A stretch of 37,564 nt of DNA, taken from IMG/VR virus record IMGVR_UViG_2684622670_000021, positions 1 through 37,564 of that record, one strand, 5' to 3'. Origin of the DNA: a virus (Duplodnaviria; Heunggongvirae; Uroviricota; Caudoviricetes). A program made the translations under genes and the position numbers. Positions 1-37,564 of this stretch are shown here, in pieces. How positions within the stretch are numbered: the first letter of the stretch is position 1; each line of letters begins with the position of its first letter. A model generated the notes under the pieces. It saw only the letters and a program-made list of their open reading frames with translations. It was not told where the DNA came from and did no database searches.

Positions 1-1164
1 TTACACATCATTAGTACCTTCCTTATTTTTTGACTGGGACAAATTTGGGACCGATGGGTTCAGGATCGAGTCTATTTGCCGTGCGTGTTCGGTAAGGTGA
101 TTAGGTGCAAGGTGAGCATATCGACGAACCATTTCGATAGACTCCCAGCCTCCCATTTCCTGTAACACTGACAACGGGACTCCGGCTTGAACCAGCCAAC
201 TTGCCCAGGTGTGTCTCAAGTCGTGAAATCTGAAATCATCAATACCAGCCCGTCTCAGCGCCGCTTTCCAGGCTGTGTTTGCGTCATACCGCATCTTCCT
301 GACTGTTGGCGCTTTCGTTCCGTCTGGTTTGGTACAGCTTTCCTTGTACACAAATACCCAACGGTGATGATTCCCGATTTGTTTTTTCAATACGCGACAT
401 GCAGTATCATTCAGCGCAACGCCAATTGCGCGGTTTGATTTACTCTCTTCCGGGTTTATCCATGCCACCCGGCGCTGCATATCTATTTGTTGCCATTCAA
501 GGTTGATGATGTTCGAGCGTCTTAGGCCTGTTGCCAGTGCAAATTCAACAACAGACTTTAATGGCTCCGGACATTCATCAATCAGCCTTTGTGCTTCATG
601 GGGCTCCAGCCAGCGGATCCGTTTATTCTTTGGTTGGGGCACTTTAATAATTGGTGCCTTATCCAGCATTTTCCATTCACGCTCTGCGGCTCTTAGTAGG
701 GCCTTTATAAATGAAAGATGCGTAGCCTTCGTTGCAACGGACGCTGGTTTTGGCGTGTATTCTGGAACAGGTTTCCCTTTTTTTCTGCATGCTTCTGCCC
801 TGAGTTTCCAGTTTTCCTCATGACGCCGGTTCGTCATTTTCTGCATTGCTGAATAAATTTTTGATTCAGTAATGTCTCTTAGTTGCATTCCTGCGAAATG
901 TTGAAGCCAGAATCCGATCCGGCTTTTGTCATCGTCCAGTGATTTTTTATGTGCTTTCTCTTCAAGCCACCTGACACACGCTTCCTCGAACGTTATATCA
1001 GGTATTTCACCAAGTTTGCTGACCCGCCATGCTTCAGCCTTTAGCTTGTCATGGAGTTCTGTCGCCTGCCTTTTGTCCTTTGTTCCAAGAGACTGTTTAA
1101 ATCTTTTACCGTTCGGCAATGTGAAACTGGCGTACCATATTTCACCTCTGCGGAAGAGTGACAT
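1..1164 (-). CDS. int: Tyrosine site-specific integrase (P22-like Int)
   Basis: 387-aa ORF with the C-terminal tyrosine-recombinase signature ([15 protein letters not shown]...VRRYAHL); N-terminus [22 protein letters not shown] matches P22-type Int from memory. Sits at the prophage edge with its 3' end at the window start. Confidence 0.9.
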
Positions 1165-1391
1165 TTTCTTTCCTCTGTTATGCCATCACCCGCGCTCACC
1201 TGGACAGTATGCAGCGGAGACTGAAGAGCCGCAATGCAGGCTTGTCGTGTTGTGAGGTAAGGAGATTTATTCTTAGTGGGATCTTTGCGTGTTGCCTGAA
1301 GACGCCCTGTGCGTATCCAGTTAATGGCAGTCGGTCTGGATATCTTGAGAAAATGACAGGCCTCATCGAGTGTGAGGCTGTATGGCTCCAT
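1041..1391 (-). CDS. xis: Excisionase (Xis)
   Basis: Internal ATG at 1391 shares a TAATG overlap with the stop of the upstream ORF. Product [36 protein letters not shown] is a P22-like Xis DNA-binding fold; 3' end overlaps int as in lambdoid phages. Confidence 0.7.
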
Positions 1392-1696
1392 TATTTCACC
1401 TCTTGCTGTGACATTGTTGAAAAATGGATACCAGCTCGTTGCTGCCAGACGATCCAACCGAGAGTCATATCCCATGCCATGTATTCGTTATCGCCGTTTT
1501 TTGCTCTCCGACGATCTACTAAGTCACCGAAACGCTTTTCCATGAATAATTCATAAGCTTCGCGTTCATCTGGTTCTACTTCCAGAGATAGGAGTGCGAT
1601 TTCATAAGCACGGCGCTCAATATCGTCTCGCACGTCAAGGCTGCTGATACGCTCTTTAATTTCTTTAATCAGTTCTTTGTCGGTAAAAGTGGTCAT
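1391..1696 (-). CDS. Hypothetical early-left protein (101 aa, YfdT-like by size and context)
   Basis: ORF translationally coupled to its neighbours (ATGA/TAATG overlaps); acidic protein-like composition. Homology not verifiable here. Confidence 0.5.
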   Translation of the reverse strand: MTTFTDKELIKEIKERISSLDVRDDIERRAYEIALLSLEVEPDEREAYELFMEKRFGDLVDRRRAKNGDNEYMAWDMTLGWIVWQQRAGIHFSTMSQQEVK

Positions 1697-2058
1697 TATG
1701 CTCCAGCCTCCGGTGCTTTTGGCATTACTGCCCAGTGAGTGATATTGACGTTTTCAAGGTCCCCGACCTGAAATGTCCACTGCCATTCTCCGGTTTCTTT
1801 TTGTCCCCAGGTGTACCAGAGAGAACGCCAGCCAATTAGCCAGCCTTCTCCGTTAGCATCGAATAACAAAACACTTTCATTTGCTGGTGGCAGTTCAGTT
1901 GACACTGGTATTACTTTGTTTTCCTGTGCTGCACATTTAGCTTCAAGCGCATCGAATTTACGCACTAGGTATTCAGCATCTGTTTCATTTACTTTCAGAT
2001 CTCGCGGTACACATCTCCCACGAAGAAACCCTTCCATTTCGAAAACATTCATGCGCAT
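1696..2058 (-). CDS. Hypothetical early-left protein (120 aa, YfdS-like by size and context)
   Basis: ORF in the leftward operon; stop overlaps the start of the downstream gene. Confidence 0.5.
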   Translation of the reverse strand: MRMNVFEMEGFLRGRCVPRDLKVNETDAEYLVRKFDALEAKCAAQENKVIPVSTELPPANESVLLFDANGEGWLIGWRSLWYTWGQKETGEWQWTFQVGDLENVNITHWAVMPKAPEAGA

Positions 2059-2585
2059 TTGCGTAACTCCGATAACTCGTTAAAGCGTTCCATAAACATC
2101 CCGTAGGCATGGCCCGGAGCCAGTGGAATCACGTTGAACATCTCTGTTGCCGGGATACCTTCCAGTACAGGCCAGAAAGAGCCATCATCAAGCCCGAGAT
2201 CGCGGCGTTCGGTTGCCAGCATGATGAGATCGGCATATTTCACGGGCGTACTCATAACTGGGGGTAACCCGTATTTCTCACGGATTACGGCGTCTATTTT
2301 TTCTTCCATTTGTTTATAGTCAGGAAGAAGGCGTTTCAGTGGTGCGGGAATGTCCTGGCAATACGCTTCTGTTGCATCATGCATTAACGCTTCAAAAGCA
2401 AATTCCTGCGGCACCAGCTGGCTGCAAAGAACCGCATGTTGGGCGACGCTGTAGAAGTGCGAAAGATGACCGGCAAAGCGACAGATATTTGAAAGGGAAA
2501 CCGCGATATCGTTAATATCGATGTCGTCTTTATTTATCCTGTCATAATAAAAATGCTTCCCGGAAAAAGTTTTAATAAATGACAT
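2049..2585 (-). CDS. HD-domain phosphohydrolase (YfdR-like 5'-deoxynucleotidase)
   Basis: H...HD...E motif (AQHAVLCSQL...LMHDATEAY). Start placed at the ATG preceded by GGAGAA rather than the upstream ATG at 2612. 178 aa, matching CPS-53 YfdR from memory. Confidence 0.6.
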   Translation of the reverse strand: MSFIKTFSGKHFYYDRINKDDIDINDIAVSLSNICRFAGHLSHFYSVAQHAVLCSQLVPQEFAFEALMHDATEAYCQDIPAPLKRLLPDYKQMEEKIDAVIREKYGLPPVMSTPVKYADLIMLATERRDLGLDDGSFWPVLEGIPATEMFNVIPLAPGHAYGMFMERFNELSELRKCA

Positions 2586-2712
2586 TTTGTTCTCCACGTA
2601 TATGCGCTGCACCGCGCTGAATTCTGGTAAAAAGAATCCCTCACCATCCGGCGATTATTGAGTAAATTACGTTTCCATAAATGCCCCCGCAGGGGCATTT
2701 GCAGTAATGAAA

Positions 2713-3537
2713 TCAGGCGGTGAAAGTACCAATAAATGTTTCTACTTTGCTGTCCTTGAATTTCTCAACAAGCAGATCACGAAATTCGTTAGCCATTTCT
2801 TCCTGCACCGCCTCCAGCTGAATAATGCGTAGAACCAGTACAGGACGATCGCCAGTGATAATACTGAGGCGTAATTTAAACGGACGTTCTTTCAGACCTT
2901 CAAACGGAACGCATTTAAATTCAAATGCCACTGGCATAATGTCTTTGGTCTTCGCTTCGACAGACTCCATCAGGGAGCGTTTGCCGCTGAAGTCATTATC
3001 TTCAAAATCAGCGGTCTGGTTTGCTTCAATCGTGATTTTACGGACAGCCGCAGCCGCTTTTGTTGCCTGAATAGCGTCACCATTAGCATCAAAGCCCACA
3101 AGATAGTCGGCCCAGTCTTCAATCCATTCTGCCAGTGACTTCTGGGAGTTACGCTCGCCGTTAACAGACAACAGAGCAGAGAACGGTGCTGTCTTTTTCA
3201 GTTTGAGTGTGGCGGTGTTATCTGCGTGACCTGGTTCATCAATAGTACCCAGGTTAAGCACACTGACGGCACGCATATTATCAGCATCGATAAAGCAGCG
3301 GGTGCCTTCATCTGCAAGATCTTTAGAATAACGGGTAAAGTCATCGATGCTGGCAGTGGAAAGCGCACCACGGAAACGGAAGCGATTTAAATTAAATTTT
3401 TCCAGATCATGAATGCGGAAATTCTCAGGCAATGCCACAGCATCGGCACCAATCTTACTGATAATTTCATTAACACCCTGAGCAGAAATAAGGGCATGGA
3501 TTTGATTAATTGCGGTTGCGTCTAAGTTCTGAGACAT
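2713..3537 (-). CDS. DUF2303/YfdQ-like prophage protein
   Basis: 274-aa ORF in the leftward early operon; size and sequence character recall the YfdQ family of CPS-53-type prophages. Function unknown. Confidence 0.55.
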
Positions 3538-3602
3538 AATAAGTCCTCACTATATAAAGATATTCAGTGATGAGATAAATAATCAGTTAATTAAAAACGA
3601 TA

Positions 3603-3965
3603 TTAACGACCTGCTGCGCGGAGTTTTCCGTCAGGTTCACCGGCAAGAGTCAGTAACTGTCCCTGGTCTTCCTGCAGAATAGTCAGGCGACCACCGCGAT
3701 TGACATACATCGGCGTTTCGGTGGTGTCTTCTTCGGAAATTTTCCCGCGGTTAGTCGGGCGAACATATGAGAGTTTGTGTTTGATTTTCACTCGGTTCTC
3801 ATCAAACGGTTCGATTTCCAGGTTGAGCGAGACCTTACCTTTGGTTTTCGTGTTCATCACACCTGAAGCGACTTCACTGAGAACTGCGCCGATTTTGGTT
3901 TCAAATACGCCGCCGTCCAGCTCCCCGATAAATGCCTGCACATCAGTACTGCGTTCGCTAGCCAT
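3603..3965 (-). CDS. Hypothetical early-left protein (120 aa)
   Basis: Start chosen at the ATG preceded by AGGAG (MASERSTDVQAF...). The longer 226-aa ORF extends into GC-rich sequence that does not look protein-coding. Confidence 0.5.
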   Translation of the reverse strand: MASERSTDVQAFIGELDGGVFETKIGAVLSEVASGVMNTKTKGKVSLNLEIEPFDENRVKIKHKLSYVRPTNRGKISEEDTTETPMYVNRGGRLTILQEDQGQLLTLAGEPDGKLRAAGR

Positions 3966-4433
3966 TTTGCTGCTCCTCATCATATCGACCCTGCAAGGTC
4001 GGTTAGTTTCTCCACAAAACAGAGAAGAACACCTGCGGTGACTGCCGCCCGGATGGATTGGGTTATGAGCCCGTCGTCCGGTGATGCTCTTCTCTGTTTT
4101 GTAAAAAGGACGGTACCAGCCGGAAGCAAGGGTACAAGCTGGTACCGCCAAGACTACACACAGCATAAAGTTGTGGTGCCGGGTGCCTCCCGGTGCCTGG
4201 CGAAGGTTGCACACCAGGCGGGTGGGTATCCACAGAAGGTCGACTGTCAGCCTCAACCTTAACCCGCGTGCGCTGAGCCGCATTCACCACAACGCTAAGG
4301 ATTCTCTCTGGTTGAAAATACTTAGCTGTTATGTGCCTGCTTTTAGCCACATCAGGCGAGGTGGACCTAGTTATTCCCCAACAACAAGGATTCGGTTAAT
4401 CTGGTTATCCCCAACAACGCAAAAGGAAAAGAA

Positions 4434-4868
4434 ATGTCCGGTAATATCTATACGCTGTACAAATCCCACTGTGAAAATGTTGGAAAGTATCGGGGCATTG
4501 AAATCAGTGGGGTAGTGTCATCAGTCGAAATAAGCAAAGTTGAATCAAGGGCAACATTACTTACTCTTTTGGACCTTGTCTTACATGAGTACCGGAAGAA
4601 ATTCGGCACTCCCTATAATCAGTTGAATGGGAAAAAGGCTCTGGTTCACCTTATTCTGATGAAGCATCACTGGATGCCAAAACAGATTAATGAGATGAAA
4701 TTTGATGAACTTCTTCTTTCAATTCAGGATGAACTCACACTTGATAAAATAAGCGTAACCGCCCAGAAATTTTTAGATTATCGAGACTGGAGATCACAAA
4801 TTCATCACTTTGATGATTTTGACGAAAATGAATGGGATCCTAATTTGTCTGCACAATATCTAAAGTAA
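4434..4868 (+). CDS. Hypothetical protein (144 aa), rightward moron within the leftward early operon
   Basis: Strong SD (AAAAGGAAAAGAA then ATG); AT-rich relative to neighbours; opposite orientation to surrounding pL-operon genes; two 15-bp direct repeats immediately upstream. Confidence 0.5.
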   Translation: MSGNIYTLYKSHCENVGKYRGIEISGVVSSVEISKVESRATLLTLLDLVLHEYRKKFGTPYNQLNGKKALVHLILMKHHWMPKQINEMKFDELLLSIQDELTLDKISVTAQKFLDYRDWRSQIHHFDDFDENEWDPNLSAQYLK

Positions 4869-5046
4869 CATCCTGTGATAAAACCGTGATTTCCTGATCC
4901 AGTTTTTTTAAGGAGTCTATTGTTTCCTGTCGATAAGACAGCACTTCACGAAGCTGGTTTATAGCTGCCAGCTTCTTTGTCATCCACTCATAAATTTCCT
5001 CATCTGTGTAGCCAGGCGCGACGATTTTGGGTTCTGTTTTGTGCAT
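4840..5046 (-). CDS. Hypothetical small protein (68 aa), first ORF downstream of pL
   Basis: ATG preceded by AGGAG; 3' end overlaps the convergent 144-aa gene by 29 bp. Not arginine-rich, so not obviously an N-type antiterminator. Confidence 0.4.
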   Translation of the reverse strand: MHKTEPKIVAPGYTDEEIYEWMTKKLAAINQLREVLSYRQETIDSLKKLDQEITVLSQDVTLDIVQTN

Positions 5047-5105
5047 TTCACATCTCCTCAAGTTATCAGTTACTTGTTGATGGGGACCAGATTGTTAAAG
5101 AGCTA

Positions 5106-5131
5106 AGCGTCCTGTAGGGCGCTTTTTTGTT
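5106..5131 (+). terminator. Intrinsic terminator (7-bp GC stem, tetraloop, T5 tract)
   Basis: AGCGTCC-TGTA-GGGCGCT followed by TTTTTTG on the + strand; no T tract on the complementary strand. Confidence 0.5.
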
Positions 5132-5294
5132 GCTAACGAATCATCCTGGACTTCATATGCCCCAGGCGGCTACTTCGTGGGCGTCCTGCCTGTTCGTTTT
5201 TGACATTTACTGACTGCTTACGACACATGCACCGTGTTGCAACCAGATTTTGTTGTAATCCTGTAGTTGGTCTGGAACAAAAGATAAAATTAAA

Positions 5295-5331
5295 TTGCGA
5301 TATATGCAAGTGATGTTTGCGAAATATGCAA
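5295..5331. promoter_or_regulatory. OL operator region: two 15-bp sites TTGCGATATATGCAA and TTGCGAAATATGCAA
   Basis: Two near-identical imperfect palindromes (TTGCG-N5-TGCAA) 22 bp centre to centre, left of cI where pL/OL is expected; the same motif recurs in the cI-cro intergenic region. Confidence 0.5.
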
Positions 5332-5340
5332 ATTTATAGG

Positions 5341-5365
5341 TAATAAAAAGCCACCTTTCGGTGGC
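5341..5365 (-). terminator. Intrinsic terminator downstream of cI
   Basis: Hairpin GCCACC-TTTC-GGTGGC followed on the minus strand by CTTTTTATTA, about 20 bp after the cI stop. Confidence 0.5.
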
Positions 5366-5385
5366 CGATGGATGGGATATTGAGG

Positions 5386-6078
5386 TTAATTATGTCTCTT
5401 AAGGGTTTGCGACTGACTGATTAAGACCTTTCCAAAGACCATGAATCGGTGTTCGTTTTCGCTAGTAATTCCCCATTCACGGTAAATCTGGTTATCAGAA
5501 ATCACCAGCAGTTTGTCAGGAATCATTTGAAGTCTTTTAACGTATATTTTGTCATCAAAACCAAAGACATATATACCATCACCATCAAACTGATTGATGC
5601 TGACATCAACGAAGATGAGATCTCCTGGCTCAATGGTTGGACACATACTGTCCCCACGAACGTTGATAACTTTGATGTGATTGGCTGGTCGTCCGCCGAA
5701 CATTGATACAGCATTATCAGTTCTGTATTCGATGGCATGAATCACATCAATGACATCACCGCCCTGGATAAGGCCATTTCCCGCACTGGCACTGATATCC
5801 AGCATTTCAATACGGAACACATCCTTCACCTGCGCAACATCCTCATTATTACTGTTTTTATATACAGTATTACTTTTGTGGGCAGAGGTAAAGAGATCAG
5901 CAATATCAACACCTAAGCTCTTGGCAATATTACTCAGTGTTTGTTCGGTAAATTGTTTTTGCTTACCCGTTTCTAAGCGCGAGATGTTCGCCGCATCTAC
6001 TCCTATTGCTTCAGCGAGATCGGCGATTTTCATGTTCTTCGCTTGGCGAAGTTGTCTGACTCGGTTTCCTATGTTCAT
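5386..6078 (-). CDS. cI: Prophage repressor cI (HTH plus S24 LexA-like peptidase domain)
   Basis: N-terminal XRE-type HTH (QLRQAKNMKIADLAEAIGVDAANISRLETGK); C-terminal S24 motifs (Ala-Gly site in SASAGNG, catalytic Ser in GDSMCPTIEPGDLIFVD, downstream Lys); divergent from cro. Confidence 0.9.
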   Translation of the reverse strand: MNIGNRVRQLRQAKNMKIADLAEAIGVDAANISRLETGKQKQFTEQTLSNIAKSLGVDIADLFTSAHKSNTVYKNSNNEDVAQVKDVFRIEMLDISASAGNGLIQGGDVIDVIHAIEYRTDNAVSMFGGRPANHIKVINVRGDSMCPTIEPGDLIFVDVSINQFDGDGIYVFGFDDKIYVKRLQMIPDKLLVISDNQIYREWGITSENEHRFMVFGKVLISQSQTLKRHN

Positions 6079-6098
6079 GCGTTTATTACATTTCTTTA

Positions 6099-6165
6099 TT
6101 GCGTGATAAGCAAATCAACTTGCGCAAAATAATTGCGTGAAATAACATGCATAACGCGCAATATT
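6099..6165. promoter_or_regulatory. OR operator / pR-pRM region
   Basis: Contains TTGCGTGATAAGCAA (6099-6113, same motif as OL), the palindrome TTGCGCAA (6120-6127) and further TTGCG/CGCAA half-sites between the divergent cI and cro starts. Confidence 0.5.
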
Positions 6166-6175
6166 TGGAGGGCAT

Positions 6176-6436
6176 ATGCAATCACTATTACGAAATGTGC
6201 GTAAGGCGCATGGTTTCACTTTGCAGCATGTTGCTGCGGGTGTTCAAGTCAATCCAGCGACGTTGAGTCGTATTGAGAGGCTGGAGCAGATTCCATCTAT
6301 CGAGCTTGCAGAACGTTTAGCCAATTTTTTTAAGGGTGAAGTCAGCGAAATGCAGATTCTTTATCCGGCACGTTTTCAATCTAGCCAAAACCAGAATGGG
6401 TTTAAACCACAGGAACAGGAGGTGAACCGTGGGTAA
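6176..6436 (+). CDS. cro: Cro-like HTH regulator
   Basis: 86-aa ORF divergent from cI with SD GGAGG; HTH (FTLQHVAAGVQVNPATLSRIERLEQ). Confidence 0.8.
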   Translation: MQSLLRNVRKAHGFTLQHVAAGVQVNPATLSRIERLEQIPSIELAERLANFFKGEVSEMQILYPARFQSSQNQNGFKPQEQEVNRG

Positions 6437-6980
6437 GCATCACTGGAAAGTAGAAAAACAGCCTGAGTGGTACGTGAAAGCTGTCAGAAAAACTATCGCA
6501 GCGTTGCCGGGGGGGTACGCTGAAGCTGCTGACTGGCTGGATGTAACAGAGAACGCATTATTTAACCGCCTTCGTGCCGATGGCGATCAGATTTTCCCGC
6601 TGGGATGGGCAATGATTTTGCAACGTGCTGGTGGAACTCACTTCATTGCTGACGCTGTGGCGCAGTCTGCAAATGGCGTCTTTGTGTCTCTTCCTGACGT
6701 CGAGGATGTGGACAACGCCGATATTAACCAGCGCCTGCTGGAAGTCATTGAACAGATCGGCAGTTATTCAAAACAGATTCGTTCAGCAATTGAAGACGGT
6801 GTAGTGGAACCGCATGAGAAGACAGCAATTAACGACGAGCTGTACCTCTCAATTTCGAAGCTGCAGGAGCATGCAGCACTGGTCTACAAAATTTTTTGCA
6901 TTTCAGAAAGTAATGACGCCCGCGAGTGTGCAGCTCCGGGCGCCGTGGCGTGTCGTGACTGTGGAGAAACTAACGCATGA
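6429..6980 (+). CDS. CII-like regulatory protein (phage 186 CII / CP76-type), tentative
   Basis: GTG start with AGGAGG SD immediately after cro; position and size fit a CII-type activator. Family assignment is from memory only. Confidence 0.5.
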
Positions 6981-7315
6981 ACAGTTTAACAACACACTAC
7001 CGTCGCTCGCAACTGATTGCGCTTCCTGTACCGGGTGGAAAAGCGAAGGTGGAGTATTGCTATGCAGTAAATGTACCAGGTGACAGGGAAATTGTAACCC
7101 ACAGCTTTGCAGAGTGGGCTGTGGGTGATTTCAACCGGCAGAAGGAGACAGTCCTTTGCGACAAGTTAACCGCTGGTTCAAAGATCACTACGGAGTGCCC
7201 GTCAGAGTCATTCGTTGGGAGCCGGAAACACAACGGGTTATCTACCTCCGCGAAGGCTATGAGCATGAGTGCTTCAGCCCGCTCGAACAGTTTCGTCGTA
7301 AATTCAGGGAAATAG
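6977..7315 (+). CDS. Hypothetical protein, possibly frameshifted
   Basis: ATGA-coupled start. The N-terminal ~60 codons look protein-like but the C-terminal half is low-complexity, while an overlapping frame (7156-7335) encodes a protein-like peptide ending at the next gene's start. Confidence 0.35.
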
Positions 7316-7324
7316 AGGTCGGTC

Positions 7325-8266
7325 ATGAGCACTAAATTAACCGGCTATGTATGGGATGGTTGCGCTGCATCAGGCATGAAATTATCCAGCGTGGCAATTA
7401 TGGCCCGCCTGGCTGATTTCAGTAATGACGAAGGTGTGTGCTGGCCATCAATTGAAACCATTGCCCGCCAGATTGGCGCGGGGATGAGTACCGTCAGAAC
7501 GGCTATCGCACGGCTGGAAGCAGAAGGCTGGTTAACGCGTAAGGCGCGTCGCCAGGGTAACCGCAATGCGTCGAATGTTTATCAGCTTAACGTTGCGAAG
7601 CTTCAGGCAGCGGCATTTTCTCAACTGTCAGATTCTGACCCGTCAAAATCTGACGCATCAAAATCTGACCCGTCAAAATTTGATGCGTCGAAATCTGGCA
7701 AAAAAGCGGGTTTTCACCCGTCAGAATCTGGCGGGGATCCGTCAGTAAAATCAAAACATGATCCGTCAGATAAAAAAACTTCTCGTCCGGACGCTTCGCA
7801 ACCGGACACGCAGACGGATGAACAGGATTTTTTAACTCGCCATCCTGATGCGGTTGTATTCAGCCCTAAAAAGCGCCAGTGGGGAACGCAGGATGATTTG
7901 ACCTGCGCACAGTGGCTCTGGAAAAAAATCATCGCCCTGTACGAGCAGGCCGCCGAATGTGACGGCGAGGTGGTTCGTCCCAAAGAACCGAACTGGACAG
8001 CCTGGGCAAACGAAATTCGCCTGATGTGTGTGCAGGATGGTCGTACTCACAAACAAATCTGCGAGATGTACAGCCGCGTCAGCCGCGATCCGTTCTGGTG
8101 CCGTAACGTGCTCAGCCCGTCGAAGCTGCGGGAAAAATGGGATGAGCTTTCCCTGCGCTTATCGCCGTCCGTAAGCACGTACACCGAAAAACGCGAAGAC
8201 CCGTACTTCAAATCCAGTTACGACAACGTGGACTACAGCCAGATCCCGGCAGGATTCAGGGGGTGA
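7325..8266 (+). CDS. Replication initiation protein (O-like) containing the iteron array
   Basis: 313-aa ORF with an N-terminal winged-helix-like segment, internal iterons encoding SDSDPSKSDASKSDPSKFDASKS, and a C-terminal domain; position corresponds to lambda O. Confidence 0.65.
   Translation: MSTKLTGYVWDGCAASGMKLSSVAIMARLADFSNDEGVCWPSIETIARQIGAGMSTVRTAIARLEAEGWLTRKARRQGNRNASNVYQLNVAKLQAAAFSQLSDSDPSKSDASKSDPSKFDASKSGKKAGFHPSESGGDPSVKSKHDPSDKKTSRPDASQPDTQTDEQDFLTRHPDAVVFSPKKRQWGTQDDLTCAQWLWKKIIALYEQAAECDGEVVRPKEPNWTAWANEIRLMCVQDGRTHKQICEMYSRVSRDPFWCRNVLSPSKLREKWDELSLRLSPSVSTYTEKREDPYFKSSYDNVDYSQIPAGFRG
7626..7731. repeat. Iteron array (candidate replication origin) inside the O-like gene
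   Basis: At least six tandem copies of a ~14-bp unit CCGTCA(A/G)AATCTG(A/G), followed by an A/T-rich stretch at 7745-7785; the same layout as lambda ori within O. Confidence 0.55.
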
Positions 8267-8757
8267 TCATGAGTCTGTTAAATGACGTTCAGAAATTCAT
8301 TGAAGCCCATCCGGGGTGTACTTCCGGAGACATTGCGGATGCTTTTGCTGGTTACTCACGGCAGCGCGTTCTGCAGTCAGCAAGCAAGTTACGTCAGAGT
8401 GGGCGTGTGGCTCACCGTTGTGAAGGGGATACACGCAGACATTTCCCGCGCCTGACTGAGAGAGCGCAGGAGCCGGAACCACAACCAGTTCGTGAAACCA
8501 GACCTGCGCGCAATTTCTATGTCGGCACTAACGATCCCCGGGTGATTTTGTGCCTGACCCGCCAGGCGGAAGAACTGGAGTCAAGGGGCTTATACCGTCG
8601 TGCTGCAACCGTGTGGATGGCGGCATTCCGTGAAAGCCACTCCCAGCCAGAACGAAACAATTTTCTGGCGCGTCGTGAGCGGTGCTTACGGAAAAGCAGC
8701 AAGCGCGCTGCATCGGGTGAAGAGTGGTATCTGTCAGGGAATTACGTGGGGGCTTAA
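8263..8757 (+). CDS. Hypothetical protein (164 aa), possibly regulatory (PerC-like C-terminal segment)
   Basis: ATGA-coupled to the O-like gene; C-terminal AEELESRGLYRRAATVWMAAF resembles PerC-type regulators. Low confidence. Confidence 0.45.
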   Translation: MIMSLLNDVQKFIEAHPGCTSGDIADAFAGYSRQRVLQSASKLRQSGRVAHRCEGDTRRHFPRLTERAQEPEPQPVRETRPARNFYVGTNDPRVILCLTRQAEELESRGLYRRAATVWMAAFRESHSQPERNNFLARRERCLRKSSKRAASGEEWYLSGNYVGA

Positions 8758-9410
8758 TGAGTAATAAATATTGCCAGGCGCTGGTGGAACTGCGGAATAA
8801 ACCAGCCCATGAACTGAAGGAAGTGGGAGATCAGTGGCGCACGCCGGATAACATTTTCTGGGGAATTAACACCCTGTTTGGTCCGTTTGTTCTGGATCTG
8901 TTCACTGACGGTGATAACGCCAAATGTGCCGCGTATTACACGGCGGAAGACAACGCGCTGGCGCATGACTGGTCAGAACGTCTTGCGGAGCTTAAAGGTG
9001 CTGCCTTTGGTAATCCCCCATACAGCCGCGCCAGTCAGCATGAGGGGCAATACATCACCGGCATGCGTTACATCATGAAGCATGCCAGTGCCATGCGTGA
9101 TAAAGGCGGGCGCTATGTTTTCCTGATCAAAGCTGCCACCAGCGAAGTGTGGTGGCCGGAAGATGCAGACCATATTGCTTTTATTCGCGGGCGTATTGGT
9201 TTTGAACTGCCTGTCTGGTTTATCCCGAAAGACGAGAAGCAGGTGCCGACAGGAGCGTTCTTCGCTGGTGCTATTGCTGTTTTCGATAAGACCTGGAAGG
9301 GACCGGCAATCAGCTACATCGGGCGCGATGAACTTGAGACATGTGGTGAGGCGTTTCTGGCGCAGGTTCGCCAGCAGGCGGAAAAACTGGTCAGGGAGAT
9401 GGCGGCATGA
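8757..9410 (+). CDS. Phage DNA N6-adenine methyltransferase (Dam family)
   Basis: Catalytic NPPY motif (FGNPPYSRA); TAATG-coupled start (MSNKYCQALVELRNK). Confidence 0.8.
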   Translation: MSNKYCQALVELRNKPAHELKEVGDQWRTPDNIFWGINTLFGPFVLDLFTDGDNAKCAAYYTAEDNALAHDWSERLAELKGAAFGNPPYSRASQHEGQYITGMRYIMKHASAMRDKGGRYVFLIKAATSEVWWPEDADHIAFIRGRIGFELPVWFIPKDEKQVPTGAFFAGAIAVFDKTWKGPAISYIGRDELETCGEAFLAQVRQQAEKLVREMAA

Positions 9411-9733
9411 CGACATTAACTCAATGCCAGCAGCAGGTGCTGGATATGCTGATTTCTTATCAGAAAGAACGTGGCTTCCCGCCAACCAATCAGGAGGTGG
9501 CTACCATGCTGGGATACCGTTCGGTGAATGCAGCGGTGGAGCATCTTCGCGCACTGGAGAAAAAAGGCGTCATCACGATAAAGCGTGGCGTGGCACGGGG
9601 GATAACGCTTCATACCGCGGTGAAGGACGACGACAGCGAGGCGGTCGGGATTATCCGCTCACTGCTTGCCGGTGAGGAAAACGCCAGGCTGCGTGCAGCC
9701 CACTGGTTACATGAGAGGGGCCTGAAAGTATGA
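9407..9733 (+). CDS. LexA-like winged-helix DNA-binding protein
   Basis: 108 aa; N-terminal region resembles the LexA DNA-binding domain (LTQCQQQVLDMLISYQKERGFPPTNQEVATMLGYRSVNAAVEHLRALEKKGVI); no peptidase domain. Confidence 0.5.
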   Translation: MTTLTQCQQQVLDMLISYQKERGFPPTNQEVATMLGYRSVNAAVEHLRALEKKGVITIKRGVARGITLHTAVKDDDSEAVGIIRSLLAGEENARLRAAHWLHERGLKV

Positions 9734-10119
9734 AGCTGATCCTGCCTTTTCCGCCCAGCGTGAACACGTACTGGCGACACCCCAACAAAGGGGCGTTTGC
9801 TGGTAAGAGCCTGATAAGCGCGGCGGGGCGCAAATTCCAGAGCGCGGCGTGTGCAGCAATAGTTGAGCAGTTACGTCGTCTGCCAAAACCAACGTCGGCA
9901 CCTGCTTCAGTGGAGATCGTGTTGTTTCCTCCGGATAACCGGATCCGCGATCTGGACAACTATAACAAGGCGCTGTTTGACGCCCTGACCCACGCGGGTG
10001 TGTGGGAAGACGACAGTCAGGTGAAAAGAATGCTGGTGGAGTGGGGACCGGTTATCCCGGAAGGGAAGGTCGAGATCACTATCAGTAAGTACGAGAAACC
10101 GGCGGGTGCAGCCGCCTGA
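9730..10119 (+). CDS. rusA: Holliday junction resolvase RusA
   Basis: 129-aa ORF starting MKLILPFPPSVNTYWRH with the conserved acidic residues (DLDNYNKALFDAL) typical of RusA. Confidence 0.85.
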   Translation: MKLILPFPPSVNTYWRHPNKGAFAGKSLISAAGRKFQSAACAAIVEQLRRLPKPTSAPASVEIVLFPPDNRIRDLDNYNKALFDALTHAGVWEDDSQVKRMLVEWGPVIPEGKVEITISKYEKPAGAAA

Positions 10120-10138
10120 TTAAGAGGAGAAACGAAGT

Positions 10139-10936
10139 ATGAATAATCTGATGGTTATTGATGGTATTGAAGTTCGTCGTGATGCTTATGGGCGTTACAG
10201 CCTGAACGATCTGCACAGGGCTGCCGGTTCTCTGGATAAACATAAGCCTGCATTCTGGCTCCGCAATGAGCAAACCGAACGTTTAATAAGCGAGTTGCAG
10301 ATTTGCAACTCGGTCAATATAGCGCCAGTTAACGTTATTCGTGGCGGAAATAACCAGGGGACGTATGTCTGCAAAGAACTGGTGTATGCCTATGCAATGT
10401 GGATCAGCCCGTCATTCCATCTGAAGGTGATCCGTACTTTCGATATGGTAACCAGCACACCGGAAAAATTATCCGGGCAGGCTGCTGACAAGATGCAGGC
10501 TGGCGTGATCCTGCTGGACTTTATGCGCCGGGAGTTAAACCTGTCTAACTCTTCAGTGCTTGGTGCCTGTCAGAAACTCCAGGAGGCTGTTGGCTTACCG
10601 AATCTGGCACCGCGCTATGCCATTGATGCTCCTGCTGACGCGCCTGATGGCTCAAGCCGCCCCACGCTGTCACTGAGTGCACTGCTGAAGCAGTATGGTA
10701 TCTGCCTGACAGCTAATCAGGCATATCACCAGATGGCGAAGCTGGGGATCGTTGAACAACGCGAACGATACAGCCGTACCGCGATTAACAACATCAAAAA
10801 ATTCTGGTCGCTGACGGCGAAAGGCTGCATGTTCGGCAAGAACATCACCAGTCCTGCAAATCCGCGCGAGACGCAGCCGCATTTCTTCGAATCCCGATTC
10901 CCTGAGCTGTTAAAGCTGCTCGATACCGTTCATTGA
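10139..10936 (+). CDS. KilA-N domain protein (antirepressor-like)
   Basis: N-terminus (MNNLMVIDGIEVRRDAYGRYSLNDLHRAAG...FWLRNEQTERLI) is typical of the KilA-N DNA-binding domain. Confidence 0.7.
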   Translation: MNNLMVIDGIEVRRDAYGRYSLNDLHRAAGSLDKHKPAFWLRNEQTERLISELQICNSVNIAPVNVIRGGNNQGTYVCKELVYAYAMWISPSFHLKVIRTFDMVTSTPEKLSGQAADKMQAGVILLDFMRRELNLSNSSVLGACQKLQEAVGLPNLAPRYAIDAPADAPDGSSRPTLSLSALLKQYGICLTANQAYHQMAKLGIVEQRERYSRTAINNIKKFWSLTAKGCMFGKNITSPANPRETQPHFFESRFPELLKLLDTVH

Positions 10937-10937
10937 G

Positions 10938-11846
10938 GTGACCGTGAGAGCACAACTGACCCCTGAAATTGCCCCGCGTATGGGGATCGTATTGTTCAGA
11001 CCAGGTTCAGAGCTGATGCCCCTGTTTATGCAGGGGCGTGTCCTGCTGGAGCCTGAGCCGGAACGTTATTCATCTTTCGCCAGTGGTGCCGTTCCGGCGG
11101 CATCACAACCGCTGGCGGATGATCCTGCCGTTCAGGCCGTGTTCCGCAATGAGGCAGTGATCCGTCGTGCTGGTGGCGTGGAATGTCTTGAAAGCTGGTT
11201 ACTTCGTGAAAAAGGCTGCCAGTGGCCTCATTCCGACTGGCACAGCGAGAACATGACCACAATGCGACACGCTCCGGGCGCAATCCGTCTGTGCTGGCAC
11301 TGCGATAACCAGCTGCGCGATCAGTTCACGGAACGGCTGGAATCAATGGCAACGGATAACTGTGCCCGCTGGGTGTTGTCTGTTGTGCGTCGGGATCTCG
11401 GTTTTGATGACAGTCACGTTGTGACAATGCCGGAACTGTGCTGGTGGCTGATTCGTAATGATCTGGCGGATGCCTTACCGGAAAGTGCAGCCCGTAAGGC
11501 ACTGAGATTACCGAAGCCTGTTGTGCCGTCTGTTACCCGGGAAAGTGACCTTGTGCCTTCGGTTCCTGCCACCAGCATCATCCAGGATAAGGCGAAAAAG
11601 GTGCTGGCGCTGAAAGTGGAGCCGGAGTCGCCGGAGTCTTTTATGTTACGCCCCAAACGTCGCCGCTGGGTTAATGAAAAGTACACGCGCTGGGTTAAGA
11701 CACAGCCGTGTGCATGTTGTGGAAAGCCTGCTGATGATCCCCACCACCTGATAGGCCACGGTCAGGGGGGAATGAGTACAAAAGCGCATGACCTCTTTGT
11801 GTTGCCTTTGTGCAGAAAGCATCACGACGAGCTGCATGCGGTTTGA
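10938..11846 (+). CDS. DUF968-like protein with C-terminal Cys/His-rich (HNH-like) motif
   Basis: 302-aa ORF; C-terminal CACCGKPADDPHHLIGHGQGG...LCRKHHDELH resembles the DUF968 family of lambdoid nin regions; GTG start. Confidence 0.5.
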   Translation: MTVRAQLTPEIAPRMGIVLFRPGSELMPLFMQGRVLLEPEPERYSSFASGAVPAASQPLADDPAVQAVFRNEAVIRRAGGVECLESWLLREKGCQWPHSDWHSENMTTMRHAPGAIRLCWHCDNQLRDQFTERLESMATDNCARWVLSVVRRDLGFDDSHVVTMPELCWWLIRNDLADALPESAARKALRLPKPVVPSVTRESDLVPSVPATSIIQDKAKKVLALKVEPESPESFMLRPKRRRWVNEKYTRWVKTQPCACCGKPADDPHHLIGHGQGGMSTKAHDLFVLPLCRKHHDELHAV

Positions 11847-11939
11847 AGAGAAGTATGGCTCCCAGCTGGAGCTGATATTTCGTTTTATCGACCGTGCGTT
11901 GGCAATTGGTGTGCTAGCCTGATTTGGTGGAGAAAGTTG

Positions 11940-12305
11940 ATGCGTGATATTCAGATGGTTCTGGAGCGTTGGGGGGCATGGGCGGCGAGTGATAGTTCAG
12001 GCGTTGATTATTCACCTATAGCCGCTGGGTTTAAGGGACTTCTTCCCTATACAAGCAAGAAACGCTTGGCTTGTTCGGATAGTGATGCCTTAATTATTGA
12101 AGGTTGTCTTGCTCGTCTAAAGCAAAAAAGGCCGGACGAACATTCGCTTCTTGTTGCCCATTACCTATACGGTATCTCCAAAAGAAAGCTCGCCAAGGCT
12201 CGTAAAAAAGATGAGAAATTGATACGTATAGAAATACAGCTAGCCGAAGGATTTATTGATGGCTGCCTTTCCATGCTAGATCTAACATTAGATTTGGACG
12301 TTTAA
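11940..12305 (+). CDS. Q: Late-gene antiterminator Q
   Basis: 121-aa ORF (MRDIQMVLERWGAWAASDSS...) matching the phage antitermination Q family from memory; located after the nin-like genes and before the lysis cassette. Confidence 0.7.
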   Translation: MRDIQMVLERWGAWAASDSSGVDYSPIAAGFKGLLPYTSKKRLACSDSDALIIEGCLARLKQKRPDEHSLLVAHYLYGISKRKLAKARKKDEKLIRIEIQLAEGFIDGCLSMLDLTLDLDV

Positions 12306-12307
12306 TA

Positions 12308-12336
12308 ATACGCCCCTGCATGGGGCGTATTATTTA
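12308..12336. terminator. Bidirectional intrinsic terminator between Q and the KAP NTPase gene
   Basis: 9-bp stem ATACGCCCC / GGGGCGTAT with a 5-nt loop, flanked by A/T-rich runs on both sides; lies between two convergent stop codons. Confidence 0.55.
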
Positions 12337-13665
12337 CTGGATGAATGACATTTGATTAATATATTTTATCAATAACTCTCTGGGTGTAGTACTCCAAAAA
12401 TTTATGTGTTCATAATCAGTATAAACATTTGTGAATTTTTTAAGTTCTTCATCACTTTTAGGGGCAAATCGCTCATTAAGAGTAATACTGTCTTTAATTA
12501 TTCCGAAGAATACAATGGATATTTCAGGGATTTGCGATCTTCTCTCATAAGAATAAGGTATTTCTTTTATGTTAAGCAGGTCTGCTAAATAAGATATAGA
12601 TTCAGCGGTAATTTCTTGTTTTAGTTTTTCCTTGTTACCAAAGCAATGTATGAAGGCAGCTACGACAAAGATCATATTTATTAAAGGATTACTGCTTTTG
12701 TTCTCATCGTCGTTTAACAGTTGAAAAATGTTAAGATTGCGTGAAAATGTTTGTGTTTCACGTAATGATAAGTTGGTTCGTTGAATTAAATCACGGATAA
12801 AGCAACCTGATAATCTATTGATTTTATTCAATAAACTTGTTTTTTCTACAAGATAATCCCAATATATAACAGAGGCTTTACATACGTTGTGACCATTTAT
12901 CAAACATGTATCTGGAAGCGTGATGGTATATTTTATAAACTTGTCAAGATATTTTTGTGAGTTAATGCTGTAACCATAAATATGATTTATAGATGCTTTT
13001 AATTGTTCTGTGTTTGTAACTAAAATAAAAAAGACATTATTGATGTCAAAAATGTGTTTTATTGTTTCAATGACATTTGTTGAAAAACTCGGCTTACATC
13101 GGTCTAATTCATCAATTATAATTACGATTTTTTGATTTTTTGATATACTTTCGATGCAGGATTTAAGTGAATTTATGTTTTTCTCTGAGTCCATATGGTC
13201 TTCAAGCAAATTTTCAATAGTCCCATCTATTGCTGCATTGCTTGCTTTCTTCATCGCATCTTGGAATTCTTCGGCAACTTCACTAGCCTCCTGTCGTAAA
13301 AACCAACCTGCACCAGCTTTTAGTACCGTTTTTAAACCAAAGCGAATTGCAGGAAGAGATCTCTTAATGAAGTGTTGTTTTTCTTCCTCAGGCAAAATGC
13401 TGGCAATTGCAGAGGTTATGAGAAGTAATGGAGATTCTGCATGATCCCCTTTAAAGGCATCAATATAAACAACTTTAGATTCAGTTTCTTGCTCAATAAT
13501 GAGATTTTTCAGTTTGATACTAAATTCTGTTTTCCCTGTTCCCCATGCGCCGTCTATTACCAGTGGTGAAATGTCTGCCTCTGGTTTTAGCAACTTGATG
13601 ATATTTTCAGCGATGTTTCTTCGTTGGAACTCGTCACGTTCAGTGAAAGATAGTGTATCTAACAT
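12334..13665 (-). CDS. KAP-family P-loop NTPase (cargo/moron gene)
   Basis: 443-aa ORF with Walker A GAWGTGKT and Walker B followed by the KAP-typical DRC (IVIIIDELDRC); strongly AT-rich; antisense to the late operon. Confidence 0.75.
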   Translation of the reverse strand: MLDTLSFTERDEFQRRNIAENIIKLLKPEADISPLVIDGAWGTGKTEFSIKLKNLIIEQETESKVVYIDAFKGDHAESPLLLITSAIASILPEEEKQHFIKRSLPAIRFGLKTVLKAGAGWFLRQEASEVAEEFQDAMKKASNAAIDGTIENLLEDHMDSEKNINSLKSCIESISKNQKIVIIIDELDRCKPSFSTNVIETIKHIFDINNVFFILVTNTEQLKASINHIYGYSINSQKYLDKFIKYTITLPDTCLINGHNVCKASVIYWDYLVEKTSLLNKINRLSGCFIRDLIQRTNLSLRETQTFSRNLNIFQLLNDDENKSSNPLINMIFVVAAFIHCFGNKEKLKQEITAESISYLADLLNIKEIPYSYERRSQIPEISIVFFGIIKDSITLNERFAPKSDEELKKFTNVYTDYEHINFWSTTPRELLIKYINQMSFIQ

Positions 13666-13727
13666 AATATAAACCTATTAACTCCTACAGTAAAAAACGA
13701 ATAATACGACTTTGGGATTAAAAATCA

Positions 13728-13756
13728 TTAACGCGGTCCGCAAAAATTCTTGTAAT
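13728..13756 (+). promoter_or_regulatory. Candidate late promoter pR' (TTAACG -17 bp- TGTAAT)
   Basis: Sigma70-like hexamers with 17-bp spacing about 35 bp upstream of a strong terminator hairpin, the arrangement expected for pR'/qut/tR'. Sequence inspection only. Confidence 0.3.
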
Positions 13757-13788
13757 CTGTTAAGAGTGGTTACTTCGCCACACAGCTT

Positions 13789-13823
13789 AAACCCGCCGTC
13801 GAGCGGGTTTTGTCGTTTTTGTT
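13789..13823 (+). terminator. Intrinsic terminator (tR'-like) upstream of the lysis genes
   Basis: AAACCCGC-CGTCGA-GCGGGTTT followed by TGTCGTTTTTGTT. Confidence 0.55.
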
Positions 13824-13961
13824 GCTGGGGATTCGTTGGGCCTGGCCTATCCCGCAGTTATCCATTGGTTCGGCTCTTTGACGTTTCCGCTTCTGATTTG
13901 CGGTACATGATGTTCCCTCATTTTGCACCTGCTGTATCAGCGAGGTGAGAGATAACTACAA

Positions 13962-14288
13962 ATGCCTCATAACCCAAATACCTGGTTGGAGTTGGTCCAG
14001 AGCTGGTGGCGTGGAGACACACCGCTGGGCGCAGTGATTATGTCGATTGTTATGGCTGGTTTACGTATTGCCTATTTTGGCGGTGGTGGGGGCTGGAAAC
14101 GAAAAACACTCGAAATTCTACTCTGTGGCGCTCTGACGCTGACTTTTGCATCCGCTCTTGAGTATGTCGGATGGCCTAAATCACTTTCTGTTGCCATTGG
14201 TGGTGGTGTTGGGCTGATCGGTGTCGATGCTATTCGTGGGGCAGCAATGCGAGTAATCGGTAACAAATTTGGTAGCTCGAAGGAGTAA
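13962..14288 (+). CDS. Putative holin
   Basis: 108-aa ORF with hydrophobic and Gly-rich segments immediately upstream of the endolysin gene. Confidence 0.6.
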   Translation: MPHNPNTWLELVQSWWRGDTPLGAVIMSIVMAGLRIAYFGGGGGWKRKTLEILLCGALTLTFASALEYVGWPKSLSVAIGGGVGLIGVDAIRGAAMRVIGNKFGSSKE

Positions 14289-14291
14289 TTT

Positions 14292-14768
14292 ATGCAGGCA
14301 CTAAATTCCCAGCGTAAAGCTTTCCTTGATATGGTGGCATGGTCAGAAGGAACGGATAACGGGCGACAACCGACACGTAACCACGGTTATGACGTTATTG
14401 TTGGTGGTGAACTGTTTACTGATTACTCCGATCATCCTCGCAAACTTGTCACGCTAAACTCCAAACTCAAATCAACAGCCGCCGGACGTTACCAGCTTCT
14501 TTCACGTTGGTGGGATGCTTACCGTAAACAGCTTGGTTTGAAAGACTTCTCCCCCAAAAGCCAGGACGCTGTGGCATTGCAGCAGATTAAAGAACGTGGC
14601 GCTTTACCGATGATTGATCGTGGTGATATTCGTCAGGCTATCGACCGTTGCAGCAATATCTGGGCTTCGTTGCCGGGCGCTGGTTACGGTCAGTATGAAC
14701 ATAAAATTGGTGACCTGATTGCCAGGTTTAAAGAGGTTGGCGGGGTGGTAAATGAAGTTGAGCTATAA
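14292..14768 (+). CDS. R: Endolysin, lambda R-type lytic transglycosylase
   Basis: MQALNSQRKAFLDMVAWSEGTDNGRQPTRNHGYDVIVGGELFTDYSDHPRKLV... is near-identical in pattern to lambda R as recalled. Confidence 0.9.
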   Translation: MQALNSQRKAFLDMVAWSEGTDNGRQPTRNHGYDVIVGGELFTDYSDHPRKLVTLNSKLKSTAAGRYQLLSRWWDAYRKQLGLKDFSPKSQDAVALQQIKERGALPMIDRGDIRQAIDRCSNIWASLPGAGYGQYEHKIGDLIARFKEVGGVVNEVEL

Positions 14769-15213
14769 GCTAGTTATCGCTGCTTTCTTCGTTACTATTA
14801 TTGGTTCTTTCATCTGGTCAGCGAATCATTACCACAATCAAGCCATTGAATACAAAAAGCAGCGCGACGAAAACGCTATGGCATTACATTCGGCTATGGC
14901 GACGATCTCTGATATGCAGAAGCGTCAACGTGACGTAGCTGAACTTGACGCCAGATACACAAAGGAGCTTGCTGATGCTAACACGACTCTCGAAAGTCTC
15001 CGTACTGATGTCTCTGCTGGTCGTAAGCGCTTGCAAATCGCCGCCACCTGTGCAAAGTCAACGACCGGAGCCAGCGGCATGGGCTATGGAGAAAGTCCAA
15101 GACTTACAGCTGATGCTGAACTCAATTATTACCGCCTCCGAAGTGGGATCGACAAGATAACTGCACAGGTTAACTATTTGCAGGAGTACATCAAGACACA
15201 GTGCCAGAAATGA
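14752..15213 (+). CDS. Rz: Spanin inner-membrane subunit Rz
   Basis: 153-aa ORF overlapping the endolysin stop, with an N-terminal TM segment and coiled-coil character. Confidence 0.8.
   Translation: MKLSYKLVIAAFFVTIIGSFIWSANHYHNQAIEYKKQRDENAMALHSAMATISDMQKRQRDVAELDARYTKELADANTTLESLRTDVSAGRKRLQIAATCAKSTTGASGMGYGESPRLTADAELNYYRLRSGIDKITAQVNYLQEYIKTQCQK
14975..15160 (+). CDS. Rz1: Spanin outer-membrane lipoprotein Rz1 (embedded in Rz)
   Basis: ORF in the +1 frame wholly within Rz; ATG with AGGAG SD; lipobox (LLVVSAC) then a proline-rich stretch (KSPPPVQSQRPEP). Confidence 0.7.
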   Translation: MLTRLSKVSVLMSLLVVSACKSPPPVQSQRPEPAAWAMEKVQDLQLMLNSIITASEVGSTR

Positions 15214-15285
15214 ATCTATAGATGACACTCCACGTTCGTATAAGATAATGCTAAATTACTATTAGCTTAATCACAGGAGACGGAC

Positions 15286-16149
15286 ATGGAAAGAGGTGTG
15301 GTATTTAGTGCATGCGAATTACTTAAAACCGAGGATGGAAAAGGCATCCGTACAGGTAAATGGATTAGTCAATTAGAAATAAACTGTCTATGTCTTTATT
15401 GGGATAAACTAGTTTCACCCACTAATAATATTATACATACAGCATTAAATAACGAGGATGAATTAGAAAAATGTGGATTGCTAACCAGACCTGTATATAG
15501 ACATCATGGTTGTTTTGATGGCCAATATATGGCTGATTTTTATGCTGAAACTCATGCCAAAACAATAGATATACTTAGGCATGCGGATTCTTCTGTCGAT
15601 TGGCGCATGCATTTTTTAAGTGACCAAATAAACTTGGTGCCTGAATTATCTAGAACCTCAGAAGTGATACGTTTTGAGCTAGCAAATTTATTACCCGTTC
15701 CCACAGAAGATGTGCACCTACATGATATTCTTGATTTCAAGGAAAGAAGAAAACCTGAATTAATCGCTTTACATGAATATCTTGATGAGCTTTACTTGGA
15801 AATAAAACGTTCTGGTGATATCAATCTTCAGAAAGCAAAAGCTCTTTCTAATCTTAAACAAGCAATAAAGGATATTGAACGCTTAAATTGTGAAGTGTGG
15901 AAAAGTCCAATAAAATTTAGCATCTCTACTTCCTTTGAGTTCGATTTTTCACAAATATTTAGTCTGGCGGGAACTGTTTTATCTATGTCAGTAGATTATC
16001 CTTATAATGTTATTGGAGGGGTAAGTAGTTTTGCTTATTTTTTGGGAGGATGCATAAAAATAAAGCCACAATTTCAACAAGTGTTATCATTAGGTAATGA
16101 TAAATTAGTTTACATAAGCAAAGGAAAATCGGAGGGTATTATTTCCTGA
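15286..16149 (+). CDS. Hypothetical protein (287 aa), AT-rich moron between lysis and packaging genes
   Basis: Clear SD (AGGAGA) and ATG; markedly lower GC than the flanking lambda-like genes; no recognisable domain by eye. Confidence 0.55.
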   Translation: MERGVVFSACELLKTEDGKGIRTGKWISQLEINCLCLYWDKLVSPTNNIIHTALNNEDELEKCGLLTRPVYRHHGCFDGQYMADFYAETHAKTIDILRHADSSVDWRMHFLSDQINLVPELSRTSEVIRFELANLLPVPTEDVHLHDILDFKERRKPELIALHEYLDELYLEIKRSGDINLQKAKALSNLKQAIKDIERLNCEVWKSPIKFSISTSFEFDFSQIFSLAGTVLSMSVDYPYNVIGGVSSFAYFLGGCIKIKPQFQQVLSLGNDKLVYISKGKSEGIIS

Positions 16150-16225
16150 TTTTTGATTCTCATAATCAATGAATGTTTTTTGTGAATATACTTATTTTAA
16201 CCCTATAAATAATCAAGGTAATAAA

Positions 16226-16576
16226 GTGCCTCCTCGTATCCCGAAAGCCTGCCGTGCTCGAGGTTGCCGTAATACCACCACAGACCCGTCAGGCTACTGC
16301 GAAAGCCACAAAAGCGAAGGCTGGAAGCAATACAAGCCAGGCCAGTCCCGACACCAGCGCGGTTATGGTGCGAAATGGGATGTTATCCGTGAACGTGTGC
16401 TCAAGCGTGACAAAGGCCTGTGTCAGTTGTGTTTGCGTGCCGGTGTGGTGCGCGAGGCGAAAACCGTTGACCACATCATCCCTAAAGCACATGGCGGCAC
16501 TGATGCCGACAGTAATCTGCAGAGTCTGTGCTGGCCGTGTCATAAGGCGAAGACGGCCCGTGAACGGTTGAAGTAA
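16226..16576 (+). CDS. HNH endonuclease (terminase-associated)
   Basis: HNH motifs (CQLCLRAGVVREAKTVDHIIPKAHGGTDADSNLQSLCWPCHKAKT); GTG start after AAGG preferred over the upstream ATG at 16169, which lies in AT-rich sequence. Confidence 0.75.
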   Translation: MPPRIPKACRARGCRNTTTDPSGYCESHKSEGWKQYKPGQSRHQRGYGAKWDVIRERVLKRDKGLCQLCLRAGVVREAKTVDHIIPKAHGGTDADSNLQSLCWPCHKAKTARERLK

Positions 16577-16701
16577 GAACCAGTTCCCACTGCCAGAGGG
16601 GAGGGGCGGGTCAAATCCCTGTGACCTGACGTCTTCCGGACTGCCCGCCCCATCGTTTTTTTATACCCGCGAAAAATGAAATTTAACCAGGAGTGCCGCA
16701 T

Positions 16702-17196
16702 ATGGCTGGAACGGCGGGGCGTTCCGGGCGTCGCCCCAAGCCAACGGCGCGCAAGGCGCTGGCCGGAAACCCCGGCAAGCGAGCCCTGAATAAAGATGAA
16801 CCTGTTTTTACGCCCATCAAAGGTGTTGAGCCACCGGAGTGGTTCGCTGAAGAAGATCTCCCTCTCGCCACGATCATGTGGCAACTGACAACCAAAGAAC
16901 TCTGCGGTCAGAGCCTGCTGTGCGTGACTGACCTCGCGGTGCTTGAGCGGTGGTGCGTGGCCTACGAGTTCTGGCGGCGTGCCGTGAAAAATATTGCCAG
17001 ACAGGGCAACACCATCACCGGTGCAATGGGTGGCATGGTCAAAAATCCGGAGCTGACCGCCAAGAAAGAACAGGAGTCCGAGATGAGCAGCACGGGGGCA
17101 ATGCTCGGACTCGACCCCAGCAGCCGCCAGCGTCTGATTGGCCTGGCGGGGCAGAAGAAAGCCACTAACCCGTTTCTGAAAATCATCGAATCATGA
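16702..17196 (+). CDS. Terminase small subunit (P27 family)
   Basis: [34 protein letters not shown] is the P27-family N-terminus; ATG after AGGAG; overlaps the large-subunit start. Confidence 0.8.
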
Positions 17197-26655: not shown

Positions 26656-28491
26656 ATGGCTGAATTTGAGCTTAAGGCGTTGATCACCGGTGTCGACAGG
26701 CTTTCTCCCGCGCTGTCGAAAATGCAAAAGAAAATCCGGGGATTTAAACGCCAGGCGGAAGAAGCGTCACAGGGTGGGCTGGCGCTTGGTGGCGGACTGG
26801 CAGCGGGTCTGACGCTTTCCCTGAAATCTTATGCCGATCAGGAAAACGCCGCCACCGGGCTGAAAGTCGCCATGATGGATGCGAATGGCGAGGTTGGAAA
26901 GAGCTTTCAGGACATCAATAAACTGGCTATTGGCCTGGGTAACCAGCTACCCGGTACAACGGCTGATTTCCAGAACATGATGCAGATGCTGGTGCGTCAG
27001 GGGATCCCGGCAGAAAACATTCTTGGCGGTGTGGGTAAAGCGACAGCTTATCTTGCGGTACAACTGAAAAAAACACCGGAAGCGGCTGCTGAGTTTGCTG
27101 CAAAGATGCAGGATGCTACCGGAACGGCGTCAGAAGACATGATGGGGCTGTTCGACACTATCCAGAAGGCGTTTTATCTGGGCGTTGACGATACCAACAT
27201 GTTGTCCTTCTTCACTAAAACCAGTTCTGTTCTGAAGATGGTGAACAAGGACGGTCTTCAGGCTGCACAGAGCCTTGCCCCCATCAGCGTCATGATGGAT
27301 CAGATGGGGATGAACGGGGAGTCGGCAGGTAATGCCCTGCGAAAAGTTATCCAGTCCGGATTAAGCGTTAAGAAAATCAGGGACGTCAATAAAATCATGG
27401 CCCGCCAGAAACTCGGGGTACAGCTCGATTTTACTGACGGCAAAGGAAGTTTTGGCGGTCTTGATAACATGTTCAGGCAACTGGCAAAGCTGCGAAAACT
27501 GACCGACGTTAAGCGAACAGGTGTACTTAAGGCAATATTTGGTGATGATGCCGAAACCCTTCAGGTGGTCAATGCACTAATCGATAAAGGAAAGGATGGC
27601 TACGATCAGATCCAGCAGAAGATGAATAAACAGGCCAGCCTGAATAAACGTGTTCAGGCCCAGCTTGGTACGCTGTCCAACCTGTGGGAGGCAATGACGG
27701 GGACCGCAACTAACGGCCTTGCGGCTATTGGCGGCGCATTTTCTGGTGACGCCAAAAATATCACGCAATGGCTGGGGGAGTTGGGGGAGAAATTCACGAA
27801 GTTTGCGGATGAAAATCCCCGGGTTATTCGCGGCGTCGTCGGGCTTGCTGCCGGTCTTGCGATTCTGAAACTGGGATTGATGGGCGTGGGCAGTGCCATC
27901 AGTATCGTCAGCAGGATCATGTCGATGACGCCGATTGGCATGATTGCGACGGCGATTGCCCTGGCTGCGGGATTAATTATCACTAACTGGGATGTTGTCG
28001 GACCTTATTTTAAGAAACTCTGGGAAACCATTAGTCCTTATTTTGAGGCTGGCTGGGAACTTCTGAAGAAGGTTTTTGCCTGGTCGCCGCTGGGGATGGT
28101 GATCAATAACTGGGGACCGGTTGTTAAGTGGTTTCAGGATATGTGGGATAAGCTGAAGCCGATTATTGAATGGTTTACCGACAGTTCCGGTGACACGGTC
28201 GATGCCATTAACTCGGCGCAGTGGGGCGCGGGTGCTTATGATGCTTATGGGACGGGAATACCGGCACGGGGATACACGCCTTATCCGGCGGTGGATCCGG
28301 CTCAGGCAAACAACGCCTCCGATGCCACAGGCTCGAATCCCTTCATGATTAACAAAGCTTCTGCGCCAAAAGTTGATGGTGAGATCAAGGTCTCTTTTGT
28401 GAATTCGCCTCCGGGTATGCGGGTTATGGAAACGCGATCCAGCGGTTTTGATGTCAGCCATGATGTTGGCTATACGCGCTTTGGCAGGTAA
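26656..28491 (+). CDS. Tail tape measure protein
   Basis: 611-aa ORF with alpha-helical/Ala-rich N-terminal half and internal hydrophobic segment (LAAGLAILKLGLMGVGSAISIV). Confidence 0.85.
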   Translation: MAEFELKALITGVDRLSPALSKMQKKIRGFKRQAEEASQGGLALGGGLAAGLTLSLKSYADQENAATGLKVAMMDANGEVGKSFQDINKLAIGLGNQLPGTTADFQNMMQMLVRQGIPAENILGGVGKATAYLAVQLKKTPEAAAEFAAKMQDATGTASEDMMGLFDTIQKAFYLGVDDTNMLSFFTKTSSVLKMVNKDGLQAAQSLAPISVMMDQMGMNGESAGNALRKVIQSGLSVKKIRDVNKIMARQKLGVQLDFTDGKGSFGGLDNMFRQLAKLRKLTDVKRTGVLKAIFGDDAETLQVVNALIDKGKDGYDQIQQKMNKQASLNKRVQAQLGTLSNLWEAMTGTATNGLAAIGGAFSGDAKNITQWLGELGEKFTKFADENPRVIRGVVGLAAGLAILKLGLMGVGSAISIVSRIMSMTPIGMIATAIALAAGLIITNWDVVGPYFKKLWETISPYFEAGWELLKKVFAWSPLGMVINNWGPVVKWFQDMWDKLKPIIEWFTDSSGDTVDAINSAQWGAGAYDAYGTGIPARGYTPYPAVDPAQANNASDATGSNPFMINKASAPKVDGEIKVSFVNSPPGMRVMETRSSGFDVSHDVGYTRFGR

Positions 28492-28551
28492 TGAAAAATT
28501 AATCTGTTAATGAGTCCCACTCCGGTGGGATTTTTTATGTACGGAGTTTAT

Positions 28552-29880
28552 ATGACGTGGAAAGACAGACTTCAGGACGCGTCATTTCGCGGTGTGCCGT
28601 TTAAGGTTGAAGAAGAAAGTGCGGGAACCGGTCGTCGTGTGGAAACGCACGAATACCCGAACCGCGACAAACCCTATACCGAAGATCTGGGAAAAGTCAC
28701 TTTCCGCCCGTCCATCACGGCTTATGTGGTGGGAGATGACTGCTTTGACCAGCGCGATCGCCTGATTGACGCGCTGAATAAACCCGGTCCCGGCACGCTT
28801 GTCCACCCGACATACGGTGAGTTAAAAGTCTGTGTTGACGGGGAAGTTCGGGTCAGCACATCGAAGAGTGAAGGGCGTATTGTCCGCTTTGACCTGAAGT
28901 TTGTCGAAGCGGGAGATCTCTCTTACCCCACATCAGGCGTGGCGACGGCGCAGACGCTGATGTCATCCTGTTCTGCACTGGATGACTGCATCAGTGACAG
29001 CTTCAGCGGTTTCAGTATCGATGGCGTGGCGGATTTTGTGCAGAACGACGTTATCGGTAATGCCAGCACAATGCTTGGGTATGTTTCTGATGCGATGAAA
29101 GTGGTGGATTCTGCCGTATCGGATGCCGCCAGGCTGTTGCAGGGGGATATCTCGGTACTTCTGCCGCCGCCATCGTCAGGCAAAAATTTCGTTGAGCAGG
29201 TGCAGAAAATGTGGCGTACTGGGAAACGCCTTTATGGTAACGCCAGCGACCTGGTCACCATGATCAAAACGCTTTCCGGTGTCAGCCTCGGCAGCGATCT
29301 GCAACCGCGCGGCGTCTGGAAAACGGACAGTAAAACCACCGCCACGGCGACGCAGCAGCGTAACGTGGTTGCCAGCATCCTTCGTACGACCGCAATCAGC
29401 GAAGCGGCGTATGCCGTCACCCGATTGCCTGCGCCAACAACTTCCGCGGTGGTGCAGAATGCCGCAGTGGGGCAGGCAACAACAGCTGCGCAGAGCACCG
29501 GCTGGCCTTCCGTCACGCATCCGGCACTGAACAATGCACCGGCGGTGAAAAACACGGTTGATCTGCCGACGTGGGAAGAACTGACTGACATTCGCGACAC
29601 ACTGAATACGGCAATTGATAAGGAGTTGTCCCGTACAACCAGTGATGCGCTGTTTCTGGCGCTGCGCCGGGTGAAAGCAGATCTGAATGCGGATATCAAC
29701 ACGCGCCTTGAACAGTCTGCACGGATCATTCAGCGCACACCGGATGAGGTTTTACCCGCGCTGGTGCTGGCGGCGACCTGGTTTGATAACGCGGCGCGTG
29801 ACGCGGACATTATCCGGCGTAATGCCATTACGCATCCCGGCTTTGTGCCGGTGATCCCTCTGAAGGTGCCAGTGCAATGA
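28552..29880 (+). CDS. Mu-like DNA circulation protein (tail/baseplate)
   Basis: Start placed at the internal ATG (MTWKDRLQDASFRGVPF) preceded by GGAG, matching the usual N-terminus of this family. Confidence 0.65.
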   Translation: MTWKDRLQDASFRGVPFKVEEESAGTGRRVETHEYPNRDKPYTEDLGKVTFRPSITAYVVGDDCFDQRDRLIDALNKPGPGTLVHPTYGELKVCVDGEVRVSTSKSEGRIVRFDLKFVEAGDLSYPTSGVATAQTLMSSCSALDDCISDSFSGFSIDGVADFVQNDVIGNASTMLGYVSDAMKVVDSAVSDAARLLQGDISVLLPPPSSGKNFVEQVQKMWRTGKRLYGNASDLVTMIKTLSGVSLGSDLQPRGVWKTDSKTTATATQQRNVVASILRTTAISEAAYAVTRLPAPTTSAVVQNAAVGQATTAAQSTGWPSVTHPALNNAPAVKNTVDLPTWEELTDIRDTLNTAIDKELSRTTSDALFLALRRVKADLNADINTRLEQSARIIQRTPDEVLPALVLAATWFDNAARDADIIRRNAITHPGFVPVIPLKVPVQ

Positions 29881-30956
29881 ACGACAATGTCACGCTACGG
29901 GTAAATGGCCGGGAGTGGAATGGCTGGACATCGGTGCGCATCGGTGCCGGTATTGAACGGCTGGCGCGGGATTTCAGTGTGGAGATCACTCGCCAGTGGC
30001 CGGGAGATGAGGGTATCACCACGCTTCAGCCGCGCATTAAAAACGGTTCAAAAGTGGAAGTGCTGATTGGTGATGAGCTGGTGATCACCGGCTGGGTGGA
30101 GGCGACGCCCGTTCGTTACGATGCCCGTTCGGTCAGCACCGGTATTGCCGGACGTAGTCTGACGGCTGACCTGATTGACTGTGCAGCCGAACCGACACAG
30201 TTTAACGGACGCTCGCTGGTGCAGATTGCGCAGGCGCTTGCTGCTCCTTTCGGCATTGAGGTGGTGAACAGCGGTGCGCCGTCGGGTGTTATTCCTGATG
30301 TTCAGCCTGATCACGGTGAAACGGTGATTGAGGTAATCAACAAAATACTCGGTCAGCAGCAGGCGCTGGCTTACGACGACCCGCACGGCAGGCTGGTGAT
30401 TGGCGGTATTGGCTCAACGCGGGCACATACCGCGCTGGTACTTGGGGAAAACATCCTTTCCTGTGATACGGAGAAGAGTATCCGGGAGCGGTTTTCTGTT
30501 TACCAGGTGGCGGGGCAGCGTGCCGGAAACGACGATGATTTCGGTGAGGCCACCACCACCGCGCTGCGGGCACGCACAGAGGACGCATTTATTGCCCGTT
30601 ACCGTCCGATGTATATCAGGCAGACAGGGCAGGCTACGGGGGCAGGCTGTATTGCGCGTGCTGACTTTGAAGCCCGACAACGGGCGGCGCGGACGGATGA
30701 AACCACCTATGTGGTGCAGGGCTGGCGACAGGGTAACGGTACGCTGTGGCAGCCCAACCAGCGGGTGATTGTCTTTGATCCGGTCTGTGGTTTTGACAAT
30801 ACCGAACTGCTTGTTTCGGAAGTCACGTTTACTCAGGACCAGAACGGCACCCTGACGGAAATCCGTGTCGGCCCGCCTGATGCTTATCTGCCTGAACCCG
30901 AAGCCCCCGGCGCGCGGAAAAAGAAAAAAGCCAGAGTACAGGAGGACCCGTTCTGA
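29877..30956 (+). CDS. Baseplate hub protein (Mu P-like)
   Basis: 359-aa ORF ATGA-coupled after the DNA circulation gene; order matches Mu-like baseplate clusters. Confidence 0.65.
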   Translation: MNDNVTLRVNGREWNGWTSVRIGAGIERLARDFSVEITRQWPGDEGITTLQPRIKNGSKVEVLIGDELVITGWVEATPVRYDARSVSTGIAGRSLTADLIDCAAEPTQFNGRSLVQIAQALAAPFGIEVVNSGAPSGVIPDVQPDHGETVIEVINKILGQQQALAYDDPHGRLVIGGIGSTRAHTALVLGENILSCDTEKSIRERFSVYQVAGQRAGNDDDFGEATTTALRARTEDAFIARYRPMYIRQTGQATGAGCIARADFEARQRAARTDETTYVVQGWRQGNGTLWQPNQRVIVFDPVCGFDNTELLVSEVTFTQDQNGTLTEIRVGPPDAYLPEPEAPGARKKKKARVQEDPF

Positions 30957-31504
30957 TGAGGACGATTGAAGCCATGCAGCGACAACTCCTCGGCCTGATT
31001 GGGCGGGCCGTGGTGAAAAGCATCAGTGCCGCCACGAAATGTCAGACCGTGGATGTGTCCCTGATTGCCGGTGAACCCAAAGCCGGGGTTGAACATCTTG
31101 AACCCTACGGTTTTACCGCAAGGGCAAACAGCGGTGCGGAAGCGGTGGTGTTGTTTCCGGATGGCGACCGTTCTCACGCGGTGGTTGTTACGGTGTCGGA
31201 CCGTCGCTACCGCCTGAAAGGGCTGCAGACGGGTGAGGTGGCTGTCTATGACGATCAGGGGCAGTCCGTGACGCTGACCCGGGAGGGGATCGTGGTGGAC
31301 GGTGCAGGTAAAACGATCACGTTTCGCAATTCACCTAAAGCACGTTTTGAAATGGACCTTGAAGTGACCGGACAGGTGAAAGACCTGTGCGACTCCGGCG
31401 GTACCACCATGTCAGCGATGCGGCTTGCCTATAACGGGCATCGTCACAGAGAGAACGGTCAGGGCAGTAACACCGGCAAACCTGATAAAGCGATGGAGGC
31501 ATGA
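30956..31504 (+). CDS. Baseplate assembly protein V (spike)
   Basis: 182-aa ORF (MRTIEAMQRQLLGLIGRAVVKSISAATKCQTVDVSL...) typical of gpV/gp45-like spikes. Confidence 0.7.
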   Translation: MRTIEAMQRQLLGLIGRAVVKSISAATKCQTVDVSLIAGEPKAGVEHLEPYGFTARANSGAEAVVLFPDGDRSHAVVVTVSDRRYRLKGLQTGEVAVYDDQGQSVTLTREGIVVDGAGKTITFRNSPKARFEMDLEVTGQVKDLCDSGGTTMSAMRLAYNGHRHRENGQGSNTGKPDKAMEA

Positions 31505-31929
31505 TGGAACTGTGGCTGACGGTGAACGGTAAACGCACCTGCGCCAGCGCACAGCTGGATCCGCTGACCCGCGCCGTGGTGATTTCCCTGTTTACCTGGC
31601 GGCGGGCGGAGCCTGATGACAACGCCGACGTCCCGATGGGATGGTGGGGGGATACCTGGCCTGCGGTACAGAATGACCGTTACGGCTCCCGACTGTGGCT
31701 GCTTCAGCGCAGCAAACTGACCAATCAGCTGGTGCAGACGGTAAGGGGGTATATCCGCGAATGCCTGCAATGGATGATTGATGACGGCGTGGTGTCCCGT
31801 ATTGATCTGGATATCCGCCGCACCGGGATTAATGAACTGGGTAACAGTATCACTCTCTGGCGTCGTGACGGACCGGTAATGATTTCTTTTGATGATCTGT
31901 GGAGTGCGATAACGCATGGCGGACAGTGA
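31501..31929 (+). CDS. Baseplate protein (Mu gp46-like)
   Basis: 142-aa ORF between the gpV-like and J-like genes; translationally coupled. Confidence 0.6.
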   Translation: MMELWLTVNGKRTCASAQLDPLTRAVVISLFTWRRAEPDDNADVPMGWWGDTWPAVQNDRYGSRLWLLQRSKLTNQLVQTVRGYIRECLQWMIDDGVVSRIDLDIRRTGINELGNSITLWRRDGPVMISFDDLWSAITHGGQ

Positions 31930-32974
31930 ATTTCAGCGCCCGACGCTGGCAGAAAATATCAGTATGCTCCGTAACGATTTATTCGCCAGGCTGGACTTCA
32001 GCGACACGCTCCGGCGCATGGATGAAGACGTGCGGGCAAAGGTGTATGCGGCGGCGCTGCATACGGTTTACGGGTACATCGATTATCTGGCAATGAACAT
32101 GCTGCCTGACCTGTGCGATGAGTCCTGGCTGGCGCGACATGCTGCGATGAAACGGTGTCCGCGCAAGGGGGCCACGGCTGCCAGCGGGTATATGCGCTGG
32201 GAAGGTGTCAGCGATGGCCTGAAGGTGACCGCCGGGAGTGTTATTCAGCGCGATGACCTGGTGCAGTACACGGCAACTGCCGATGCAACCAGCTCCGGTG
32301 GTGTCCTGCGCGTGCCGATCGCCTGCTCAAGTGCAGGCGCGGTCGGTAACGCTGACGACGGTACGTCATTAATCCTGGTCACGCCGGTGAATGGTCTGCC
32401 GTCTTCCGGCGTGGCAGATACACTGACAGGTGGATTTGATACTGAAGAGCTGGAAACGTGGCGCGCCCGCGTCATTGAGCGGTATTACTGGACGCCTCAG
32501 GGCGGGGCTGACGGGGACTATGTCGTCTGGGCTAAAGAAGTGCCCGGCATTACCCGCGCATGGACATACCGACACTGGATGGGAACGGGGACTGTCGGTG
32601 TGATGATTGCCAGCAGTGACCTGATTAATCCCATTCCGGAAGAATCAACGGAAATGGCGGCAAGACAACATATCGGGCCACTGGCCCCGGTGGCAGGCTC
32701 TGATTTGTATGTGTTCAGGCCGGTGGCGCATACGGTGGATTTTCATATCCGTGTGACGCCGGATACACCAGAAATACGGGCTGCCATCACCGCCGAGTTG
32801 CGTTCGTTCCTGCTGCGTGATGGTTATCCGCAGGGAGAACTGAAGGTGTCGCGTATCAGTGAAGCGATTTCCGGTGCGAACGGGGAATACAGCCATCAGT
32901 TGCTTGCACCGGCAGACAATATCTCCATTGCAAAAAATGAACTGGCGGTACTGGGGACGATTTCATGGACGTGA
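31916..32974 (+). CDS. Baseplate J-like protein (Mu gp47-like)
   Basis: 352-aa ORF in the baseplate wedge position. Confidence 0.7.
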
Positions 32975-33549
32975 CAAACGATGATTACATCCGTCTGTTG
33001 TCGGCACTGTTGCCCCCCGGTCCGGCGTGGTCAGCCAGCGATCCGGCGATTGCCGGTGCGGCACCGTCATTAACCCGCGTTCATCAGCGTGCGGATGCCC
33101 TGATGCGGGAGCTGGATCCGCGCACCACCACTGAACTGATAAACCGCTGGGAGCGTCTGTGCGGCCTGCCGGATGAATGTATTCCTACAGGGACACAGAC
33201 CCTTCGCCAGCGTCAGCAACGGCTGGATGCGAAGATTAATCTGGCGGGCGGCATTAATGAGGATTTTTACCTTGCACAGCTTGCTGCCCTGGGCAGACCA
33301 GACGCCACCATCACGCGATACGATAAAAGCACGTTCACCTGCTCATCTGCCTGTACTGACGCGGTGAATGCGCCGGAATGGCGGTATTACTGGCAGGTCA
33401 ACATGCCAGCCGCCACCAACACCACCTGGATGACATGTGGCGATCCCTGTGATTCCGCACTGCGTATCTGGGGCGACACCGTTGTCGAGTGTGTGCTTAA
33501 CAAACTCTGCCCTTCGCATACCTACGTAATTTTTAAATATCCGGAGTAA
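32965..33549 (+). CDS. Tail protein (Mu gp48-like, DUF2313)
   Basis: 194-aa ORF immediately before the tail fibre gene. Confidence 0.55.
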
Positions 33550-33552
33550 TCC

Positions 33553-34653
33553 ATGCATCGTATAGACACGAAAACCGCGCAGAAGGATAAGTTCGGCGCG
33601 GGTAAGAACGGTTTTACCCGTGGTAACCCCCAGACCGGCACGCCTGCCACCGATCTGGATGATGACTACTTTGACATGTTGCAGGAAGAACTCTGCAGCG
33701 TGGTGGAGGCATCCGGTGCCAGCCTGGAGAAGGGGCGGCACGATCAGCTTCTTACCGCGCTTCGTGCGCTGCTGTTAAGCCGCAAGAATCCGTTTGGCGA
33801 TATCAAATCGGATGGCACTGTGCAAACGGCTCTCGAAAACCTGGGAATGACAGACATTCTGAATGATAAACAGGATAAAAATGATAATCTGACATCATTG
33901 TCGAGCTTAACAGGAATACCGGATGGGCTGGCATTTTTTACAGGTGCTGGAACAATGGATATGACAGCGCTGACTCAAAATGGTAGGGAAATTTTAAGTA
34001 AAAAAAACGTATCGGAAACTCTACAATATTTAACACTTGGTGATGGAACAGGAAGGCTTTTGGGGGTTCAGGTATTTGGATCATCTGGGACTTATCACAA
34101 ATCACCTGGTGTAACGAAAATTATAGTGGAAGCCGTTGGCGGTGGTGGTGCCAGTGGCAATTTATCAGCAACAGCCTCAAATAACTGTGGTGTAAGTGCT
34201 GCCGGTTCCAACGGGGCATATGCTAAAGCATTTTTTTATCAGTCTATACCTGAATCCGTGCAAGTAACTATTGGAAGCGGTGGTGTAGCAGGAACAGGAC
34301 CAAGAGGCTCTGGAGGTGACGGCGGGAATACAAGCTTTGGTGATTTGCTTGTATGCCCGGGAGGAAGGGGATCAACTCAAGTTCAGCAGGTACCTCCATT
34401 TTCAGGGGGAAGTGCAACAGAAGCACCAATTCCTACAGGGCGAGGGATTCTGTTCCATTCAGTTTCACGATCAAATTTATGTGGGGCACTTGGACTTGGT
34501 GATGATCAGGCGATTGGCGTTGAAAGTATAACCACTACTATGCTTGGGACATACGGTATTGGCGGGACAGGTAAATACAATAAGGCGTCATCAGGCCCAG
34601 CGACAGGAAATAATGGAAATCAGGGATATATTCTTGTGTGGGAGTATCAGTAA
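33553..34653 (+). CDS. Tail fibre protein
   Basis: 366-aa ORF with a conserved-looking N-terminus ([26 protein letters not shown]) and a Gly-rich, lower-GC C-terminal half. Confidence 0.7.
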
Positions 34654-34832
34654 TGAGCGATATTTATGCAGTCGTACAAAATGGTGTCGTTACAAATCTT
34701 GTTGTATGGGATGGTAAGTCAGAGTTTAAGCCAGAAAAAGCGGATATAGTTAAATGTGTTGGAGATGTTGGTATTGGCTGGTCATATGACGGTAAAAAAT
34801 TCATCAAGCCTGAAGATAAAACCGCGCAATAG
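34653..34832 (+). CDS. Small protein downstream of the tail fibre (59 aa)
   Basis: TAATG-coupled to the tail fibre stop with GGAG SD; short, so coding status is tentative. Confidence 0.4.
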   Translation: MSDIYAVVQNGVVTNLVVWDGKSEFKPEKADIVKCVGDVGIGWSYDGKKFIKPEDKTAQ

Positions 34833-34850
34833 CGCGGTTTTATTTATTTT
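34818..34850. terminator. Bidirectional intrinsic terminator between the tail module and the acyltransferase gene
   Basis: AAAACCGCGC-AATA-GCGCGGTTTT with A4 upstream and a T-rich tract downstream; both convergent genes stop within or beside it. Confidence 0.55.
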
Positions 34851-35947
34851 ACTGCTAAAATTCGTTTTCTTAGCATCAGCTCTAAAGGCTCCTCAACTAA
34901 TTTATAAAGTATGATTGAGACTATGGTTATTATAACAAGGAGCGCTATTAAATAGAGTGGTCCGGGGTTATGTCCAAAGATTTTAAAGCAAAATAATATA
35001 ATGGGTTGATGAATTAAATAAAAAATAAATGATGATTTCCCTAATAGCTCTAGGGTTTTTGAACTGAGGATAGTATGAATGACTCCATTTCTTAGATAGA
35101 TGCATGAAGTAAAGAATATTACCATGGGGAGTAAATAATATAACGAATAACGTAGACTATTATTTATGTTGTTGCTATAATATATAGCTATTAGCAGAGG
35201 TAATAGTGAAATTAAAAACAAAAGGCTGTCGGCTGTCGGCTGTCGGCTGTCGGCTGTCGGCTGTCGGCTGTCGGCTGTCGGCTGTCGGCTGTCGGCTGTC
35301 GGCTGTCGGCTGTCGGCTGTCGGCTGTCGGCTGTTTTTCCAGCAAGCGTAAATAATCATGCCGCAAATAAATTCTACCAAGCGGCTTACTGGGAATATAT
35401 AATATAACCAGTGATTAAGTTCTTCTGTTTGTATAATTTTTAAAAAATATATAGTTAATAGTAGAGTTATAATTGATATTGCAGTGATTACTTTCTTTGT
35501 AATTGATGTATAAATCAACGGAATAAACATTAAATAAAAAAACAGCTCATCAGACAAAGACCATGATACACCATTTAATGAGAAGTAGTAATCCTCCTTT
35601 GGTATCCAACTTTGCATTAATAAAATATTTGTTAAGGTTTTTGAAAAATCAAAGTTCTTTAAGTGAATGGTTAGTAAAATAAATGGCATGGCTAATAATA
35701 GATGCATTGGAACAATTCTTGCCAATCTTAAAAGAATAAACTGTCTTTTACTTGTTACTTCATTTTTTAGCTTGTCTTCATATGAATATGAAAGAATGAA
35801 GCCAGATAAAATAAAGAAAAAGGAAACGCCAATAAATCCCTGGGAAAACATTTCTTTTACAAAAACACCAAAATAGTCTGTATTTAAATGGCATAAATAA
35901 ACCATTAATGCAGCTATAAATCTGAGTCCTGTTAAGTGGCGAAGCAT
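34844..35947 (-). CDS. Acyltransferase family 3 integral membrane protein (Oac-like) with in-frame heptapeptide repeat
   Basis: Multi-TM protein with the N-terminal acyltransferase-3 motif (RHLTGLRFIAALMVYLCH); ATG at 35947 preceded by AGAGG (track start at 35977 is TTG); very AT-rich; prophage-terminal position like oac/gtr loci. Confidence 0.75.
   Translation of the reverse strand: MLRHLTGLRFIAALMVYLCHLNTDYFGVFVKEMFSQGFIGVSFFFILSGFILSYSYEDKLKNEVTSKRQFILLRLARIVPMHLLLAMPFILLTIHLKNFDFSKTLTNILLMQSWIPKEDYYFSLNGVSWSLSDELFFYLMFIPLIYTSITKKVITAISIITLLLTIYFLKIIQTEELNHWLYYIFPVSRLVEFICGMIIYACWKNSRQPTADSRQPTADSRQPTADSRQPTADSRQPTADSLLFLISLLPLLIAIYYSNNINNSLRYSLYYLLPMVIFFTSCIYLRNGVIHTILSSKTLELLGKSSFIFYLIHQPIILFCFKIFGHNPGPLYLIALLVIITIVSIILYKLVEEPLELMLRKRILAVK
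35224..35334. repeat. Tandem heptanucleotide repeat (GGCTGTC)x15 plus partial copy, inside the acyltransferase ORF
   Basis: Counted directly: 15 perfect GGCTGTC units (35224-35328) plus GGCTGT. On the coding strand it is (GACAGCC)15 encoding five SRQPTAD heptapeptides. Confidence 0.95.
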
Positions 35948-36682
35948 CAATAACCTCTTGTTATGAAGATAAAGCAATTCAAAAGAGGCATTTTATGACT
36001 GTAGGGGATTGGTGTCTATATGAATGAGTAATCTGGTTTTTAAAATCTTCTTTAATTACAAAATAAACCTTTCTTAGGCTATAGATTTGTGGCTGTAACA
36101 CTGTGTGTCCACGACATTGAGACATCCTTCCGCTTTGCTATAGATGTGGAATTCAGGATCAAGCGATATCGGACTCATCCTCAGCACCACCCGGTTAATC
36201 TGGATAACGGGAGAAGGGAAGCGCTGCCAGAAGATGATGATGGTTACAGTTCTGCACTGGCTATTCTGCACTGGCTATATTCGTGGTGATCACTTACATA
36301 ATTAATGACGCCAGGAATACGGAGTTTGATGATTGCCTGGTGATGTGAGAAAAAACTCATACACACAAAGCTTTGCACTGGATTGCAAGGCTTTGTGCTA
36401 TTCGATAGCACGAGTTTGAATGAAAATCAGCCGTTATCGATTTTACGTATTTTTGTATGAGAGGATTTTTACCTCCTCCCACCGATCCTCCATAACTTTA
36501 CGACACTGTCTCTAGGACTGCTATGTGCCAAGAGCGGAATTTTCTAATATTATGCTGCATTCGTTTAAGGGGAGCAGATCAGCTAACGACTCCTACGTCC
36601 TGGGGAAAGGTCACATATGCTAAACAGCAGCTCAGCAAAGAGAAGAGCGAATTTGGTAACGGGAAACCGTTATGATATGAAT

Positions 36683-36710
36683 AAGGCTCCCAATGGGAGC
36701 CTTATTTTTT
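36683..36710 (+). terminator. Intrinsic terminator
   Basis: AAGGCTCCC-AAT-GGGAGCCTT followed by ATTTTTTGA. Confidence 0.5.
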
Positions 36711-36727
36711 GATAGGGATGATGAATA

Positions 36728-36901
36728 TTATCCGAGGCTTACTGGCTTTACACCTTTCTTCGGCCCGACCATATCCATGTCTTTTTCCTTCTGACCAACT
36801 TTGGCAAGTTTGTTGCCGTCGATGGAAGCCCAGAAGTCGAGAGAGCGTCTTGCACTAGCCATAGCTTTATCAGAAGTGATTTTTTTATGTTGTTTGATCA
36901 T
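36728..36901 (-). CDS. Hypothetical small basic protein (57 aa)
   Basis: ATG preceded by AGAGG at 6-nt spacing; product MIKQHKKITSDKAMASARRSLDFWASIDGNKLAKVGQKEKDMDMVGPKKGVKPVSLG; below the ORF-track length cut-off. Confidence 0.45.
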   Translation of the reverse strand: MIKQHKKITSDKAMASARRSLDFWASIDGNKLAKVGQKEKDMDMVGPKKGVKPVSLG

Positions 36902-36991
36902 GGTTAACCTCTTTGGCTATAGACTTTACGGATAATTTTATAACAAATGCGTTCATTAAACAAACAGCCCATCGACTGCTGATTGAGATTG

Positions 36992-37564
36992 TCATTCTTC
37001 AACTGGGTCAATGCCATTCACTTTCCGTCGTATGGTGTCGAGGATGTCGTGCACATCTGCAGACATCTTACTGTGGTCATGCCATACTTGGGCAAATCCG
37101 TAGCTCCTGTAACGCGGTTGTGCATCTTCAGTAGGATCTTGAATATAAACGTCGTCAAGCTCCGCGATCTGGCAGAAGGTAGTCGCGTAAATAAGTGCGA
37201 TGATCAACACATTGCCTGTTAGGTCGGTATCCTCATCTGAAATGAAGTTTTCTAACATGCAAATTGAGAATTGCTCACGGCGCCAGTCGTATTTACAAAT
37301 GATAACCGCATGAAGCTGTTCGGGCTCATCACGGTCGATCAGCTTTAACGTTATATCCAGTATTCCATCTACAGCGTCACCGCGATAGGTCTGCATCGCC
37401 CATCGCCAGTCCAAGTGGCTTTGTAAACTTGCATCTTCAAGCTGGCGTCTCTCTTCATCGCTCAAAACGCCTACAGAGATATTAGTCCATCCAAGTGATT
37501 CAATAGCTTTTTGTGTTGTTGCTAGACATTGATCATGTATTTGCTGAGTAGATAGGAAGCTCAC
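36992..37564 (-). CDS. Hypothetical acidic protein (at least 190 aa), possibly 5'-truncated by the window edge
   Basis: ORF runs to the last base of the window (first codon GTG); moderate GC, unlike the adjacent AT-rich cargo. No recognisable motif. Confidence 0.5.
   Translation of the reverse strand: MSFLSTQQIHDQCLATTQKAIESLGWTNISVGVLSDEERRQLEDASLQSHLDWRWAMQTYRGDAVDGILDITLKLIDRDEPEQLHAVIICKYDWRREQFSICMLENFISDEDTDLTGNVLIIALIYATTFCQIAELDDVYIQDPTEDAQPRYRSYGFAQVWHDHSKMSADVHDILDTIRRKVNGIDPVEE

Follow-up and report, generated by a model that had tools for sequence, protein, structure and literature searches.

A probable block of minus-strand RNA genes, with an STnc100-type small RNA and a tRNA-like junction, in the early-left operon of an SfV/SfIV/Kati-like phage

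The window analysed here is a stretch of 37,564 nucleotides from a temperate lambdoid phage of E. coli and Shigella, of the SfV/SfIV/Kati type. Interval 3990-4430 of this window is probably an RNA-gene block of the early-left (PL) operon, encoded on the minus strand. Read from 4364 down to 3984, the block would comprise a leader hairpin, a small RNA (sRNA) of approximately 220 nt with its own terminator, a tRNA-like junction (element F) and a small hairpin (Table 1). The sRNA is predicted to be a divergent member of the known STnc100 family that scores below the Rfam threshold. Element F matches no Rfam family and is a candidate new RNA that mimics the initiator-tRNA anticodon; the papers searched on yfdP, on ST64B sRNAs and on prophage tRNA-like initiator mimics yielded no description of these elements. 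A match to the block was present in 2782 of 5426 complete E. coli genomes (about half), in which what is annotated as a hypothetical protein appears actually to be conserved structured RNAs.

Identity to SfIV and Kati across the interval was 97.7-99.8%; SfV was 96.6% identical and covered 84% of the interval length. On the minus strand, a DUF2303 gene and then an HD-domain gene follow the yfdP-like gene. PL and two TTGCATAT(T/A)TCGCAA operators sit immediately left of the cI terminator. The gene order and the position of PL place the interval within the early-left operon, and the relevant strand is therefore the minus strand. The 144-aa moron, which is named 'ECs1072 family phage-associated protein' in RefSeq, is oriented against this operon.

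Table 1. Positions in the window of genes, repeats and predicted RNA elements.
Feature	Position	Strand	Remarks
cI-like repressor gene	5386-6078	minus	early-left gene order
Inverted partner of repeat copy 2	5074-5093		20 nt, 75% complementary to 4398-4417
73-aa gene	4840-5061	minus	between cI-like repressor gene and interval
144-aa moron	4434-4868	plus	phrog_5286, function unknown; opposite to early-left operon
Direct repeat copy 2, GTTATCCCCAACAAC	4404-4418		next to moron
Direct repeat copy 1, GTTATTCCCCAACAAC	4370-4385		next to moron
Element A, leader hairpin GCCUG...CAGGC	4333-4364	minus	upstream edge of RNA block
Hairpin B, sRNA 5' hairpin	4295-4327	minus	STnc100 model positions ~1-30; present in minimum-free-energy fold
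STnc100/PasD-type five-helix core P1-P5	4170-4293	minus	Rfam, covariation, RNAalifold
Single-stranded linker UUUAUGCUGUGUGUAGUCUU	4150-4169	minus	candidate seed and endonuclease site
sRNA intrinsic terminator	4103-4149	minus	12-bp GC-rich hairpin 4108-4149 and U5 4103-4107
Element F, three-way junction in yfdP leader	4006-4107	minus	covariation, fold
Element F closing stem	4014-4038 / 4078-4102	minus	contains the 15-bp inverted repeat
Element F arm 1	4049-4081	minus	initiator-tRNA-like tip 4060-4073
Element F arm 2	4035-4048	minus	part of three-way junction
Hairpin G, small GC hairpin with UGCAG loop	3984-4003	minus	just upstream of yfdP Shine-Dalgarno
yfdP-like 120-aa gene	3603-3965	minus	phrog_204; first protein gene past RNA block

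The GC-rich island described in the first-pass annotation was recovered, with a GC content of 54-60% over 3950-4300. GC of the right flank (4350-4950) was mostly approximately 33-45%, a low of 29% was reached at 3500-3600, and values inside yfdP (3600-3750) rose to 55%. Folding of the minus strand over 4340-3960 gave an energy of -166 kcal/mol (z = -7.5 versus shuffles). The suggestion that the island might be a structured non-coding RNA was right in kind; the strand is the opposite one, and at least two separate RNA modules are present instead of one.

Rfam covariance models run at gathering thresholds gave no match anywhere in the window, and STnc100 (RF02076) emerged only in E-value mode. 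The match, on the minus strand only, was full-length (model positions 1-206; window 4100-4323) and scored 43.4 bits, with an E-value of 5e-8 for the region and 2.5e-6 for the whole window. As the STnc100 gathering score of 47 bits is not reached, a locus of this type is missed by annotation pipelines. The alignment begins at 4323, within hairpin B. The closing stem, the GGUGAAU motif, the P2 hairpin and CCGGGAGGCACCCGG beside the 3' strand of helix P1 are all present. In the core, helix P1 is formed by GUUGUGGUG/CACCACAAC; AAU lies in the junction, and a P2 of 5 bp with a bulge is followed by P3 and P4. P5 (CCGGG-AGGCA-CCCGG) is stacked directly on P1. Sub-threshold STnc100 matches of 33-42 bits were obtained at the equivalent place in the operon of SfV, PhiR29_2, ST64B, phiES15, 118970_sal3 and mEp460_4F5. 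Further sub-threshold matches were obtained in the P1/RCS47 ban operon and, in the K-12 prophage Qin, between dicF and dicB. The STnc100/PasD family extends to early-left operons, the phage P1 ban operon and the Qin dicF-dicB spacer, in every case below the Rfam threshold.

Cores were surveyed by a scan for the P5 motif, using one genome per species. It turned up 88 distinct cores, distributed over Escherichia, Salmonella, Citrobacter, Klebsiella, Enterobacter, Kosakonia, Pantoea, Erwinia, Rahnella and others; tandem arrays occur among them. Covariation in P1, P2 and P5 was assessed with 57 anchored homologues from many Enterobacterales, a set that includes canonical CCCCC-type STnc100 members. 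In this set 93.9% of cells pair and 10 pairs are altered on both sides (125 cells); P1 and P5 were partly fixed by the search pattern, and the informative positions are the six outer pairs in P1, every pair in P2 and a single pair in P5. The covariation score was 0.322, against 0.116 in shuffles, and slid controls paired in 37-48% of cells. Helices P1-P5 were returned independently by RNAalifold from 8 near relatives. Since covariation and RNAalifold agree, the core is taken to be a genuine divergent relative of STnc100. The G-U pairs in the core and in element F are compatible with the minus strand only.

STnc100 and its relative PasD are prophage sRNAs; PasD is Hfq-dependent and was detected by Northern blot, and in EHEC 11 STnc100 copies are transcribed, one of them Northern-confirmed. 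The predicted sRNA of the window has in common with them the multi-helix core, an intrinsic terminator at the 3' end, a prophage location and alignment over the full length of the model. It differs in P2, where base pairs are flipped and GCGGC stands instead of CCCCC. Its location in the early-left operon also differs, STnc100 and PasD usually lying in the late region, close to Q or stx, and its 3' end is DicF-like, unlike theirs. A promoter scan gave no sigma-70 promoter for the sRNA, and 4300-4433 was likewise empty for both the sRNA and the moron.

The core is followed by the linker and the terminator. The linker motif UGCUGUGUGUAGUC is kept in the window, SfV, e14, ST64B, phiES15 and phiNP, and three different terminator hairpins occur after it. 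Such constancy before differing terminators would be seed-like behaviour for an sRNA and makes UGCUGUGUGUAGUC a candidate seed. The 9-bp inverted repeat reported earlier is part of the terminator hairpin; it exists, but it is actually 10 bp long (4111-4120 / 4138-4147), the left arm having been placed one base off. Among 200 shuffles, 26 contained an inverted repeat of 9 bp or more and 5 contained one of 10 bp or more; the 10-bp repeat is considered meaningful because UUUUU follows it on the minus strand and because it is conserved.

The terminator hairpin starts with UUGGCGGUACCAG, similar to its DicF counterpart UUUGGCGGUAUCAG. The same hairpin occurs in two viral contigs (L144 and L158) after a domain of approximately 140 nt whose identity to the Qin sequence preceding dicF is ~90%. 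A stem GUUGUGG.../...CCACAAC closes three bodies, namely the Qin dicF-upstream domain, the STnc100-type core and the body of mEp460/Stx2c phages. Exchangeable bodies with a common closing stem and a common hairpin give the locus the architecture of a DicF precursor. In line with the Qin dicB operon, the locus lies in a repressor-controlled leftward (PL-type) operon, past a structured domain and before the early-left genes; the 5' domain closed by GUUGUGG/CCACAAC is followed by an AU-rich linker, a GGCGGUAYCAG hairpin and a U-tract. The order of the parts differs, as the STnc100-type core follows DicF in Qin and precedes the DicF-like hairpin in the window. In work of Faubladier et al. from 1990, DicF was reportedly processed by RNase E, and the 3' end mapped in the linker of the e14 homologue (see below) recalls such processing. 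Prophage sRNAs appear to be assembled from exchangeable bodies, seeds and terminators.

True DicF membership was rejected together with ftsZ targeting, on the basis of the low model score and the lost loop complementarity. The DicF model (RF00039) gave 19.4 bits (E = 0.15) at 4108-4162, below its gathering score of 48 bits, and none of the relatives reached E ≤ 1, versus 76.7 bits for true DicF. Seed and loop of the window are unlike those of DicF, whose loop CAGUUUUACUCCG pairs with CGGAGAGAAACU at the ftsZ ribosome-binding site; the window loop does not. The energy of the duplex between the window loop and ftsZ was no better than that of shuffles, and duplex prediction on long sequences was uninformative for ftsZ targeting.

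Immediately downstream of the terminator hairpin, element F contains the perfect 15-bp inverted repeat (4014-4028 / 4088-4102) of the first-pass annotation. The repeat is present as described, and none of 200 shuffles of 3990-4430 gave more than 10 bp. It extends to 25-nt arms that are 84% complementary. The stem is lengthened by five U-A/U-G pairs between the terminator U-tract and an invariant GGAGAAA, pairs which are possible only in minus-strand RNA. Variants of element F were collected by a pattern scan of viral contigs and from phage loci. The set has 44 distinct variants. Pairing is kept in 95.9% of their cells, with 11 pairs altered on both sides (78 cells); slid controls showed 45-57% pairing and 2-3 pairs changed on both sides. 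Variant lengths were 102, 103, 104, 105, 106, 128 and 129 nt, which rules out coding for this element. The long-stem form always lies between a terminator and the first early-left gene. That gene is yfdP-like in some cases and RdgC-like in others (RdgC likeness being assigned by eye from the N-terminal sequence).

The tip of arm 1 consists of three G-C pairs (GGG/CCC) closed by a CUCAUAA loop. Within this arm, CGGGCUCAUAACCC is identical (14/14) to nt 29-42 of the E. coli initiator tRNA metZ, that is, to its anticodon stem-loop. By our own estimate approximately 0.02 chance 14-mer matches to tRNA-fMet would be expected; window-wide significance is modest, at least 1 of 100 shuffles having reached 14. 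The tRNA link of element F comes mainly from structure and context, not from the 14-mer match alone. In Klebsiella-type phages the same arm occurs in a unit of approximately 70 nt directly after Q, tRNA-Asn and tRNA-Arg, in the manner of phage tRNA arrays downstream of Q, and this unit has a 6-bp acceptor-like stem (GGCCUG/CAGGCC) followed by RCCA. In the window the acceptor stem, discriminator and CCA are absent; a stem of 20-25 bp takes the place of the acceptor stem and is followed by GGAGAAAC. Element F also differs from tRNA in having neither a D arm nor a T loop. A true tRNA or pseudo-tRNA was rejected, ARAGORN having found no tRNA in the window or related loci and the Rfam tRNA model having given no match at E ≤ 10. 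Pairing of the anticodon-like loop with the downstream start codon was also considered and rejected; only matches of 3-6 nt were found, explained by AUG and a Ser codon, and the pairing was likewise absent before RdgC-like genes.

It is possible, though on balance unlikely, that element F represents a family of tRNA-like phage RNAs, as yet undescribed, that has a mimic of the initiator-tRNA anticodon arm at its centre. The family would have a free-standing form, with the acceptor-like stem and RCCA in tRNA arrays downstream of Q, and an embedded form, with the long stem in early-left leaders. Element F might serve as a decoy for VapC-type nucleases that cut the anticodon loop of initiator tRNA, or might have the ribosomal P site, IF3 or MetRS as its binding partner. 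A further possibility is a signal for RNase P or RNase III that would punctuate phage operons. Long duplexes form the RNase III sites of the lambda N leader, metY-nusA-infB and the DicF 3' end. Element F shares with these sites a long, near-perfect duplex placed between the preceding RNA and the leader of the following gene; the likeness is one of shape.

Two smaller hairpins flank these modules. Element A is kept in the window, the loci L004 and L010, and phiES15, and a variant form occurs in SfV, e14 and sal3; inspection by eye revealed no convincing nut/boxB-like match in it, and the promoter scan was also empty. At the position of hairpin G, between element F and the first early-left gene, a (U)GCAG-loop hairpin recurs before differing downstream genes.

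RNA-level data were available for the K-12 prophage e14, which carries a 90%-identical copy of the block annotated as the protein gene ymfH. The e14 order matches that of the window: the repressor ymfK, ymfJ and the oppositely oriented ymfI are followed by the RNA block and then by xisE and intE. The e14 copy has a damaged P5. Published Term-seq data from wild-type MG1655 (PMC7815308) were used, and the coordinates were mapped here onto the e14 sequence. Minus-strand 3' ends are reported in the e14 block at 1201195, 1201257 and 1201423 (PMC7815308). Position 1201195 corresponds to the final U in the U-tract of the predicted terminator. The end at 1201257 falls 4 nt past P1, in the AU-rich first part of the linker after ...CACCACAACUUUA, and equals window position 4166. 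The strongest e14 end, 1201423, lies 2 nt past hairpin A and equals window position 4333. In Qin, the 3' end at 1649584 (PMC7815308) falls 1 nt past the P1 helix in the Qin core and 25 nt before dicB. Term-seq 3' ends may also be decay intermediates.

In RIL-seq data from K-12, the Hfq chimeric fragments containing 'ymfH' numbered 81 and 117, its partners 3-4, and its SIC scores were 0.667 and 0.75 (PMC8175672). These scores indicate that 'ymfH' is always the second RNA of the chimera, a position typical of sRNAs. The chimeras are few, and the sRNA score of 'ymfH' (0.113) is barely above the 0.1 cut-off of the authors, dicF being its neighbour in rank with 0.103 (PMC8175672). The transcript that the first-pass annotation asked for, beside a conserved structure, is thus on record for the e14 homologue, all RNA-level support coming from that homologue and none from this phage. 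The reported triggering of a retron toxin by 'ymfH' overexpression could be an effect of the RNA and not of the protein.

In the following scheme the promoter, the nucleases involved, the seed and its targets, and the role of element F are what we infer only. Transcripts from the PL side would be cut, or would end, after leader hairpin A. The sRNA of approximately 220 nt would come next, with the five-helix core, the linker UGCUGUGUGUAGUC and the DicF-like intrinsic terminator. The linker would probably be cut too, freeing a 3' fragment of approximately 60 nt, as in the DicF-precursor layout. The sRNA would most likely act in trans on Hfq, base pairing via the linker. RNA reading through the terminator would fold into element F, the long stem of which would take up the terminator U-tract. 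Element F would then probably serve as a processing or insulating signal that parts the sRNA from the yfdP mRNA and sets the yfdP leader.

Other readings of the interval were weighed against this one. An unlikely one is that the core is a cis-acting sensor or attenuator that would govern either the translation of the downstream early-left genes or read-through into them, riboswitch-like or bound by a protein or polymerase, with the terminator as its expression platform. The core does lie directly before dicB (Qin), kil (phiES15), tciA (phage P1) and the yfdP block; at the first three it has no terminator, an arrangement compatible with a cis as well as a trans role. In the window the terminator is immediately 3' of the core, and the invariant junction nucleotides (AAU, the UNNGC loop and the AGGCA loop) resemble those of ligand- or protein-binding RNAs. 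However, no conserved alternative (antiterminator) pairing was seen, and terminator hairpins and cores swap independently, some cores lacking a terminator and some being tandem. Members of the STnc100 family moreover act as stand-alone Hfq-dependent sRNAs, and the e14 RNA occupies the sRNA-typical position in Hfq chimeras. An antiterminator of the HK022 put type was also tried and rejected: put is a two-stem RNA of approximately 70 nt that sits close behind PL or PR, whereas the window has a five-helix core of approximately 125 nt. A motif-only test did not recover the core motif in the HK022 immunity region (L014), and HK022 was not among the blastn matches listed.

That the interval encodes a protein, be it an ORF like ymfH or an extended N-terminus of YfdP, is scarcely tenable. 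Databases annotate hypothetical proteins here (ymfH in K-12), and upstream of yfdP an in-phase frame extends over 106 codons without a stop. Yet homologue lengths differ by 1, 2, 4, 19 and 27 nt, the ST64B core stands in a different register, and the phiNP frame is closed after 5 codons; the observed substitutions are paired compensatory changes in helices. The first-pass view that there is no convincing ORF was borne out, in that the reading frames of the interval lack conservation. A Pfam scan of the adjacent 144-aa, 73-aa and YfdP proteins gave no match. The proposal of a miniature inverted-repeat element, or other mobile-DNA remnant, bounded by the 15-bp repeat is also very improbable. The repeat is far beyond chance and the region is mosaic, but the arms covary as an RNA stem, namely the closing stem of the three-way junction, and their outer G-U pairs form on the minus strand only. 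Target-site duplications are absent, and the element is fixed in context, either between terminator and first early-left gene or, with an acceptor-like stem replacing the arms in relatives, by tRNA genes. The reading was rejected on these grounds. It is, finally, decidedly unlikely that the interval is mainly a promoter/operator region of the rightward moron in which a regulator would bind the direct repeats. The repeats are kept in front of two or more distinct rightward genes and were confirmed at the positions first reported, copy 2 ending 15 nt before the moron ATG at 4434. A regulatory role of this kind could nevertheless apply only to 4366-4433, where no sigma-70-like promoter was found, and the remaining ~370 nt are accounted for by the minus-strand RNAs.

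With the RNA-gene block as the preferred reading, the direct repeats belong to the junction of the moron cassette and not to the RNAs. The two copies have the 11-mer TCCCCAACAAC (4375-4385 and 4408-4418) in common and differ by a 1-nt indel, and taken alone an 11-nt direct repeat is marginal, the shuffle maximum being 11. Both copies are kept in many phage contigs, and at least four different sequences occur after ...CCCCAACAAC, as expected of a recombination junction. Homology to SfV stops at 4364 and homology to PhiR29 at 4418. This divergence after ...CCCCAACAAC and the homology breakpoints mark the repeats as a mosaic junction and a hot spot for moron insertion. An inverted copy of TCCCCAACAAC with one mismatch is present at 5076-5086 and flanks the cassette on its other side; the segments 4398-4417 and 5074-5093 bracket the pair of 73-aa and 144-aa genes.

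An STnc100-type core scoring 34.4 bits was located in the spacer between dicF and dicB in the Qin prophage of E. coli K-12, where it carries the compensatory changes CCUGG/CCAGG. In Qin, published Term-seq data place a 3' end 1 nt past the closing stem of this core and 25 nt upstream of dicB (PMC7815308). The ban operon of phage P1 and of RCS47 holds a core between upl and tciA, with three tRNA genes and an annotated 'dicF-like region' as neighbours. Superficieibacter loci contained two or three cores in tandem at a spacing of approximately 250 nt. In the K-12 prophage e14, the annotated protein gene ymfH (b1142) overlaps the core, terminator and element F of the RNA block. Overexpression of ymfH was described in a preprint as triggering the retron-Sen2 toxin RcaT (bioRxiv 2020.06.22.160242), and this could be an RNA effect.

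Coordinates of RNA cores, promoter-like sites and other elements
Feature	Locus	Position
STnc100-type core, dicF-dicB spacer	Qin (L012)	2453-2585; NC_000913.3 ~1649452-1649584
STnc100-type core, ban operon	phage P1 (L002)	2500-2627
STnc100-type core, ban operon	RCS47 (L008)	
Tandem STnc100-type cores	Superficieibacter (L079)	6367-7004
Tandem STnc100-type cores	Superficieibacter (L075, L107)	
ymfH	e14 (L013)	3070-3381
TTGACA-18-TACATT	Stx2c_EH0430 (L006)	~2316-2345
TTGGCA-16-CAGAAT	window	4653-4680, minus
TTGCATAT(T/A)TCGCAA, two copies	window	5295-5335, minus
(U)GCAG-loop hairpin	window	3984-4003
(U)GCAG-loop hairpin, equivalent sites	L001, L009, L136, L141-L254	
Imperfect inverted repeat, 20 nt	window	4398-4417 / 5074-5093
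Sub-threshold Rfam matches	window	34759-34905

The only sigma-70-like site within window positions 3400-6400 is antisense within the 144-aa gene and oriented toward the RNA block. Immediately past the cI terminator, the two TTGCATAT(T/A)TCGCAA motifs are likely OL operators overlapping PL (-35 TTGCAT, -10 TATCTT). Stx2c_EH0430, an Stx2c phage, has a near-consensus sigma-70 promoter immediately before the alternative RNA body of mEp460 type, so in this phage the sRNA may represent the PL leader or a primary transcript.

Between element F and the Shine-Dalgarno of differing downstream genes, either yfdP-like or RdgC-like, the small (U)GCAG-loop GC hairpin recurs. The convergent 73-aa and 144-aa genes lie between the two arms of the inverted repeat (75% complementary), which either marks the edge of a cassette or pairs over a long distance inside the PL transcript. 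Within window positions 34759-34905, Leu_leader was matched below threshold at 35.9 bits on both strands, and RsmY also gave a sub-threshold match; a bidirectional terminator-like hairpin probably accounts for these.

Follow-up and report, generated by a model that had tools for sequence, protein, structure and literature searches.

Introduction

Morons are independent promoter-gene-terminator units inserted between the genes of lambdoid phages. The sieB gene of P22, lambda and Rac, which is expressed in lysogens and encodes a membrane protein, lies antisense within the pL operon near the repressor. In P22, expression at sieB/esc/sas is reprogrammed by RNA from the lytic pL transcript (PMC12197685), and a second product, made from an in-frame internal start, lets the phage escape its own exclusion. 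The moron concept is also in use for other phages (PMC7067206; PMC3851460). Two further systems are relevant here. The dicBF operon of Qin reads ydfA-ydfB-ydfC-dicF-dicB, and YdfC has no known function (PMC5069750). According to published RNA-seq, the ST64B gene STMMW_20121 has a promoter of its own, from which it is reported to be transcribed in lysogens under nearly all conditions, antisense to lytic genes; it was proposed as an accessory or regulatory gene in a study that did not note its family, its partner or its recurrence (PMC7067206).

The locus described here lies in a 37,564-nucleotide viral sequence (IMG/VR record IMGVR_UViG_2684622670_000021; this whole stretch is the window referred to below), which carries int, xis, an S24 repressor, cro and replication genes and is thus a phage or prophage. 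Compared with the systems above, its arrangement appears to be a variant of the moron or sieB-like organisation. The closest described relative is STMMW_20121, which, like the gene in the window, encodes 144 amino acids (30% identity), belongs to phrog_5286 and NF033230 (167.5 bits), is antisense to lytic genes and overlaps a convergent YdfC-like gene, sb50/STMMW_20131, in this case by 71 bp (the same geometry as L004, 3281-3715). Unlike the gene in the window, it lies between Q and holin in the late operon, has a different leader and has no STnc100 match.

Results

A rightward gene converges on a YdfC-like gene in the early-left operon

The preliminary description of this DNA had presented a 144-aa gene as the only rightward one in the early-left operon, and this holds true, since all others from int (1-1164) to the S24/HTH repressor gene (5386-6078) point leftward. 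The rightward ORF has a Shine-Dalgarno sequence, AAGGA (4423-4427), 6 nt ahead of its start, and the leftward 68-aa ORF, which runs from an ATG at 5046 to a stop codon at 4840-4842, has AGGAG 7 nt ahead of its ATG. The 29-bp overlap of their 3' ends that had been reported is confirmed. Two OL-type operators lie to the right, at 5295-5309 (TTGCGATATATGCAA) and 5317-5331 (TTGCGAAATATGCAA). Their match to the OR site TTGCGTGATAAGCAA (6099-6113) would place pL of the window just to the right of a terminator at 5105-5131. The genes and operators are as follows.

4434-4868, + strand: 144-aa ECs1072-family gene (NF033230/phrog_5286), antisense to the pL operon, product modelled as soluble and all-helical
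4840-5046, - strand: 68-aa YdfC-like gene (phrog_1744, PGAP), sense to pL, the convergent partner
4840-4868, both strands: overlap of the convergent 3' ends, 29 bp, from the ORF coordinates
5295-5331, - strand: OL operators and presumed pL promoter, two 15-mers of the form TTGCG-N5-TGCAA matching the OR site
5386-6078, - strand: cI-type repressor (HTH and Peptidase_S24), with its own terminator at 5349-5366 (- strand)

The earlier account depended on both ORFs being coding, and this is borne out: PGAP annotated both of them in E. coli 90-1 and each has a full-length PHROG match, which excludes a chance pair of ORFs. That either is non-coding is further ruled out by the depth of the families and by the dependence of AlphaFold2 (AF2) confidence on co-evolution.

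The 144-aa protein is a member of NCBIfam NF033230, for which membership was taken to require a match to the full-length model and, for the protein as a whole, more than the curated 70 bits. It scores 157.3 bits, with residues 4-144 aligned to positions 2-142 of the 142 in the model; ECs1072 (ECs_5703), after which the family is named, and five further homologues exceed the cutoff as well. It likewise matches phrog_5286 over its entire length (E 1.8e-89, 1-144/144). An exhaustive HMMER search collected 72 representative clusters of the family; a near-full-length copy of the gene is present in 416 of 5,426 complete E. coli genomes, and relatives are also found in Shigella, Salmonella and Klebsiella phages.

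The remote-homology and structure check that had been proposed for this protein gave a confident fold and no functional homology or fold relative. On a 55-sequence family alignment AF2 returned a soluble all-helical bundle (pLDDT 91.7), where a 4-sequence alignment gave an unusable model (pLDDT 45.6). A Foldseek search of BFVD found no match at E <= 0.001, and no transmembrane segment was detected (maximum 19-residue Kyte-Doolittle mean 0.84, GRAVY -0.45). Sequence profiles of Pfam, PADLOC, NCBIfam, PHROGs and PDB, compared with the window protein and 55 family members, assigned it only 'unknown function'. Neither the 144-aa nor the 68-aa protein matched any defence family of PADLOC-DB 2.0 at E up to 1, or any entry in Pfam or PDB. 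The exclusion or toxin role that had been suggested for the 144-aa gene therefore has no sequence or fold support in Pfam, PADLOC, PDB or BFVD (Foldseek).

Two specific identities were considered and dropped. SieB itself was rejected because no SieB or exclusion match was found in Pfam-A, NCBIfam or PADLOC and because the protein has no transmembrane segment; it shares no sequence similarity with SieB in Pfam and is predicted to be soluble, whereas SieB is a membrane protein. The partner in the window is, moreover, a separate convergent protein gene, unlike the in-frame second product of sieB. A type II toxin-antitoxin module was rejected because the genes are convergent with a 3' overlap, and not co-directional and co-transcribed.

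The 68-aa protein matches phrog_1744 from end to end (E 6e-35, 1-68/68), is 39-41% identical over 97% of its length to annotated ydfC/YdfC-family genes of Qin-type phages (tblastn), and has the N-terminal motif EPxIIAPGYTDEElYEWM in common with YdfC. Judged by these matches, the ORF is a YdfC homologue, a relationship overlooked in the preliminary description. As in the Qin dicBF operon, the YdfC homologue (~40% identity) is promoter-proximal in a repressor-controlled leftward operon and is followed by an sRNA on the same strand, which in the window is STnc100/PasD-like with a weak DicF-like hairpin. The two differ in that the window lacks dicB in this region, and in that no ECs1072-family gene faces ydfC in operons of the Qin type.

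The pair occupies a low-GC cassette in a conserved cargo slot

When the region is aligned with SfIV, SfII and SfV, its borders fall at ~4367 and ~5136. The sequence between them has a GC content of 35-39% compared with 47-55% in the flanks, and its place is taken by different genes in SfII, SfV and many E. coli prophages with the same flanks. Region 4367-5136 is a low-GC two-gene accessory cassette of an SfII/SfIV/CPS-53-like prophage, filling a conserved slot for cargo that separates pL from the remainder of the early-left operon. The elements of the slot are listed below.

4100-4323, - strand (pL strand): STnc100/PasD-like sRNA candidate directly downstream of the cassette (Rfam RF02076)
4332-4433, + strand: conserved leader (LCE), presumed expression signals of rightward cargo, with a hairpin at 4347-4364
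4398-4417, unstranded: left arm of an inverted repeat bracketing the cassette, from a repeat search, in all cassette variants
4950-4975, + strand: strong hairpin followed by a weak U-tail, within the YdfC-like ORF (-15.6 kcal/mol, z -3.8)
5074-5093, unstranded: right arm of the same inverted repeat, from the repeat search, in all cassette variants
5092-5103, - strand: rrn-type boxA GCTCTTTAACAA on the pL transcript, a nutL-like site, exact and directly 3' of the 5105-5124 hairpin
5105-5131, + strand: intrinsic terminator for rightward cargo transcripts, part of the slot framework, from a terminator scan, folding energy and conservation
5135-5198, - strand: conserved ~65-nt element on the right flank of the slot, just downstream of pL, from alignment

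The 144-aa unit has several of the features by which morons are recognised, namely its own intrinsic terminator, a deviant (low-GC) base composition and variable presence in related phages, together with opposite orientation and alternative cargos at the same site. It departs from them in that a second gene on the other strand is placed between the ORF and the terminator, in that leader and terminator belong to a slot common to several cargos and not to the cargo, and in that neither the leader nor the rest of the + strand between 3500 and 6500 yielded a recognisable sigma-70 promoter.

The leader contains direct repeats, GTTAT(T)CCCCAACAAC at 4370-4385 and 4404-4418, with ACAAGGAT at 4384-4391, and the same leader stands ahead of two unrelated cargo families on at least 120 IMG/VR contigs. 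Its RNA is less structured than shuffled sequences (z +1.4). Neither a consensus scan nor a scan of 11 homologous upstream regions yielded a convincing sigma-70 promoter for leaders of the window type, which counts against the main explanation set out below. A plausible promoter, TTGCCA/TTCACC-N16-TGnTATTCT, is present in L020 and, by eye, in SfII and SfV; in the window type it is broken by ~7 extra bases.

The element at 5135-5198 is common to SfII, SfIV and SfV and to phages of Yersinia, Pantoea, Citrobacter, Klebsiella and Salmonella. Its single-sequence fold is unremarkable (z -0.47) and gives no sign of a structured antiterminator RNA. On the other side of the slot, the sRNA candidate scores 43.4 bits against RF02076, below the gathering score of 47 (E 2.7e-7). 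The same element reaches 46.2 bits in L007 and 108 bits beside the gene pair in Klebsiella phage KPP5665-2.

The slot terminator lies beyond the YdfC-like gene and is flanked by boxA

The terminator consists of an 8-pair stem (5 GC) at 5105-5124 followed by TTTTTTGTT, and it is kept in 95 of 99 assessable related loci, with the stem and the T-run retained and the loop variable. It follows the stop codon of alternative rightward cargo by 7-26 nt and that of the 144-aa gene by 219 nt, because here the YdfC-like gene sits in between. The terminator is not specific to the 144-aa gene and belongs to the conserved framework of the slot. Since it lies beyond the YdfC-like gene, a rightward transcript ending there would be antisense to the entire 68-aa gene and its ribosome binding site, and to this extent the geometry described previously stands. 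The accompanying statement that this is the only + strand terminator needs to be qualified: the canonical one is indeed at 5105-5131, but it is not the sole + strand hairpin, as the stronger one at 4950-4975 shows. The latter is the most stable local structure, followed by a poor U-tract (CTTTGTCATCC), and the rightward transcript might pause or stop early there. That it could stop some rightward transcripts early speaks against the main explanation.

A boxA, also overlooked before, adjoins the terminator hairpin on the pL strand. It was identified with the rrn-type boxA consensus; the match is exact and single-copy within the window, with 0.18 expected at up to 1 mismatch, and the boxA next to the hairpin is conserved in 95 of 99 related loci. 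The two could accordingly be read differently, with the 5105-5124 hairpin serving mainly as a stem-loop of a nutL-like site on the pL transcript and rightward RNA ending at 4950-4975, covering only the 3' two-thirds of the 68-aa gene. The position of the co-conserved boxA directly 3' of the hairpin would fit this, as would the stability of the 4950-4975 structure and the presence of analogous terminator-like + strand hairpins inside the partner ORF of ST64B and KPP5665-2. We consider it very unlikely, however. The 5105-5124 hairpin is weaker on the - strand (-7.5 kcal/mol) than on the + strand (-11.5 kcal/mol), because a G.U pair turns into an A.C mismatch; the T-run is conserved although a - strand role has no need of it; the stop codon of alternative rightward cargo comes immediately before the hairpin; and the tail past 4975 is a poor U-tract. 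The terminator and nutL-like roles of the 5105-5124 hairpin are not mutually exclusive.

The pair and its polarity recur in three operon contexts

A locus search with a narrow alignment recovered only two near-identical genomes. Across the family, all 18 homologous loci were in phage early or late regions, and in each of the 18 lineages examined, which span three different phage operons, the family gene runs antisense to its neighbours. The contexts are pL-type (the window, L006-L009, L016, L020, L143 and L145), pR-type (Sakai Sp4 ECs1072, which is ECs_5703, L018 and L146) and Q-to-holin (ST64B, KPP5665-2 and L144). A convergent YdfC-like ORF accompanies the family gene in 13 of 17 assessable lineages and, whether the pair is found inside a pL, pR or late operon, it is always sense to the operon. 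The overlap measures 29-317 bp in all paired lineages except L020, in which the two genes are not adjacent; 29 bp is the value for the window and the L047 type, and the other lineages range from 32 to 317 bp. Among loci with the same leader, the partner is present in 56 of 58 with ECs1072 cargo compared with 0 of 31 with other cargo (at lineage level 3/4 compared with 0/15, Fisher p 0.004). It is missing from four lineages (L006, L016/17, L018/19 and L131), and YdfC occurs alone, with no ECs1072-family gene, in Qin-type phages, so coupling is not obligatory. Taken together, the comparisons show that the pairing of ECs1072-family and YdfC-like genes is conserved. This, and the membership of the 68-aa ORF in the same mobile cassette, is new here and was not recognised in the preliminary description.

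These data also bear on whether the pair is anything other than an ordinary moron and an ordinary early gene that travel together, the overlap and antisense read-through being by-products of packing with no regulatory effect. The C-terminal tails of YdfC-like proteins, which are the part overlapping the partner, vary in length and sequence, and since they are not conserved the overlap may simply reflect tight packing. The wide range of overlaps, the non-adjacent pair of L020 and the occurrence of each gene without the other are in keeping with such independence. Set against this, pairs that are 25-40% identical turn up in three operon contexts with constant relative polarity, the same slot holds the partner only when its cargo is of the ECs1072 family, and the conserved terminator lies past the partner and not between the two genes. 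We regard independent genes as an unlikely explanation.

A homologue is transcribed in lysogens

Expression data exist for the ST64B pair, whose gene is a 30%-identical homologue in another operon. STMMW_20121 reached 60-270 TPM compared with 0.3-33 for holin, and in two ST64B-inducing conditions it fell from 269 to 113 and 105 while its partner STMMW_20131 rose from 108 to 148 and 258 (PMC7067206 Table S5). These apparent shifts are about two-fold and population-averaged. The partner is also well expressed in lysogens (PMC7067206), probably from a constitutive promoter upstream, and strict mutual exclusivity consequently fails in ST64B. ECs1072 was detected on arrays of uninduced Sakai cultures, which is weak evidence of expression in lysogens (PMC2241611).

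The pairing could alternatively reflect antagonism between the proteins, with a lysogen-expressed ECs1072-family effector (for superinfection exclusion, abortive infection or growth inhibition) neutralised by a YdfC-like protein made only from the lytic promoter, that is, a defence with self-immunity. Conserved linkage of both families with fixed polarity relative to the lytic operon would be expected of such a system, which would also suit a slot of variable accessory content marked by moron-like low GC. In L016/L017 the family gene lies beside kilR near the repressor, which is the position that sieB takes in Rac, and P22 SieB/Esc/sas provides a precedent (PMC12197685). We nevertheless think antagonism improbable, as neither protein matches PADLOC, Pfam or PDB, YdfC is often encountered by itself, the family gene stands without YdfC in four lineages, and the ST64B partner is expressed in lysogens as well.

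Discussion

Our preferred explanation, which we hold to be evenly poised between right and wrong, is that the 144-aa gene has an accessory role and is expressed in lysogeny, in alternation with its pL-driven partner. In the lysogen, pL would be silenced by the repressor and the 144-aa gene transcribed rightward from signals in the leader (4332-4433). Its mRNA would cross the entire YdfC-like gene, including the ribosome binding site, and end at 5105-5131, just short of OL/pL. Upon induction, boxA-equipped transcription from pL would proceed leftward, giving both the YdfC-like protein and RNA antisense to the entire 144-aa mRNA, and polymerase collision and RNA pairing would then turn the 144-aa gene down. 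From the silencing of pL in one state and its activity in the other, we propose that the two genes mark opposite states, the 144-aa gene lysogeny and the YdfC-like gene lytic growth. The soluble helical protein would most likely have an accessory, moron-type function in the lysogen.

A bolder version would make the cassette a portable state switch, in which an ECs1072-family lysogeny effector of orphan fold (acting, for example, in exclusion or abortive infection) and a YdfC-like lytic antidote are rendered mutually exclusive by convergent transcription; such a module could enter a lytic operon of any kind (pL, pR or late), always keeping the same polarity. We give this little credence at present. 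If it were true, the slot would be a dedicated cargo-expression platform of enterobacterial prophages, assembled from an unstructured leader, a bracketing inverted repeat, the terminator/boxA and the 65-nt element.

Genes of the ECs1072 family invariably run antisense to a lytic operon, are usually tail-to-tail with a YdfC-like gene, and include at least one member that is transcribed in lysogens. On these three grounds, what was an anonymous ORF becomes a concrete candidate, open to testing, for a function in lysogeny that carries its own off switch. The findings also offer a first contextual clue to YdfC, a long-standing y-gene, and define a conserved cargo slot that may be mined for further prophage accessory genes.

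Two convergent genes in the early-left operon

The phage in the window is temperate and resembles SfII, SfIV, SfV and CPS-53. Its gene map and annotation bear out the claim, made in the preliminary description, that the 144-aa gene is the only rightward gene in the early-left operon: every other gene from int to the repressor is leftward. The features considered here are:

1-1164, leftward: int
Leftward: xis, yfdT/R/Q/P-type genes and a DUF2303 gene
4332-4433, +: conserved leader, the final ~100 nt ahead of the 144-aa ATG
4398-4417 (leader) and 5074-5093 (just ahead of the terminator): inverted repeat of ~20 nt that brackets the cargo, the rightward gene of the slot
4434-4868, +: 144-aa ORF, with a good Shine-Dalgarno sequence
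5046-4840, -: 68-aa ORF, with AGGAG 7 nt upstream
5092-5103, - (the pL strand): exact rrn-type boxA, GCTCTTTAACAA, abutting the terminator hairpin on its 3' side
5105-5124, T-run to 5131, +: canonical intrinsic terminator
5295-5309 and 5317-5331: 15-bp palindromes TTGCGATATATGCAA and TTGCGAAATATGCAA, left of the repressor
5349-5366: the repressor's own terminator
5386-6078, leftward: repressor (HTH and Peptidase_S24)
Beyond the repressor, rightward: cro, cII-like and replication genes

Since both palindromes match TTGCGTGATAAGCAA of the cI-cro intergenic region, we place a putative OL/pL at 5295-5309/5317-5331.

The 29-bp overlap originally described for the two ORFs is accurate, and the possibility that either is non-coding is rejected on the family models, the AF2 confidence and the PGAP annotation, which covers both genes. 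The 144-aa protein scores 157 bits (cutoff 70) against the curated NCBIfam model 'ECs1072 family phage-associated protein' and matches phrog_5286 end to end. An exhaustive HMMER search returned 72 representative clusters of 145-155 aa, in which W134 is invariant and R54, L64, G66, A69 and H72 are near-invariant, and a near-full-length copy of the gene is present in 416 of 5,426 complete E. coli genomes. With 55 rather than four aligned sequences the AF2 pLDDT rose from 45.6 to 91.7, and the protein is predicted to be a soluble, all-helical domain. The 68-aa protein matches phrog_1744 over its whole length (1-68/68) and is approximately 40% identical to YdfC of Qin-type prophages.

Borders and leader of the cassette

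Alignment with the window shows that the flanks are common to SfIV, SfII and SfV up to ~4366 and from ~5135, and that the interior of the slot is replaced in SfII and SfV; GC content is 35-39% inside the slot versus 47-55% outside. In SfV a Shine-Dalgarno-ATG sequence, AAAAGGAAAATCAAATGACT, directly follows the shared left flank (~2560-2600, +), which suggests a rightward ORF in a slot where the SfV record annotates only the leftward orf33.

When a 27-nt leader pattern was searched against IMG/VR contigs, at least 120 matched, and in these the leader precedes either an ECs1072-family gene or an unrelated phrog_1244 gene encoding a 147-208-aa coiled-coil protein with a CxxC...CxxC zinc ribbon. 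Folded as RNA, the leader has less structure than its shuffled versions (z +1.4); it contains two copies of the direct repeat GTTAT(T)CCCCAACAAC, a CsrA-like ACAAGGAT motif and A-rich, ARN-like repeats. A promoter scan of 4332-4433 found no sigma-70 consensus promoter. In one metagenomic prophage (L008) a phage-encoded CsrA homologue (PF02599; 2-169, -) adjoins the ECs1072-family gene, a curious neighbour given the CsrA-like GGA motifs of the window-type leader.

Just downstream of the cassette on the pL strand, 4100-4323 (-) matches the STnc100/PasD-like sRNA family at 43.4 bits, below the gathering score of 47 (E 2.7e-7), with a weak DicF-like terminal hairpin at 4108-4162. The ORF calls over it (3603-4283, 4171-4515, SfIV_34/35) are probably spurious. 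Klebsiella phage KPP5665-2 carries a strong STnc100 match (108 bits; 3028-3223) at the same relative position beside its gene pair, and an E. albertii relative (L007) has one of 46 bits. The latter also has isrK (64 bits) and C4 antisense RNA (82 bits) matches at 3464-3652 (+), inside a Phage_ASH-type gene (3104-3940) of the pR operon; neither RNA was matched in window positions 3000-7000, where a different gene occupies the corresponding place.

Pairing and polarity are conserved

Among loci sharing the leader, we compared 58 non-identical loci with ECs1072 cargo and 31 with the phrog_1244 cargo. The convergent YdfC-like ORF is present in 56/58 of the former and 0/31 of the latter; of the two ECs1072 exceptions, one is cut off at the end of its contig and one is a relative truncated to 98 aa. 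Counted by distinct protein lineage, the partner accompanies three of four ECs1072 cargoes versus none of 15 others (Fisher p 0.004).

More distant family members were compared through their contigs. An overlapping partner was found in pL-type contexts (L007, L008, L009, L047, L095, L143, L145), in pR-type contexts (Sakai Sp4, L146) and between Q and holin (ST64B, KPP5665-2, L144). The family's namesake, ECs1072 of Sakai (now ECs_5703), is antisense to pR, with a cII-like gene on one side and the replication gene on the other. The partner is nearby without overlap in L020 and absent from the contigs examined for L006, L016/17, L018/19 and L131; the L015 locus is cut off by the end of its contig. 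All homologues tested passed NF033230. The ECs1072-family gene is antisense to the surrounding operon in 18/18 lineages, and the YdfC-like gene, where present, is sense. Qin-type phages have YdfC without an ECs1072-family partner, followed by dicF and dicB (PMC5069750). That the two proteins act together as an effector and its antidote seems to us unlikely.

The C-terminal tails of the YdfC-like proteins encoded in the overlap show no conservation in alignment, so the overlap as such may be a packing effect. Linkage and polarity of the pair are not, and incidental packing without any coupling of the two genes is a doubtful explanation of the whole arrangement.

The ECs1072-family gene lacks annotation in the deposited records of ST64B (AY055382, 3281-3715, +) and of several Klebsiella phages, KPP5665-2 (3345-3791, +) among them. 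On one side of the ST64B pair, downstream of sb49, is a promoter-like site (4038-4011, -), and on the other a terminator of the - strand (3196-3177); this would place the pair inside an apparent late-operon leader.

A conserved block ends the slot

The terminator had been described as the only one on the + strand, at 5106-5131. It is canonical, with a folding energy of -11.5 kcal/mol on the + strand against -7.5 on the -. A second + strand hairpin sits within the 68-aa gene, at 4950-4975; this is the more stable of the two and has a poor U-tail. Of 99 loci that could be assessed, 95 have the slot-end block, which consists in order of the boxA complement, the hairpin AAGCGTCC-loop-GGGCGCTT and the T-run; among the other four, two differ by one substitution in the boxA complement. 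Across loci the stem is retained while the loop varies, and a G.U pair favours the + strand.

GCTCTTTAACAA occurs once in the window. As no N-like gene was recognised in the window phage, early antitermination may be boxA/Nus-based. The hairpin could have its primary role as nutL, with the rightward transcript ending early at 4950-4975, but we regard this as improbable. Alternative cargoes have their stop codon 7-26 nt ahead of the block, versus 219 nt for the 144-aa gene, because the YdfC-like gene fills the gap. This spacing is the best internal evidence that a rightward transcript would cross the entire 68-aa gene.

All cassette variants examined have the inverted repeat, whichever cargo they carry; its core, GGATATCC, is a palindrome in itself. 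The repeat could mediate 5'/3' UTR pairing, hold the cargo in a loop of the pL transcript, or mark a site of cassette exchange. Between pL and the terminator, a ~65-bp element (5135-5198) is common to SfII, SfIV and SfV despite their differing immunity regions, and is 84-97% identical in phages of Yersinia, Pantoea, Citrobacter, Klebsiella, Cronobacter, Pectobacterium and Salmonella; folded as a single sequence, the element shows nothing out of the ordinary.

Reported expression of homologues

Owen et al. (2020; PMC7067206) singled out STMMW_20121 of ST64B; they report that it has a promoter of its own, runs antisense to lytic genes and is transcribed under nearly all conditions. Its coordinates are those of the unannotated ECs1072-family ORF: the match is 435 bp long, lies 162 bp from holin and overlaps STMMW_20131 (sb50) by 71 bp. 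STMMW_20121 is at 60-270 TPM in 16/17 conditions, versus 0.3-33 for holin; in the two conditions tied by the authors to ST64B induction it falls from 269 (InSPI2) to 113 and 105, and the YdfC-like STMMW_20131 rises from 108 to 148 and 258 (PMC7067206, Table S5). These shifts, only about two-fold and population-averaged, fit the predicted reciprocity. STMMW_20131 is clearly expressed in lysogens too (PMC7067206, Table S5), probably from a constitutive promoter-like site just upstream. ECs1072 itself was detected on arrays of uninduced Sakai cultures (PMC2241611).

Discussion

The best-supported reading, to which we give about even chances, is that the 144-aa gene is an accessory gene expressed in lysogeny that travels with its lytic-operon partner as a convergent cassette. 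Its transcript would cover the partner and end at the slot terminator, and pL-driven and rightward expression would be mutually opposed. The closest precedent is sieB/esc/sas of P22 (PMC12197685); the 144-aa protein, however, is a soluble one with no homology to SieB, and its companion is encoded by a convergent gene of its own.

The earlier reading is thus supported in part: in the gene geometry, the antisense polarity and, for a homologue, reported transcription in lysogens; its analogy with exclusion or toxin genes gained no support from sequence or fold. Remote homology and structure prediction gave family membership and a confident soluble helical model, and the gene failed the membership tests run for SieB, type II toxin-antitoxin systems and catalogued defence families. 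The 'antisense moron in a lytic operon' arrangement is already known; what is new is its occurrence with a widespread, uncharacterised, orphan-fold protein family and a conserved YdfC-like partner.

Follow-up and report, generated by a model that had tools for sequence, protein, structure and literature searches.

A putative lambda-type replication origin within the initiator gene of an SfIV/SfII-like lambdoid prophage

Does an array of direct repeats lying inside a phage replication gene act as the origin of that phage, or does it fulfil some other role? The question is raised by the initiator gene found on the plus strand at positions 7325-8266 of the 37,564-nucleotide sequence analysed here (hereafter the window). 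Its 313-aa product is assigned to phrog_391 ('replication initiation O-like', E=1.3e-135), and the gene shares 99% nucleotide identity with 'replication protein / primosomal protein' genes of Shigella phages SfIV and SfII. A lambda-like origin inside this gene had been proposed by the first-pass annotation, and our computations support it. Because of the repeats, their conservation at the DNA level, their co-variation with the N-terminal domain of the initiator, the layout and position of the array, and a C-terminal domain homologous to its counterpart in lambda O, we consider that the region 7613-7810, in the linker-coding part of the gene, is very probably the vegetative origin of this SfIV/SfII-like lambdoid prophage of E. 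coli/Shigella.

The repeats had initially been described as at least six tandem units of about 14 bp. Their presence and position were confirmed, as was their location within the O-like open reading frame, whose translation SDSDPSKSDASKSDPSKFDASKS is correct; their period is 15 bp rather than 14, and five are in tandem while an 18-bp spacer sets the sixth apart. Tandem Repeats Finder called repeats at 7634-7697 with a period of 15 (also 30) and 4.3 copies, and plus strand matches to CCGTCAAAATCTGAC with up to 3 mismatches start at 7625, 7640, 7655, 7670, 7685 and 7718. The first five constitute the tandem iterons (7625-7699). Each 15-bp unit, equivalent to five codons in frame, contains a 13-bp dyad, GTCAGA-N-TCTGAC, and this palindromic character accounts for two extra CCGTCAAAATCTGAC matches on the minus strand. 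The spacer (7700-7717) consists of a run of six A followed by GCGGGTTTTCAC, after which the sixth iteron, CCGTCAGAATCTGGC, occupies 7718-7732. The TTTTCACCC / TTTTGACCC context 5' of this sixth unit is also found in relatives, and Proteus- and Pectobacterium-type loci contain the whole unit repeatedly, spaced by 33 bp. Further on, 7779-7807 holds a pair of GC-rich direct repeats of 15 bp, CTTCTCGTCCGGAC and CTTCGCAACCGGAC. Several other signals were sought in the same region. A single-strand DNA fold of 7620-7790 yields z = -5.2, a score that mirrors the dyads and from which no specific hairpin is deduced. The only Rfam match in 6000-9500, to mir-5880, reaches 30.7 bits, far short of the gathering score of 97; it does not denote an RNA element and is explained by the palindromic repeats. 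A terminator-like hairpin on the minus strand (7720-7707) was dismissed since it is not conserved in relatives, and a promoter scan revealed no promoter-like site within the initiator gene.

All eight CCGTCAAAATCTGAC matches of the 37.5-kb window fall within 7625-7734, while 1.2 are expected by chance and none of 100 shuffles reaches eight. This confinement bears on the idea that the repeats are bound by a protein other than the initiator (a host factor, or the CII-like or PerC-like product of the phage) and form a regulatory element instead of initiator-specific iterons. Two helix-turn-helix regulators encoded next door speak in its favor. The motif is, however, absent from every other part of the window, promoter regions included. 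Moreover, it tracks the N-terminal domain of the initiator through mosaics with differing upstream genes, including phiNP and Klebsiella phage 1, which lack the PerC-like gene, and it changes with the recognition helix and wing of that domain. Recognition of the array by another protein is thus very unlikely. DnaA boxes beside the iterons, as in DnaA-box-dependent origins of the iteron plasmid or oriC type, were not found: even when 1 mismatch is allowed, the box TTATCCACA is absent from 7000-10200, array included. The matches closest to the array are at 6707 and 6960, and 1 of 100 shuffles attains the 16 matches counted over the whole window.

The same motif is found at the same place, and almost nowhere else, in about 80 Enterobacterales prophages. 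The 83 initiator loci compared (79 from genomes, 3 from phages and that of the window) contain 23 kb of linker, in which TCARAATCTGA is found 312 times when up to 1 mismatch is tolerated, against 20 times in the 438 kb outside. A stricter form of the motif occurs 192 times inside linkers and 0 times in 442 kb outside; these counts, like the codon counts below, are uncorrected for shared ancestry and for concerted evolution within arrays. Adjacent copies are spaced by 15 bp in 248 of 362 pairs across relatives. A codon-identity profile, computed in unbiased sliding windows over 52 non-redundant relatives, delimits a zone of raised synonymous-site conservation at 7613-7810, which we propose as the extent of the origin and at whose right edge lie the two GC-rich repeats. 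Same-codon identity at conserved residues is 0.32-0.50 over 7325-7612, rises to 0.63-0.89 within the zone and falls to 0.44-0.52 after 7811.

Tandem units of five codons could also be a by-product of a low-complexity protein linker grown by slippage, the DNA itself being functionless. The array does encode the linker between the N-terminal and C-terminal domains, in which (D/A)PSKSD is repeated in frame and which is rich in Ser, Asp, Pro and Lys, and its length varies by whole units, from 4 to 7 tandem copies among near-identical phages. What such growth leaves unexplained is the choice of codons, as synonymous positions of the array are far better conserved across genera than those of the flanking domains. 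In S[K/E]S tripeptides picked by peptide alone, the first Ser is encoded by TCA in 199/232 cases (16% elsewhere) and the last by TCT in 176/232 (9% elsewhere), while the middle residue is AAA in 144/144 instances of Lys and GAA in 88/88 of Glu; in the N-terminal domain, just 38-51% of the conserved Ser, Lys, Glu and Asp residues keep an identical codon. Codon usage for Asp-Pro is even opposite depending on the DNA element, GAC prevailing inside the iterons (81/85) and GAT in the A-rich units that follow (140/151). The codons for Ser, Lys, Glu and Asp are therefore set by their place within the repeat. In addition, two relatives, L004 and L148, retain the motif in a different frame, where it is read as ..QNLT.., and the motif shifts with the N-terminal recognition helix. 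Finally, every unit is palindromic as DNA, a property that peptide coding does not explain. We give hardly any credence to a functionless by-product of slippage, and these observations support the view that the array is conserved as DNA beyond coding needs.

The presumed iteron reader is the N-terminal winged-helix DNA-binding domain (aa 1-99; 7325-7621, plus strand). It matches Pfam HTH_36 (PF13730, E=4e-11, aa 23-70) and, more weakly, GntR, MarR, PaaX and DnaD_N, and its best PDB sequence matches are MarR-family structures. The 'O-like' designation given earlier needs correction for this domain, which is not of the lambda O family. The N-terminal domain of lambda O belongs to Phage_rep_O (PF04492), a family that matches lambda O at 5.7e-36 and, in the same library, has no match in the initiator. 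The C-terminal domain (aa 170-277; 7832-8155, plus strand), by contrast, is homologous to that of lambda O, as revealed by BLASTP (31% identity over 216 aa, E=4e-26; core aa 170-277 against lambda 175-270) and tblastn (35.6% identity over aa 131-277). A single-sequence AlphaFold2 model has a mean pLDDT of 43; aa 100-162 are without regular structure and no part of the model is confident.

Mosaic phages connect the repeats to the N-terminal domain. phiNP, YeP3 and Stx2_KH16-043 have kept both the N-terminal domain and the iterons while their C-terminal domains differ. The reverse is found in mEp460_4F5, which has the C-terminal half from about 7770 on in common with the window, C-terminal tail included, at 97% nucleotide identity, but bears an unrelated N-terminal domain and another array (23-bp period, 5.4 copies). 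In a sister clade, whose recognition helix and wing are of another type (TTVSAA, GGRN), the iterons are replaced by TCAA-NNN-TTGA repeats, likewise in 15-bp phase. Judging from these comparisons, the repeats and the N-terminal DNA-binding domain constitute one specificity module, co-segregating and co-varying; in lambda as well, mosaics inherit the origin together with the N-terminal domain. The two iteron types paired with two recognition-helix types, along with the tail variants, represent natural specificity variants.

An A/T-rich stretch had also been reported 3' of the repeats. It is indeed present, though modest, in the form of an A-strand-biased tract (7736-7783) that we presume to be the DNA-unwinding element and that comprises two 24-bp direct repeats, GATCCGTCAGTAAAATCAAAACAT and GATCCGTCAGATAAAAAAACTTCT, each beginning with GATC. 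The lowest 40-bp GC content, 0.275 at 7742-7781, where the AT skew is positive, is the minimum of the initiator gene; 4% of all 40-bp windows in the sequence have a GC content of 0.275 or less. The lambda tract is stronger, with a GC content of 0.20, and contains no GATC. Of 82 relatives, 79 contain the GATCC unit, 59 of them twice; the distance from one GATC to the next is 24 bp in 68 cases, and the GC trough across the family is 0.25-0.40 over the tract, with flanks at 0.54-0.66. In the oriC 13-mers and the P1 plasmid origin, A/T-rich repeats starting with or containing GATC adjoin initiator binding sites. The tract resembles these elements in its GATC and A/T-rich repeats but exhibits no sequence similarity to them, and DnaA boxes are missing here. 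As a secondary possibility, the conserved GATC pair in the presumed unwinding element might place initiation under Dam/SeqA control. A phage-encoded Dam as the obligatory partner of the pair was rejected, as only 36/82 loci contain a Dam or MT-A70-like gene according to the queries used here. The hosts of all these phages have Dam themselves.

The overall arrangement is that of lambda ori, which lies inside the O gene, where the linker joining the DNA-binding N-terminal domain to the C-terminal domain is encoded, and in which several direct repeats with an internal dyad are followed by a promoter-distal, A-strand-biased A/T-rich tract. The iterons occupy aa 101-136 of the 313-aa initiator and aa 117-145 of the 299 residues of lambda O. 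The right-side palindrome of lambda ori, CGTCAGA-GAAT-TCTGGCG, even has the same 7-nt half-sites as the sixth unit at 7718-7732. The two arrays diverge in their geometry, lambda having four 18-bp sites spaced 20-24 bp while the window contains 13-bp dyads in strict 15-bp phase and in 5+1 copies. Gene 18 of P22 and of phage L likewise has, midway through its coding sequence, repeats of its own kind that are regarded as the origin from comparative arguments like those used here: P22 has four, of about 20 bp, and phage L has six 11-bp copies of TGTCCAACGGA (PMC8022706). These proteins and the initiator are distantly related O-type initiators, each with its own mid-gene repeats of different sequence and length; P22 and L encode a DnaB-type helicase (gene 12), whereas the phage studied here encodes none. 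In the Stx phages 933W and P27, extra in-gene iterons lengthen the initiator linker, and iteron number also varies between lambda and Stx phages (PMC7466680), as it does here. However, 933W and P27 encode true lambda-family O proteins with lambda-like iterons, a P partner and experimentally shown binding. The putative origin is a further case of the lambda/P22/L design, in which the reading head and the iteron are new.

Upstream of the initiator gene lies a control region (5386-7315) comprising a CI-like repressor gene on the minus strand (5386-6078, Pfam Peptidase_S24 and HTH_3) and, on the plus strand, a Cro-like gene (6176-6436, HTH_3), a CII-like gene (6429-6980, Phage_CP76) and a small ORF (6977-7315), with matches to phrog_101 and phrog_1170. 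Rightward transcription from this region would cross the origin. The downstream gene (8263-8757, plus strand, 164 aa) is not an analogue of lambda P/DnaC: its product resembles PerC-family regulators instead (Pfam PerC PF06069, E=8e-9; phrog_1324 'transcriptional activator'). In the window it is followed by a Dam gene, and it is missing in relatives where the Dam gene directly follows the initiator. The PerC-like gene is probably outside the replicon.

While lambda has its P gene downstream of O, no helicase or loader gene (P, DnaC, DnaB) was found in the early regions of the window nor in the complete SfIV genome. Owing to this absence, phage genes alone do not provide a complete lambda-like pathway. 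Some relatives (L154-L160) do encode P (PF06992, E=3e-58). Lambdoid modules termed 'O-only' have been described in phage LLS, in mEp460_4F5 and in 34/314 lambdoid phages; their replication is "not yet understood", and growth dependence on RecBCD-promoted recombination was proposed for the class (PMC12315714). The window belongs to this class as defined there, with a single O-homologue gene and no helicase or loader, and also has the high Chi content of the class (9 sites on the plus strand, 2 on the minus strand). The origins of O-only modules are not described in that report (PMC12315714), and a Rec module was not found in the window.

In another reading, the array is a true initiator binding site serving mainly autoregulation (as a transcriptional roadblock), copy control or handcuffing, while replication starts elsewhere or depends mainly on recombination. 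The lack of a helicase loader, the modest A/T-rich tract and the Chi-rich window devoid of a Rec module, which fits the RecBCD-recombination-dependent class (PMC12315714), would all be accommodated. Such a role would nonetheless leave aside that the constrained zone also holds a low-GC, A-biased repeat tract between GC-rich DNA, the usual anatomy of an unwinding element, and that the layout is the one experimentally proven for the lambda origin, the C-terminal domains of the initiator and of lambda O being homologous too. Furthermore, sister phages with a like array encode a lambda P/DnaC-like loader immediately 3', as expected of an origin-initiator-loader cassette. A non-initiation role is therefore improbable, and we favor initiation at the array.

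How DnaB would be loaded by such an origin may be hinted at by the end of the protein. Lambda O ends in ...TDWIYGVDL, whereas the tail of the initiator, ...VDYSQIPAGFRG (8228-8263, plus strand), matches the C-terminus of E. coli DnaT (...SQIPPGFRG): SQIPAGFRG and SQIPPGFRG are identical at 8/9 residues, and both are protein ends. This peptide is probably the reason why such genes are annotated as 'primosomal protein I'. Domain-level homology between the O C-terminal domain and the DnaT C-terminal domain is unsupported (hhalign probability 5%), the likeness being confined to the last 9 residues; the DnaT domain PF17948 has no match in the initiator even at E<=10, and a profile search of the PDB for such homology returned nothing. 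The tail is found on initiators whose C-terminal domains are of two or more unrelated kinds, among them lambda-O-like and Phg_2220_C. The 44 loci that have it all lack a downstream loader gene, and wherever a P or DnaC-like gene lies 3' of the initiator, the initiator lacks the tail (16/16), an anticorrelation significant by Fisher's test (p = 5e-7, phylogeny not being corrected for). In one relative outside this tally, L167, a frameshifted initiator bears the tail, and the gene after it is annotated as encoding an ATP-binding protein, which may be a loader. One may tentatively envision a loader-free lambdoid replicon, in which a tail copied from host DnaT would plug the opened origin into the DnaT / PriA-PriB / DnaB-DnaC loading machinery, although we hold this scenario to be rather doubtful. 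With its origin of about 200 bp and a single 313-aa protein, the module represents a minimal system for asking how DnaB loads without a phage loader.

By analogy with lambda, we infer initiator binding, unwinding and origin activity as follows. Rightward early transcription from a Cro-side promoter would supply the 313-aa initiator, dimers of which would bind the five or six dyad iterons through their HTH_36 winged-helix N-terminal domain, in 15-bp phase, and assemble a nucleoprotein complex. This complex would destabilise the adjoining A-rich tract at 7736-7783, and the lambda-O-like C-terminal domain together with the tail would recruit the DnaB helicase of the host to the opened DNA. A literature search returned no binding, unwinding or autonomous-replication data for this initiator family; the SfIV genome paper is silent on an origin, and the paper on the Stx "Eru" replication regions deals with other modules.

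Plasmids were also searched for a natural mini-replicon, and no clean minimal replicon relying on this module was found, matches being mostly prophages in megaplasmids or mislabelled chromosomes. Two candidates were rejected as proof of autonomy: OR902851.1 seems to be an e14-like circle that has excised and holds a truncated relative, and the 16-kb pZ1322PEC0161-2 contains an immunity-plus-replication region in which the initiator is frameshifted. The module is nevertheless very common: its 270-bp region was detected in 2059 of the 5426 complete E. coli genomes searched and occurs across Enterobacterales prophages, and the Shigella serotype-converting phages SfII and SfIV carry it as well.

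In and around its replication gene, the window is 98.5-99.3% identical to SfIV and SfII, phages that convert the serotype of Shigella, and to several E. coli phages. A CI-like repressor (5386-6078, - strand) is followed by a Cro-like gene (6176-6436), a CII-like gene (6429-6980), a small ORF (6977-7315), the gene for the 313-aa initiator (7325-8266), a PerC-like gene (8263-8757) and a Dam methylase gene (8724-9410), 3' of which come a LexA-like gene and RusA. The gene order at 5386-9410 is that of a lambdoid early-right operon, so that rightward transcription crosses the iteron array lying within the initiator gene.

Searches with CCGTCAAAATCTGAC (at most 3 mismatches) gave + strand matches at 7625, 7640, 7655, 7670, 7685 and 7718, and two on the - strand because the iteron units are palindromic; none was found outside the array across the 37.5-kb window. 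These 8 matches compare with 1.2 expected, a count of at least 8 being reached in 0 of 100 shuffles. Tandem Repeats Finder detected a period of 15 (also 30) with 4.3 copies at 7634-7697, and every unit contains the 13-bp dyad GTCAGA-N-TCTGAC. The first-pass annotation had described at least six tandem units of ~14 bp; six copies are indeed present, but the unit measures 15 bp (five codons) and only five are in tandem, the sixth following an 18-bp spacer. A terminator-like hairpin, CGGGTGAAAACCCG plus a T run, occupies this spacer on the - strand (7707-7720) and is probably incidental, since Klebsiella and Citrobacter relatives do not preserve the stem. No DnaA boxes were found near the array.

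The A/T-rich stretch reported to follow the repeats is present, though modest: the lowest 40-bp GC content (0.275 at 7742-7781) is the minimum for the gene but only in the 4th percentile of the window, and the A/T-rich tract of the lambda origin reaches a lower value, 0.20. The tract (7736-7783) consists of two 24-bp direct repeats starting with GATC, GATCCGTCAGTAAAATCAAAACAT and GATCCGTCAGATAAAAAAACTTCT, after which come the GC-rich 15-bp repeats CTTCTCGTCCGGAC and CTTCGCAACCGGAC. Throughout the family, GC content falls to 25-40% at the tract and is 54-66% on its flanks. The GATC sites at 7736 and 7760, 24 bp apart, form a conserved pair that sets the tract apart from that of lambda. Both the pair and its spacing are conserved across genera (24 bp in 68 cases), Asp being encoded by GAT rather than GAC according to position, and GATC density is 10.1 per kb in the putative origin region versus 4.1 per kb overall. 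Such conservation may point to a Dam/SeqA effect. A phage Dam gene lies 1 kb downstream of the pair.

Constraint at the DNA level was examined in phage relatives and in 79 Enterobacterales loci that code for related N-terminal domains (one genome per species, 60-100% identity). The linker regions (23 kb) hold 312 copies of the motif TCARAATCTGA (at most 1 mismatch) and the 438 kb outside hold 20; a stricter iteron pattern occurs 192 times inside linkers and never outside. Of 362 pairs of neighbouring motif copies, 248 show a spacing of 15 bp. For S[K/E]S tripeptides, picked on the peptide alone, TCA encodes the first Ser in 199/232 and TCT the second in 176/232, compared with 16% and 9% in the rest of these genes, and the middle residue is always AAA for Lys (144/144) or GAA for Glu (88/88). 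At conserved Ser, Lys, Glu and Asp residues of the N-terminal domain, the codon of the window is kept in only 38-51%. Asp-Pro is written with GAC in 81/85 cases inside iterons, whereas in the A-rich units GAT, which creates GATC, is used in 140/151. Codon identity at conserved residues among 52 non-redundant relatives is 0.32-0.50 over 7325-7612, rises to 0.63-0.89 over 7613-7810 and returns to 0.44-0.52 from 7811 onwards, a profile that marks a constrained DNA element of ~200 bp coincident with the iteron/A-rich region. One motif copy is even read in another frame in Stx2_KH16-043 (L004) and the related locus L148, where it encodes ..QNLT.. instead of ..SES... None of these counts is adjusted for phylogeny or concerted evolution, yet they differ strongly from those in the flanking domains of the same genes.

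The best family match of the initiator is phrog_391, "replication initiation O-like" (E=1e-135). Its N-terminal domain is a winged helix, residues 23-70 matching Pfam HTH_36, with weaker matches to GntR, MarR, PaaX and DnaD_N. The domain does not belong to PF04492, the family of the lambda O N-terminus, which lambda O itself matches at 6e-36 when searched against that library. Homology to lambda O lies in the C-terminal half (residues 170-277 versus lambda 175-270; BLASTP E=4e-26). Judged from these alignments, the initiator is half a lambda O, with a matching C-terminal domain and a different N-terminal one. An AlphaFold model computed from the single sequence was too poor for interpretation (pLDDT 43). 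The iterons encode residues 101-136 and the A-rich units about residues 138-153, which places both in the linker between the domains, as are the annotated iterons of lambda (residues 117-145 of O).

Citrobacter phage phiNP and Yersinia phage YeP3 combine the same N-terminal domain and iterons with another type of C-terminal domain (Phg_2220_C in phiNP), and Stx2_KH16-043 carries a third type. Conversely, mEp460_4F5 is 97% identical to the window from about 7770 to the gene end, but its N-terminal domain is unrelated and its array has a 23-bp period and 5.4 copies. In a sister clade (Erwinia, Mixta, Edwardsiella and one E. coli record), the N-terminal domain is ~62% identical, with recognition helix TTVSAA or STVKSA versus STVRTA and wing GGRN versus GNRN. 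This clade lacks the GTCAGA-N-TCTGAC repeats and has TCAA-NNN-TTGA repeats, also phased at 15 bp; both the A-rich units led by GATC and the GC-rich edge on the right are kept. Together, the mosaics and this co-variation argue that iterons and N-terminal domain act as one specificity module. They form one such module in classical lambdoid hybrids as well. Among IMG/VR relatives (L008-L087) with a protein-identical N-terminal domain, the linker measures 215, 230, 245 or 260 bp from anchor to anchor, an in-frame copy-number polymorphism of 4-7 tandem 15-bp units. This variation in near-identical phages echoes the difference in iteron number, four versus six, between lambda and Stx phages (PMC7466680). 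Truncated copies were also seen: two E. coli chromosomes (L137, L163) fuse initiator residues 1-79 (99% identical) to unrelated sequence, and OR902851.1, a circle of 15 kb that looks like an e14-type element after excision (icd, mcrA, hin-like invertase), encodes a 114-aa relative. All three are probably prophage remnants.

The element shows every sequence-level feature of a lambda-type origin, and on this basis is very probably one, located within the initiator gene. The lambda arrangement proposed by the first-pass annotation is supported for the origin. In the initiator, the C-terminal domain is of lambda type and the N-terminal domain is not, and the P partner of the lambda O family is missing. 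By analogy with lambda, winged-helix domain dimers would bind the dyad iterons, the bound complex would destabilise the adjoining A-rich tract (7736-7783), and the C-terminal part would bring in the host helicase. This course is the most likely one; the sequences show the anatomy, its conservation, the co-variation and the homology, and binding and unwinding are deduced. Origins of the lambda design, with iterons particular to each phage, have likewise been inferred for P22 and L (PMC8022706). The 7-nt half-sites of the sixth unit, CGTCAGA-A-TCTGGCG (7719-7733), equal those of the lambda palindrome CGTCAGA-GAAT-TCTGGCG (lambda 39160-39177; 1161-1178 of L007, the lambda record compared), which lies just right of the ori A/T-rich tract, whereas the unit in the window lies left of its own A-rich tract. 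Common ancestry of the stretch preceding the shared C-terminal domain may have left these half-sites as a relic. The searchable literature yielded no account of this family of iterons or of its origin.

The downstream gene (8263-8757), taken in the first-pass annotation for a replication partner, instead resembles PerC-family regulators; relatives whose initiator is directly followed by Dam lack it. No P, DnaC-like or DnaB-like gene was found in the early regions of the window or in the complete SfIV genome, which matches the O-only class (an O homologue with no phage helicase or loader) of PMC12315714, where mEp460_4F5 is named as a member. Eleven Chi octamers (GCTGGTGG) occur in the whole window, nine on the + strand (1883, 6627, 8780, 10032, 11169, 11440, 14002, 19422, 25364) and two on the - strand (9136, 11569), roughly 0.6 being expected per strand, and no recombination module was recognised among the early-left ORFs. 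Both observations fit the O-only class, for which many Chi sites and the lack of a Rec module are discussed (PMC12315714). Related initiators do precede loader genes: L154-L160 have a homologue of lambda P next in line (PF06992, E=3e-58), Stx2_KH16-043 has an IstB/DnaC-like ATPase (PF01695), and tblastn detected similar DnaC-like genes behind eight more loci, including L147-L152.

The initiator ends in ...VDYSQIPAGFRG (last 12 codons, 8228-8263) and E. coli DnaT in ...SEPDSQIPPGFRG; SQIPAGFRG and SQIPPGFRG, each at its protein's end, match at 8/9 residues. A GFR[G/S/T]-type tail is found in 44 of 82 initiators, with a P or DnaC-like gene downstream in none of the 44 versus 16 of the 38 without it (Fisher p = 5e-7, uncorrected for phylogeny). 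All 16 loader-associated initiators carry other tails, the P-associated ones resembling the ...TDWIYGVDL of lambda O. At least two C-terminal domains that are unrelated to each other bear the tail (window, phiNP). One exception, outside this tally, is the frameshifted initiator of pZ1322PEC0161-2 (L167), which has the tail and whose next annotated gene, "ATP-binding protein", is a candidate loader. This small circular record of 15,977 bp (positions 1-9959) carries only a lambdoid immunity, replication and nin region with type-2 iterons, and may represent either a lambda-dv-like plasmid or an artefact of assembly. Domain-level homology between initiator and DnaT found no support, the match being confined to the tail, and for residues 154-179 of DnaT the literature searched gave no role other than contributing to cooperative ssDNA binding. 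DnaT mimicry, a lead on the missing loader, is therefore offered only as a hypothesis.

Among 5426 complete E. coli genomes, 2059 (38%) contain region 7560-7830, mostly at 95% identity or more, almost always on the chromosome and in at most 4 copies per genome. The origin by itself will not surprise a specialist; its moderate interest lies in this prevalence and in the poorly understood O-only class.

Elsewhere in the window, a perfect heptamer repeat, GGCTGTC (35224-35334; 15.9 copies, 111 nt, now in frame), lies inside a - strand ORF (34844-35977) in an A/T-rich region. Pfam Acyl_transf_3 covers residues 15-358 of the product, which suggests an O-antigen-acetyltransferase-like gene. Since gain or loss of one 7-nt unit shifts the frame, the repeat looks like a slipped-strand phase-variation switch in a putative serotype-modifying gene.

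Follow-up and report, generated by a model that had tools for sequence, protein, structure and literature searches.

PifA of the F plasmid, which excludes phage T7, is a classical KAP NTPase. Transmembrane helices accompanying the NTPase domain are typical for many members of the KAP family but are not strictly required. EF_KAP and three other single-gene KAP proteins protect against phages, and the protection provided by EF_KAP requires the Walker B motif and the C-terminal region (PMC13552941). Similarly, 'Reve', a single-gene KAP system of P4 hotspots, is protective against phages (PMC13586616). The protein described here belongs, as judged from profile matches, to PDC-S20, a family already catalogued in PADLOC as a computational candidate, for which no experimental test was found in the literature searched. 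The assertion in the original prediction that KAP NTPases remain uncharacterised is thus outdated, given EF_KAP and its three companions, Reve, PifA and the existing catalogue entry.

The stretch of DNA analysed (37,564 nucleotides, hereafter the window) represents an almost complete E. coli prophage of the SfV/SfII-like type, in which a lambdoid early operon up to the antiterminator gene Q is followed by the genes for lysis, the terminase, the head and a Mu-like contractile tail (Table 1). Mosaic blocks with up to 99% identity to the window were found in a prophage of strain XH990, where the same Q ORF is annotated by RefSeq, and Q was weakly similar in sequence to Q21 in the solved structures 6jnx/6p18 (E 0.005). 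Neither an RNA family nor a tRNA was detected in the window with Rfam and ARAGORN, and cargo of the tRNA or sRNA type known from Stx-phage late regions is therefore absent. An acyltransferase gene at 34844-35977 represents a second conversion-type cargo in the window.

Table 1. Positions in the window of the KAP cassette, its internal elements and the flanking phage features.
Feature	Position	Strand	Description	Basis
Integrase	1-1164	-		
CI-like repressor	5386-6078	-		
Antiterminator Q	11937-12305	+	122 aa, left border of the slot	Pfam Phage_antitermQ 1.8e-52
Hairpin, candidate bidirectional terminator	12304-12316 / 12322-12334		Perfect 13-bp stem, 5-nt loop	Location between convergent stop codons
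Inserted cassette (hairpin, KAP gene, short upstream region)	12306-13719		1,414 bp, GC 0.328	BLAST against PhiR49_2, cdtI and SfII
KAP-family P-loop NTPase gene	12334-13665	-	443 aa; PADLOC PDC-S20; phrog_8614	Pfam, PADLOC and PHROG matches
Hypervariable all-helical C-terminal region, putative specificity/sensor domain	12337-12705	-	Residues 321-443	Alignment and model
Walker B and DRC codons	13096-13125	-	VIIIDELDRC, residues 181-190	Motif search
Walker A codons	13528-13551	-	GAWGTGKT, residues 39-46	Motif search
Candidate -10 hexamer of KAP promoter	13701-13706	-	TATTAT	Back-to-back with late promoter
Putative Q-dependent late promoter, pR'-like	13720-13768	+		Conservation and position
-35-like hexamer	13728-13733	+	TTAACG	Within putative late promoter
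Invariant inverted repeat, candidate Q-binding element	13732-13746	+	Within CGCGGTCCGCAAAAA	Eight-phage comparison
-10 region of putative late promoter	13751-13758	+	A13754 and T13758 invariant	Eight phages
Invariant element, candidate sigma-dependent pause element	13761-13767	+	TAAGAGT	Eight-phage comparison
tR'-like hairpin and T-run	13789-13820	+	~25-55 nt past the putative late start	Listed by terminator scan
Lambda-type holin S	13962-14288	+	First late gene right of the slot	Pfam Phage_holin_3_1 5.7e-25; RefSeq concurs

The KAP protein and its described relatives

The antisense gene located between Q and the holin gene encodes a KAP-family NTPase as predicted. The ORF of 443 aa and both of the motifs named for it, i.e., Walker A and IIIDELDRC, were confirmed, the latter being the same motif as the Walker B given in Table 1. 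Both fit the patterns of the family, GxxxxGK[ST] for Walker A and hhhhDE with a following LDR(C) for Walker B. A profile HMM search resulted in a strong match to Pfam KAP_NTPase (PF07693; 239.9 bits against a cutoff of 20, E 4.7e-71), which covered residues 15-317 and profile positions 1-292 of 293. The match to PDC-S20 (model PDLC04956, E 9.4e-177) was full-length, with residues 3-442 aligned to positions 4-449 of 450, and a stand-alone gene is also the organisation of that family. All of the tested relatives, from both prophage slots and from a satellite-like element, scored as PDC-S20 as well. The protein also matched phrog_8614, a PHROG without assigned function, and is named 'KAP family NTPase' in RefSeq. 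By its sequence it is a further member of a catalogued family and nothing sets it apart; the value of the finding lies in the clean experimental target and the well-defined hotspot that are provided.

Among 30 homologues reaching down to 38% identity, residues G39, W41, G42, T43, G44 and K45 of Walker A and D185, E186, L187, D188, R189 and C190 of Walker B were invariant. A near-invariant basic Gly/Ala-rich stretch, LPAIRFGLKTxLKAGAGW, which includes R108, K112, K116 and W121, was also present in this set in the insert between the two Walker motifs. This insert (residues 93-177) was modelled by AlphaFold2 as helices together with a low-confidence stretch (113-154), the whole model having a pLDDT of 80.4 and a pTM of 0.75. 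In the C-terminal region (residues 321-443), none of the 123 columns was invariant, and distant homologues were only 9-25% identical there, compared with 53-60% for residues 1-262; the helices modelled in this region had pLDDT values mostly of 72-93. The dN/dS between the gene of the window and the Salmonella copy was 0.14 at a dS of 0.28, which indicates from the sequence comparison that the KAP gene is under purifying selection.

No transmembrane segment was found in the KAP protein, the highest 19-residue Kyte-Doolittle mean being 1.53 (residues 325-343), and neither a hydrophobic segment between the Walker motifs nor a signal peptide was detected. No nuclease, TIR, protease or pore domain was recognisable in it. 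A profile search of PDB sequences with the protein gave no match and a search of the BFVD viral folds returned only low-TM generic ATPase matches. The closest solved folds to the model were the defence ATPases RdrA (8fnt, 8fnu) and BrxC (9zll), with no match to either of them at the sequence level.

As in PifA, the KAP NTPase domain is not accompanied by transmembrane helices (PMC13001434), and the protein is the product of a single gene on a mobile element. Its residues 7-252 could be aligned to positions 13-255 of the 720 positions in the PifA profile (E 6e-18). However, the C-terminal parts are unrelated, and the protein has only 443 aa as against the 720 profile positions. EF_KAP and Reve are also single-gene KAP NTPases on mobile elements with a C-terminal region without assigned function. 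EF_KAP differs in its two predicted transmembrane helices, its 322-aa C-terminal region and its origin from Firmicutes, whereas the window protein has no such helix and a shorter tail. The listing of Reve among the systems that PADLOC misses (PMC13586616) argues against Reve being the same as PDC-S20.

The remaining P-loop systems are more distant. RdrA of RADAR is a protein of ~800-900 aa that works with the deaminase RdrB, and BrxC works within the six-gene BREX system, whereas no partner gene is present at the window locus. Membership in RADAR was rejected, since the protein falls outside the RdrA sequence family and no RdrB is adjacent. QatA is a KAP-type ATPase as well and was weakly matched in PADLOC (4.5e-12, residues 138-285); QatABCD was nevertheless rejected, with an NCBIfam QatA score of 34.4 bits against a cutoff of 600 and with QatB, QatC and QatD absent. 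Tmn, which also provides defence through one P-loop NTPase gene, is now assigned to the YobI family and carries two transmembrane helices within its P-loop domain (PMC13001434). Membership in Tmn/YobI was likewise rejected, because the window protein has no transmembrane segment and no Tmn match at E<0.1 in PADLOC.

Borders of the cassette and its putative late-promoter flank

The borders of the insert were set by BLAST comparison with the phage PhiR49_2, in which the site is empty, and with cdtI and SfII, which have other cargo. In PhiR49_2, a 92-bp element equal to positions 13720-13811 of the window directly abuts the Q stop codon, and in cdtI and SfII other antisense ORFs were found between the same two flanks. 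The insert is composed of 28 bp, the 1,332-bp ORF and 54 bp, so that the displacement of the late promoter from Q, which had been estimated as about 1.4 kb, amounts to 1,414 bp by the empty-site comparison. The GC content of the KAP ORF is 0.327, compared with 0.532 in the 5 kb leftward and 0.478 in the lysis genes rightward, in agreement with the strong AT-richness that had been noted relative to the phage genes, and the gene has a GC content of 33-36% in every host compared. The insert includes this single ORF and no partner gene. Transposon-like terminal repeats were not seen at the insert ends, and direct repeats found there (D6, 14 nt, 86%) were judged to be caused by chance.

The 28-bp gap between the convergent stop codons of Q (12303-12305) and of the KAP gene (12334-12336) is filled by a hairpin, which has folding energies of -22.1 and -20.8 kcal/mol on the two strands and is absent from the empty site. 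A bidirectional terminator had been predicted at this place. The perfect hairpin between the stop codons is present, but it was not listed by the strict terminator rule because its T-run is imperfect, and the terminator part of the prediction is plausible as judged from the sequence. With its variable presence between conserved flanks, its foreign GC content and its own hairpin, the cassette has the sequence characters of an autonomous cargo, i.e., a moron, as the view of an autonomous unit had implied.

In lambda, pR' consists of a promoter with the Q-binding element between its hexamers and, within the bases transcribed first, a pause signal resembling a -10 element, and is followed by tR'. 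By analogy with this arrangement, the element at 13720-13820 would be a putative Q-dependent late promoter with its terminator, and the late transcript would be predicted to begin at 13762-13766. The core was invariant in eight phages and occurs as a single copy in the window, and the element adjoins the Q stop codon in the empty-site phages. The spacing from core to pause element was 16 bp in 28 of 34 Q-slot loci, the window counted, the other six being loci in which the pause element or the core was undetected at the thresholds used. The tR'-like hairpin (13789-13810 before the T-run) folds at -19.6 kcal/mol, and a different hairpin sequence is found at the tR' place in Citrobacter phages. 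The putative late promoter was not listed by the consensus promoter scan because its -10 is non-canonical, and the assignment therefore rests on comparative conservation and position with no consensus score. In the region as a whole the scan gave 8 promoter-like sites compared with 7.1 expected from shuffles. The conserved 92-bp element abutting Q in PhiR49_2 and the invariant core support the earlier call of pR' and tR' elements at this position.

The KAP gene is separated from the late-promoter core by only 66 bp. A hexamer TAT(T/C)(A/C/G)T keeps its position in front of KAP genes with 60-66% identity, where the surrounding sequence has diverged, and the KAP gene could thus have a promoter of its own with the candidate -10 hexamer listed in Table 1 and a predicted start near 13694. 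The hexamer was not called by the consensus promoter scan. A comparable placement is known for Tai of phage phi80, a defence gene lying opposite to Q-controlled late transcription, and such an antisense placement has been proposed to separate lysogenic from lytic expression (PMC11364771). However, Tai is inside the late transcription unit and is crossed by late transcription, whereas the KAP cassette precedes the late promoter, so that transcription of the cassette could be met only by early read-through from Q, with the hairpin located in between.

Occupancy of the Q slot and spread of the family

In a survey of 80 viral contigs, sampled via Q and not via KAP and biased toward Q proteins near that of the window, 77 had the late-promoter core downstream of Q. 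Eleven of these 77 slots were empty, with the core 1-12 bp past the Q stop codon, and all of the empty ones came from one Q subtype (73-77% identity). The other 66 contained cargo with a length of 693-2,223 bp and a GC content of 0.31-0.44. At least 15 cargo families were present, almost all of them antisense to Q, and KAP cargo accounted for only five of the occupied slots. The region between Q and the late promoter is therefore a cargo hotspot, as had been claimed. A hairpin of -10 kcal/mol or lower within 60 nt of the Q stop codon was found in 43 of 45 distinct occupied junctions compared with 39 of 327 interior control windows, and these junction hairpins were equivalent in place and unrelated in sequence across the occupied slots.

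The cargos are diverse. In E. coli genomes with the same Q and holin flanks, the slot contained a TIR-TM protein (PADLOC 1.7e-57), a PDC-M68A-like HNH protein or two hypothetical proteins, or it was empty, and PDC-M53A/B is present in the Q slot of SfII. No match to known or candidate defence models was obtained for an abundant protein of 280 aa (15 loci), for the pairs of 335+153 aa and 356+170 aa (membrane partners), or for proteins of 331, 365 and 258 aa.

Relatives of the KAP protein are numerous. A word-indexed search gave 2,144 of them at E<=1e-5 across Enterobacterales, nearly all of 440-447 aa, and an exhaustive profile search gave 3,305 clusters (50% identity clusters, E<=1e-30), almost all of 440-470 aa with full-length matches; no relative was found in a scan of genome contigs with the single KAP protein. 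As far as these sequences indicate, the relatives are a large family of fixed short architecture without a fused effector domain.

The genomic context of nine homologues fell into three settings. Five were located in a Q-convergent slot, i.e., those of E. coli, Salmonella (92% identity), Citrobacter (65%), Enterobacter (46%) and Cronobacter (42%), and one was in a satellite-like integrative element. In the third setting, found in P2/186-like phages, the KAP gene has the CI repressor on one side and the integrase on the other and is co-oriented with both. Among the best 80 of 398 viral contigs with a relative (down to 42% identity), 51 were Q-convergent and 27 belonged to the CI-integrase setting, and the remaining two, one of them truncated, were unclassified. 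Every homologue context examined was a prophage or a satellite-like element, with no housekeeping setting among them. The DUF6236 ORF at 15286-16149 was rejected as a partner of the KAP gene, since the Salmonella, Citrobacter, Cronobacter and P2-type contexts lack it, and so were small ORFs between CI and KAP in some P2-type loci (61-aa YdcA-like; 160-169-aa), which are not shared among the loci. No conserved partner gene was seen across the homologue contexts, which agrees, as does the single ORF of the insert, with the absence of a partner stated in the original prediction.

Possible function of the cassette

The cassette is probably a prophage moron encoding a single-protein anti-phage system, of the superinfection-exclusion or abortive-infection type, in the PDC-S20 family. 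The proposal of a single-gene defence or exclusion module thus holds at the level of a candidate, in view of the KAP match, the single gene and the cargo hotspot. An anti-phage function expressed in the lysogen would best explain the data because a cargo-like gene is found in slots where prophages keep defence genes, P2 hotspots being such sites (PMC9122126, PMC13586616), and because in P2/186-like phages it is co-oriented with repressor and integrase. Retention of the gene in a degraded Salmonella remnant, the combination of a constant engine with a variable tail and the kinship to PifA, QatA, RdrA and BrxC argue for the same function. The experimental support comes only from relatives outside PDC-S20, namely EF_KAP with the three other proteins, Reve and PifA.

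On the other hand, several observations count against an anti-phage function. PADLOC candidates have been validated only part of the time, i.e., four of eight in one study (PMC12881386) and none of two in another (PMC12409345), and no effector domain is recognisable in the protein. The consensus scan gave no promoter for the KAP gene, and the hairpin is without a canonical T-run. With its GC content of 33%, the gene may be subject to H-NS silencing in the lysogen, a possibility raised in a preprint. Moreover, triggering of the system by the induction of its own prophage would need to be avoided.

In the mechanism proposed here, the KAP gene would be transcribed in the lysogen from its own weak promoter, leftward and away from the late promoter, and the 3' hairpin would insulate it from early rightward transcription through Q. 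The product would be a soluble PifA-like NTPase that lacks transmembrane helices. The 260 conserved residues at its N-terminus, having the fold of the ring-forming RdrA, could act as a switch driven by ATP or as a module for oligomerisation, and the hypervariable helical C-terminal 120-180 residues would recognise a component of the infecting phage. Recognition would alter the nucleotide state and the assembly of the protein, by which the infection would be stopped. The effector step may be, in the order of our ranking, a PifA-like membrane or permeability lesion via the conserved LPAIRFGLKTxLKAGAGW insert, the consumption of ATP, or the direct sequestration of a phage target, and the evidence does not choose among the three.

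The gene could alternatively be a lysogenic-conversion or fitness gene, acting in stress or host-colonisation physiology or in plasmid or conjugation interference and merely sharing the moron slots. The Salmonella orthologue is kept in a degraded prophage remnant beside the gene of a 788-aa LRR/NEL-type effector and an OafA-like acyltransferase gene. This orthologue may be STM2238 of SPI-12, an island whose Q antiterminator reportedly promotes island transcription and fitness, and a resemblance of the remnant to SPI-12 would suit a fitness gene. The conversion-type acyltransferase in the window would suit it too, and toxin genes such as stx are also located downstream of Q in lambdoid phages. 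However, the protein appears to be cytoplasmic, with neither signal peptide nor transmembrane segment, and its nearest relatives with known roles, by sequence or by fold, are all defence ATPases (PifA, QatA, RdrA and BrxC). The alternative cargos of the slot are defence-type proteins, and the hypervariable C-terminus suits an arms-race target more than a housekeeping partner. A fitness gene is therefore considered unlikely.

A role in the life cycle of the prophage, whether in the lysis-lysogeny decision, in Q-dependent late transcription from the adjacent promoter, in DNA replication or packaging, or as a counter-defence factor, is considered more unlikely still. The same family occurs between cI and int in P2/186-like phages, which have no Q. 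Of 77 related phages, 11 have an empty Q slot, and elsewhere the slot is filled with unrelated cargos, which means that the KAP gene is dispensable and interchangeable. Its foreign GC content in every host also marks it as cargo and not as a core gene. Lastly, the gene could be a selfish or decaying passenger without current function in a slot that merely tolerates insertions. This could be suggested by the natural insertion of IS903B seen at this locus at least once (strain SZQ1) and by the complete Q-KAP-holin arrangement in only 42 of 5,426 complete E. coli genomes, but it is highly improbable, because every homologue examined has an intact ORF, dN/dS is low, the catalytic motifs are invariant over the 30 homologues and the 3,305 clusters are almost all full-length. 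As far as the sequences indicate, each of these three alternatives loses weight because the family is spread over unrelated kinds of phage, because the cargo of the slot is interchangeable or because the gene shows signs of selection.

The anti-phage function could be extended to a joint reading of protein and slot, which is possible but doubtful when taken as a whole. PDC-S20 would then be a complete one-protein immunity without an effector domain, and the Q slot would be a dedicated defence exchange site. Binding of a phage protein by the C-terminus would cause the KAP engine to assemble an RdrA-like ring, upon which the LPAIRFGLKTxLKAGAGW stretch, located at the place of the transmembrane helices of other KAP proteins, would take on the effector role (e.g., in a PifA-type membrane attack), or the ring would burn ATP. 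The junction of Q21-like phages would exchange antisense cassettes, each with its own terminator, and the abundant cargo families without a defence match would be new systems.

If the defence role is true, the cassette would provide a compact (443 aa), soluble and effector-less KAP NTPase system from E. coli prophages. It would also be a model in a tractable host for the phage sensing and arrest of the KAP/PifA type, a question with which PifA has confronted the field for decades. Ready-made specificity swaps would be offered by the C-terminus with its natural diversity (9-25% identity on a 55-60% identical engine). Such prophage cargos shape which phages can infect E. coli and Salmonella of clinical and livestock origin. 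A simple recipe for seeking new systems in lambdoid prophages would be to take the sequence from the Q stop codon to the GCGGTCCGC...TAAGAGTGG late-promoter core. The Q-slot cargos already found to match defence candidates include PDC-S42 and an Argonaute-associated REase-like domain.

Cargos between Q and the late promoter

Among the resolved viral contigs fetched through the antiterminator gene Q, the slot that runs from the Q stop to the late-promoter core, equivalent to window 12306-13719, was filled in 66 of 77. The cargos belonged to at least 15 families and in almost all cases lay antisense with a hairpin of their own. Several abundant families in this slot had no PADLOC match, i.e., a 280-aa protein (15 loci), a 335+153-aa pair and a 356+170-aa pair, in each of which the smaller partner looks membrane-spanning, and proteins of 331, 365 and 258 aa.

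In the window, where the slot is occupied by the KAP gene, the candidate KAP promoter and the putative late promoter were arranged back-to-back within 13666-13768 with predicted starts about 70 bp apart, so close that they may share upstream contacts or be rivals for them. The -10 of the putative late promoter could be read in two registers, TGTAAT or TAATCT; the second is favoured because A13754 and T13758 are invariant.

Promoter elements and other genes in the window
Feature	Position	Strand	Details
Candidate KAP promoter, -10	13701-13706	-	
Putative late promoter, -35-like	13728-13733	+	
Putative late promoter, -10 TGTAAT	13751-13756	+	first register
Putative late promoter, -10 TAATCT	13753-13758	+	second register
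DUF6236 / phrog_23128, second AT-rich cargo gene	15286-16149	+	GC 0.339
Acyl_transf_3 acyltransferase, third AT-rich cargo	34844-35977	-	4.9e-31; local GC 0.29-0.38
Orphan Dam-like N6-adenine methyltransferase, early operon	8724-9410	+	PADLOC MTase_II 1.3e-157

Relatives of the KAP gene and their neighbourhoods

An orthologue 92% identical to the KAP gene of the window was found in a Salmonella Typhimurium contig (AAYVPS010000009.1, 8001-9332), where it belongs to a cluster of 2,139 sequences and is set in a degraded prophage remnant. The gene order there was holin, KAP, Q and DUF968, followed by an LRR/NEL effector of 788 aa; an OafA-like acyltransferase lies close by. This locus resembles SPI-12, in which case the effector would be sspH2, Q would be STM2239 and KAP would be STM2238. 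In PMC4480994, STM2239 is reported to promote fitness as well as the transcription of SPI-12.

In Enterobacter hormaechei, the KAP homologue (6001-7323 of the fetched record) was located within a satellite-like integrative element carrying integrase, primase, AAA_25 and Ash genes, and a pair of nSTAND3/AAA ATPase and S8 peptidase, another defence-like module, was found a few kb away. In strain XH990, which carries a related prophage, the stretch to the left of the prophage integrase (record positions 1-9403) holds a pair of RloB-family protein and AAA ATPase next to the integrase and, farther out, a decayed P4-like satellite with AAA ATPase + HNH and an AbaSI-family endonuclease. The window differs from XH990 at this integrase-side end, its first ~1.7 kb having no match there.

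The Q-KAP locus of E. coli SZQ1 (NZ_CP173996.1, 3685320-3688785) was interrupted by IS903B; its annotation lists Q two times and calls the KAP gene simply 'P-loop NTPase fold protein'. Such a natural disruption offers a possible comparison strain.

Other genes in the window

The DUF6236 gene, for which PADLOC gave no match, lies in sense orientation in the late operon, flanked by spanin genes and HNH/terminase genes. It was considered as a partner of KAP and rejected, since it is missing from the other KAP contexts. The acyltransferase gene follows the tail-fibre genes; O-antigen-modifying genes of this kind are carried by serotype-converting Shigella phages. The Dam-like methyltransferase presumably serves the phage in anti-restriction or self-protection.

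Follow-up and report, generated by a model that had tools for sequence, protein, structure and literature searches.

A likely heptanucleotide ON/OFF switch in a prophage acyltransferase-3 gene of Escherichia albertii

Results

Gene surroundings at the prophage end

The sequence analysed here (the window) covers positions 1 to 37,564 of record IMGVR_UViG_2684622670_000021, and it holds an Escherichia albertii prophage with a contractile tail and a Mu-like baseplate whose final intact gene encodes an acyltransferase-3 (AT3) protein (Table 1). The tail fibre is followed by the terminator, the convergent AT3 gene and the prophage end, with the integrase at the opposite end; the candidate terminator hairpin lies between the AT3 gene and the convergent ORF on the tail-fibre side, and beyond the AT3 gene there is only a fragment of an S24-peptidase pseudogene.

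Table 1. Features around the AT3 gene in the window
Feature	Position	Strand	Basis and remarks
Tail fibre, glycine-rich C-terminal domain	33553..34653	+	Pfam Gly_rich_2 (E=5e-8); PHROG tail-fibre families
Small conserved ORF, 59 aa	34653..34832	+	Annotated by RefSeq in relatives; PHROG 14370, function unassigned (E=8e-28)
GC-rich hairpin AAAACCGCGC-AATA-GCGCGGTTTT, candidate bidirectional terminator	34814..34845		Terminator scan, 14 pairs
Gene of an AT3-only membrane acyltransferase (367 aa; ON allele)	34844..35947	-	ORF, Pfam, PHROG, AF2
Heptanucleotide simple sequence repeat	35224..35334	-	TRF, unit parsing; encodes (SRQPTAD)5, TMH6-TMH7 loop
Promoter-like site preceding the AT3 gene (TAGACA, 17-nt spacer, TAAAAT)	35990..36018	-	Consensus scan 10/12, pattern match only
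S24 (UmuD/HumD-like) peptidase gene remnant	36144..36408	+	'S24 family peptidase, frameshifted, incomplete' in relatives

The 59-aa ORF is present in every carrier locus (61 aa in Citrobacter), always between the genes for the fibre and the AT3 protein. Furthermore, in a second phage type (loci L005 and L007) and in Citrobacter the AT3 gene is again accompanied by the 3' end of the fibre gene, and this shared transfer points to the tail fibre as the module partner of the AT3 gene. On the other side, the sequence common to all carriers stops near 36400-36408; when positions 35950-37564 of the window were used as the query, similarity to carriers with other insertion sites stopped at query position 450-459, so that the S24 remnant marks where the DNA common to the cassette carriers ends. 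Several of the carrier prophages are degraded (an IS3 insertion, a truncated stfP, the Citrobacter remnant). Near-identical DNA was absent from 50,697 phage records, and a peptide-pattern scan of species-representative genomes returned no relative of the protein, while a scan of JGI/ENA metagenomes with a 21-nt flank pattern gave two true copies, both with three units, and four other matches that are due to chance, which left the allele census unchanged. According to these searches, the cassette is known only from prophages within bacterial assemblies.

The AT3 protein

The ORF spans 34844-35977 on the minus strand and its ATG at 35947 gives a product of 367 aa, which is an exact match to WP_059275999.1 of E. 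albertii in the protein collection. The protein belongs to the AT3 family by motifs and fold. Its sole Pfam match is Acyl_transf_3 (PF01757; residues 5-348, E=3.2e-31, score 109 bits, cut-off 31), and it matches PHROG 3333 'O-acetyltransferase' with E=6e-51; the labels of PHROG 3333 and 6705 are 'O-acetyltransferase / O-antigen acetylase'. The two motifs of the family, R-X10-H in TMH1 and RXXR in TMH3 (PMC9833829), are found as R9-X10-H20 and R74-L-A-R77, and they are invariant or nearly so in an alignment of 76 sequences. None of the NCBIfam families was matched, and searches of the PDB by sequence and by Foldseek with the AF2 model gave no meaningful match, that is, no solved homologue on which the loop could be placed.

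The AF2 model (pLDDT 92, pTM 0.90) has 10 transmembrane helices and a re-entrant segment between TMH3 and TMH4, a helix pattern that agrees with the published AT3 topology, which is 10-TMH, N-in and experimentally supported, with a cytoplasmic TMH6-7 loop (PMC9833829). The residues encoded by the array (~208-237) are modelled as coil with pLDDT 53-66 between the helices 186-207 and 238-256. The first-pass annotation, made from the sequence alone, had proposed a topology prediction for the repeat loop, and the model places it as a low-confidence coil between TMH6 and TMH7; the heptads are thus predicted to form a disordered cytoplasmic loop which, being cytoplasmic, would not itself be a surface epitope.

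A perfect heptanucleotide array within the gene

TRF detected a tandem repeat of period 7 with the unit GGCTGTC, 15.9 copies, 100% matches and a score of 222. On the coding strand, unit parsing gives 15 copies of AGCCGAC and then a partial unit, AGCC. The array begins mid-gene, at codon 205, and the translation reads CWKN-(SRQPTAD)5-SLLFL, with 130 residues C-terminal to the repeat. Such a perfect period-7 run is expected by chance anywhere in the window with a value of ~1e-58. Its GC content is 71%, in a window of 50% and in a gene that has 28.9% when the repeat is left out. As the unit of 7 nt is not a multiple of three and the array lies within the ORF, the repeat agrees in this respect with a contingency locus. 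Plus-strand ORFs across the repeat (35206-35355) and hairpin 'terminators' within the array were set aside as by-products of the repeat.

Most of what the first-pass annotation had described at this locus stands. The raw sequence agrees with TRF on a tandem GGCTGTC array within the ORF, the gene is indeed AT-rich, its assignment to the acyltransferase-3 family is confirmed by the PF01757 match, and calling it the last gene before the prophage end was essentially right. Comparison with the Sf6 annotation shows that the gene is placed like oac.

Copy-number alleles

In public assemblies we found alleles of 2, 3, 4, 5, 6, 7, 8, 9, 10, 11, 12, 15, 17, 18 and 23 units (n=15 counts), mostly in short-read drafts, where long arrays can be mis-sized; the 18-unit allele (P0134) is documented at the protein level. 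At the 18 loci compared as DNA, one of which has 23 units, length changes throughout in whole heptamers. In-frame protein alleles of 339, 346, 353, 360, 367 and 374 aa correspond to 3, 6, 9, 12, 15 and 18 units and carry 1, 2, 3, 4, 5 and 6 heptads, while in the protein collection truncated alleles of 214-249 aa correspond to 2, 4, 5, 7, 8, 10, 11 and 17 units. Counts that are not multiples of three cut off the protein after transmembrane helix 6, and before the stop codon the 1 mod 3 counts end in QPFVFNFTITSANSYIL and the 2 mod 3 counts in TAFCF. The natural alleles therefore agree with the earlier expectation that only multiples of three would give the full protein, and the copy number, which it was proposed to compare across relatives, proved to be neither invariant nor always a multiple of three.

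By far the commonest allele is an imperfect three-unit array (AGCCGAC-AGCAGAC-AGTCGAC), which makes up ~90% of all public copies (at least 499 contigs) and is found in 7/7 complete E. coli genomes with the gene. It is probably stable; its share of the copies and its presence in every complete E. coli carrier suggest that in E. coli the locus is mostly 'locked ON' and expands sporadically. From this ground state each of the three units, AGCCGAC, AGCAGAC and AGTCGAC, has expanded independently in different lineages, and a 14-nt double unit has likewise expanded. All the alleles seen in E. albertii are pure arrays of 4-17 units, both ON and OFF, in identical backgrounds. Of the contigs with expanded alleles, about 35 are OFF and about 20 ON (lower-bound counts), and the resulting ~64% OFF agrees with the 2/3 expected from free switching.

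Identical flanks and intact OFF alleles

At every locus, the flanks of the array (862 nt upstream and 453 nt downstream) are identical or have a single difference, and this includes comparisons of E. coli with E. albertii. Two E. albertii loci with 7 and 17 units (L012 and L013) have 0 mismatches over 5,934 nt of flank, and their contigs of 64,249 and 64,319 bp are exactly 70 bp apart; in the same way, the 4-unit locus of the complete E. albertii genome CP117654.1 (L010) has 0 mismatches in 6,232 nt to the 15-unit window. The repeat mutates far faster than point mutations accrue.

The 11 out-of-frame loci available as DNA have no further substitution or indel in the AT3 gene. Their 250-nt upstream regions are unchanged except for a 1-nt insertion (L008/L011) and a gap of N (L006); we do not count the difference in L006 as a further lesion of an OFF allele, since it is a run of N, that is, an assembly gap. 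Resetting the array to a multiple of three gave an intact ORF in 11/11 OFF loci, a test whose power is limited by the low overall divergence.

Discussion

A hypervariable unit count in otherwise identical genes, together with intact OFF alleles and recurrent expansion, argues for a hypermutable slipped-strand switch, and we consider it likely that the array works as a heptanucleotide ON/OFF switch, by a mechanism like that of neuO, on a prophage-borne AT3 acetylase of surface glycans. The AT3 gene would be prophage cargo (a 'moron') encoding an integral-membrane O-acyltransferase, expressed from its own promoter in convergence with the tail-fibre genes, and the enzyme would acetylate a surface glycan of the lysogen; the acceptor is most likely the O-antigen or another surface glycan. 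Slipped-strand mispairing during replication would add units to the array or remove them. Counts divisible by three, as the 15 of the window, would keep the frame and place SRxxTxD heptads into the disordered loop (ON), and other counts would shift the frame to a stop 5 or 17 codons past the array (OFF), with the loss of TMH7-10 and of the conserved His313 and Glu352; 14 and 16 units are predicted to give 242 and 259 aa, respectively. The outcome would be a heritable and reversible switch on a mobile element. We infer slippage as the mutational process, a high rate and reversibility within a clone, the inactivity of the truncated products and the surface-glycan acceptor.

The same molecular events would also be produced if the array were a hypermutable microsatellite that evolves neutrally in a dispensable cargo gene and has expanded by accident; OFF alleles would then be fresh losses of function on the way to decay, and switching would be unselected. 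This explanation differs from an adaptive switch only on that last point. The dominance of the imperfect three-unit allele, the rare and scattered expanded alleles and the degraded carrier prophages would suit it, and so would the proportion of OFF alleles, as drift of a dispensable gene would also give 2/3. However, that proportion is also the one of the validated neuO switch, which is OFF in 65.6% of 64 complete genomes (PMC13001214). Moreover, apart from the upstream exceptions given above, 0/11 OFF loci have a further substitution or indel in either the gene or the upstream region; three unit types have expanded independently at the same site, and the span of 4-17 units among ON and OFF arrays in identical E. 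albertii backgrounds requires many events in a short time. We therefore regard neutrality as unlikely.

The repeat could instead mainly tune the enzyme, with activity or stability graded by how many in-frame heptads the TMH6-7 loop contains and the frameshifts being a by-product. [quoted passage not shown] Tuning as the main role is nevertheless improbable in our opinion, because in-frame alleles are no commoner than the 1/3 given by chance, the loop is predicted to be disordered and each heptad has no net charge, its one Arg being balanced by its one Asp. Tuning is compatible with an ON/OFF switch, and the two are not exclusive. Finally, that the true gene always has three units and the rest is an artefact of short-read assembly is hardly credible, since, although the window, which belongs to assembly GCA_001514785.1, is itself draft sequence, as are most expanded alleles, and L006 has a run of N beside the array, the changes are of whole heptamers with clean flanks at 18 loci from independent projects, a complete genome (CP117654.1) holds a pure 4-unit array, the unit patterns are lineage-specific, which an assembler would not invent, and common read lengths exceed the 111 nt of the array.

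Phase variation driven by repeats is widespread in Haemophilus, Neisseria and Campylobacter and rare in E. coli and its relatives, where neuO is the standard example. The first-pass annotation had taken heptanucleotide coding repeats to be undescribed in enterobacterial prophage acyltransferases, and this claim fails, as neuO of prophage CUS-3, the polysialic acid O-acetyltransferase gene of E. coli K1, switches in this way, with the unit AAGACTC and ON when the count is divisible by three (PMC3046976, PMC9659370, PMC13001214). An array of 21 neuO units was accompanied by a subpopulation of ~7% with other lengths, the fractions being 93%, 1.9% and 5.4% (PMC13001214). Like the AT3 gene, neuO is prophage cargo at the tail-fibre/integrase end, holds a heptanucleotide coding repeat that is ON at multiples of three, adds per three units a hydrophilic heptad (RLKTQDS in NeuO, SRQPTAD in the AT3 protein) to a disordered segment, and has many copy numbers among natural isolates, with about 2/3 OFF, as in the expanded AT3 alleles (PMC3046976, PMC9659370, PMC13001214). 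The AT3 locus is thus well supported as a further case of the established neuO-type switch.

The AT3 gene would work like neuO from outside the NeuO family. NeuO is a soluble left-handed beta-helix of hexapeptide repeats, a domain that the AT3 protein lacks, as Acyl_transf_3 is its only Pfam domain and the modelled structure is that of a membrane protein built of helices alone, with 10 TMH. The neuO repeat starts 2 nt past the start codon, whereas that of the AT3 gene lies in the region of the TMH6-7 loop, and because of this mid-gene position the OFF products are stubs of 214-263 aa. We also rejected homology of the units or heptads: SRLKTQD and SRQQTAD look alike in the same rotation, yet the units share at best 3-4/7 bases, the commonest outcome for random heptamers. 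Furthermore, CUS-3 is P22-like and the AT3 prophage is contractile-tailed with a Mu-like baseplate, neuO ranges from 2 to 93 units while most AT3 copies are at the imperfect three-unit ground state, and the acceptor is established for NeuO and putative for the AT3 protein.

Among the AT3 enzymes, the O:5 abequose O-acetyltransferase gene oafA of Salmonella enterica Typhimurium has a 7-nt coding repeat in which unit loss shifts the frame, and deletion of one ATTTTAT unit has arisen independently on repeated occasions, giving O:5-negative strains (PMC9426603). Unlike the AT3 gene, it is chromosomal and encodes an AT3-SGNH fusion instead of an AT3-only protein; its units are few, PMC9426603 reports no long arrays, and the gene is described as a case of recurrent loss, not as a multi-allelic expanding array. 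The LOS O-acetylase gene oafA of Haemophilus influenzae is likewise an AT3 gene with phase-variable expression, which depends on a simple sequence repeat in the coding region (PMC9558356), but its repeats are tetranucleotides and it is chromosomal, in a small-genome mucosal pathogen with many such loci. The Salmonella modification genes gtr and oafB vary in phase through Dam methylation (PMC9558356). The Sf6 Oac type, including the TL-2011b / phiV10-type proteins, shares with our protein the AT3-only architecture and the PHROG 'O-acetyltransferase' family, and Sf6 has the same layout of tailspike, terminator and convergent oac next to the int/att end. The AT3 protein is 28% identical to Sf6 Oac over 155 aa (E=1e-4) and 35% identical, over 87% of its length, to its nearest phage homologue, the TL-2011b O-acetyltransferase. 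The Sf6 oac gene is without a tandem repeat and, to our knowledge, serotype-converting acetylases of the Sf6 type are not known to be switched by repeats.

Our search of the open-access literature found no description of the AT3 locus or its repeat, nor an experimental report on the protein in O-antigen acetylation, serotype or phage adsorption; a report in a subscription journal is possible. If a second prophage acetyltransferase, of an enzyme family unrelated to that of NeuO, is also switched by heptanucleotides, the neuO design would be more than an isolated case. More speculatively, and with less than even confidence, the locus may be a second 'mobile contingency locus' in Escherichia of independent origin, in which the AT3 fold and another phage type converged on the neuO solution of heptanucleotide repeats, here coding for a disordered S-R-x-x-T-x-D heptad that the protein tolerates. 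If so, 7-nt coding repeats would be the general route to stochastic receptor-modifying cargo in temperate phages of mismatch-repair-proficient enterobacteria. As the AT3 gene, the 59-aa ORF and the glycine-rich fibre tip move as one module, the switch may gate superinfection exclusion against phages with the same fibre type as well as visibility to the host immune system, and the heptad number may at the same time tune activity.

For serotyping and vaccines, the locus is of interest as a likely cause of unstable O-acetylation in E. albertii and in some E. coli, including ETEC and porcine strains. For structure-function studies of AT3 proteins, the alleles would also offer a set of natural insertions, from 1 to 6 heptads long, in the cytoplasmic loop between TMH6 and TMH7. 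In these lineages the gene is often annotated as two 'acyltransferase' fragments, and such split calls would be better read as phase-OFF alleles than as pseudogenes.

A frame-sensitive array in the terminal gene of the prophage

The 15-copy GGCTGTC array that the first-pass annotation had described inside an ORF was confirmed both in the raw sequence and by TRF, which across the whole window found no other repeat of comparable strength. The chance expectation for a period-7 run this long is about 1e-58. The coding-strand sequence of the array is (AGCCGAC)15 plus AGCC, which encodes (SRQPTAD)5; the array has a GC content of 71%, against 28.9% for the acyltransferase-3 (AT3) gene without it, the adjoining tail genes being at 55-60%. 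The window represents a complete-looking temperate phage. Because the DNA common to all carriers stops near 36400-36408, within the remnant of an S24-peptidase gene, the AT3 gene is the last intact prophage gene, in agreement with its earlier description as terminal, and only that remnant lies beyond it in the common DNA. In the circular phage it would adjoin int.

Features of the prophage, and location of the fibre-AT3 module in the window and in related loci
Feature	Position	Strand	Remarks
Integrase	1-1164		
CI-like repressor			window prophage
ORF with N-terminal HTH domain	7325-8266		encloses the 15-nt repeat
Replication protein			window prophage
KAP-family P-loop NTPase gene	12334-13665	minus	443 aa
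Terminase			window prophage
Tail sheath			window prophage
Mu-like baseplate			window prophage
Fibre	33553-34653		glycine-rich domain
59-aa ORF			between fibre gene and AT3 gene; phrog_14370, function not assigned
Candidate hairpin terminator	34814-34845		shared with the convergent AT3 gene
AT3 ORF	34844-35977	minus	encloses the array
Heptanucleotide array	35224-35334	within minus-strand ORF	GGCTGTC, period 7, 15.9 copies, TRF score 222, 100% matches
Promoter-like site	36018-35990		upstream of AT3 gene; pattern match
Fibre tip, 59-61-aa ORF and AT3 gene	33553-35947		window
Same trio	4001-5717		loci L005 and L007
Same trio	5001-6853		loci L019-L021

From the ATG at 35947 the gene encodes 367 aa, 100% identical to WP_059275999.1 ("acyltransferase family protein", Escherichia albertii), with matches to Pfam Acyl_transf_3 (E=3e-31) and to phrog_3333, "O-acetyltransferase", in PHROGs (E=6e-51), and no matching model in NCBIfam. 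In a 76-sequence alignment the protein has both motifs by which functional AT3 domains are defined, R-X10-H in TMH1 (R9, H20) and RXXR in TMH3 (R74, R77), and keeps the conserved His313 and Glu352, which are encoded 3' of the repeat. The AlphaFold2 model is confident (pLDDT 92, pTM 0.90) and shows ten TM helices and, after TMH3, a re-entrant segment, as in the pattern published for AT3 proteins. Its sole poorly predicted stretch, residues ~208-237, corresponds to the heptads, modelled as a coil joining helix 186-207 (TMH6) to helix 238-256 (TMH7); a topology check on this loop had been proposed, and on the published AT3 topology it would be cytoplasmic.

Repeat alleles in relatives

Alleles were surveyed in the protein collection and, at the DNA level, in 18 loci. 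Copy number across related genomes, which the first-pass annotation had proposed to compare, varies from 2 to 23 units, both in and out of frame. Arrays of 3, 6, 9, 12, 15 and 18 units are in frame (ON) and give proteins of 339, 346, 353, 360, 367 and 374 aa, respectively, while out-of-frame (OFF) arrays end in ...QPFVFNFTITSANSYIL with 4, 7 or 10 units and in ...TAFCF with 2, 5, 8, 11, 17 or 23. The seven complete E. coli genomes that have the gene all carry the 339-aa form (WP_000943925.1), whose three imperfect units, AGCCGAC-AGCAGAC-AGTCGAC-AGCC, encode one heptad, SRQQTVD. This allele is by far the commonest, one such protein by itself being found on at least 499 contigs. In the Citrobacter orthologue the loop, KQQSTSG, is equally long but shows no heptamer periodicity, so that the three-unit proto-repeat belongs to the Escherichia gene only.

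All three ancestral units have undergone expansion in one lineage or another: AGTCGAC in a number of E. coli lineages, with arrays like C-A-T9, AGCAGAC in others, and AGCCGAC in E. albertii, where all alleles seen are pure, with 4, 6, 7, 12, 15 or 17 units; L007 and L009 have an expanded 14-nt A-T double unit. The last full unit in L004, L008 and L011 is the variant TGTCGAC (Gln to Leu, heptad SRLSTVD), which marks related 8- and 11-unit E. coli alleles and could serve to trace the genealogy of the array.

The gene hardly varies outside the array: the 862 nt 5' and 453 nt 3' of it show 0-1 difference in all loci and across both species. There are no mismatches in 5,934 nt of flank between L012 (7 units) and L013 (17 units), contigs that differ in size by exactly 70 bp, nor in 6,232 nt between the window and the 4-unit locus L010 of complete genome CP117654.1. 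Correction of the array alone restores an intact ORF in all 11 out-of-frame loci; an apparent second lesion in the OFF allele L006 was rejected as a run of N. The 11-unit OFF loci L008 and L011 have an extra A ~20 nt 5' of the start codon, at a site that corresponds to window ~35968 and lies between the start codon and the promoter-like site. Among expanded alleles, those beyond the three-unit state, ~35 contigs are OFF and ~20 ON (lower bounds, clonality ignored), and this 64% OFF is near the 2/3 expected under free phase sampling.

A proposed ON/OFF switch

Counts divisible by three yield the full AT3 protein, with the added heptads in the cytoplasmic loop, and other counts stop translation 5 or 17 codons beyond the array, with loss of TMH7-10. 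For the window allele, loss or gain of one unit is predicted to give 242 or 259 aa, by extrapolation from the 235-, 245- and 249-aa alleles. In general, loops of 7 nt escape efficient recognition by MutS-dependent mismatch repair, which would be why a 7-nt unit can be unstable in repair-proficient enterobacteria. The truncated protein is presumably inactive and the acceptor probably a surface polysaccharide. Population-level evidence strongly supports the switch proposed in the first-pass annotation; frequent and reversible switching within a clone is what we infer.

The same annotation regarded heptanucleotide repeats as without precedent in enterobacterial prophage acyltransferases, which is wrong, as neuO of prophage CUS-3 had already been described. 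The product of this cargo gene O-acetylates the K1 capsule; neuO is switched by 2-93 copies of AAGACTC and is ON solely at multiples of three. Every three units add an RLKTQDS heptad to an N-terminal extension of the enzyme, which is disordered and also increases its activity (PMC3046976, PMC9659370, PMC13001214). Its OFF fraction in 64 complete genomes, 65.6% (PMC13001214), is close to that of the expanded AT3 alleles. NeuO has a different fold and the AT3 locus is not of its family, the AT3 array lies mid-gene instead of in an N-terminal extension, and the similarity between the two units is at chance level, so that they are unrelated. AT3 genes elsewhere also vary by repeats: in Salmonella Typhimurium oafA, O:5 has been lost repeatedly via deletion of one ATTTTAT unit (PMC9426603), and tetranucleotide repeats switch expression of H. 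influenzae oafA (PMC9558356). Sf6 oac has the same placement beside int in the circular phage, but it lacks a repeat and its product is only distantly related (28% over 155 aa); among phage proteins, the TL-2011b O-acetyltransferase is the closest to the AT3 protein (35% identity). Open-access full texts were searched for the AT3 locus, its repeat sequences, and heptanucleotide repeats in acyltransferases or E. albertii, and none was found to describe this locus. In Escherichia, the AT3 locus probably represents a second prophage-borne glycan acetyltransferase that is switched by heptanucleotide repeats, in this case one of the AT3 family.

The fibre-AT3 module and other cargo

Among complete E. 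coli genomes, 89 contain the greater part of the initial 25 kb of the prophage, but only 7 the AT3 gene. In the only related prophage examined for the AT3 slot, that of EC19 (L014, NZ_CP182182.1 3960000-3972000), which is 99% identical to the window across the first 25 kb, an invertible stfE/tfaE tail-fibre module with the pinE invertase replaces the fibre-AT3 module; one phage-type slot therefore hosts either DNA inversion or repeat slippage. Fibre tip, small ORF and AT3 gene occur together in a prophage of the e14/Mu-like-baseplate kind, in a second type of phage whose capsid differs (L005, L007) and in a prophage remnant of Citrobacter portucalensis, there with 77% protein identity; the trio thus acts like a transferable module for host range/receptor modification. 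This co-travel suggests that fibre specificity and the acetylase may be functionally linked.

With the early region on one side and the lysis/packaging genes on the other, the KAP NTPase gene opposes its neighbours in orientation; it probably represents a further cargo or defence gene of the prophage. A 15-nt unit (TCTGACCCGTCAAAA, 4.3 copies; alternatively a 30-nt unit, 2.1 copies) at 7634-7697, inside the ORF with the HTH domain, looks like replication-origin iterons embedded in a lambda-O-like initiator gene. The S24/UmuD-like peptidase remnant, annotated by RefSeq as frameshifted in relatives, contains a perfect 14-nt direct duplication at 36250-36278 (TTCTGCACTGGCTA, 2.1 copies) that may be the frameshifting lesion. 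On the contig from which the window derives (BBVP01000018.1, assembly GCA_001514785.1; locus L018), three anaerobic sulfite-reductase-like genes flank the prophage end. Past them, at L018 1114-4500 and ~5.5-9 kb beyond the AT3 gene, are four type III effector genes, two of them NleG-like and two OspG-kinase-like.
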